From IMG/VR virus record IMGVR_UViG_2734482593_000003: a stretch of 5,833 bases of DNA; one strand, given 5' to 3'. This document shows, piece by piece, positions 1-5,833 of the stretch (position 1 is the first letter of the stretch; every line of letters begins with the position of its first letter). This stretch comes from a virus (taxonomy: Duplodnaviria > Heunggongvirae > Uroviricota > Caudoviricetes). The notes under the pieces are model-generated. The model was not told the origin of the DNA. It did no database searches and saw nothing but the letters and a program-made list of their open reading frames with translations. The translations under genes and the position numbers were made by a program.

Positions 1-17
1 GCCTGTCCAATGTGCAT

Positions 18-50
18 AAAAAAATCCGGAAACAAGTGAGCGTTTCCGGA
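18..50 (-). terminator. Rho-independent terminator immediately downstream of the portal gene
   Basis: Perfect 9-bp inverted repeat TCCGGAAAC (25-33) / GTTTCCGGA (42-50) with an 8-nt loop. On the minus-strand RNA the hairpin is followed by seven U (plus-strand A run 18-24). The plus-strand flank after the hairpin is only TTCTT, so it is mainly a minus-strand terminator. Confidence 0.6.
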
Positions 51-84
51 TTCTTACACAGCCACTGGATCGGTCAACTGATCC

Positions 85-1241
85 TTAACTGATCGGCATT
101 ACACCACCGGGACGCGGATTCATATCTTCCAGGTCGCGGCAGTCATTGGAAGAGTAAATTCCCCAGTTGATCCCGGTGGCGTAGGCTTCAAAACGGGACT
201 TCATATCCCCGCGCAGTAACGCCCCGGCGTTAAATTTGGCGTAATAAACGCCCTGCTTACTTTTTCGTACCAGTCCGGTGTTGATCCGCTGTTCGATGCG
301 GGTCAGATACGGCACCAGTGAATAGTTGATAAATCCCAGCCCCAGCTCTTCGATATTGTTGAAGGTGGCGCGATCGGTGTTCTGCACCATGTGCAACGGC
401 ACCCGGAACAGACGACAGATTTCTTCCAGCTGAAACTTGCGGGTTTCCAGGAACTGACTGTCCTCGGCGTTCAGCGCCATCGACTTCCAGTCCAGCCCCA
501 TTTCCAGAATCATCGGGCGGTGAGCATTGCCAAGCCCCGTGTGACACTCCTCAAAATCTTTCTTCAGACGCTCGTAAGCATCCGGCGTGAGCTTTTGTTC
601 CGTACGCAACACACCGGATGTCACCGCACCATTACTAAACAACCTGGCACCGTGCTCCTCGGTTGCCGCTGCCAGTGAAATGGCCTCACGCGCATACGCA
701 ATGGGATTCAGCCCGACAAGTCCATCCAGCGTCAGGGTGCGCACATGCCAGATTTCATTCTGGGTCAACACATCCACGGAACCATCCGGAAACGTCACCT
801 GATAAACCGGCTGCCACTGGCTGTTCAGCTTCGGTTCCACACAGCCCGGATCTATCGGAAGAAGCTCCACCACTTCTCCCAGTGCCTTTACCTTGTAGGC
901 GTAAAAATTCCCCCGTAGACACAGGCAGACAATAACCAGCTCCCAGAATTCCTGCGGTGTCATGTAGCCATTAGGTTTTGCCGAAACCAACTTATGCAGT
1001 CGTTCATCCACCGCCCGTGTTTTCAGGGTACCGCTGATTTTGTAGAGACTGCAGGGCAGCATACCAACAGACTCTGCCAGCACCCTGACGCAAGAATAGA
1101 CCGCCGTCAGGCGCATGGCCCGCTGGCTACTGATCCGCTTTCCGGTATAGGTGTCGTATGACAGCCCGATAGCATCAGCAGTTCTGCTGGCGTGGTCACC
1201 GGCACATCGCTTTTTCGTTGAAATAATCCCGAAAAGAACAC
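85..1241 (-). CDS. Phage portal protein (HK97 family); reading frame apparently interrupted by a 1-nt frameshift near 1164-1168 (possible pseudogene or sequencing error)
   Basis: The 85..1332 ORF contains the portal motif (AMRLTAVYSCVRVLAESVGMLPCSLYK) and ends at TAA 87..85. That frame has no ATG/GTG/TTG between the upstream small ORF stop (1241) and Met73 (ATG 1116..1114); its only upstream start is TTG 1332, with no SD, inside the small ORF. A different frame has GTG 1241..1239 with GGAGG 6 nt upstream, encoding MFFSGLFQRKSDVPVTTPAELLMLSG... with good codon usage, and stops at TGA 1109..1107. Codon quality switches between the two frames around the GGG run (plus-strand CCC 1165-1167). Confidence 0.8.
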
Positions 1242-1423
1242 TATTTACCTCCGCCGACAGACTGCCGTGTACGGTCGAGATATCGCGCCACCAGCCACGA
1301 CCAGAACAGGCACAGCGCCCCGGCAACAACAAAACCCGCCGGGGGATAAATCAGCCAGGCACCATACGCCAGCAAAAGCGCACCCAGCACGCCCACCAGA
1401 GGCGCGAGAATCAGCATGATCAT
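1241..1423 (-). CDS. Small hydrophobic membrane protein (60 aa, two predicted TM helices), function unknown
   Basis: ATG 1423..1421 lies 5 nt after GAGGT and directly after the terL stop (TAA 1437..1435). Codons are E. coli-typical (CTG/GCG/GGT rich). Sequence [60 protein letters not shown] has two hydrophobic segments and a basic C-terminus. Its TAG stop overlaps the portal GTG (TAGTG). Confidence 0.6.
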
Positions 1424-1434
1424 AATTACCTCAG

Positions 1435-3168
1435 TTAAAGCGAGCGGATCCCGTAGGACTCAATGTGGTCAGACAGCGTGTCTTCTTTCTCGTACAGCAT
1501 GGCTCTGCCAACCGCCATAATCAGCGCAACTGCACCATCGATTTTGTTTTCCGCCTGCTCTTTGACGGGTTTCACCACATCATCGTTACCCGGCATGTTT
1601 TTGCCGACCACGTTGCCGATACACCAGGTCATGATGGGATTGCCGTCATGATGAAAACGTCCCGATTCAATCGCTGCTTCCAGCTCTTTCATCGGATCGG
1701 ACATATTGGTGAAGTTCTGGACGATAGTGACGGGATTCAGGTCTTCATCAGCAAGGTCATGTGACAACCCGGTCGCCCCGAAGGGGTCGATGGGTGACTC
1801 ACTGACCGGGCTGATTTTGTTCGCCGCTTTGGCCTCCTCGAGGATGTAGCGATAATCCACCTCCGCACCATCGGTAACGGTCAGAACGCCCATTTCCACC
1901 CATTTCTGAAAGCGTTCGGCTGTCCGTCGATCTTCATTTTTCTCGACGCTGTACACCGTGTCATACGGTACCCAGAAACGCGGGGCCACACTGTAGTAAT
2001 GCGTTTTACCGTCAATCTCGCGGGTATAAAGTCGCGCCATGCTGTTCATATCCAGCTTACGCGCCAGGTCAAAGGCCAGAATGCACGGCTGCCCCTCGAA
2101 CTGCTCAAGGGTCAGTGATTTATCCTCGCAGCTCTGCCAGCTCACCAAGTTGAAATACGCCGAACGCGCCGACACCCAGATATTGAGGTGTTTTGTTTTA
2201 AAGACGTTTGCCAGACGGGCGTTATTTTTCGCACGCTGCTGCTGACTTAACAAAAATTCGCGATAAACCGACACGCCAATATTTGGATTGGCTTTTTCCA
2301 GCACCTGCGGGCCGGTCCAGTCGTCACCTTCATCAACGGTATAGATGATCCCGAACAGTTCATCGTTAGGCACCGAGCCGTTGAGCATCTCGATGACTTC
2401 CCGCCGCTTGTCGTAGCACGGCCCCTCAATGTTGTACCCGGCGGTGGTGATGGCCCACATCAGTGGCTGACGTCGCGCCCCCATCCCGGTAAGCATTGTG
2501 GTATAAAGCGCATCGGTGGCATGCTCGTGATATTCATCAACCACGGCACAGTGGGGTGATGAACCATCACCTGGGTTGCCGATCAGCGGTTCAAACCGCG
2601 CGCCATCCTCCGGACGGTTCATGTTTGAGGCGTTAACCTCAATCCCGAACGCTTCCGTCAGCATGGGTGTGCGTTTACACATCAGTCGCGCCGGGCGAAA
2701 GACTTCCCACGCCTGTTTCTCTGTCGTGGCACCGGAATACACTTCCGCGCCAAACTCGTTATCACAGGCAAAACAATACAGGGCAACACCGGCAGAGATT
2801 GCTGATTTGCCGTTCTTACGGGGGATTTCGGTGTACACCTCCCGGAAGCGGCGCAACCGGGTGCCTTTATTGACCCAGCCAAACGCACAGCAGATCACAA
2901 ATAGCTGCCACGGCTCCAGCGTGATGGGCATCCGTTTGAATGCCCACTCCCCCTTGGTGTGCGGCAACAGCTGAATAAATTTCGCGGCCCGTTCAGCCAG
3001 GTCCTTGTCGAAGCGGTAACGAAACGACTTACTTTTTTCCGCCATCAGGTCATCAAGATGGCGCTGGCAGGCCTGAATCACAAACTGGCAGGCAACAATC
3101 TTTCCGCGCACGACATCCCGGGCATACTGATTTGCAGCATTTACGTTGGGGTAAGATTTCCGGCTCAT
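1435..3168 (-). CDS. terL: Phage terminase large subunit (577 aa)
   Basis: Long ORF with ATG start 3168..3166 in an ATGA overlap with the upstream terS stop. Walker A-like PRKNGKS near the N-terminus, acidic motifs (VVDEYHE) and a C-terminal nuclease-like region. Sits between terS and portal as in HK97-like head modules. Assigned from recalled family features. Confidence 0.95.
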
Positions 3169-3659
3169 GATTCGATAATTTTCAGAAACGGGTTAGTGGC
3201 TTTCTTCTGCCCCGCCAGGCCAATCAGACGCTGGCGGCTGCTGGGGTCGAGTCCGAGCATTGCCCCCGTGCTGCTCATCTCGGACTCCTGTTCTTTTTTG
3301 GCGGTCAGCTCCGGATTTTTGACCCTGCCGCCCATTGCACCGGTGATGGTGTTGCCCTGTATGGCAATATTTTTCACGGCACGTCGCCAGAACTCATAGG
3401 CCACGCACCACCGCTCAAGTACCGCCAGGTCAGTCACGCACAGCAGGCCCTGACCGCAGAGTTCTTTGGTTGTCAGTTGCCACATGATCGTGGCGAGAGG
3501 GAGATCTTCTTCAGCGAACCACTCTGGTGGCTCAACACCTTTGATGGGCGTAAAAACAGGTTCATCTTTGTTCAGGGCTCGCTTGCCGGGGTTTCCGGCC
3601 AGCGCCTTGCGCGCCGTTGGCTTGGGGCGACGCCCGGAACGCCCCGCCGTTCCAGCCAT
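3165..3659 (-). CDS. terS: Phage terminase small subunit, P27 family (164 aa)
   Basis: N-terminus [27 protein letters not shown] is characteristic of P27-family small terminase subunits. I chose ATG 3659..3657, which has AGGAG 8 nt upstream, over the GTG at 3668 used by the ORF track. Stop TGA 3167..3165 overlaps the terL ATG. Confidence 0.85.
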
Positions 3660-3780
3660 ATGCGGCACTCCTGGTTAAATTTCATTTTTCGCGGGTATAA
3701 AAAAACGATGGGGCGGGCAGTCCGGAAGACGTCAGGTCACAGGGATTTGCCCCGCCCCTCCCTACAAGTGAGAATAATTA
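3660..3780. other. Putative cos / packaging-recognition region between the HNH and terS genes
   Basis: 121-bp intergenic region in the position where HK97-like phages carry cos (HNH gene - cos - terS). Contains a perfect 8-bp GC inverted repeat GGGGCGGG (3710-3717) / CCCGCCCC (3751-3758) separated by 33 bp, flanked by A/T-rich tracts. Assignment is by position and composition only. Confidence 0.4.
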
Positions 3781-4131
3781 TCACCGGATTCGTTCGCGCG
3801 CTGTTTTCGCTTTATGGCAGGGCCAGCACAGACTCTGCAGGTTGCTGTCTGCGTCTGTTCCGCCATGCGCTTTCGGGATGATGTGGTCGACGGTTTTCGC
3901 CTCGCTCACCACACCGACACGCAGACACAACTGACACAGACCTTTATCGCGCTTCAGAATACGGGCACGAATCACCGTCCATTTTGAGCCATAGCCACGC
4001 TGGTGGCGGCTCAGTCCGCGCTGGTGCTGCACCCAGCCTTCACCGCGATGTTTATCGCAGTAACCCGAACTGTCTGTGGTTGTACCTGCACATCCACGCT
4101 TACGGCAGGCACGTGGGATTAGTGATGGCAT
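3781..4131 (-). CDS. HNH endonuclease, phage packaging-associated (116 aa)
   Basis: ATG 4131..4129 with GAGGT 7 nt upstream. Cys-rich zinc-finger-like N-terminus (CRKRGCAG...C) and HNH motif DHIIPKAHGGTDADSNLQSLCWPCH. Located directly upstream of terS, as HK97 gp74. Confidence 0.9.
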   Translation of the reverse strand: MPSLIPRACRKRGCAGTTTDSSGYCDKHRGEGWVQHQRGLSRHQRGYGSKWTVIRARILKRDKGLCQLCLRVGVVSEAKTVDHIIPKAHGGTDADSNLQSLCWPCHKAKTARERIR

Positions 4132-4173
4132 AAATACCTCATACCCTGCGAAATGTTTACCACGATAAAAAGG

Positions 4174-4521
4174 CTACTTAATGCACTGAGTGCGGATATA
4201 CTCCTGTGCCCCTTCCAGTTGCATCTGCATCGTCATCAGCCGCTCTCTGAGGGTGAAATAATCCCGTTCAGCGGTGTCTGCCAGTCGGGGGCTGGTTGCA
4301 TTATCCACGCCGGAGGCGGTGGTGGCTTCACGCACTGACTGACAGACTGCTTTGATGTGCAACCGACGACGACCAGCGGCAACATCAGCGCGCAGAGTTT
4401 CATTTTCAGCTTTCGCAACTTTGTAGGTAATGGCGTTATCACGGTAATGATTAACAGCCCATGACAGGCAGACGATGATGCAGATAACCAGAGCGGAGAT
4501 AATCGCGGTGACTCTGCTCAT
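4174..4521 (-). CDS. Rz: Rz i-spanin (inner-membrane spanin subunit), shortened variant (115 aa)
   Basis: From ATG 4521..4519, which overlaps the R stop as ATGA, the product [34 protein letters not shown]... matches lambda Rz as I recall it through residue 34, then resumes at AKAEN...[25 protein letters not shown]. About 39 residues of the periplasmic coiled coil are absent relative to the 153-aa lambda Rz. The ORF track starts 4 codons earlier at GTG 4533. Confidence 0.85.
4236..4403 (-). CDS. Rz1: Rz1 o-spanin (outer-membrane lipoprotein subunit), embedded in the +1 frame of Rz
   Basis: Near-identical to lambda Rz1 as recalled: lipobox LVVVGC followed by [43 protein letters not shown] 4403..4401 is taken as the start; alternative starts are TTG 4418 (the position aligning to lambda Met1) or GTG 4442 (ORF track). 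Confidence 0.8.
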
Positions 4522-5015
4522 TGCTGCCCCCACAAACAGACTTCACGCTCAATCTCACGACGGGTCATCAGCCCTTTCCATTGCTTACCGCCAGCATATG
4601 TCCAGCGACGTAGCTGGTCACATGCGCCTTTGATATCGCCCTGGTTTATTTTGCGAAGAAGCGTCGATGTTCTGAAATTGCCAGCGCCCACGTTGTAAAC
4701 GAACGAGTAAAGAGCGCCGCGCGTTGTTTCCGGTATATCGACTTTGATGTACGGGTTAATTTGTCTGGCGACAGTGGCAAGGTCTTTATTCAGGAGGGCT
4801 TTGCATTCTGCTTCGGTATACGTTTTACCGAGCATGATGTCTTTTCCGGTGTGTCCGTGACATACAGTCCATACACCAATGATATCTTTGTATGGTATGT
4901 AGCTGACACCTTCCAGACCATCGTTACCACCTGGGCCAGTGATTAACACAGATGCTATAGCAACAGCCCCACCACCAATAGCAGCTGCAACAGCCTTGCG
5001 TAATGATGGCGACAT
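4518..5015 (-). CDS. R: SAR endolysin (phage 21 R-type lysozyme, 165 aa)
   Basis: Near-identical to the phage 21 endolysin as recalled. Gly/Ala-rich N-terminal signal-arrest-release segment ([24 protein letters not shown]), followed by catalytic Glu/Asp/Thr spacing (GLEGVSY...[12 protein letters not shown]). ATG 5015..5013 overlaps the S stop as TAATG. Confidence 0.95.
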
Positions 5016-5230
5016 TATTCACCTCTCGCAGCCTTACGCTTGTCTTCTCTTATTTTGAAATACAGATTTGTCAGATAAGTCAGAAGCCCCAGAAGCAGAC
5101 TTCCCAGCACACCAATCGCAGCCCACTGTGATGGACTGACCTGATCCAACCACTGCAAAAACCAGTAGCCGGCACTGCCGGCGGAGGTGCCGTAGGCAAT
5201 GCCTGTTGATATTTTTTCCATCTGATACAT
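5015..5230 (-). CDS. S: Pinholin, phage 21 S-type (S21/EssD family), dual-start (71 and 68 aa forms)
   Basis: [71 protein letters not shown]: two TM helices and a basic C-terminus, matching S21/EssD as recalled. Two in-frame ATGs at 5230 and 5221 (Met1 and Met4) give the dual-start motif. G-rich SD-like sequence lies upstream. Confidence 0.95.
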
Positions 5231-5261
5231 ATCCCGCCCCCCGACAGACCTGTGCTATCGG

Positions 5262-5296
5262 AAAGAAAAAAGGCCATCAGCAAAACTCTGATGGCC
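5262..5296 (-). terminator. Rho-independent terminator just upstream of the lysis cassette (candidate late-operon terminator tR')
   Basis: Perfect 9-bp stem GGCCATCAG (5272-5280) / CTGATGGCC (5288-5296) with a 7-nt loop. On the minus-strand RNA it is followed by UUUUUUCUUUC (plus 5271-5261). It lies 32 bp upstream of the S start codon. Confidence 0.6.
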
Positions 5297-5833
5297 TGAA
5301 TCACCTTTACCAATATTGTATGAAAAAACACGCACGACTAATTGACAATAATTTTCATTTCCATTAAAAAAGATCGCGTAGCATTCTTAATTCATGAGGA
5401 ACTTTACCCGCCAGCAATCTGAGTAGCGAAAGCTGTTCATCCCCAATGTTTTTGCTGGCGGGTCCTTTTTTCTACGGTCCTCCTCCCCGGAGGGGGGCAT
5501 TTCATTATTTTTCTAATCGTTACTGGTGAGAAGGCGGAAGAAAAAGCCAGTTCTTCGCCCCTAAATAACAGCATGATTCCAGTCCATGCAAAATCTGATT
5601 TCCAGCTCACACATACCGAGCGCTGTACAAAAAACCGCCAGCCAAGGCAGTTAAGAGTGTGTTCCCGGGGTTTGCTTAGAATATTTTGTAAGTTGTCCGA
5701 AGAGATATTTACAACACCAGAATGATGCATTATCAGTCCCCTGCCAGAGGTTCACTACGTAACCTGACCGACAATGAAGTGGCACACTGAATTTGGCCAC
5801 CTGAACAGAGGTGATATGCTCACCTCAGAACAA

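Follow-up and report, generated by a model that had tools for sequence, protein, structure and literature searches.

A terminator-like hairpin beside a truncated phage portal gene is the left end of IS4 and probably insulates its transposase gene from outside transcription

Does the head operon of a prophage end directly after its portal gene? The question is raised by one edge of a 5,833-nucleotide stretch of viral DNA (IMGVR_UViG_2734482593_000003; hereafter the window, positions being counted from its first letter), whose minus strand carries, shortly after a stop codon closing a portal-homologous reading frame, a hairpin followed by a run of U's. The first-pass annotation of this DNA took the structure for a strong intrinsic terminator, located where the prohead protease gene would normally start, and proposed that the operon ends there. 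We find that the structure is real, that it belongs to an insertion sequence and not to the phage, and that its most probable role is to keep the transposase gene silent towards transcription arriving from the flanking DNA.

On the minus strand, the sequence reads ...GTGTAAGAATCCGGAAAC-GCTCACTT-GTTTCCGGATTTTTTT-ATG or, over a wider span, ...TGTGTAAGAATCCGGAAAC-GCTCACTT-GTTTCCGGATTTTTTT-ATGCACATTGGACAGGC. The perfect 9-bp stem core (50..42 with 33..25) and the U7 tract (24..18) are present just as the first-pass annotation had them. The stem is extendable to 11 bp (52..42 with 33..23), and the minimum free energy fold contains 15 pairs, with an upstream AAGAA pairing with the first U's of the tract; the structure can thus be described as a stem of 11–15 bp, including five G-C pairs, closed by a loop of 6–8 nt. 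The hairpin is strongly non-random: taken alone, it folds at -18.8 kcal/mol as compared to -5.4 ± 2.2 kcal/mol for dinucleotide shuffles (z = -6.2; 0 of 200 shuffles equal it), and a z-score of -4.5 is obtained for the 100-nt context around it. Both sequence characteristics of an intrinsic terminator are found, i.e. a stable GC-containing stem with a short loop and an adjoining U-rich tract, and this terminator-type anatomy is placed 0–1 nt ahead of the start codon of a transposase gene (see below). On the plus strand, the stem is followed by TTCTTACA, which contains no T-run, so that a terminator formed by the hairpin would be effectively one-directional. The only Shine-Dalgarno-like triplet, GGA (28..26), lies within the 3' arm, 8 nt ahead of the ATG; the translation-initiation signals are thus inside the hairpin, as expected of an insulator. 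Note that a generic promoter and terminator scan of the window did not list this hairpin, probably because the stem was extended through the A/T tracts, leaving too few T's; given its high background (14 found versus 6.3 expected), the terminator scan carries no information for or against the hairpin. A search of window 1–400 with the Rfam covariance models, on both strands and at E ≤ 10, gave no match.

The origin of the structure is apparent from a megablast comparison of window 1–1400 with phage records. Portal genes of the P27/SfIV/ST64B type cover positions 102/116–1400 at 87–93.5% identity, and window 1–106 corresponds, at 100% identity, to an end of IS4 ("Transposase InsG for insertion sequence element IS4"). 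In 19 phage records and some 870 prophages of E. coli, the phage homology ends at window 102–116; past this junction, phiP27 and the E. coli T2 prophage, in which the sequence is uninterrupted, go on with ATGT(C/G)TATCT.... When the IS4 end was delimited, the phage homology of every relative was taken to stop at window 102–104. In the alignment, the phage part reads ...GATATGAATCCGCGTCCCGGTGGTG, its last base being window 102, and the IS4 terminus, TAATGCCGATCAGTTAAGG..., runs from window 101; the boundary is ambiguous by 1 nt, as the G at 102 can be assigned to either partner. The left terminal repeat TAATGCCGATCAGTTAAG (101..84) fits the consensus of IS4-subgroup termini, -AATR (PMC2266710). 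The matching right-end inverted repeat is present about 1426 bp away in two related chromosomes (L007 and L008), which carry a full 1426-bp IS4, identical at 1421 of 1426 positions to the lambda_4B5 copy and ending ...CTTAACTGACTGGCATTA.

With IS4 nt n corresponding to window 102 - n, the hairpin occupies IS4 nt 50–79, the U-tract ends at nt 84 and the ATG (17..15) is nt 85–87. In related chromosomes the same ATG opens a 442-aa ORF with the PF13006 (Nterm_IS4) and PF01609 (DDE_Tnp_1) domains (13152–14480 in L007 and L008). The first-pass annotation gave 17 bp as remaining beyond the hairpin and called the downstream content unknown; these 17 bp can be identified as the first codons of insG (MHIGQ). 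The hairpin and U7 tract are therefore a built-in part of IS4 (nt 50–84), located between the left terminal repeat and the transposase ATG. In other words, what looked like a phage feature belongs to the ordinary left end of an insertion sequence that has long been known. The coordinates are collected in Table 1.

Table 1. Features at and around the junction between the portal gene and IS4 (window coordinates)
Feature	Position	Strand	Details
Hairpin	23..52	-	5' arm AATCCGGAAAC (52..42), loop GCTCACTT (41..34), 3' arm GTTTCCGGATT (33..23)
U7 tract	18..24	-	Seven T's, directly 3' of the stem, adjoining the transposase start codon
IS4 left end (IS4 nt 1-101)	1..101	-	Matches IS4 copies in lambda_4B5, E. 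coli and Shigella at 100% identity
IS4 left terminal inverted repeat, TAATGCCGATCAGTTAAG	84..101	-	16/18 positions match the right-end repeat TAATGCCAGTCAGTTAAG in full-length copies
Start of the IS4 transposase gene insG	1..17	-	ATG 17..15, MHIGQ...; the window stops 17 nt into the gene
Promoter-like -35 hexamer TTGACC (IS4 nt 25-30)	72..77	-	Consensus match; position and 16-nt spacer the same in most relatives
Promoter-like -10 hexamer AAGAAT, with upstream TG	50..55	-	Its final AAT also forms the beginning (three bases) of the 5' arm
TAA closing the interrupted portal frame	85..87	-	IS4 sequence, within the terminal inverted repeat
Portal pseudogene (PF04860)	102..1241	-	Pfam E = 3e-107; alignment to phiP27 and E. 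coli T2
Phage late genes (holin, lysozyme, Rz, HNH, small and large terminase)	1435..5230	-	Pfam; order as in phiP27 and the E. coli T2 prophage

The stop codon on which the idea of an operon end had been built has the same origin. The TAA at 87..85, 34 nt ahead of the hairpin stem, does close the portal-homologous ORF, but it is part of the IS4 terminal repeat and the real portal stop would lie 33 codons further on. Indeed, the 413-residue portal protein of the E. coli T2 prophage has the C-terminus ...NPRPGG-DVYLTPMNMTTKPSDGSKAGKQKDNANADETTS; here the frame ends ...NPRPGG-VMPIS*, IS4 having cut the 3' end of the gene after codon 380 of 413 and the 33 C-terminal codons having been exchanged for five IS4-encoded ones. 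The gene also carries a -1 frameshift (a 1-nt deletion) at about 1179/1180, near codon 22, because of which the frame opened by the native GTG start (1241..1239) stops after 44 codons. By tblastn, portal residues 1–21 and 5–380 are found in different frames, and none past 380. The first 30 codons or so of the 415-aa portal ORF that had been listed are out-of-frame sequence; since the frameshift splits the native start from the remainder of the gene, this ORF is partly an artefact. A sequencing error was considered as the cause of the frameshift and rejected, the deletion being present in all 10 related contigs, which are independent. The portal gene is thus a pseudogene, through IS4 truncation and an independent -1 frameshift.

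To follow the locus beyond the window, as the first-pass annotation had proposed in order to look for an intact protease gene, we retrieved the DNA to the left by an exact look-up of the large-terminase protein, which yielded the ten contigs L004–L013. The identical portal–IS4 junction is present in nine of these, all chromosomes and including CP000038.1, which we take to be Shigella sonnei Ss046; the tenth, L013, breaks off within the portal gene. Over positions 1–4417, the window and these related loci are 100% identical; further right, they differ by a 117-nt deletion. In L007 and L008, the complete IS4 is followed by raiA-pheL-pheA-tyrA-aroF. In most of the other junction chromosomes, an IS3-family element cuts IS4 at nt ~1110 and is followed by bamE-recN-nadK-grpE: the identity to IS4 breaks off at this point in most of L004–L006 and L010–L012, and at nt ~221 in L004. 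L009 has kept the IS4 right end, with an internal discontinuity near nt 970. Past the portal gene there are thus IS4 and then host genes, with no protease gene in any of the nine chromosomes, as the first-pass annotation had expected; over 8.6 kb past the junction, tblastn and blastn detected no protease, no capsid or connector gene and no trace of the missing portal 3' end. In the HK97-like/P27-like head modules of the intact relatives (phiP27 and the E. coli T2 prophage), by contrast, the protease start precedes the portal stop by 23 nt, there is no hairpin, and the capsid, connector and tail genes come next; here this junction has been destroyed, IS4 entering 79 nt upstream of the expected protease start.

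The complete IS4 copy is not flanked by a target-site duplication, although a direct repeat of 10–13 bp is characteristic of the subgroup (left flank ...CGTCCCGGTGGTG, right flank CAGCCCTTGAGCTGCC; ...CCCGGTGGTG and CAGCCCTTGAGC... as compared), whereas 13 of 17 control IS4 copies have clean duplications of 11–14 bp. We interpret the missing duplication as the result of a secondary rearrangement and not as evidence against the IS4 identity. A simple insertion of IS4 into a prophage that is intact beyond it was rejected, since there is no duplication and host genes come next; for the same two reasons, IS4 marks a rearrangement junction. An IS4-associated rearrangement, either a deletion or a recombination between IS4 copies, has removed the head and tail genes from this position. 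The suggestion that the head module is truncated, or that foreign DNA has been inserted, therefore holds on both counts, except that the foreign DNA was placed downstream of the hairpin: it starts upstream, at 101, and the hairpin lies inside it. The exact 49-nt portal–IS4 junction has 0 matches in species-representative genomes and none in 5,426 complete E. coli genomes, in which the best places span just 102–2500 at 93%.

This IS4 copy is lodged in the portal 3' end of a decayed prophage, P27/ST64B-like and of the Shigella sonnei type, in which the HNH, small and large terminase, ymfR-like and portal genes are collinear with those of phiP27 and related E. coli prophages, at 88–93% DNA identity. 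The locus should accordingly be annotated as a portal pseudogene adjoining IS4, in a cryptic prophage incapable of head formation; the "terminator after portal" and the "415-aa portal ORF" are by-products of the IS4 insertion and the frameshift. The case illustrates IS-driven prophage erosion in Shigella-type genomes. As to the question raised at the outset, the notion of a terminator of the phage's own that ends the head operon after portal can be set aside almost entirely: the hairpin is on the coding strand, 34 nt past the stop of a portal-homologous ORF, and has canonical terminator anatomy, but stop and hairpin both fall within 101 nt of 100% IS4, a comparison with phiP27 and the E. coli T2 prophage showed no hairpin at the homologous position and a protease gene that overlaps the portal stop, and the same hairpin stands ahead of the transposase ATG at many unrelated sites, in other genera as well.

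What, then, does the hairpin do for IS4? We collected IS4 transposase homologues from species-representative genomes (80 loci, with transposase identities from 100% down to 55%; the aligned set spans 67–100%). Wherever the upstream sequence of an element was usable, a hairpin adjoins the transposase ATG. The 29 distinct 48-nt upstream segments, which come from Enterobacterales, Halomonas, Legionellaceae, Ferrimonas, Pseudaeromonas and other taxa, all fold, at -13 to -32 kcal/mol, and a run of 4–8 T's is present in 26 of them. The outer stem is conserved together with the motif GGA-T(4-8)-ATG, the most conserved part of the region. By contrast, the inner stem diverges with compensation: it is CCGGAAAC/GTTTCCGG in Escherichia, CCAGAAAC/GTTTCTGG in Rahnella, CCGGTGATC/GATCACCGG in a Pseudomonadota MAG (L080), with close variants in Legionellaceae and Desulfobulbaceae MAGs, CCGGTATCAG/CTGATACCGG in Halomonas and CTGAGTTC/GAACTCGG in Ferrimonas. 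RNAalifold applied to 20 sequences gave 14 pairs, seven of which show double-sided changes. When pairs were counted, 97.9% of the cells were paired and 37 were compensatory; none of 500 shuffles reached any of the five covariation measures, and sliding the register by 1–3 columns lowered the pairing to 32–65%. Conservation with covariation in 29 distinct relatives shows that the hairpin is not a chance structure.

The covariation also indicates in which molecule the stem matters. On the transposase-sense strand, we counted 24 G.U/U.G cells against a single C.A cell. Since the G.U cells would be mismatched on the other strand or in duplex DNA, the comparison points to an RNA of sense polarity: judging from these alignments, the stem is selected as a sense-strand RNA structure and not as duplex or antisense DNA. 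This bears on the idea of a DNA-level element, i.e. a binding site for transposase or a host factor, or a cruciform acting in transposition. The hairpin does lie within the first 85 bp, where transposases and host factors bind in other members of the IS4 family (IS10 and IS50), but such a role is very improbable here because the stem sequence varies freely between lineages while its pairing is kept, neither the sequence nor the length of the loop is conserved, and wobble cells number 24 in the sense polarity against one in antisense.

The proposed insulation depends on where the element's own transcript starts. A promoter scan identified TTGACC-16-AAGAAT (77..50, minus strand), which matches the consensus at 9 of 12 positions and has a TG upstream of the -10 hexamer. 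TTGAnn-16-nAnAAT is the best sigma70-like match in most lineages, including ones with diverged stems, and the -10 hexamer is always nAnnnT in 20 aligned relatives. We infer that this site acts as the IS4 promoter, in which case the insG transcript would start at window ~45–41, within the 5' arm or at the edge of the loop: with a start predicted about 7 nt past the -10 hexamer, the transcript would retain just 3–5 nt of this arm. When folded from window 46, 44 or 42 onwards, the RNA gives -3.4, 0 and 0 kcal/mol, respectively. Note that the promoter geometry could alternatively be conserved because the transposase binds this sequence, or because the A-tract has to pair with the U-tract.

Should the true promoter instead lie upstream of the whole hairpin, every transcript would be attenuated, and the hairpin would hold the transposase at a constitutively very low level. 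Transposase levels are typically very low, the promoter assignment is a consensus match, the best promoter match in the Halomonas elements L073, L079 and L083 would keep the stem whole, and the SD-sequestering stem-loop of IS200 acts on the element's own mRNA (PMC4513863). We nevertheless regard such self-attenuation as unlikely: the 50 nt upstream of the hairpin contain no better promoter-like site, the overlap between the -10 hexamer and the 5' arm is kept across diverged stems along with the 16-nt spacer to TTGAnn, and a strong terminator acting on all transcripts would leave the element nearly inert.

Another possibility, to which we give the same low weight, is that the hairpin acts on translation only, the stem hiding the ribosome-binding site, be it in read-through transcripts or in all of them, and the U-tract being an A/U-rich spacer or an S1-binding enhancer. 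The same three Halomonas elements, which form one clade, have a strong hairpin with a better SD sequence (GGGAAG or GGAAAGG) within the 3' arm, and no T-tract. In addition, GGA-T(4-8)-ATG is conserved as would be an SD sequence with its spacing, and fold-back occlusion in IS10 and IS50 reportedly offers a precedent. On the other hand, a GC-containing stem of 11–15 bp followed by 5–8 U's is a canonical terminator, and it is kept in 26 of the 29 relatives; moreover, a hairpin and T-tract recur in the same arrangement at the other end of IS4, where a 3' end has been mapped in vivo. Termination and occlusion of the ribosome-binding site are not mutually exclusive. Since the Halomonas elements lack a T-tract, termination does not extend to the whole subgroup, and the core, more general function may be SD occlusion. 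In IS4 itself, the occlusion argument taken alone is weak, the SD-like element being just GGA.

The evidence from the right end is as follows. In E. coli K-12, Term-seq mapped an RNA 3' end at 4502127 on the plus strand, antisense to insG, under two growth conditions (PMC7815308, supplementary file 1). In the printed 61-nt string, this 3' end is the base right after GCCAGTCAGTT-AAGC-AACTGACTGGC-TCTTTTT, i.e. a hairpin that the right terminal repeat forms when read inward, and the flanking CATCTTGGTTCTG matches the duplicated target of the E. coli copy L014. A right-end hairpin with a T-rich tract is found in 18 relatives. IS4-type elements thus appear insulated against inward transcription at both ends, the inward-facing terminator-like hairpins shielding the transposase gene from host or phage transcription. 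The K-12 Term-seq tables contain no 3' end at the left end of IS4; perhaps nothing transcribes into that side in K-12.

Taken as a whole, the reading that best explains these data, and to which we assign a probability of about three in four, is that the hairpin is IS4's own, now situated in a decayed prophage, and that it insulates insG from outside transcription. A transcript reading in from the flanking DNA (here from the phage late operon, the late genes upstream being a potential source of transcription entering IS4) would carry both arms. These would pair to form the stem (about -19 kcal/mol) ahead of U7, and transcription would terminate 1–7 nt ahead of the insG ATG. In transcripts escaping termination, the sole SD-like GGA would be locked in the 3' arm and the ribosome-binding site occluded. 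The IS4 mRNA initiated from TTGACC-16-AAGAAT, on the other hand, would begin inside or just past the 5' arm and form no stem; starting within the stem, it would be neither terminated nor occluded. Two features of the locus could modulate this scheme. Q-modified polymerase is generally resistant to terminators, as established for lambdoid phages, and a Q-family gene is present upstream in the related loci; termination at this site could thus be inefficient during induction, owing to Q antitermination of late transcripts. In addition, late transcription may be negligible in a decayed prophage.

We tentatively go one step further and suggest, as a possibility that we hold to be somewhat doubtful, that the left end of the IS4 subgroup is a compact module that has not been formally described, in which one hairpin would be both intrinsic terminator and SD occluder and would be interleaved with the element's own -10 hexamer, so that only internally initiated mRNA escapes, and which would be paired with an inward-facing terminator at the right end. 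Covariation attests to its conservation among gammaproteobacterial relatives of IS4, and Rfam lists no family for it. The survey of IS4-family elements in genomes does not mention the hairpin (PMC2266710), and in the literature on insG and IS4 that was covered, which did not extend to the original description of the IS4 sequence, we found nothing on the 5' region; the comparative evidence for IS4 itself may thus be unreported. If the start and the termination are borne out, the module would be a minimal device discriminating self from outside transcripts and a candidate for a new family of cis-regulatory RNAs. The kind of regulation is already known from IS200, IS10 and IS50, and no new question is opened; the covarying stem, the promoter overlap and the clade devoid of a U-tract offer a cheap and clear test of a known regulatory design.

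How does this locus compare with known elements? With respect to IS4 proper, the left end is identical (terminal repeat, subterminal region, hairpin, U7 tract and first insG codons). Most other copies have a target-site duplication of 11–14 bp, whereas the present copy has none: it marks a rearrangement junction and not a simple insertion, and in several strains it is itself truncated by an IS3-family element. IS10 and IS50, which belong to the same IS4 family, are reportedly protected from external promoters by a fold-back of the RNA that occludes the start region (Davis, Simons and Kleckner, 1985). The likeness is close: transcripts from outside carry a 5' segment that pairs with the initiation region, and the elements' own transcripts start downstream of it and are translatable. 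The effect in IS10 and IS50 is translational, however, and no canonical hairpin-plus-U-tract terminator is known to adjoin the ATG. In addition, IS10 employs an antisense RNA, RNA-OUT (PMC4513863).

Terminators located 5' of transposase genes are treated by Naville and Gautheret (2010), in the passage that deals with them, as intrinsic parts of IS elements that block expression in transcribed regions (PMC2965389). The class 1 'mobile attenuators' named in that passage are those of ISBma2, of IS3, IS2, IS600, IS1329 and IS407A, and of ISL3; IS4 is not among the elements named there (PMC2965389).

The left end of IS200 provides the closest parallel in layout, with a rho-independent terminator (nt 12–34) directed against impinging transcription and an SD-sequestering stem-loop (nt 69–138) (PMC4513863). 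As in IS4, a left-end hairpin terminator stands upstream of the transposase gene and an RNA structure hides the Shine-Dalgarno sequence. The transposase families are unrelated, that of IS200 being of the Y1/HUH type, and the function is experimental in IS200, whereas we infer that of the IS4 hairpin. The two elements also differ in how the tasks are distributed. IS200 divides them between two structures, of which the terminator is bidirectional and precedes the tnpA start (about nt 40). In IS4, both tasks would fall to one hairpin, essentially unidirectional, which adjoins the ATG and overlaps the putative -10 hexamer, so that escape from it would require initiation inside the stem.

The portal gene of the prophage was inactivated twice, by a frameshift and by IS4, since the 1-nt deletion responsible for the frameshift, recognized by comparison with the intact portal genes of phiP27 and the E. 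coli T2 prophage, is common to all ten related contigs (10/10). As a result of the shift, only 44 codons are read from the native GTG start of the gene. IS4 has itself been disrupted: in most related strains (L004–L006 and L010–L012, ~14200 onward) it is cut at nt ~1110 by an IS3-family element encoding HTH_Tnp_1 and rve domains on the opposite strand, and a second copy of this element lies upstream, adjoining the DnaB-like gene of the prophage. These arrangements show that the prophage has been eroded by nested IS insertions.

In the related chromosomes that retain a complete IS4 (L007 and L008), the right flank of the element, upstream of raiA (~14494 onward), is CAGCCCTTGAGCTGCC, i.e. the reverse complement of GGCAGCTCAAGGGCTG, the sequence bordering further IS4 copies on their left side in S. 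flexneri and E. coli (L025 and L082, ~501–516). Because the flanks are reverse-complementary and target duplications are absent, as they likewise are from the S. flexneri and E. coli copies with left flank GGCAGCTCAAGGGCTG, an exchange of flanks through IS4–IS4 recombination or inversions is suggested.

The right terminal repeat of IS4, which lies outside the window (L007 ~14440–14493), forms an inward-facing hairpin followed by TCTTTTT. In E. coli K-12, Term-seq places an RNA 3' end exactly at this right-end hairpin (4502127, plus strand), antisense to insG, and the hairpin was found in 18 relatives of the IS4 subgroup. At the left end, three Halomonas elements of this subgroup (L073, L079 and L083) retain, within the 48 nt that precede the transposase ATG, a hairpin of very high stability (−23 to −32 kcal/mol) whose 3' arm contains an SD-like GGGAAG or GGAAAGG, and they have no U-tract before the transposase start (…ATCC-ATG). 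This form is a natural variant that sets RBS occlusion apart from termination.

An in-frame stretch of 39 codons that the Rz gene has in the S. sonnei-type loci is missing from the window, where the gene encodes 119 aa instead of 154 aa; the window strain is therefore not among the retrieved loci. Nor did the BLAST alignments cover window 5777–5833. The holin start codon is preceded, at a distance of ~41 nt, by a strong hairpin resembling a terminator (a 10-bp stem, six of whose pairs are G–C, then TTTTTTCTTTC). This hairpin may be the tR'-type terminator, overridden by a Q antiterminator, at the start of a lambdoid late operon.

Coordinates of features in the window
Feature	Position	Strand	Remark
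GATC (Dam) sites	94..91, 83..80, 71..68	−	n = 3, first 35 nt of IS4
Portal 1-nt deletion	~1175–1180	−	codon ~22
Native portal GTG start	1241..1239		
Rz / Phage_lysis gene	4174..4533		117 nt missing at ~4418, inside ORF
Terminator-like hairpin	5271–5297	−	

The third GATC site at the IS4 left end directly adjoins the putative −35 hexamer (TTGACC-GATC). IS10 and IS50 have Dam-sensitive ends and promoters, which the GATC sites of the IS4 left end resemble.

What the first reader, a model, noticed from the sequence alone, without database searches (positions are those of the whole stretch)
1107..1252. Portal gene is split across two reading frames, apparent frameshift in a G/C run
The main portal frame has no canonical start between the small ORF stop (1241) and Met73 (ATG 1116), which would put the conserved AMRLTAVYSCVR motif at the very N-terminus; its only upstream start is TTG 1332 with no SD. 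A different frame has GTG 1241..1239 with GGAGG 6 nt upstream and encodes a portal-like N-terminus (MFFSGLFQRKSDVPVTTPAELLMLSG) before stopping at TGA 1109..1107. Codon usage is good in the GTG frame up to the GGG run (plus CCC 1165-1167) and good in the main frame after it. One extra G/C there would give an intact protein of about 385 aa (...ELLMLSG-LSYDTYTGKRISSQRAMRLTAVY...). So this is either an inactivated portal (defective prophage) or a homopolymer sequencing error. The exact junction is inferred and could lie anywhere in 1165..1241.
Basis: partly seen in the sequence, partly recalled or inferred. Interest (0 to 1): 0.55.

Follow-up and report, generated by a model that had tools for sequence, protein, structure and literature searches.

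The report
Frameshifted, IS4-truncated prophage portal pseudogene
The portal gene of a decayed phage remnant in a Shigella sonnei-type chromosome has lost one G near its start and its 3' end to an IS4 insertion, so it is an ordinary dead gene and not a sequencing error or a special coding device.

Summary
On the minus strand the HK97-family portal gene starts at GTG 1241-1239, with GGAGG 6 nt upstream and an overlap of the ymfR stop. It stays in the ancestral frame for 21 codons only. Intact homologues (phiP27, SfIV, E. coli prophages) read GAGCTGGCGGATGCT where the window reads GAACT-GCTGATGCT. One G of a GG pair is therefore missing between 1180 and 1179.

The shifted frame stops at TGA 1109-1107. 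Portal codons 22-380 continue in the other frame down to position 102.

IS4 (window 1-101) is inserted after codon 380. It removes the last 33 codons, and all head and tail genes are gone.

The deletion is identical in all 14 related loci fetched, including S. sonnei Ss046. The resulting 343-aa product is on at least 1000 contigs named S. sonnei. No homologue with at least 99% identity to the site was found in the E. coli complete genomes.

The exact repaired 385-aa protein exists in 19 S. sonnei contigs. This suggests that IS4 came first and the frameshift later.

Verdict: routine pseudogene decay in an IS-riddled cryptic prophage. Low interest.

The parts
1248..1252 (-). Shine-Dalgarno GGAGG of the portal gene, 6 nt upstream of the start
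   Evidence: Read directly from the sequence. Identical in the phiP27, SfIV and E. coli homologues.
1179..1241 (-). Portal codons 1-21 (MFFSGLFQRKSDVPVTTPAEL) in the ancestral frame. The GTG start at 1241-1239 overlaps the ymfR stop.
   Evidence: tblastn frame -3, 1241..1179, 90% identity to intact portals. Annotated portal CDSs in homologues start at the same base.
1179..1180 (-). Site of the 1-base deletion. One G of an ancestral GG was lost between these two bases (CTG GCT became CTG CT).
   Evidence: Alignments A1 and A2 show a single gap column here against four intact homologues. Re-inserting a G gives a protein that exists exactly in 19 S. sonnei contigs.
1107..1178 (-). Out-of-frame tail of the 44-aa product: 23 aberrant residues (LMLSGCHTTPIPESGSVASGPCA) and the stop TGA 1109-1107.
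   Evidence: ORF list; codon read-out; no Pfam match.
102..1178 (-). Portal codons 22-380 in the shifted frame. This stretch holds the whole Phage_portal domain. ATG 1116-1114 is Met43 of the intact protein, and gene callers use it as the start of the 343-aa product.
   Evidence: tblastn frame -2 to position 103. PF04860 359 bits and TIGR01537 263.6 bits. The 343-aa product is on at least 1000 contigs.
1..101 (-). Left end of IS4 (terminal TAATGCCGATCAG... and the start of the transposase, MHIGQA...), inserted after portal codon 380. It supplies the foreign tail VMPIS and the stop at 87-85.
   Evidence: Homology to intact portals ends at 102. Annotated 'IS4-like element IS4 family transposase' at many unrelated E. 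coli sites. An Nterm_IS4/DDE_Tnp_1 gene follows in the S. sonnei loci.
1241..1423 (-). ymfR-like 60-aa membrane protein gene, intact, between terL and the portal gene
   Evidence: Annotated as ymfR or membrane protein in homologues. The exact protein is on at least 1000 contigs.
1435..3168 (-). Terminase large subunit gene, intact (577 aa), immediately upstream
   Evidence: ORF list. TerL_ATPase and TerL_nuclease domains in the identical product.

Best explanation
The window lies in a cryptic prophage remnant of the P27/SfIV/ST64B type, of the kind carried by Shigella sonnei. Its HK97-family portal gene is a pseudogene with two independent lesions.

1. IS4 was inserted after codon 380. The IS4 insertion, together with later IS-associated deletions or rearrangements, left no prohead protease, capsid or tail genes.
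2. One G was deleted at the codon 21/22 boundary (window 1180|1179). Translation from the authentic GTG start therefore ends after 44 residues.

Because nothing downstream could build a virion any more, the frameshift was probably neutral. It rose to dominance within the clonal S. sonnei population.

Shown: the position of both lesions, their presence in independent assemblies, and the existence of an IS4-truncated allele without the frameshift.

Inferred: the order of events (IS4 first) and the neutrality of the frameshift.
For: - Single frame in homologues: phiP27, SfIV and the E. coli A36 and GF131 prophages encode a 413-aa portal in one frame, starting at the GTG that overlaps the ymfR stop.
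- The deletion: there is one gap between window 1180 and 1179, and the frame switch is seen by tblastn.
- Independent assemblies: window 1-4417 is 100% identical to S. sonnei Ss046 CP000038.1 and to four other chromosomes fetched (two more differ by a single 1-base indel, and L008 is 99.3% identical). The 161 nt around the site are identical in 8 of 8 chromosomes and the site in 6 of 6 IMG/VR contigs.
- Frequency: the 343-aa product is on at least 1000 contigs, all named S. sonnei.
- Absence from E. coli: 1365 complete-genome records have a homologue of the site. None reaches 99% identity, and every listed full-length match spans 122 nt against 121 nt of query.
- Loss of the morphogenesis module: the IS4 transposase gene follows the portal stump directly, and then come other IS elements and host genes (raiA-pheA-tyrA or bamE-recN-nadK-grpE). 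There are no head or tail genes.
- The repaired allele: the predicted 385-aa protein, which still ends in the IS4-derived VMPIS, is an exact database entry named 'portal protein [Shigella sonnei]' on 19 contigs.
- Conserved N-terminus: it is conserved in one frame across many genera of Enterobacterales.
- Context: large-scale IS expansion (including IS4) and pseudogene formation by IS and frameshift indels are documented for Shigella (PMC7373316).
Against: - The DNA of the 19 unshifted S. sonnei contigs could not be fetched. Their lineage, and hence the order of events, is inferred from the protein only.
- The window is not identical to any fetched genome over its full length. It has a private 117-nt Rz deletion and an IS3-family end at 5777. 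Its exact source strain is therefore unknown.
- No read-level data were available.
Confidence: 0.93

Rival explanations
1. Sequencing or assembly error. The real chromosome has the extra G and the gene is in frame at its 5' end.
For: A minority of S. sonnei contigs (19, plus 4 partial) encode the in-frame version. No reads were inspected.
Against: The deletion is identical in 8 of 8 separately deposited chromosomes and in 6 of 6 IMG/VR contigs. The 343-aa product that gene callers produce only when the frame is broken is on at least 1000 contigs. The site is a GG pair, not a long homopolymer. The gene would still be dead because of IS4.
Confidence: 0.01
2. Programmed ribosomal frameshift (-1), or another recoding event, that makes a full portal from two frames.
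For: Both frames are free of stops over 1241-1107, so any -1 slip there would fuse them.
Against: All homologues use one frame. There is no X XXY YYZ slippery heptamer in the 44-aa ORF. The two-frame layout is confined to the S. sonnei-type remnant, whose partner genes are deleted.
Confidence: 0.01
3. The stump is still expressed as a 343-aa portal fragment lacking both termini. Ribosomes would re-initiate at ATG 1116-1114, which lies 5 nt upstream of the TGA 1109-1107 stop of the 44-aa ORF. The fragment has acquired some effect, for example poisoning the portal assembly of superinfecting SfI/SfII/SfIV-like phages.
For: The complete Pfam portal domain lies in the 343-aa ORF. The stop of the upstream ORF and this ATG are a few bases apart. 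The portals of related Shigella phages are 88-99% identical in DNA.
Against: There is no Shine-Dalgarno motif before ATG 1116. Conservation is explained by the recent clonal origin of S. sonnei and needs no selection. There is no evidence of expression or phenotype. The Rz gene in the same window shows further decay.
Confidence: 0.04

Closest known systems
Portal protein of Stx2e phage phiP27 (L38, NP_543090.1) and of Shigella phage SfIV (gp03, YP_008766867.1); HK97-family portals (PF04860, TIGR01537)
   Same: Same gene order: HNH, terS (P27 family), terL, ymfR-like gene, portal. Same GTG start overlapping the ymfR stop. Protein identity is 88-94% over residues 1-380.
   Different: Those genes are intact (413 aa, one frame) and are followed by prohead protease and major capsid genes. 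The window copy lacks one G at codon 21/22 and ends in IS4 after codon 380.
e14 cryptic prophage of E. coli K-12 (ymfR-beeE region)
   Same: Related packaging and portal module. The small gene upstream of the portal is annotated ymfR in E. coli. From my own knowledge, the e14 portal homologue beeE is also a pseudogene in a decayed prophage.
   Different: It is a different remnant with different lesions. The beeE comparison was not tested here.
Salmonella prophage ST64B, defective through a frameshift in a tail assembly gene
   Same: ST64B belongs to the same phage group; its portal region is 88.8% identical in DNA. It is a documented case in which a single frameshift disables virion production (PMC7067206, citing Figueroa-Bossi & Bossi 2004).
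   Different: In ST64B the lesion is in a tail gene of an otherwise complete prophage and can revert. Here the frameshift sits in a portal gene that is also truncated by IS4, and the prophage has lost all head and tail genes, so reversion could not rescue it.
IS-driven genome degradation in Shigella
   Same: IS4 is one of five IS expanded in all Shigella species. Pseudogenes arise through IS insertions and frameshift indels, some of them fixed within lineages (PMC7373316). This locus shows both kinds of lesion.
   Different: That study does not discuss prophages (the word has 0 occurrences). This particular pseudogene is not singled out there.

Membership tests
HK97-family phage portal protein (Pfam PF04860 Phage_portal; NCBIfam TIGR01537 portal_HK97) | Profile match above the curated cut-offs | tested here: met
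   PF04860 scores 359 bits (cut-off 39.1), covering profile positions 2-321 of 321.
HK97-family phage portal protein (Pfam PF04860 Phage_portal; NCBIfam TIGR01537 portal_HK97) | Gene sits between the large terminase and the prohead protease and major capsid genes | tested here: inconclusive
   The upstream side is met (terL, ymfR, portal). The downstream side is met in homologues, but in the window and in the S. sonnei loci it is replaced by IS4.
HK97-family phage portal protein (Pfam PF04860 Phage_portal; NCBIfam TIGR01537 portal_HK97) | One uninterrupted ORF of about 405-415 aa from the conserved MFF.G.F N-terminus | tested here: not met
   The frame is broken after codon 21 and the gene is cut after codon 380. 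By descent it is a member of the family, but as a pseudogene.
Defective (cryptic) prophage remnant | Essential morphogenesis genes missing or disrupted; IS elements at the edges | tested here: met
   There are no protease, capsid or tail genes after the portal stump. IS4 and IS3-family elements flank the region, followed by host genes.
Programmed ribosomal frameshift site | Two-frame layout conserved among homologues, with a slippery heptamer at the junction | tested here: not met
   Homologues use a single frame. No X XXY YYZ heptamer is present.
Sequencing or assembly artefact | The indel is not reproducible between independent assemblies, typically in a long homopolymer | tested here: not met
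   The indel is identical in all 14 related loci fetched, and its product is on at least 1000 contigs. The site is a GG pair. Raw reads could not be examined.

The most novel reading that the evidence does not exclude
The portal stump is not inert. Termination at TGA 1109-1107 is followed by re-initiation at ATG 1116-1114. The resulting 343-aa fragment lacks both termini and co-assembles with, and poisons, the closely related portals of superinfecting SfI/SfII/SfIV-type phages, giving S. sonnei a decoy type of phage resistance.
Probability: 0.03. Interest if true: 0.45.

Novelty: already known. Interest (0 to 1): 0.08.

Why it matters
It matters little beyond annotation.

- The locus should be annotated as one portal pseudogene, both frameshifted and incomplete.
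- Current records differ from that. Some carry a 343-aa 'portal protein'. The Ss046 record carries a 414-aa 'putative portal protein' (AAZ89394.1) that starts at a spurious upstream codon inside ymfR.
- The single-G deletion is a clean marker that separates most S. sonnei assemblies from a minority that keep the G. It might serve as a small lineage marker.
- The locus illustrates the usual order of prophage decay: first an IS hit, then neutral point lesions.

Tried and rejected
- Exact-pattern scans of genome contigs, with the frameshift 37-mer and with the S. sonnei-specific upstream 35-mer, found nothing. That collection holds one genome per species, so this says little.
- A metagenome scan with a pattern that allowed either allele found nothing.
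The large protein search returned only cluster representatives, not P0031.
- IMG/VR contig L018 seemed to show the frameshift allele in a prophage with an intact portal 3' end and head genes. I treat it as a scaffold chimera and did not use it. It contains an N at 2819, enters IS4 internally, and repeats about 385 nt on both sides of IS4.
- A programmed -1 frameshift was considered and rejected.
- A look-up of the window's shortened Rz protein, meant to identify the source strain, found nothing.

Full report
**What is in the window**

All genes lie on the minus strand. In order they are:
- a holin (5230-5015)
- a lysozyme (5015-4518)
- a shortened Rz (4533-4174)
- an HNH endonuclease (4131-3781)
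- a P27-family small terminase (3668-3165; TIGR01558)
- a 577-aa large terminase (3168-1435)
- a 60-aa ymfR-like gene (1423-1241)
- the portal gene

The same order, followed by a prohead protease and a major capsid protein, is annotated in phage phiP27, in Shigella phage SfIV and in E. coli prophages.

**Check of the observation**

- GGAGG lies at 1252-1248 and the spacer TAAATA at 1247-1242. GTG lies at 1241-1239 and shares its G with the ymfR stop TAG.
- The GTG frame gives a 44-aa ORF that ends at TGA 1109-1107.
- The long portal frame is open from TTG 1332. It has no ATG, GTG or TTG between 1326 and ATG 1116.

**Where the break is**

The annotated portal genes of phiP27, SfIV and E. coli strains A36 and GF131 start at the equivalent GTG. 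Each encodes 413 aa in one frame.

The DNA alignments show a single one-base gap in the window. Homologues read ...GCAGAGCTGGCGGATGCTATC... and the window reads ...GCAGAACT-GCTGATGCTATC.... In window coordinates, one G of a GG pair is missing between 1180 and 1179, at the boundary of codons 21 (CTG) and 22 (GCN).

tblastn of the intact portals against the window agrees:
- Residues 1-21 align in frame -3 at 1241..1179.
- The rest, up to residue 380, aligns in frame -2 down to position 103.

The ancestral peptide is ...PAELADAIGLSYDTY..., not ...ELLMLSG-LSYDTY.... The site is not a homopolymer of three or more bases.

Homology to intact portals stops at window 102, after codon 380 of 413.
- From 101 downwards the sequence is the end of IS4: TAATGCCGATCAG..., and then the start of the transposase, MHIGQA...
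- The same sequence is annotated 'IS4-like element IS4 family transposase' at many unrelated E. coli sites, with up to 32 places per genome.
- In the matching chromosomes it is followed by an Nterm_IS4/DDE_Tnp_1 gene.
- The last residues of the window ORF (VMPIS) and its stop come from IS4.
- Beyond IS4 the chromosomes carry other IS elements and host genes: raiA-pheA-tyrA-aroF in some, bamE-recN-nadK-grpE in others. No protease, capsid or tail gene follows.

The prophage is a remnant that cannot form particles, whatever the state of the portal 5' end.

**Source, and whether the mutation is real**

- The exact TerL protein is indexed in 4305 blocks of the assembly collection.
- Window 1-4417 is 100% identical to S. 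sonnei Ss046 (CP000038.1) and to four other chromosomes fetched. Two further chromosomes differ from it by a single 1-base indel. L008 is 99.3% identical and carries the same deletion and the same IS4 junction.
- The 161 nt around the site are identical in 8 of 8 chromosomes. The site is identical in 6 of 6 IMG/VR contigs that share the upstream 35-mer.
- The 343-aa product runs from Met43 of the true protein to the IS4 stop. Gene callers emit it only when the frame is broken. It is recorded on at least 1000 contigs, all named S. sonnei. A 336-aa partial form is on another 1000 or more.
- In the complete E. coli genomes, 1365 records have a homologue of the 121 nt around the site. None reaches 99% identity. 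Every listed full-length match spans 122 nt.

A sequencing error can be dismissed, subject only to the fact that no reads could be inspected.

**A prediction that was borne out**

Re-inserting one G between 1180 and 1179 gives a 385-aa protein. Exactly this sequence, still ending in the IS4-derived VMPIS, is in the public collection as 'portal protein [Shigella sonnei]' on 19 contigs. A 379-aa partial form is on 4 more.

This fixes the ancestral state at the protein level. It also shows that an IS4-truncated allele without the frameshift exists. The simplest history is IS4 insertion first, then a neutral one-base deletion that became the dominant allele in S. sonnei.

The DNA of those contigs could not be obtained, so this order is an inference.

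- The repaired protein matches PF04860 (359 bits) and the HK97 portal equivalog TIGR01537 (263.6 bits against a cut-off of 112).
- Both profiles begin downstream of the lesion, at residues 47 and 39. An HMM scan would not have revealed the frame switch.
- The N-terminal segment is nevertheless conserved. Portals of 403-416 aa from Escherichia, Plesiomonas, Kluyvera, Leminorella, Citrobacter, Pectobacterium, Yersinia, Serratia, Edwardsiella, Xenorhabdus and Morganella all begin MFF.G/S/N.F... and carry ...GL(S/T)YDTYTG... in one frame.
- In 104 of 113 full-length homologues the AMRLTAV-type motif lies at residue 40-44, never at the start.

**Alternatives**

- *Programmed frameshift.* This is excluded for practical purposes. 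Homologues use a single frame, there is no X XXY YYZ heptamer in the 44-aa ORF, and the layout is confined to a remnant without partner genes.
- *Residual expression.* Expression of a 343-aa fragment by re-initiation at ATG 1116, 5 nt upstream of the TGA, cannot be excluded. Nothing supports it, and no Shine-Dalgarno motif precedes that ATG.

**Comparison with what is known**

This is a standard case of prophage decay in a genome known for IS expansion and pseudogene accumulation.
- IS4 is one of the five IS expanded in all Shigella species. Frameshift indels and IS hits together inactivate hundreds of genes (PMC7373316).
- In the same phage group, ST64B is a documented prophage disabled by a single frameshift, there in a tail gene (PMC7067206).
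- The locus is already present in thousands of public S. sonnei assemblies, though with inconsistent annotation.

**Verdict**

It is wrong in the exact site and the junction peptide, it missed the IS4 truncation, and its sequencing-error alternative is refuted. The finding is ordinary and of low interest.

Noticed in passing
window 1-101: Left end of IS4, inserted after portal codon 380. It supplies the last five residues and the stop of the portal ORF.
   Followed up: yes
window 4417-4419: Compared with all 14 related loci and with every listed E. coli match, the window lacks 118 nt of the Rz gene and has one unaligned base. The net loss is 117 nt, or 39 codons in frame. The 115-aa product is not on record anywhere. 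It is either a private deletion of the source strain or an assembly collapse.
   Followed up: partly
window 5777-5833: The sequence diverges here from all S. sonnei loci. It matches a multi-copy element, with up to 24 places per E. coli genome, annotated 'IS3 family transposase' under one of the five listed matches. In this window the remnant is therefore bounded by IS on both sides. The identity of the IS (IS911/IS600-like) was not determined.
   Followed up: partly
window 5728 and 5731: These are the only two substitutions relative to S. sonnei Ss046 in 4419-5776 (A for G at 5731 and G for T at 5728, read on the minus strand).
   Followed up: no
window 85-1329 (minus strand): The Ss046 record annotates a 414-aa 'putative portal protein' (AAZ89394.1). 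It starts at a non-homologous upstream codon inside ymfR, so its first 55 or so residues are out-of-frame ymfR sequence. This is a mis-annotation caused by the frameshift.
   Followed up: yes
L018 (IMGVR_UViG_2663762996_000003) 1-5700: This contig carries the frameshift allele but continues into an SfIV-like portal 3' end. It then has an N (2819), the interior of IS4, and an SfIV-like protease and capsid, with about 385 nt repeated on both sides of IS4. It looks like a scaffold chimera of the remnant with a second, intact SfIV-like prophage.
   Followed up: partly
window 102-3168: The module is a mosaic. The portal as a whole is closer to phiP27 (93.8% against 88.9% for SfIV), but SfIV is 99% identical to the matching stretch of L018 over about the last 440 nt before IS4. 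terL is 94% identical to SfIV and 84% to phiP27.
   Followed up: no
proteins P0063, P0065-P0069: Some database entries of 622 or 646 aa fuse this portal with prohead protease (PF04586) or tail sheath (PF04984/PF17482) domains. All are single short contigs from Logan, apart from one also listed by NCBI. They are probably assembly or frameshift artefacts.
   Followed up: no

Follow-up and report, generated by a model that had tools for sequence, protein, structure and literature searches.

The open reading frame on the minus strand at 1241..1423 of the window (the whole stretch of viral DNA that was analysed, 5,833 nucleotides in length) was shown to be a genuine coding gene that belongs to the late operon (packaging and head) of phages of the SfII/ST64B/phiP27/e14 type. 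Its identity as ymfR, a member of PHROG 502 encoding a small two-helix inner-membrane protein of 60 aa followed by a TAG stop codon, is near certain. The gene was already known, has long been present in annotations and is not a new insertion.

Identity of the open reading frame and its signals

The ymfR frame begins 11 nt beyond the stop codon (TAA, 1437-1435) of the upstream neighbour terL, at the ATG at 1423-1421, and has a second in-frame ATG as codon 3. The terL gene (1435..3168, minus strand) is intact and encodes 577 aa with 98-99% amino acid identity to TerL of SfII and SfV. A Shine-Dalgarno sequence, GAGGT, at 1428..1432 (minus strand) is spaced 4 nt from the ATG at 1423 and 10 nt from the ATG of codon 3, and is invariant among SfII, 720R4, ST64B and phiP27. 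At the other end the pentanucleotide TAGTG at 1239..1243 (minus strand) combines the ymfR stop codon (TAG, 1243-1241) with the ancestral GTG start of the portal gene (1241-1239), the G being shared. The portal Shine-Dalgarno sequence GGAGGT (1247..1252, minus strand) lies inside ymfR codons 57-59, and is kept in all close relatives with equivalents at distant loci. Since the window contains 69 ORFs of at least 30 aa, the length of the ORF is no proof of a gene, and the evidence for ymfR was sought in its relatives.

The deduced product is 100% identical to the RefSeq entry 'protein YmfR [Shigella]' (Shigella sonnei) and 97% identical (58/60 residues) to YmfR of the e14 prophage of E. coli K-12 (UniProt YMFR_ECOLI). 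Residues 1-55 matched the phrog_502 profile with E=2.8e-28. The equivalents in related phages are L37 of phiP27, Sb3 of ST64B and SfII_03 of SfII, the phiP27 and SfII proteins being annotated 'putative integral membrane protein' and the ST64B homologue simply Sb3. The near-identity of the ORF in these three phages is explained by recent shared ancestry or mosaicism. The name ymfR is applied by PGAP in about 1,160-1,600 of 5,426 complete E. coli genomes. The K-12 gene shares with that of the window its length, its position between terL and portal and the overlap of stop and start codons. Both terL and portal are deletion remnants in e14, whereas in the window the portal gene is frameshifted and truncated by an insertion element; otherwise nothing material differs.

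A previous sequence-only reading of this DNA had described the 60-codon ORF with a GAGGT and an ATG following the end of terL, a pair of hydrophobic helices, a basic C-terminal tail and the TAGTG overlap; all are present, on the minus strand. Its proposal that a real gene for a small membrane protein with two helices lies between terL and portal is borne out by conservation, hydropathy and AlphaFold2 modeling. The same reading had called the gene of an unannotated type, which is refuted by the K-12 e14 gene, its PGAP name and the earlier labels in phiP27, SfII and ST64B. The accompanying statement that no membrane protein was known at this place in HK97-type head modules is likewise contradicted by ymfR, phiP27 L37, the SfII gene, ST64B Sb3 and PHROG 502, and the fallback offered, an uncharacterised conserved small protein, was the correct one.

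Searches of Pfam, NCBIfam, PADLOC, PDB sequences and Foldseek-PDB returned no meaningful matches: the Foldseek-PDB matches were generic helical hairpins at E>3, the PDB profile search gave none at E<=1, PADLOC-DB gave 0 families at E<=1 for YmfR, the SfV ORF and D3 orf3, and no holin family was matched in Pfam or PHROGs. YmfR is without a Pfam family, a solved structure or a published function. In the papers and abstracts consulted, ymfR appears only in gene lists or as a locus for strain engineering, and nothing relevant was found on small transmembrane genes adjoining portal genes. Co-induction of ymfR with the other e14 genes under an SOS-inducing drug has been reported (PMC10012262), in line with a place in the late operon.

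Several labels attached to members of the family were examined and rejected. For DUF2244, the NCBI label on one distant member, PF10003 scored 11.1 bits against a gathering cutoff of 27, and the domain was not among the families matched by 65 members. Several GenBank phage records call YmfR homologues 'head-tail joining protein W', a positional mis-annotation: no Pfam gpW match was obtained at E<=10, none was found across the 65 members and the hhalign probability against lambda W was 2.7%. The head-tail adaptor gpW of lambda (68 aa) is indeed encoded between A (terL) and B (portal), its 3' end overlapping the portal start, and resembles ymfR in position and size; gpW is soluble, however, whereas YmfR is a transmembrane hairpin, and the two have no sequence relationship. 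The terminator annotated within the ORF in SfII was likewise rejected: the scan recovered neither an RNA element nor a terminator there, and the fold was no better than that of shuffled sequence (z=0.15). In other records the ORF is missing (SfV, SfIV and PY54), the paper describing SfIV contains no annotation of the YmfR homologue, and the portal start annotated in SfV is likely wrong.

Selection and architecture of the YmfR hairpin

In 19 unique homologous DNA sequences the frame of 59-65 codons is open although synonymous sites are saturated (pS 0.6-0.7). Variation in the transmembrane core at codon positions 1, 2 and 3 was 0.25, 0.13 and 0.46, and dN/dS of ymfR was approximately 0.2-0.3. 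The pN/pS ratio was 0.72 for the tail versus 0.36 for the core. These substitution patterns indicate that purifying selection is acting in the ymfR frame; at the sequence level the glycine-rich membrane core was shown to be the conserved part, with the cytoplasmic tail nearly neutral in evolution. Since synonymous sites are saturated among distant members, the sequence is under no constraint at the nucleotide level. The ORF and its frame are kept in relatives, and the coding signature follows the ymfR frame, in agreement with the conservation that the sequence-only reading had put forward for checking.

Two helices were obtained by Kyte-Doolittle hydropathy and by AlphaFold2, which placed them at residues 2-25 and 29-56 with moderate confidence (mean pLDDT 70). 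Transmembrane helix 1 (1349..1420, minus strand; residues 2-25) is supported by hydropathy, AlphaFold2 and the alignments and contains the conserved residues G11, G14, G21 and W23. It is followed by the predicted periplasmic turn Y-P-P-A-G (1334..1348, minus strand; residues 26-30), a family signature in which P28 and A29 are nearly invariant among 65 sequences and for which AlphaFold2 models the turn at residues 26-28 (YPP). Transmembrane helix 2 (1286..1333, minus strand; residues 31-46), defined by the same three lines of evidence, contains the conserved G35, C38, W41 and S42. The remaining residues 47-60 (1244..1285, minus strand) form a basic, fast-evolving tail predicted to be cytoplasmic, the terminal GGGK of which is encoded by the portal Shine-Dalgarno sequence; family-wide, a C-terminal GG[E/D/K] coincides with GGAGG or GGGGG before the portal start. 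The YmfR of the window thereby presents the family core G..G..YGAW..PAG..G in a two-transmembrane hairpin of about 55-65 aa. By the positive-inside rule the modeled topology is shown to be a helical hairpin with both termini in the cytoplasm and the YPPAG turn in the periplasm.

The predicted architecture is that of class II holins and pinholins such as S21, which are about 60-70 aa in length with two transmembrane segments, both termini inside, glycine-rich helices and a basic C-terminal tail. Class II holins differ in being encoded in the lysis cassette, whereas ymfR lies in the head module, and the same phages carry separate complete lysis cassettes; in the window the lysis genes are at 4174-5230, with an S21-type pinholin apparently encoded at 5015-5230. 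Hairpins of 53-54 aa with two transmembrane segments and a basic C-terminus are also encoded between terL and portal, overlapping both, by SfV (PHROG 7105) and by orf3 of Pseudomonas phage D3 (PHROG 4810). The SfV ORF is a distant homologue of YmfR (hhalign probability 90%; phrog_502 E=5.7e-6), while D3 orf3 (probability 2%) shows no sign of homology and can be called an analogue only.

Linkage to the portal gene and decay of the portal in the window

The gene order terL, small transmembrane hairpin, PF04860 portal recurs in phages of alpha-, beta- and gamma-proteobacteria and with three types of head protease. Synteny was 100% among 20 enterobacterial loci, all 20 of which have a stop/start overlap (TAGTG, TAATG or TGATG), and the same order was found in 10/10 distant loci looked up. 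The distant loci are from Marinobacter, Salinicola, Pseudaeromonas, Nitrobacter, Mesorhizobium, Undibacterium and metagenomic contigs, and include a second E. coli-type prophage contig with a 57-aa homologue. Overlap or near-abutment of stop and start was present in 25 of 27 diverse loci. The Undibacterium locus has an extra gene between terL and the YmfR homologue, with the overlap of the portal start retained. Translational coupling, which the sequence-only reading had taken to be implied by TAGTG, is a real ancestral feature, judging from the overlap and internal portal Shine-Dalgarno sequence in these 25 loci.

Comparison of loci with exchanged neighbours distinguished between the two flanking genes. 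TerL of the Serratia loci is only 35% identical versus 72% for the portal and 52-66% for YmfR, and SfV, with TerL 98% identical and portal 28%, carries the very divergent 53-aa homologue in the place of ymfR. The Spearman correlation over 24 loci was 0.51 (partial 0.47) between YmfR and portal versus 0.27 (partial 0.15) between YmfR and TerL. The results show that, in sequence comparisons, ymfR goes with the type of portal and not with that of terL, and stays with the portal when terL is exchanged. Every portal at least 80% identical is accompanied by ymfR. Among portals at 36-62% identity the gene was present with only about 11-13 of approximately 42 non-redundant PF04860 proteins; for about 31 of these, and for HK97, terL abuts the portal gene with no small gene between them. 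With HK97 and approximately 70% of the distant portal loci lacking it, the small gene is accessory and dispensable for this portal family. In phages without ymfR the portal gene is coupled directly to terL. No distinctive N-terminal motif was found in the portals that accompany ymfR, since a hydrophobic N-terminus (MFFPGMF or the like) is shared by those without it.

In view of this linkage, a moron-like addition as suggested in the sequence-only reading is not supported. No sigma-70-like promoter was found within approximately 500 nt upstream of ymfR and no terminator on the minus strand in the scan; the GC3 of ymfR (0.67) is native, compared with 0.65 for both terL and portal. The gene abuts or overlaps both neighbours and is inherited with the portal across Proteobacteria, and a classic moron was therefore rejected.

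The portal gene of the window is itself a pseudogene. Alignment with four phages revealed that 1 nt has been lost between 1180 and 1179, at 62 nt from the start of the gene, such that the GTG frame is reduced to a 5' remnant (1107..1241, minus strand), a 44-aa ORF with 21 authentic codons that then runs out of frame to a stop at 1107. The break in the frame from GTG 1241 had escaped the earlier reading. The body of the pseudogene (85..1179, minus strand) is in the shifted frame, and an IS4-family element has taken the place of its 3' end from about 101 downwards: similarity to SfII-type portals ends at position 102, and in identical chromosomes an IS4-family transposase lies directly downstream of the portal remnant. 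The window is a decayed Shigella prophage in which ymfR is a surviving remnant beside a dead portal; with the portal a pseudogene, the coupling is ancestral and serves no working portal now.

By chance the body frame of the portal is open as far back as TTG 1332, as a reading of the region as a chance ORF or as part of a portal frame initiated there would have it. The open frame is a side effect of the 1-nt deletion. The TTG ORF of relatives leads nowhere, ending after 41 aa, and their portal starts at the overlapping GTG or ATG; the portal therefore does not read through ymfR, and initiation at TTG 1332, raised earlier as an alternative, is ruled out. Together with a coding signature that follows the ymfR frame, these findings leave the chance-ORF explanation with a negligible probability.

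Possible functions of YmfR

We tentatively propose that YmfR serves late, in the inner membrane, as a partner of the portal, an assignment of low confidence that is held at less than an even chance. Translated from its own Shine-Dalgarno sequence just after terL, with its stop codon overlapping the portal start, the protein would act alongside the portal at this membrane, where it may tether or nucleate the portal, the prohead or the packaging complex. A protein made late, in portal-like amounts and from a coupled cistron would most likely work with the portal, and since many related portals do without ymfR it would improve rather than enable assembly. Assembly of T4 on the membrane is experimentally established; its genes 40 and 20 are not known to be neighbours. 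The T4 gp40 protein is membrane-associated and aids assembly of the portal at the membrane (PMC9958956). As the chaperone under which the gp20 portal is assembled at the inner membrane, it is the model for the proposed mechanism and is likened to YmfR by proposed role. Against a portal partner, the tail is the only cytoplasmic part and is short and poorly conserved, which is unexpected for a portal-binding surface, and portal N-termini are alike with and without ymfR. The tight linkage could also be purely historical, since the overlapping stop and start codons leave no room for recombination between the genes. Assembly on a membrane is not known for HK97-like proheads.

An alternative that we regard as rather unlikely is that YmfR is an autonomous late membrane effector acting independently of the portal, for example by blocking DNA entry in superinfection, by influencing holin timing or the proton-motive force, or by inhibiting a host membrane protein, with the terL-portal position only an old insertion site. 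Small proteins whose site of action is the bilayer itself typically show conservation of the kind seen here, in the Gly/Trp-rich transmembrane core and not in the tail, and the accessory distribution of the gene, its intact state in decayed prophages with a dead portal (e14 and the window) and the category assigned to PHROG 502 in PHROGs ('moron, auxiliary metabolic gene and host takeover') are all consistent with such a role. A gene of 183 nt can, however, be expected to outlast the decay of a prophage by chance. An independent effector would not be expected to be tied so strictly to the portal, in position and in translation, across Proteobacteria. The lack of a promoter or terminator and the native composition argue against expression in the lysogen of the kind known for exclusion morons, PADLOC and holin profiles gave no match, and the gene is never found in the lysis cassette, although cassettes sit just upstream.

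Coupled and thus roughly stoichiometric expression with the portal, as suggested by the gene arrangement, would also suit a virion-borne helper of DNA ejection, in which the hairpin enters the particle with the portal or close to it and, during ejection, becomes inserted in the inner membrane of the recipient. Predicted transmembrane segments are compatible with virion proteins, the tape-measure protein of SPP1 having four (PMC6316719). This explanation is nonetheless improbable: YmfR is in no report of virion proteomics or structure, many related phages are without it, and a protein of 60 aa with a start-proximal transmembrane helix should insert co-translationally into the membrane of the producing cell. 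Less probable still, to the point of being very doubtful, is a translational-coupling leader, the peptide of which is functionless and in which passage of the ribosome sets a low rate of portal initiation. The conserved stop/start overlap with its internal portal Shine-Dalgarno sequence fits a leader, as does direct coupling of the portal to terL where ymfR is absent, but a leader would not preserve a two-transmembrane hairpin, nor does it account for a YGAW..PAG..G motif kept from alpha- to gamma-proteobacteria at saturated synonymous sites, for codon position 2 being the most conserved, or for the low dN/dS.

The main value of the analysis is the corrected record, in which the ORF is ymfR. 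The gene is of interest as a tiny hairpin that stays coupled to the portal across phages of alpha-, beta- and gamma-proteobacteria. Returning to the portal-partner proposal, it is conceivable, though on balance doubtful, that YmfR/PHROG-502 proteins, and with them analogues like D3 orf3, form a widespread group of portal-partner membrane proteins that has been overlooked. In many HK97-fold proteobacterial phages they would hold the portal vertex at the inner membrane, and with it the assembly of proheads or the packaging of DNA. If so, the mode of assembly at the membrane so far known from T4 (gp40/gp20) would extend to temperate phages. If YmfR acts alone, it would instead be a late membrane effector encoded in roughly a quarter of E. 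coli genomes.

Gene layout and identity of the ORF

An ORF scan placed all genes of the window on the minus strand, to which the window coordinates here refer: an S21-like holin (5015-5230), endolysin (4518-5015), Rz/Rz1 (4174-4533), HNH endonuclease (3781-4131), terS (3165-3668), terL (1435-3168, stop TAA at 1437-1435), the 60-codon ymfR (1241-1423) and, next downstream, the portal gene. Judged from the translations, the lysis cassette (4518-5230) looks like a phage-21-type pinholin with a signal-anchor-release endolysin, accompanied at 4174-4533 by Rz with Rz1 apparently embedded in it. The ymfR ATG at 1423, with a further in-frame ATG at codon 3, follows the Shine-Dalgarno sequence GAGGT (1432-1428), and the stop TAG (1243-1241) has its G in common with the portal GTG (1241-1239), itself preceded by the Shine-Dalgarno sequence GGAGGT (1252-1247). 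YmfR contains two hydrophobic stretches and a basic tail; on re-reading of the sequence, the sequence-only reading was accurate in these features, including the TAGTG overlap. The AlphaFold2 model (65-sequence alignment, mean pLDDT 70) showed helices at residues 2-25 and 29-56 joined by a turn at 26-28.

The same reading was wrong in taking the ORF as novel, since it is already known as ymfR/PHROG 502, named by PGAP and present in phage records. YmfR matched PHROG 502 'membrane protein' (E=2.8e-28), and RefSeq lists exactly the window's protein under the names 'protein YmfR [Shigella sonnei]' and 'MULTISPECIES: protein YmfR [Shigella]'. Megablast of the ymfR region against phage records revealed 93-95% identity in phages SfII, SfIV, SfI, 118970_sal3 and vB_EcoM-720R4 and ~83% in ST64B and phiP27. 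The gene is annotated 'putative integral membrane protein' in SfII (SfII_03) and phiP27 (L37), Sb3 in ST64B, and 'ymfR: protein YmfR' by PGAP in complete E. coli genomes. A 701-bp probe spanning ymfR matched 1,600 of 5,426 such genomes; in 1,162 the match covered 80% or more of the probe. The K-12 MG1655 copy, in prophage e14, is flanked by terL and portal pseudogene remnants and its product differs from that of the window at 2 of 60 residues. No match to Pfam, NCBIfam or PADLOC models was obtained, nor any sequence match or meaningful fold match in the PDB, and the literature search found no paper giving YmfR a function.

Several records carry other labels or none. The 'head-tail joining protein W' label in 720R4 (2641-2817), 689R6, 606R7 and Salmonella phage As1 is wrong, a positional mis-annotation since comparison of YmfR with lambda W showed no similarity (hhalign probability 2.7%). 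Homologues are unannotated in SfIV records KC814930 and NC_022749 and in PY54 (AJ564013, 2295-2492), where the ORF, coding for a 65-aa product, overlaps the stop of terL as well as the ATG of the portal. Enterobacterial terL-ymfR-portal DNA also occurs in the 1764-bp OR844959.1 'Enterococcus phage Efm 3-10' (about 85% identical) and, near-identical, in a 'MAG: Bacillota bacterium' contig; both probably reflect contamination or misbinning of those records. The Shigella flexneri SFBU0723 chromosome has a second copy of the prophage (about 4001-4179) whose ymfR appears frameshifted, the alignment being limited to residues 27-60 and the locus 1 nt shorter.

Coding status of ymfR and decay of the portal gene

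Selection was evaluated with 19 unique ymfR DNA sequences from Escherichia/Shigella, Salmonella, Klebsiella, Yersinia, Mangrovibacter, Scandinavium, Citrobacter and Serratia loci. The frame, whose loss in relatives would have counted against the sequence-only claim of a gene, was kept open at 59-65 codons, with synonymous sites saturated (pS 0.6-0.7) and dN/dS of about 0.2-0.3. Nucleotide variability at codon positions 1, 2 and 3 was 0.25, 0.13 and 0.46 in the transmembrane core and 0.49, 0.52 and 0.59 in the tail. The codon-position pattern and saturated synonymous sites therefore indicate that selection acts on the peptide, specifically its membrane hairpin, rather than on an RNA element. 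Searching 1.84 billion representative proteins with a profile revealed 382 clusters with YmfR-like members (E<=1e-3), almost all of 45-80 aa with the common motif G..G..(S/A)YGAW(L)(I/V)Y.PAG(F/Y)I..G. On these comparisons a chance ORF is excluded and ymfR is a real protein-coding gene. The 'putative rho-independent terminator' annotated within the gene (SfII record 2766-2815, window about 1366-1415 (-)) is unsupported; the consensus scan found none there, and the RNA fold was no better than shuffled (z=0.15).

Compared with SfII, 720R4, ST64B and phiP27, the window is without one base between 1180 and 1179, 62 nt into the portal gene, and because of this deletion the GTG frame ends at 1107. 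The portal body in the window lies in a different frame, open by chance up to TTG 1332; in relatives the TTG ORF is a 41-aa dead end, contrary to the suggestion that the portal might initiate there. Portal similarity ended at window 102, and four chromosomes were 100% identical to the window sequence (1-4417) with an IS4-family transposase immediately past that end. The deletion is thus a real mutation and not a sequencing error. The portal (85-1241 (-)) is a pseudogene, frameshifted and with its 3' end replaced by the IS4-family element (junction about 85-101). The Shigella prophage at this locus is decayed, with a dead portal alongside intact ymfR, terL, terS, HNH and lysis genes.

Association of ymfR with the portal gene

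In all 20 enterobacterial loci ymfR lay between terL and portal, its stop sharing one base with the start codon of the portal (TAGTG, TAATG or TGATG) and its last codons containing the site GGAGG or GGGGG, the Shine-Dalgarno sequence of the portal. The conserved C-terminal GG[E/D/K] of the family is explained by this site, which encodes it (window 1244-1252 (-) and homologues); the only conserved feature of the tail, it reflects a constraint on the nucleotides rather than on the protein. Ten distant loci (Marinobacter, Salinicola, Pseudaeromonas, Nitrobacter, Mesorhizobium, Undibacterium, a second E. coli type and metagenomic contigs) all had the order TerL (PF03354/PF20441), small gene, Phage_portal (PF04860), protease and capsid, the protease being of S78, S49 or ClpP type. 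Undibacterium has an extra gene between terL and the YmfR homologue, with the overlap at the portal start still present.

In Serratia prophages identity was 35% for terL, 72% for portal and 52-66% for YmfR. SfV was 98% identical in terL and 28% in portal, with an unannotated 53-aa hairpin ORF in the ymfR position (U82619.2, 2289-2450); its two-TM product (PHROG 7105) is a distant YmfR homologue (hhalign probability 90%; phrog_502 E=5.7e-6). The annotated SfV portal start (2392) falls within this ORF, and GTG 2440 is the more likely start. Across 24 loci, YmfR-core identity correlated more strongly with identity of the portal (Spearman 0.51, partial 0.47) than with that of terL (0.27, partial 0.15), a rough measure since pairs are non-independent. 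In these comparisons ymfR follows the portal where modules are shuffled. Pseudomonas phage D3 orf3 (2107-2271, PHROG 4810), a 54-aa two-TM hairpin in the same position overlapping both neighbours, had no detectable homology to YmfR and may be an independent analogue or diverged past recognition.

Among 80 IMG/VR loci retrieved by portal profile, ymfR accompanied every portal at least 80% identical. For portals 36-62% identical (about 42 non-redundant), a small two-TM ORF abutted the portal in about 11-13 and terL directly abutted it in about 31, as in HK97. Overlap or near-abutment of stop and start was found in 25 of 27 gene-carrying loci. By this distribution ymfR is classed as an accessory gene.

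Expression and proposed role of YmfR

A consensus scan found no promoter-like or terminator-like site around ymfR on the coding strand, GC3 was 0.67 vs 0.65 for both terL and portal, and the gene abuts or overlaps both neighbours, results ruling out the classic moron that the sequence-only reading had entertained. In K-12, an SOS-inducing compound induced ymfR along with the other e14 genes (PMC10012262). What stands of that reading is a real, portal-coupled membrane-protein gene, without the novelty or the moron idea: ymfR is shown to belong to the late operon, to be coupled in translation to the portal and to encode an inner-membrane hairpin that is conserved. The positive-inside rule would put the N- and C-termini in the cytoplasm and only the YPPAG turn in the periplasm, and conservation of glycines, Trp, Cys and Ser suggests helix-helix packing or oligomerisation inside the membrane.

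The preferred, tentative reading is that YmfR would act with the portal as its partner at the inner membrane, improving portal or prohead assembly or packaging without being essential, for which T4 gp40 is a precedent (PMC9958956). It is favoured because coupling is strict and ymfR is never in lysis or early regions, observations that weigh against the main rival, a portal-independent late membrane effector whose location is merely historical; the non-conserved tail and patchy distribution favour such an effector, which is rather unlikely. A virion-borne ejection helper is improbable, and a pure coupling leader very improbable. The remaining, modest interest lies in YmfR as a widespread small membrane protein linked to the portal.

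Follow-up and report, generated by a model that had tools for sequence, protein, structure and literature searches.

The HNH-terS spacer of a Caudoviricetes sequence is very probably a cos site of the SfV/SfI/phiP27 type, already known from relatives, with a G-run box at a fixed distance from the cut

Where would the DNA of this phage be cut for packaging, and what part, if any, does the G/C-rich inverted repeat between its HNH endonuclease gene and its small terminase gene (terS) play in the cut? The original prediction had placed a cos site in this intergenic spacer. We analysed the spacer in the context of the window, i.e. the whole stretch of 5,833 nt from IMG/VR record IMGVR_UViG_2734482593_000003, in which all genes lie on the minus strand in the Pfam-confirmed order holin, endolysin, Rz, HNH, terS, terL, portal (Table 1). 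The terS start was taken to be the ATG at 3659, as annotated in the SfV, SfI and SfII records (the list of open reading frames reached up to a GTG at 3668). The spacer is flanked by the Pfam families PF01844 (HNH) and PF05119 (P27-family TerS), and annotated relatives have the same layout.

Table 1. Features of the window, from the lysis genes to the portal gene, with positions in window coordinates
Feature	Position	Strand	Details
P21-type holin	5230..5015	-	Pfam PF04971
Lysozyme (endolysin)	5015..4518	-	Pfam PF00959
Rz	4533..4174	-	Pfam PF03245
HNH endonuclease	3781..4131	-	116 aa; Pfam PF01844, E=1.6e-16
HNH-terS spacer	3660-3780		121 bp; between HNH stop codon (3783..3781) and terS ATG (3659)
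G-run box	3744..3762	-	GGGAGGGGCGGGGCAAATC; holds the HNH-proximal repeat arm (3751-3758); in register in 68 loci
24-bp spacer	3720..3743	-	CCTGTGACCTGACGTCTTCCGGAC; ends in conserved GGAC; sequence variable, length fixed
cosN, 10-nt cohesive end	3710..3719	-	TGCCCGCCCC (plus strand GGGGCGGGCA); identical to the SfI-mapped end
Left-end segment	3675..3709	-	T7 tract (3705..3699) and predicted TerS site ACCCGCGAAAAATGAAATTTAA (3696..3675, +14..+35); co-variation with TerS type, HK97 analogy
terS, small terminase, P27 family	3165..3659	-	164 aa; Pfam PF05119 (Terminase_4), E=3.7e-20
terL, large terminase	1435..3168	-	577 aa; Pfam TerL_ATPase and TerL_nuclease
Portal gene (start codon putative)	85..1332	-	Pfam PF04860, E=3.3e-107

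Judged by its sequence and that of its relatives, the spacer is very probably the cos site of a temperate phage of the SfV/SfI/phiP27 type, present here in joined (prophage or circular) form. When SfI virion DNA was sequenced by run-off from its two ends, a 10-nt gap was left as compared to the prophage, 5'-TGCCCGCCCC-3' (PMC3636060), and this mapped end is found unchanged in the window, where it consists of the terS-proximal arm of the inverted repeat plus 2 nt. Packaging of SfI by a cos mechanism is the conclusion of its authors (PMC3636060), and the cos site is identical in SfI, SfII, SfIV and SfV (PMC3851460). All four phages have the same 10-nt end in the same place after the HNH gene, their DNA downstream of the cut through terS is 97-98.5% identical to that of the window (97.4-98.5% for the terS-end DNA of the SfII, SfIV, SfI and SfV records), and their G-run box equals that of the window except for one base, T to G at 3750. 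In phiP27, a feature annotated as 'cos-site' at the homologous position between the HNH gene and terS (NC_003356, misc_feature 21806-21815) reads CGCCCGCCCC, one base off the cohesive end of the window; phiP27 also has the same box, the 24-bp spacing and the GGAC edge, but its TerS is only 48% identical to the TerS of the window, and the DNA right of the cut differs accordingly. Because the cohesive end is identical to an experimentally mapped end in SfI and the site is annotated in phiP27, the prediction of a cos site between the HNH gene and terS was right yet not new: this cos site is already known from the literature and from GenBank annotation.

The boundaries of the phage records can be read in the same coordinates. 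In a megablast search of positions 3300-4200 against phage records, the matches break off inside the spacer at record ends, with record starts at window position 3726 (SfV and SfIV) and 3709 (SfI). The SfV and SfI records have terS first and the HNH gene last; the SfI record terminates in ...GGACTGCCCGCCCC, i.e. with the cohesive end; and for SfIV the terS match is at the record start, the record having been linearised from terS to the cos site (PMC3851460). These boundaries in SfV, SfI and SfIV bear out the further claim that the lysis and HNH genes on one side and the packaging genes on the other belong to opposite ends of the virion DNA. The virion ends and the prophage gene map of the window would thereby be fixed (terS first, HNH last), which adds no new biology. 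We note that the SfV and SfIV record starts lie 7 nt left of the SfI-mapped nick, so that these record ends are not physical ends; since the SfV cos was merely termed 'postulated' in the SfI paper (PMC3636060), the SfV/SfIV record start is probably an arbitrary linearisation point.

Headful (pac) packaging, with a spacer that has no role in cutting, would be an extremely improbable explanation of this locus. Nothing specific speaks for it, although Sf6 and SfX, other Shigella serotype-converting phages, are of the pac type (PMC3636060). Termini are defined in SfI, whose terS end is 98.3% identical to the window in DNA and whose spacer downstream of the cut is the same (PMC3636060); moreover, the TerL of the window is homologous to the TerL of HK97, which is of the cos type, and the order HNH-terS-terL-portal is the arrangement linked to cos cleavage (PMC9410871).

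The HNH protein resembles that of phiP27 (99% identity to L34, as compared to about 78% to SfV orf53) and terS and terL are of the SfII/SfIV type, so that the window comes from a recombinant (mosaic) prophage with a junction at or near cos. Exactly this spacer is found in five IMG/VR contigs (the L020 group), and in complete E. coli genomes the matches are mosaic only, none of them spanning the window in a single block above about 93% identity. It is unlikely, if conceivable, that a genuine cos site has been left inert in a defective prophage that makes no particles: just 5.8 kb are visible, and the best match among complete E. coli genomes extends over 86% of the window, with 92.7% identity, but the holin, endolysin, Rz, HNH, terS and terL open reading frames are all full-length with strong Pfam matches, the portal open reading frame is open throughout the part that lies in the window, and many IMG/VR contigs carry a terS and a cos identical to those of the window.

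The parallel with HK97 that had been drawn from the gene order is upheld by homology. HK97 has the same order as the window (HNH, cos, terS, terL, portal) with cos in a like position; its gp74 is homologous to the HNH protein of the window (BLASTP, 34% identity, E=2e-10), and its gp2 is homologous to the TerL (26% identity over 522 aligned positions, E=8e-31, with the same Pfam domains). The two cos regions are alike in three respects: a 10-nt G+C-rich end comes after GAC, a box made up of a G-run and TCAAATC lies 24 bp upstream, and about 15-30 bp into the left end a CCCG step leads into an A-tract. They are unlike in the TerS, which in HK97 belongs to an unrelated sequence family, in the distance between the HNH gene and the box (about 260 bp after gp74 in HK97), and in the sequence of the cohesive end. 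A comparison of the end with those of HK97 and relatives, as the original prediction had suggested, thus gives identity in SfI, one changed base in phiP27 and a different end, CGCCGCCAAA, in HK97. As for polarity, the SfI run-off reads left a gap and not an overlap, from which recessed 5' ends, i.e. 3' overhangs, are inferred, and the cohesive end of the window is probably 3'-protruding as well, as in HK97 with its 10-nt 3' overhangs (PMC9410871, PMC11331095). In one of these papers the Discussion has ends of 10 nt in lambda and 12 nt in HK97, whereas the Fig. 1 legend gives 10 nt for HK97 (PMC9410871).

A loose likeness to the left end of lambda cos had been suggested too, and it stands as far as composition goes. 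The minus strand does contain the A/T tracts in question (TTTTTTTATAC, 3705..3695, and GAAAAATGAAATTT, 3690..3677), the nick site is G+C-rich in both cases, and the tripartite logic of lambda cos (cosQ-cosN-cosB, i.e. upstream element, nick site and TerS-binding region) is plausible for the window. Lambda, however, has a 5'-protruding 12-nt end, GGGCGGCGACCT, and uses the Nu1/gpA terminase together with IHF, without an HNH protein. The end in the window is 10 nt long, of another sequence and probably 3'-protruding, the TerS is of the P27 family (PF05119, Terminase_4) and not of the Nu1 type, and the TerL carries the Pfam domains TerL_ATPase and TerL_nuclease; the likeness to lambda is superficial.

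The 8-bp G/C inverted repeat is indeed present in the spacer, with arms GGGGCGGG (3710-3717) and CCCGCCCC (3751-3758) that are 100% complementary and 33 nt apart. Among dinucleotide-preserving shuffles of the spacer (n=5000), 362 (7%) contain at least one inverted repeat of 8 perfectly matched base pairs and a 3-60 nt loop; one whose arms are all G/C occurs in 10 (0.2%). As such the repeat is modestly beyond chance, and the non-randomness lies in the separate conservation of each arm and not in the pairing. That the repeat itself is functional, either as a symmetric protein-binding site or as a cruciform or hairpin recognised by terminase, would agree with the rarity of perfect all-G/C-arm repeats in shuffled spacers and with the retention of both arms among close relatives, but it appears very unlikely once more relatives are considered. 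Arm variation was read in 80 IMG/VR contigs with 99-100% identical TerS: GGGGGAGG stands beside an unchanged CCCGCCCC in two contigs (L026 and L074), and CCCGCCTC beside an unchanged GGGGCGGG in L066. The latter combination also occurs in L117. There is no covariation in either case, and changes in a single arm are tolerated in nature. In 66 distinct HNH-selected cos regions, perfect complementarity of box and cosN reaches 8 bp only four times (the mode of the longest match is 5 bp), and HK97, which pairs GGGGGGGGG with CGCCGCCAAA, is alike in spacing but not in pairing. In Firmicute relatives a C-run replaces the G-run at the equivalent place, which removes the complementarity. The paired inverted repeat was therefore rejected as a functional unit, there being neither covariation nor compensating changes in the relatives; the arms vary independently, and the repeat does not hold up as a conserved symmetric element.

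The same sequence can be read as RNA. On the minus strand, the G/C stem of 8-10 bp is followed 4 nt later by TTTTTTT, and the predicted RNA fold pairs the two arms, which is what an intrinsic transcription terminator closing the lysis/HNH transcript might look like. We consider this reading highly improbable: the loop is 33 nt as compared to 3-8 nt for an intrinsic terminator, a consensus scan of 3400-4300 gives no terminator, the folding energy is ordinary (z=-0.92, with 34 of 200 shuffles folding at least equally well), and relatives do not conserve the stem. The intrinsic terminator was rejected on the consensus scan and the unremarkable fold. In lambdoid phages, moreover, late transcription has to continue into terS. 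No Rfam match was found at gathering thresholds across the whole window.

The HNH-proximal arm lies within the G-run box, and the conservation of this box was assessed in loci selected by their HNH protein, a choice that avoids selecting on DNA. The sample comprises 80 loci from species-representative genomes with HNH proteins of 67-94% identity, and a cos-like site follows the HNH gene in 68 of them. Anchored at the cut, these 68 loci align without gaps, so that the box is always at -44..-25. Information content is high at the box, at GGAC (-4..-1) and at the first seven bases of the cohesive end; within the 24-bp spacer, it is high only at -4..-1. The spacer from box to cut is 24 bp long in the window, SfI, phiP27 and HK97 (in HK97, AGGGGGGGGATCAAATC, 24 bp, and then GAC directly before the cohesive end), and its sequence varies among close relatives. 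We note that the G-run box (GGGGAGGGGCGGGTCAAATC) keeps its distance of 24 bp to the cohesive end, on the upstream side, in every sampled Enterobacterales HNH-linked cos region and in HK97.

More distant loci came from a pattern scan of viral contigs for the box, in which the query itself introduces a bias and some matches are due to chance (in about 25 loci no HNH or TerL gene is nearby); it returned boxes directly after genes for HNH proteins only 29-50% identical to that of the window, with unrelated DNA downstream, and one of its sequences matches Oscillospiraceae and Streptococcus phages. Given this bias, our claims on the conservation of the box rest on the HNH-selected samples. For an unbiased check, we ranked phages by tblastn with the HNH protein, picked some spread down the list, and in twelve of these inspected the sequence that follows the HNH gene; the distance from run to cut was measured in the ten of these twelve with a placeable cut or record end, with HK97 and SfI as references. 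A G-run box is found 23-24 bp before the record end or AC/CG cut (the slash marks the nick, here and below) in phiE125, phiL7, YeP2, Vibrio K254, Paenibacillus Wanderer and WBeta, and a C-run occupies the equivalent place in phi105, phi12 and J-1. Stretches with at least 8/10 G or C that end 28-38 nt before the cut are found in 10 of the 12 diverse HNH-cos phages so measured, i.e. the ten together with HK97 and SfI (background: 0.004 per position), and phages of Burkholderia, Xanthomonas, Vibrio, Bacillus, Paenibacillus and Staphylococcus have a G- or C-run at the box position. The element may be common to HNH-dependent cos phages of Proteobacteria (SfV, phiP27, HK97, phiE125, phiL7, Vibrio K254) and Firmicutes (phi105, phi12, WBeta, Paenibacillus Wanderer), and perhaps to those of Actinobacteria.

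The most economical guess is that the box is a conserved upstream element of cos, with a cosQ-like role or a role in positioning HNH or TerL. No description of it was found in the searchable literature (by sequence searches and searches for cosQ or G-rich together with HNH; the SfV genome paper and Kala et al. 2014 lie outside this scope), and literature searches with the cohesive-end and box sequences gave unrelated matches only. According to a review, herpesvirus pac signals likewise contain blocks rich in G and in T and are cleaved a set distance away, which is a resemblance only (PMC13595911). Two other readings of the box were rejected by eye: TCAAATC as an IHF site does not agree with WATCAANNNNTTR, and for a G-quadruplex the box has only three G-tracts. 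The conservation of the box and the match of the cut to an HNH nicking site are the only parts that might repay more work. For annotators, the wider comparison offers a simple rule by which the cohesive ends of prophages with an HNH gene beside terS can be predicted from sequence.

The match to the nicking site concerns the left edge of the cohesive end. In the HNH-selected loci, this edge, AC/YG, is the most conserved part of cosN; the window has AC/TG. HNH nickases encoded next to cos in phages gamma, phi105, BsuW23 and Lrm1 nick CG/GT, i.e. AC/CG on the other strand, and AC/TG is a strong off-target site of a fusion nickase with the HNH domain of phage gamma (PMC3592412); the nicking sites were not linked to cos by Xu & Gupta (PMC3592412). 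According to tblastn, the HNH protein of the window is 37-40% identical to the WBeta and phi105 enzymes, and set against the AC/CG site of the nickases N.phiGamma and N.phi105, its own nicking specificity for AC/TG is a prediction. Since the conserved AC/YG edge matches the published nicking site of HNH nickases encoded next to cos, the HNH protein probably cuts one strand and TerL the other, and the 37-40% identity leads us to propose two nicks, one by each enzyme. HK97 gp74 stimulates cos cleavage (PMC11331095, PMC9410871), and for this protein strand cutting and mere stimulation of TerL have both been left open as options (PMC11331095), our proposal corresponding to the first.

Two observations on other ends may be added here. 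The left edge of the cohesive end is AC/CG in nearly all HNH-cos phages examined (right ends L293, L295-L297, L299 and L300). For phi105 (L295), the annotated end is the 7-nt GCGCTCC, whereas the N.phi105 site RAC/CR predicts the 8-nt CGCGCTCC, a discrepancy of one base.

On the other side of the cut, the DNA follows the TerS protein. Three types of DNA right of the cut can be told apart in 71 loci, in step with the type of TerS: type I, to which the window belongs, goes with TerS proteins 48-100% identical to that of the window, and types II and III go with TerS proteins 24-34% identical to it, whereas all three have in common the box and the initial bases of the cohesive end. Such a pattern suggests that the HNH side and the terS side have been exchanged as modules, with cos as the joint. 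The co-variation of the DNA right of the cut with TerS suggests a TerS site there, like that of HK97. The TerS of HK97 binds CTAACCCGATTTTTT at +15..+29 relative to the cut; it recognises the C:G pair of position 21 by a base-specific contact, and binding depends on the A-tract next to it (PMC11331095). The published numbering of the HK97 site agrees with the sequence of the HK97 record. The layout of a GC step followed by an A-tract, and its position, match between HK97 and the window, which suggests a predicted TerS-binding site at about 3675-3699. No sequence similarity of the TerS of the window to HK97 gp1 could be detected (BLASTP E=6.9; gp1 has no Pfam match, as compared to PF05119 for the window), and the HK97 binding mode is thus transferred by analogy only.

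Put together, the cos of the window would work as follows. Read along the minus strand, the elements would be met in the order box (3762..3744), 24-bp spacer (3743..3720), cohesive end (3719..3710), T7, ACCCGCG with an A/T tract (3696..3675), ribosome-binding site and terS ATG (3659). TerS would bind the A-tract site just inside the left end, and the 3'-protruding ends would result from two nicks by TerL and the HNH protein at a distance of 10 nt. The plus-strand nick at CA/GT, between 3719 and 3720, is probably made by the HNH protein, and that in the minus strand, between 3710 and 3709, probably by TerL. Packaging would proceed from the terS end and stop at the next cos, where the box, 25-44 bp from the right virion end, would be the last conserved element met before the cut. 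We tentatively propose, with somewhat less than even confidence, that the run of about 10-13 bp of G (of C in several Firmicute phages) plus T(C/T)AAA(T/A)C, about 24 bp upstream of the AC/YG nick (about 30 bp from the run end), is a positioning or termination signal read by its shape, i.e. an analogue of cosQ, for a complex of HNH and TerL in which HNH would make the AC/YG nick and TerL the other. For an HK97-type machine, the analysis thus offers three hypotheses: on the strand that the HNH protein cuts, on the place where a P27-family TerS binds, and on the G/C-run as a part of cos.

Some minor observations concern the genes of the window. Between the terL stop and the portal gene there is an open reading frame of 60 aa (1241-1423, minus strand) that is strongly hydrophobic, with two membrane spans predicted by eye; the start of the longest portal open reading frame overlaps with it. 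Inside Rz and out of frame with it, an open reading frame of 68 aa (4236-4442, minus strand) fits an Rz1-type spanin by its position and its proline-rich sequence, as in the SfV annotation. About 40 nt upstream of the holin start, a terminator-like hairpin (5271-5297, minus strand) has a 10-bp stem and a 7-nt loop followed by TTTTTTCTTTC, and may be a late-operon terminator that is read through by a Q antiterminator; 5 terminator-like sites were observed in 5200-5833, vs 0.5 expected. Residues 1-39 of the HNH protein (window 4015-4131, minus strand) contain an N-terminal cluster of Cys and His (C9, C14, C25 and H28), the HNH motif being C-terminal. The cluster is near-invariant in the aligned relatives that have this N-terminal region, whereas HK97 gp74 begins after it and lacks it; the cluster may form a zinc ribbon that serves as a DNA-binding module.

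What the first reader, a model, noticed from the sequence alone, without database searches (positions are those of the whole stretch)
4380..4440. Rz i-spanin carries an in-frame deletion of about 39 codons ending at the Rz1 start
Relative to lambda Rz (153 aa, as recalled), this Rz is identical through ...NAITYK (residue 34) and then jumps to AKAEN...RRRLHIKAV, so roughly residues 35-73 of the periplasmic coiled coil are missing (115 aa total). The junction (about 4416-4419) coincides with the position where lambda Rz1 initiates: the lambda-equivalent start codon is TTG here (4418), leaving ATG 4403 as the first Met. Spanin function depends on the coiled-coil length needed to bridge the periplasm, so this may be a non-functional or altered-length spanin. 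Rz1 otherwise looks intact.
Basis: partly seen in the sequence, partly recalled or inferred. Interest (0 to 1): 0.45.

Follow-up and report, generated by a model that had tools for sequence, protein, structure and literature searches.

The report
Broken spanin genes in dead prophage
One isolate's copy of a long-dead Shigella sonnei prophage has lost 117 bases from its Rz/Rz1 outer-membrane lysis genes, which almost certainly disables both proteins; this is ordinary gene decay, not a new kind of lysis protein.

Summary
On the minus strand, Rz (4521..4174) encodes 115 aa. It equals lambda Rz (153 aa) and the Shigella sonnei Ss046 allele (154 aa) except that codons 35-73 are missing and residue 74 is D->V. 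At DNA level, 118 nt are replaced by a single T at window 4418.

The lesion hits both nested genes.
- In Rz it removes 39 of the 61 residues of coiled-coil CC1, including L64-A73, the most mutation-sensitive stretch of lambda Rz.
- In Rz1 it deletes the AAGGAG ribosome-binding site and turns the ATG start into TTG.

The allele is private.
- The junction is absent from 5,426 complete E. coli genomes, from the phage records, and from the viral, species-representative genome and metagenome contig collections.
- The 115-aa protein is absent from a collection of about 15 billion proteins.
- The intact 154-aa allele is seen on at least 999 contigs.

Apart from this lesion, two substitutions and its last 57 nt, the window is identical to Ss046. 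There the locus is a prophage remnant: the portal gene is frameshifted and cut by IS4, and no head or tail genes follow.

Verdict: a real, very probably inactivating deletion under relaxed selection. Low interest. No function was tested.

The parts
4174..4521 (-). Rz i-spanin gene, deletion allele. It encodes 115 aa and equals the Ss046 154-aa Rz with residues 35-73 deleted and D74V.
   Evidence: ORF list. Alignments with lambda, FDAARGOS_944 and Ss046. The Pfam PF03245 match covers only profile positions 47-125 of 126, against 1-125 for the intact allele.
4417..4419 (-). Deletion junction. G4419 is the last base of the left flank. T4418 is an orphan base found in no relative. T4417 is the first base of the right flank. 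In Ss046, 118 nt stand in place of T4418.
   Evidence: No full-length allele carries this T.
4236..4418 (-). Rz1 o-spanin reading frame, nested in the +1 frame of Rz. The coding sequence for the signal peptide, lipobox (VVGC), Cys20, Cys29 and PPPPP stretch is intact. The start codon is TTG instead of ATG, and the AAGGAG ribosome-binding site is deleted. The next ATG is at 4403-4401, and an upstream in-frame GTG lies at 4442-4440.
   Evidence: Translation and anti-Shine-Dalgarno pairing energies. Pfam PF06085 scores 71.1 bits.
4518..5015 (-). SAR endolysin of the phage 21 / RrrD type, 165 aa. It looks intact: the N-terminal SAR helix and E35, D44 and T50 are present.
   Evidence: PF00959, 154.5 bits. 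The residues are read directly from the translation. The stretch is identical to Ss046.
5015..5230 (-). Class II holin of the phage 21 S type, 71 aa, with the dual-start motif M1/M4 retained.
   Evidence: PF04971, 121.4 bits.
5271..5297 (-). Terminator-like hairpin followed by a T run, just upstream of the holin. This is the position of the late-operon terminator that Q antitermination reads through.
   Evidence: Its role is inferred from position only.
3781..4131 (-). HNH endonuclease gene (116 aa), immediately downstream of Rz.
   Evidence: PF01844. It is annotated as HNH endonuclease in relatives.
1435..3668 (-). Terminase small subunit (3668..3165, P27 family) and large subunit (3168..1435, 577 aa). 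Both frames are open.
   Evidence: The exact TerL protein is indexed in 4305 blocks of the assembly collection.
102..1241 (-). Portal pseudogene. It has a 1-nt deletion near codon 21 relative to the intact 413-aa portal of E. coli BE311, and its 3' end is cut off by IS4 at about codon 393. Both lesions are shared with Ss046.
   Evidence: Gene calls of 343 aa in Ss046-type loci.
1..101 (-). End of an IS4 element, comprising the terminal repeat and the first codons of the transposase. It interrupts the portal gene.
   Evidence: 95-97% identity to many IS4 copies. An IS4 transposase is called directly after the portal in Ss046-type loci.
5777..5833 (.). End of a multicopy IS3-family element. It is not present at this site in Ss046 or in the EIEC relatives.
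   Evidence: up to 24 places per genome; 'IS3 family transposase' lies under one match.

Best explanation
This is a genuine, private loss-of-function deletion in the nested Rz/Rz1 spanin genes of a cryptic lambdoid prophage remnant of Shigella sonnei. The remnant carries a phage-21-type lysis cassette.

A single event replaced 118 nt by one T. That lesion damages both subunits.
- Rz keeps its membrane anchor, the last 14 residues of CC1, the linker, CC2 and both cysteines. It loses residues 35-73, which is 39 of the 61 CC1 residues. The lost part includes the L64-A73 segment that lambda genetics shows to be indispensable.
- Rz1 loses its Shine-Dalgarno sequence, and its ATG becomes TTG. The outer-membrane lipoprotein should therefore be made poorly or not at all.

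Holin and SAR endolysin remain intact. If the late operon were ever expressed, cells would still be killed and their wall degraded, but the final outer-membrane disruption step would fail.

The prophage had already lost its portal and all downstream virion genes. The spanin was therefore under no selection, and the deletion is neutral decay.

Shown: the deletion, its exact anatomy, its rarity, the loss of translation signals and the degraded context. Inferred: loss of function, and neutrality.
For: Anatomy of the deletion.

Pfam: the Rz profile is matched only from position 47 of 126, against position 1 for the intact allele.

Lambda genetics (PMC5295617):
- CC1 is residues 27-87.
- Missense mutations cluster at 57-88.
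- L64-A73 is the most sensitive stretch.
- R57C, R59C, V61A, A62P and L64H/P/R are lysis-defective.
- Rz1 M1K is lysis-defective, so the downstream Mets do not rescue function in lambda.

Translation signals: the AAGGAG of Ss046 and lambda pairs with the anti-SD at -8.3 kcal/mol. In the window the value is +0.3 upstream of the TTG and -0.6 upstream of ATG 4403.

Rarity:
- No complete E. coli genome has the junction in one piece, and no phage record does.
- Junction k-mers are absent from the genome, viral and metagenome contig collections.
- The exact 115-aa and 119-aa products are not in the 15-billion protein collection.
- The intact allele is seen on 999 or more contigs.
- Family length is fixed at 154 aa in 113 of the 120 best clusters.

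Context:
- The window is 100% identical to Ss046 over 4417 nt, and has 2 mismatches over a further 1358 nt.
- The portal is frameshifted and cut by IS4.
- In Ss046-type loci, insertion sequences and then chromosomal genes (BamE and an SMC_N-domain gene in five of the seven long loci; other chromosomal genes in two) follow the portal, with no head or tail genes.
Against: - No functional test was possible.
- Length alone does not condemn the protein. Natural two-component spanins range from 62 to 300 periplasmic residues.
- TTG is a usable, if weak, start codon. An in-frame GTG at 4442 would give a plausible longer lipoprotein signal peptide. Some Rz1 may therefore be made.
- The deletion is in frame and keeps both Rz cysteines, so a folded product is possible.
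- The window looks like a short-read contig bounded by IS copies. I could not inspect reads, so an assembly error cannot be formally excluded.
Confidence: 0.8

Rival explanations
1. The short Rz is a functional, or partly functional, mini-spanin. The remaining 22 residues of CC1 together with the linker and CC2 would still pair with Rz1. Rz1 would be translated at a low level from TTG 4418, ATG 4403 or GTG 4442.
For: - The deletion is in frame.
- The TMD, CC2, C60 and C113 (lambda C99 and C152) are retained, as is the whole mature Rz1.
- Natural spanin pairs can have as few as 62 periplasmic residues.
- The proximal part of CC1 tolerates proline substitutions at Q36 and A50.
- One natural 147-aa relative lacks a heptad there.
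Against: - The deleted block contains every residue of L64-A73, plus R57, R59, V61 and A62. In lambda, single substitutions at R57, R59, V61, A62 and L64 already abolish lysis.
- 39 is not a multiple of 7, so the heptad register is broken. The one tolerated natural length variant removes exactly 7 residues.
- Rz1 has no Shine-Dalgarno sequence, and lambda Rz1 M1K is defective.
- The allele was never seen again among thousands of assemblies.
Confidence: 0.07
2. The deletion is an assembly or sequencing artefact, and the isolate really carries the normal 154-aa allele.
For: - The window is bounded by IS ends on both sides, as short-read contigs are.
- The allele is unique.
Against: - The breakpoints share at most 1-2 nt of homology. 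There is no long repeat or shared k-mer that could make an assembler collapse 118 nt.
- The junction carries a base found in no relative. That is typical of a real imprecise deletion rather than a graph shortcut.
- The rest of the contig is clean, with 0 mismatches in 4417 nt.
Confidence: 0.1
3. The phage-21/DLP12-type Rz family is naturally about 115 aa and nothing is missing.
For: None found.
Against: - Phage 21, 434, lambda, DLP12 rzpD and all near-identical E. coli and Shigella loci carry the extra 117 nt.
- 113 of the 120 best homolog clusters are 154 aa.
- The short cluster members I read (96-137 aa were listed; the six read were 115-137 aa) are N-terminally cut contig-edge fragments.
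Confidence: 0.01

Closest known systems
Rz/Rz1 of the Shigella sonnei Ss046 prophage remnant (CP000038.1; 'lysis protein [Shigella sonnei]', 154 aa)
   Same: The DNA is identical on both sides of the lesion. Gene order is the same: holin, SAR endolysin, Rz/Rz1, HNH, TerS, TerL, then a frameshifted portal cut by IS4.
   Different: The window lacks Rz codons 35-73, has D74V, lacks the Rz1 ribosome-binding site and has TTG for the Rz1 ATG. It also has an extra IS3-family insertion at 5777 and two substitutions, at 5731 and 5728.
Bacteriophage lambda Rz/Rz1 embedded two-component spanin (NC_001416 45966-46427 and 46186-46368)
   Same: 89% protein identity over the retained parts. Residues 1-34 are identical. 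Rz1 has the same nested +1 frame, with the same lipobox, Cys29 and PPPPP motif.
   Different: Lambda Rz is 153 aa with a complete CC1 (27-87). Lambda Rz1 starts at an ATG preceded by AAGGAG. The window has neither.
DLP12 rzpD/rzoD and the phage 21 lysis cassette (pinholin S21, SAR endolysin R21, Rz/Rz1)
   Same: The same cassette type. The holin matches Pfam 'Bacteriophage P21 holin S'. The endolysin is RrrD-like with a SAR N-terminus. There is 92-94% DNA identity to the phage 21 and 434 Rz regions.
   Different: Those cassettes have full-length Rz. The window's downstream neighbour is an HNH-terminase module rather than bor.
Natural 147-aa Rz variant (P0005, one E. coli genome)
   Same: An in-frame deletion within CC1 of the same family.
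   Different: It removes exactly one heptad (7 residues) in the mutation-tolerant proximal part of CC1 (about residues 40-46). It leaves residues 57-73 and the Rz1 start region untouched.

Membership tests
Lambda-type i-spanin Rz (Pfam PF03245 Phage_lysis) | Significant match to the family profile | tested here: met
   119.9 bits against a cut-off of 25.4, but only profile positions 47-125 of 126 are matched. The intact Ss046 allele matches 1-125 at 176.7 bits.
Lambda-type i-spanin Rz (Pfam PF03245 Phage_lysis) | N-terminal transmembrane anchor (lambda residues 1-24) | tested here: met
   Residues 1-34 are identical to lambda Rz.
Lambda-type i-spanin Rz (Pfam PF03245 Phage_lysis) | Complete proximal coiled coil CC1 (lambda residues 27-87), including the mutation-sensitive L64-A73 | tested here: not met
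   Residues 35-73 are absent and 74 is D->V, so 22 of 61 CC1 residues remain. Domain limits come from PMC5295617.
Lambda-type i-spanin Rz (Pfam PF03245 Phage_lysis) | Linker, distal coiled coil CC2 and the two disulfide cysteines (lambda C99, C152) | tested here: met
   Window residues 36-115 align without gaps to lambda 75-153. C60 and C113 are conserved.
Lambda-type i-spanin Rz (Pfam PF03245 Phage_lysis) | Supports outer-membrane disruption together with Rz1 (lysis in the presence of Mg2+) | not testable with these tools
   This needs complementation of lambda Rz am / Rz1 am lysogens.
Rz1 o-spanin lipoprotein (Pfam PF06085) | Profile match, lipobox with Cys20, Cys29, and the proline-rich PPPPP region, nested in the +1 frame of Rz | tested here: met
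   71.1 bits against a cut-off of 27.9. The sequence [36 protein letters not shown]... is read.
Rz1 o-spanin lipoprotein (Pfam PF06085) | Own translation start: ATG preceded by a Shine-Dalgarno sequence inside Rz | tested here: not met
   ATG has become TTG and AAGGAG is deleted. Anti-SD pairing is +0.3 and -0.6 kcal/mol, against -8.3 in Ss046 and lambda.
Phage-21-type lysis cassette (class II pinholin plus SAR endolysin plus embedded spanin) | P21-type holin with dual start; SAR endolysin with an N-terminal SAR helix and the E-D-T catalytic residues; gene order S-R-Rz/Rz1 | tested here: met
   PF04971 and PF00959 hits. M1/M4 in the holin and E35/D44/T50 in the endolysin are read.
Functional (inducible) prophage | Intact head, tail and portal genes downstream of the terminase | tested here: not met
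   The portal is frameshifted and cut by IS4. In Ss046-type loci, insertion sequences and then chromosomal genes follow.

The most novel reading that the evidence does not exclude
The 115-aa Rz, with only about 22 residues of CC1, still forms a working spanin with Rz1 translated from a non-ATG, Shine-Dalgarno-less start. That would show that the distal CC1 segment, which lambda genetics marks as essential, can be dispensed with as a block. It would give a natural minimal Rz for studying spanin-mediated membrane fusion.
Probability: 0.04. Interest if true: 0.4.

Novelty: already known. Interest (0 to 1): 0.1.

Why it matters
It matters little beyond correct annotation. Both Rz and Rz1 at this locus should be flagged as pseudogenes or disrupted, not as a 'lysis protein'.

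It is a tidy natural example of a hazard of nested genes: one small deletion knocks out both subunits. It removes the essential coiled-coil segment of the outer gene and the translation signals of the inner gene together.

It also adds one more lesion to a Shigella sonnei prophage remnant that is visibly decaying through IS insertions, a frameshift and now this deletion.

The junction k-mer (CTACAAAGTTGCGAAAGCTG) could serve as a lineage marker if the deletion turns out to be shared by a clade.

Tried and rejected
- Family naturally short: rejected.
- A pre-existing full-length allele with TTG / D74V that would make the deletion a clean 117-nt event: none found. The best full-length hits all carry the A.
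- The same junction elsewhere: exact 33-mer and 20-mer scans of species-representative genomes, the 33-mer in IMG/VR viral contigs and the 20-mer in JGI metagenome contigs all returned nothing. The complete E. coli genomes and the phage records show only two-piece matches spanning the extra 117 nt.
- Exact-protein look-ups of the 115-aa form, the 119-aa (GTG start) form and the 68-aa Rz1-frame product: not on record.
- Flanking repeats that would explain the deletion or an assembly collapse: only 1-2 nt of microhomology. A two-step alternative (111-nt deletion at an AG microhomology, then loss of AGCTGA) gives the same product but is less parsimonious (read).
- tRNA and Rfam scans of the window: nothing. 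The tRNA cluster upstream of the holin in FDAARGOS_944 is not present here.
- FDAARGOS_944 as parent: it matches only from mid-endolysin through Rz and HNH and is mosaic elsewhere. Ss046 is the true near-identical relative.
- Locus L002 could not be read from Python, so I used alignments instead.
- I did not run structure prediction. A monomer model of a dimeric coiled coil would not decide function.

Full report
WHAT IS THERE

The window carries, on its minus strand, a lambdoid late region:
- a phage-21-type class II holin (5230..5015, 71 aa);
- a SAR endolysin (5015..4518, 165 aa);
- Rz (4521..4174) with Rz1 nested in its +1 frame;
- an HNH endonuclease (4131..3781);
- terminase small and large subunits (3668..3165 and 3168..1435);
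- a 60-aa ORF;
- a portal gene.

CHECKING THE OBSERVATION

I fetched lambda Rz from NC_001416. The protein alignment shows identity through K34, then a 39-residue gap, then AKAEN... to the C-terminus. Identity over the retained columns is 89%. The DNA alignment shows a 117-nt gap.

The same 117 nt are present in every phage record that matches the region, including phages 21 and 434 and lambda-like phages. All of these are two-piece matches whose span is about 117 nt longer than the query. The same holds for every matching complete E. coli genome, including records that are 100% identical on both sides.

- the junction is G4419 / T4418 / T4417;
- TTG 4418-4416 sits where relatives have the Rz1 ATG;
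- the next ATG is at 4403-4401.

ORIGIN OF THE WINDOW

The exact large-terminase protein of the window is indexed in 4305 blocks of the assembly collection. The loci returned include Shigella sonnei Ss046, CP000038.1. Compared with Ss046, the reverse complement of the window gives:
- 100% identity over 4417 nt;
- 2 mismatches over another 1358 nt;
- between these two stretches, 118 nt of Ss046 replaced by one T.

In protein terms, the window's Rz equals the Ss046 154-aa Rz with residues 35-73 deleted and D74V. No full-length allele in 5,426 E. coli genomes carries that T. It was therefore created with the deletion: either an imprecise 118-nt deletion with one inserted base, or a 117-nt deletion plus an adjacent A>T change.

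RARITY

- No complete E. coli genome contains the junction in one piece.
- Junction k-mers of 33 and 20 nt are absent from the species-representative genomes. The 33-mer is absent from the viral contigs and the 20-mer from the metagenome contigs.
- The 115-aa product, its 119-aa GTG-start version and the 68-aa Rz1-frame product are not among about 15 billion catalogued proteins.
- The intact Ss046 allele is recorded on at least 999 contigs.
- Among the 120 best homolog clusters, 113 are exactly 154 aa. The rest are contig-edge partials or start/stop variants, plus one 147-aa protein that lacks exactly one heptad in proximal CC1.
- Six of the shorter members of the 90% cluster (115-137 aa) were read, and all are N-terminal fragments, not internal deletions.

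CONSEQUENCES FOR Rz

Cahill et al. (PMC5295617) divide lambda Rz into these domains:
- TMD, residues 1-24;
- CC1, residues 27-87;
- linker L2, residues 89-120;
- CC2, residues 121-150.

About 62% of lysis-defective missense changes fall in residues 57-88. L64-A73 is the most mutation-sensitive stretch. R57C, R59C, V61A, A62P and L64H/P/R each abolish lysis.

The deletion removes residues 35-73. That is all of these positions and 39 of the 61 CC1 residues. It is also not a multiple of seven (5 heptads + 4), so it breaks the heptad phase. This last point is my inference. Pfam agrees with the loss: the window's Rz matches the Phage_lysis profile only from position 47, whereas Ss046 Rz matches from position 1.

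Kongari et al. (PMC6139136) report combined periplasmic lengths of 62 to 300 residues among natural two-component spanins. The roughly 131 residues left here are not too short in themselves.

CONSEQUENCES FOR Rz1

The deleted DNA also contains the AAGGAG that lies 7 nt upstream of the Rz1 ATG in both Ss046 and lambda.

| Site | Pairing with the 16S 3' end (kcal/mol) |
|---|---|
| Ss046 / lambda Rz1 ATG | -8.3 |
| Window TTG 4418 | +0.3 |
| Window ATG 4403 | -0.6 |
| Window in-frame GTG 4442 | -2.4 |

In lambda, Rz1 M1K is lysis-defective, so the internal Met codons do not rescue function.

The mature part of Rz1 is unchanged: the lipobox VVGC, Cys29 and PPPPP are all present. Low-level expression from a non-canonical start cannot be excluded, but normal expression is very unlikely.

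CONTEXT

The portal gene has a 1-nt deletion near codon 21 relative to the intact 413-aa portal of E. coli BE311. It is also cut at about codon 393 by the end of an IS4 element, at window 1-101. Both lesions are shared with Ss046.

In Ss046-type loci, the IS4 element (in most loci a second IS as well) and then chromosomal genes follow the portal. In five of the seven long loci these are BamE and an SMC_N-domain gene; two loci have other chromosomal genes. No protease, capsid or tail genes are present. The element is therefore a prophage remnant that cannot make virions.

The other end of the window (5777-5833) is the terminus of a multicopy IS3-family element that is absent from this site in Ss046. 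A 5.8-kb sequence bounded by IS ends looks like a short-read contig. That is my inference.

INTERPRETATION

The most likely reading (confidence 0.8) is a real, private deletion that inactivates both spanin subunits at once, in a prophage remnant where the spanin is under no selection.

Holin and SAR endolysin remain intact. The endolysin keeps its catalytic E35, D44 and T50, and the holin keeps its dual-start M1/M4 (read). Any residual late expression would still kill the cell but would stop at the spherical-cell stage.

Rival readings:
- A functional mini-spanin (0.07). This is disfavoured by the lambda genetics and the lost translation signals.
- An assembly artefact (0.10). This is disfavoured by the absence of any repeat at the breakpoints and by the novel junction base.
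- A naturally short family (0.01), which is refuted.

No function was tested. Reads or PCR, plus a lambda Rz/Rz1 complementation assay in Mg2+, would settle it.

NOVELTY AND SCORE

The system is the textbook lambda/phage-21 embedded spanin. The only new thing is a mutant allele. It is a neat illustration that a deletion in nested genes can remove the essential domain of one gene and the ribosome-binding site and start codon of the other. It would not surprise a specialist and opens no new question. Interest is 0.1.

Noticed in passing
window 1-101: The window begins inside an IS4 element. The terminal repeat TAATGCCGATCAGTTAAGG is present (recognised from memory). An ATGCACATTGGACAGG... reading frame starts at about window 17, where the transposase gene is called in relatives. 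The element cuts the portal gene about 20 codons before its end. Ss046 has the same insertion.
   Followed up: partly
window 5777-5833: The last 57 nt do not match Ss046 or the EIEC relatives at this site. They match the end of a multicopy IS3-family element, with up to 24 places per E. coli genome, on plasmids as well. This is an isolate-specific IS insertion upstream of the late operon. With IS4 at the other end, the window looks like a short-read contig broken at repeats.
   Followed up: partly
window ~1155-1165 (minus strand), portal gene: There is a 1-nt deletion (GAACT-GCTGATG against GAGCTGGCGGAG in E. coli BE311) near codon 21 of the portal. It splits the gene into a 44-aa ORF (1241..1107) and the main ORF (1332..85). 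Ss046 shares this lesion, and gene callers report a 343-aa portal there.
   Followed up: yes
window 5731 and 5728: These two substitutions, 3 nt apart, are the only point differences from Ss046 outside the Rz lesion (minus strand GATAATGCAT against GATGATTCAT). They destroy the ATG of the 98-aa hypothetical ORF called in Ss046-type loci. They create a new ATG 3 nt downstream, giving the 97-aa ORF 5730..5437.
   Followed up: partly
window 5271-5297 (minus strand): A strong terminator-like hairpin (10 pairs, followed by TTTTTTCTTTC) lies 40 nt upstream of the holin start. This is where lambdoid phages place the late terminator that Q antitermination overrides.
   Followed up: no
window ~3700-3770, between the HNH and TerS genes: A G+C-rich inverted repeat (GGGGCGGGCAGTCCGG...TTTGCCCCGCCCC) sits in the intergenic region between the HNH endonuclease and the small terminase. 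It may be a terminator or part of the cos/packaging region of this HK97-like module.
   Followed up: no
P0005 (homolog from one E. coli genome, 147 aa): This natural Rz variant lacks exactly 7 residues (one heptad) at about positions 40-46, in the mutation-tolerant proximal part of CC1. It contrasts with the 39-residue, out-of-phase deletion in the window.
   Followed up: partly
L002 (E. coli FDAARGOS_944) 3769-4078, compared with window 5523-5832: FDAARGOS_944 is identical to the window from mid-endolysin through Rz and HNH. It carries four tRNA genes (Ile, Lys, Thr, Gly) upstream of its holin and different terminase genes. The lysis module is therefore shared between otherwise mosaic prophages. 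The window has no tRNA genes.
   Followed up: yes

Follow-up and report, generated by a model that had tools for sequence, protein, structure and literature searches.

The window analysed here, a stretch of 5,833 nucleotides, covers the late region of an Escherichia coli lambdoid prophage whose genes lie on the minus strand. Its layout is defined by the following features:

1435-3168, minus strand, large terminase
3165-3668, minus strand, small terminase
between the small terminase and Rz, minus strand, HNH-like open reading frame
4174-4533, minus strand, Rz
4518-5015, minus strand, lysozyme RrrD
5015-5230, minus strand, class II holin
5271-5297, minus strand, late-strand intrinsic terminator of 10 bp plus T6, called by terminator scan 40 nt upstream of the holin start
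5777-5833, IS911 left end, with 100% identity to the corresponding end of the IS911 on Shigella pCP301

Upstream of the holin gene are 546 bp without annotation, and the predicted small RNA (sRNA) element described here lies within this interval. IS911 at 5777 interrupts the prophage between the holin-upstream block and a tRNA cluster known from relatives; uninterrupted relatives continue with this tRNA cluster, an ORF6N gene and a Q-like DUF1133 gene. The terminator scan detected seven terminator-like sites in 4900-5833, against 1.0 expected. The late-strand terminator at 5271-5297 is kept across variants and forms the left edge of a conserved block; to its left, the sequence diverges in the prophage remnants of the uropathogenic strain CFT073 and of ColV-type plasmids. 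Analogous hairpins precede the holin at the locus of the prophage sRNA PasA and in K-12 DLP12. The late transcript must presumably read through this terminator to get to the holin gene, which we assumed to occur by Q-dependent antitermination.

The element and its immediate surroundings contain the following parts:

5342-5347, plus strand, -35 hexamer TTGACA, by direct reading
5344-5362, Fur-box-like 19-mer GACAATAATTTTCATTTCC (reverse complement GGAAATGAAAATTATTGTC), at promoter positions of about -33 to -15
5365-5370, plus strand, -10 candidate TAAAAA, weak (4/6, without T at -7)
5377-5471, plus strand, predicted sRNA of about 95 nt, start ±2 nt, end inside the U-tract
5384-5401, plus strand, 5' hairpin P1 (UUCUU 5384-5388 / AGGAA 5397-5401) with the invariant loop AAUUCAUG
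5406-5463, plus strand, terminator hairpin with a 12-bp outer stem (5406-5417/5452-5463) and a 34-nt loop
5410-5416, plus strand, GCCAGCA in the terminator 5' arm
5420-5427/5432-5439, plus strand, inner stem of 8 bp with a GAAA loop
5435-5444, plus strand, conserved motif GUUCAUCCCC inside the terminator loop
5464-5471, plus strand, CC followed by U6 (T6 at 5466-5471), kept in all variants
5477-5498, plus strand, second GC hairpin of 9 pairs with a 4-nt loop and a T-rich tail to about 5513

An earlier reading of the letters without database searches (the sequence-only reading) had proposed a plus-strand promoter with TTGACA at 5342-5347, TAAAAA at 5365-5370 and a spacer of 17 bp. Direct reading bears out both hexamers and their spacing; what had been missed is the Fur box that overlaps them. 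TTGACA by itself is not significant against chance, and a generic promoter scan made no call at 5342-5370 because the -10 hexamer has no final T. The promoter is raised above chance by the conservation of TTGACA, spacer length, TAAAAA and total length. TTGACA is invariant in 17 of 17 distinct variants, including a diverged subfamily (V) in which the flanking bases are different. TAAAAA and the 17-bp spacing are kept in types I-VI; with the spacing unchanged, subfamily V reads TAGAAA or TGAAAA. From the -35 hexamer to the end of the terminator, the length is a constant 135-138 nt in the 17 distinct variants, again with the diverged subfamily included. Neither the scan nor the comparison with relatives revealed a conserved minus-strand promoter at the element. 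The minus-strand promoter match at 5532..5504 was rejected, since indels of 3 to 10 nt in relatives break its spacing.

The ends of the RNA were placed by analogy and from the sequence. PasA and PasC (EcOnc51/52) are prophage sRNAs from EPEC and EHEC that depend on Hfq (Pearl Mizrahi et al. 2021, PMC8550237; Zhu, Shabalina and Storz 2026, bioRxiv 10.64898/2026.05.13.724894). Their mapped 5' ends lie exactly 30 nt past the last base of a TTGACA, and we therefore put the probable start of the predicted RNA near 5377, taking the -10 candidate into account as well. The intrinsic terminator suggests an end near 5471. For this terminator, the sequence-only reading had described a perfect 11-bp stem around a 33-nt loop, with arms at 5407-5417 and 5451-5461. 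The 5' arm CCCGCCAGCAA is indeed at 5407-5417 and the pairing is perfect, but the 3' arm TTGCTGGCGGG is at 5452-5462, the loop measures 34 nt, and the stem grows to 12 bp once A5406-T5463 is counted. As had been noted, the stem is followed by CCTTTTTT. With 12 bp, 8 G-C pairs and CC + U6, the hairpin has the composition of an intrinsic terminator, on the plus strand only. Loops of this length (34 nt) are unusual in intrinsic terminators, and the atypical loop, which is partly an inner hairpin, is why the standard terminator scan missed the site. Folding of the plus strand at 5372-5515 yielded -49.7 kcal/mol (z = -3.8; 0 of 200 shuffles as good), compared with -40.9 kcal/mol (z = -2.1) for the minus strand.

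The second GC hairpin, also described in the sequence-only reading, is present with its T-rich tail, but it is not conserved and is no defining part of the element: the length of its G-run ranges between 4 and 6 in copies that are nearly identical, and types II-IV have a disrupted stem. It is possibly a back-up terminator in the window's variant only. A plus-strand open reading frame of 10 codons (MRNFTRQQSE, 5394-5426) is uninterrupted and ends at the same stop codon in every type I-VI variant. The Rfam/Infernal scan that had been suggested as a check was run on the whole window (Rfam 15, cmscan, E<=1) and returned nothing but a chance mir-200 match inside the terminase gene; the RyhB family RF00057 had no match in it.

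To describe the distribution of the element, we used a 261-nt query around it, which was present in 1427 of 5426 complete E. coli genomes (26%), at 915 chromosomal and 643 plasmid places. A phage collection of 50,697 records gave no matches, even at blastn sensitivity. Sequence types comprise I (the window), II (e.g. AR_0086 and APEC/NMEC strains), III (CFT073 and 83972), IV (ColV-type plasmids) and VI, besides subfamily V. The flanks are about 83% identical between types, and 5380-5475 is nearly invariant, as is the outer stem. The block persists in decayed remnants without holin and lysozyme. In CFT073 such a remnant lies in an island between iha and the pap operon, with IS3 and ISL3 fragments on its flanks; on ColV-type plasmids it is bordered by iss with Rz fragments on one side and by an IS on the other, with iroB 2.5 kb away. 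Overall, the element tends to occur on ExPEC/APEC chromosomes, pathogenicity islands and ColV plasmids. Among GTDB species representatives, 2 of 62 holin loci contain the element (one Escherichia coli and one Shigella flexneri genome), which makes deep covariation unobtainable. The only antisense promoter-terminator modules at these 62 loci are of the PasA type (E. albertii) or belong to this element (E. coli, Shigella).

Several further observations concern the relatives and the surroundings of the element. One IMG/VR contig carries two whole-element copies (at 106 and 1386), 1280 bp apart, which may reflect an IS-associated duplication or an assembly effect. No conserved minus-strand open reading frame runs across the element. 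A 97-aa minus-strand frame at 5437-5730 was rejected as not conserved, its frame being broken by indels, and the same holds for a 63-aa 'hypothetical protein' annotated in some relatives (in one of them at 1456-1647), which is moreover absent from the window. The type VI variant has a second sRNA-like unit 190 nt downstream on the same strand as the element (about 1700-1808 of its record), with CTTGCA, a spacer of about 18 bp, TACTAT and a terminator GCCCGCG/CGCGGGC + T7; a PasA/C covariance model matched this unit with E = 0.037, and the window has no equivalent of it. The inter-type conserved block runs for about 140 nt past the sRNA terminator at about 85% identity; this part (5520-5611) has no conserved open reading frame and contains an imperfect hairpin GGCGGAAGAA...TTCTTCGCC. 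On the minus (late) strand, a terminator-like hairpin at 5633-5652 (AACTGCCTTGGCTGGCGGTT + TTTTGT) lies in a section specific to the window's prophage type.

The diverged subfamily V was retrieved by a stem-anchored scan of IMG/VR. It keeps TTGACA, the 17-bp spacer and the T-run, and the distance to the hairpin is 67 nt, compared with 66 nt in the window. The V hairpin is 54 nt long with identical arms, and the 9-mer GTTCATCCC stands in register in both. Apart from the retained hexamers, stem arms and 9-mer, subfamily V has a sequence of its own: the spacer, the 5' portion of its RNA and the interior of the loop all differ, and the inner GAAA hairpin is not retained. The next outward pair of the stem, which was outside the search pattern, is C-G in the window and G-C in V, a compensatory change. 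The sequence-only reading had named conservation and compensatory changes in the stems as a check on its proposal; across relatives the long stem is kept, with this one compensatory pair between the window and V. A covariance model (R1) built from types I-VI only recovers V at E = 1e-3 to 0.6. In its own setting, V directly follows the stop codon of a SASA (NanS-p type) esterase gene, in antisense orientation, and precedes DUF1378 and the holin.

The 19-mer at 5344-5362 matches the Fur consensus GATAATGATAATCATTATC at 14 of 19 positions and is the best site of the window. Types II-IV match at 16/19 and one type II copy at 17/19; the bona fide ryhB box reaches 15-16/19, and none of 383,734 background positions in prophage DNA reaches 16/19. 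We also scored the sites with a position weight matrix built from 13 ChIP-supported CFT073 sites. At 17.5 bits, the window outscored every one of the 383,734 background positions (maximum 16.9), and its relatives scored 18.5-22.9 bits, compared with 20.8 for ryhB, 5.0 for subfamily V and -3.0 for PasA. The window's box is thus the weakest of its family by both measures.

The Fur ChIP-seq data for CFT073 place a summit at the homologous promoter. Table S5A of Banerjee et al. 2020 (PMC7157518) lists a summit at NC_004431.1:3,440,893 with an amplitude of 3620, above those of chuA (3245), entS (3485), fepA (3285) and cirA (3050), and assigns it only to 'c3597 transposase'. We found that the TTGACA of the near-identical CFT073 type III element begins exactly at 3,440,893, with the Fur box at 3,440,895-3,440,913. 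The neighbours of the summit are IS fragments and an Rz remnant only. By this tabulated summit, which coincides with the element's TTGACA, Fur occupies the promoter of the CFT073 homologue in vivo, at a place with no protein-coding gene to regulate. This evidence pertains to the type III variant, whereas the window is type I. The element is absent from the published CFT073 expression tables because the RNA is unannotated, and the main text of the Fur pan-regulon paper (PMC10164565) does not mention the site. A second Fur-like site of the window, ACAAGTGAGAATAATTATC at 3764-3782, scores 14.7 bits, above the 99.999th percentile of the background, and lies at the 3' end of the HNH-like open reading frame, roughly 100 nt before the small terminase gene. 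It has the 15-mer GTGATAATTATTCTC in common with a CFT073 site about 20 bp from a peak published as 'nohA' (1,424,721, amplitude 283). From these sequence matches, Fur may touch the packaging end of these prophages too.

A bound promoter need not make a functional RNA. The element could be a relic, either a Fur-bound promoter and terminator left from a lost iron-regulated moron gene, or a non-productive Fur site next to a hairpin that acts as a transcription stop or insulator. The mosaic, IS-ridden surroundings and the weak -10 hexamer fit such a history, and so does the composition of the CFT073 data set, in which about half of the 349 Fur peaks fall outside intergenic regions and few are tied to regulated genes. 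However, a relic does not account for the length from -35 to terminator, held at 135-138 nt in 17 variants with V included, for helix substitutions that maintain plus-strand pairing (see below), for loop motifs kept between subfamilies, or for retention in 26% of genomes, including remnants stripped of neighbouring genes. We therefore consider the relic unlikely.

The Fur site could instead govern leftward, late-strand transcription to the holin, either through a minus-strand promoter with its -10 hexamer TATTGT within the Fur box (the ryhB arrangement) or by acting as a roadblock to late transcripts, and the plus-strand hairpins would then be incidental. Indeed, the minus-strand box of type II (GAAAATGATAATTATTGTC) is close to the ryhB promoter box (GAGAATGATTATTATTGTC), and the strong late-strand terminator 50-70 nt to the left could end an RNA of about 75 nt. 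The box is nearly palindromic, though, so its orientation is uninformative. In addition, the minus strand is without a usable -35 hexamer, and the candidate -35 region varies between types (on the plus strand AAGATC in I, AATACC in II and AAGACT in III). The promoter scan shows nothing there, its sole minus-strand match being the one at 5532..5504 that is broken by indels in relatives. This explanation is quite improbable.

The sequence-only reading had itself left two possibilities for the stem-loops, namely an antisense transcript of about 95 nt opposing the late operon, or RNA structures within the late leader itself. We compared the two strands by the fraction of paired cells. For P1, outer and inner stem together, 98.5% of the cells are paired on the plus strand and 86.5% in the minus-strand mirror. 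The difference stems from P1 (100% vs 77.5%) and the inner stem (96.9% vs 73.4%), while the outer stem is 99% paired on either strand. All three one-sided changes in P1 keep plus-strand pairing, as U·G or U-A, and the G·U pairs and one-sided substitutions of P1 and P3 become A·C if read on the minus strand. In the 5' helix of subfamily V, 3 of 3 varying columns likewise lead to wobble pairs on the sRNA strand. The outer stem is split, with one substitution favouring the plus and one the minus strand; a G-to-A change in a plasmid variant is A·C when read on the plus strand but G·U when read on the minus strand. Two-sided compensatory changes are found neither within the main family, in which 8 distinct rows offer low diversity, nor within V. 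For these reasons, the no two-sided changes per subfamily and the split outer stem, the strand evidence from the alignments is coherent but modest. The U-tract after the stem and the consensus -35 hexamer exist on the plus strand only.

A role of the long stem-loop in the late minus-strand mRNA, for instance in its processing or stability ahead of the holin, would turn the apparent plus-strand promoter and terminator into coincidences. Such a role could draw on the symmetric outer stem, on the plasmid variant, whose substitution is tolerated on the minus strand only, and on a minus-strand fold with z = -2.1. Nevertheless, no U-tract or recognisable signal follows the stem on that strand, the inner stem and P1 are paired there at only 73% and 78%, and the plus-strand fold is better (-49.7 vs -40.9 kcal/mol). 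Such a role would leave both the Fur site and the fixed distance of the invariant TTGACA unexplained. We regard a late-leader structure as very improbable and disfavour this branch of the earlier proposal. The antisense transcript is favoured by the pairing bias, with which V agrees, by the plus-only U-tract and -35 hexamer, by the precedent of PasA and PasC in the same slot and orientation, and by the tabulated in vivo Fur binding at the homologous promoter of CFT073. That the transcript encodes the 10-residue peptide MRNFTRQQSE (ATG 5394 to TAG 5426) is scarcely credible, because the frame, although kept with its stop position in all type I-VI variants, has no Shine-Dalgarno sequence, undergoes non-synonymous changes at 5 of 10 codons (R/K, N/K/S, F/H/Y, S/P, E/K), is lost in subfamily V and lies mostly inside the terminator stem.

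We then compared the element with known sRNAs. The closest in setting are PasA and PasC of EPEC E2348/69, which are Northern-validated RNAs of 79-85 nt between esterase and holin on the opposite strand, a position recorded for PasA as '> < >'. Like the element, they are located beside the class II holin-lysozyme cassette of a lambdoid prophage and run against the late operon. TTGACA, a 17-bp spacer, an A-rich -10 region and an RNA of 80-95 nt are common to both, as are terminator arms of the form GCCAGC(A/G)...(C/T)GCTGGC plus a U-run. Subfamily V resembles PasC also in directly following an esterase stop codon, whereas the window's copy has no esterase neighbour. For PasA, the seed GCCAGCACCU and the target motif CUGnUGCUGGC have been reported (Fig. 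S5 and Table S7 of PMC8550237); the seed has the heptamer GCCAGCA in common with the 5' arm of the element at 5410-5416. This shared heptamer is a lead, no proof of common targets. In local alignments scored against dinucleotide shuffles, the element gave z = 0.55 with PasA and z = -0.62 with PasC, compared with z = 53 for PasA against PasC as a control. Model R1 of the element family found no match on PasA or PasC, and a PasA/C model (R2) found none in the window at E<=10. As the alignments and both covariance models were negative, we rejected membership in the Pas family. Furthermore, PasA and PasC are without a Fur box (10/19, -3 bits), their terminators lack the 34-nt insert, and they occur in EPEC/EHEC, unlike the element with its leaning to ExPEC/APEC, pathogenicity islands and ColV plasmids.

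RyhB (RF00057), the Fur-repressed and Hfq-dependent sRNA that spares iron in enterobacteria, is similar in size and promoter layout. It has about 90-95 nt, a Fur box of similar strength over its promoter (20.8 vs 17.5-22.9 bits) and an intrinsic terminator with a U-tail and the arms AGCCAGC/GCUGGCU. The body of the RNA is different, however, the element is without the RyhB seed, and it resides on mobile elements rather than in the core genome. GCCAGC/GCUGGC is present in the terminator arms of RyhB, PasC, PasA and the element, which by sequence could reflect shared ancestry of a terminator module or coincidence. The anti-sRNAs AsxR and AgvB are convergent sRNAs in a moron site downstream of PR' (Tree et al. 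2014, PMC4104026). They too are prophage-borne between Q and the lysis genes, and some are antisense to late transcripts. They are Hfq-associated, 51-60 nt long and represented by Rfam RF02702 and RF02703, which have no match in the window (Rfam 15, E<=1), and no Fur control is described for them. Short phage transcripts that oppose a major operon are otherwise exemplified by lambda oop, the anti-Q RNA from PaQ and P22 sar, all of them able to act in cis on the overlapping mRNA, at positions and with sequences that differ from the element. None of the three is known to lie upstream of a holin or to be iron-regulated. The prophage sRNA svsR of NC101 (PMC12803456) is a different element, co293-like and at the cI 3' end, and the nmpC-essD intergenic region of K-12 DLP12 has no similarity to the element. 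A full-text literature search for fragments of its sequence found nothing, and we found no description of it in Rfam, in RefSeq features under the matches or in the papers on Pas, EHEC anti-sRNAs, svsR and Fur regulons.

Taken together, we give a probability of about 0.6 to the reading that 5342-5471 is a plus-strand sRNA gene, repressed by Fur, whose predicted product of about 95 nt ends at an intrinsic terminator. No rival explains at once why the geometry is fixed, why pairing favours the plus strand and why Fur occupies the promoter. In the best-supported classification, the element is a new family in the holin-proximal slot of the Pas sRNAs, of kinds that are already known: the prophage-borne Hfq-type sRNA and the Fur-repressed sRNA. 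We infer that the RNA is produced, that it is repressed by Fur and bound by Hfq, and which targets it has.

On the sRNA gene reading, a sigma-70 promoter (TTGACA, 17-bp spacer, A-rich -10) would start a plus-strand RNA near 5377, about 150 bp upstream of the class II holin gene and opposite to the late operon, and the 12-bp GC-rich stem with U6 would stop transcription near 5471. Since the spacer and part of the -35 hexamer form the Fur box, Fur-Fe2+ should occlude the promoter when iron is present, and iron starvation should induce the RNA. The predicted layout, a short 5' hairpin, an A/U-rich linker and a terminator hairpin with a U-tail, would be the usual one for Hfq binding. Most likely the RNA acts by base pairing. 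Candidate contacts are two conserved UUCAU(G/C) motifs, in AAUUCAUG (the P1 loop) and in GUUCAUCCCC, where UUCAU could pair with complementary AUGAA start-codon regions, and the GCCAGCA heptamer of PasA's seed in the terminator 5' arm. The predicted RNA is perfectly complementary to late-operon RNA upstream of the holin, and cis action on the late transcript is thus possible. A crude duplex search for local trans targets in the initiation regions of the window's seven late genes performed no better than shuffles.

A wider proposal, doubtful but worth stating, is that lambdoid prophages, ExPEC islands and ColV plasmids carry a mobile Fur-controlled riboregulator, a second iron-starvation sRNA beside RyhB. 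It might use the PasA-like seed, the anti-start-codon UUCAU motifs or both on host or virulence mRNAs, and in intact prophages it might link iron starvation to control of the lysis cassette, through pairing with the late transcript immediately ahead of the holin.

If true, the sRNA gene would explain one of the strongest Fur ChIP-seq peaks of CFT073, listed in the published table as a transposase fragment only, and would place an iron-responsive regulatory RNA among the accessory genes of roughly one in four sequenced E. coli. The slot before lambdoid holin genes repeatedly houses antisense sRNA genes, and here it would do so with a different regulatory input. The element is near the siderophore-receptor gene iha in CFT073 and near the iro iron-uptake genes and the serum-resistance gene iss on ColV plasmids. 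RyhB is an example from uropathogenic E. coli of how Fur-controlled sRNAs shape the iron economy and the production of siderophores; a mobile one could therefore alter virulence-related regulation between strains.
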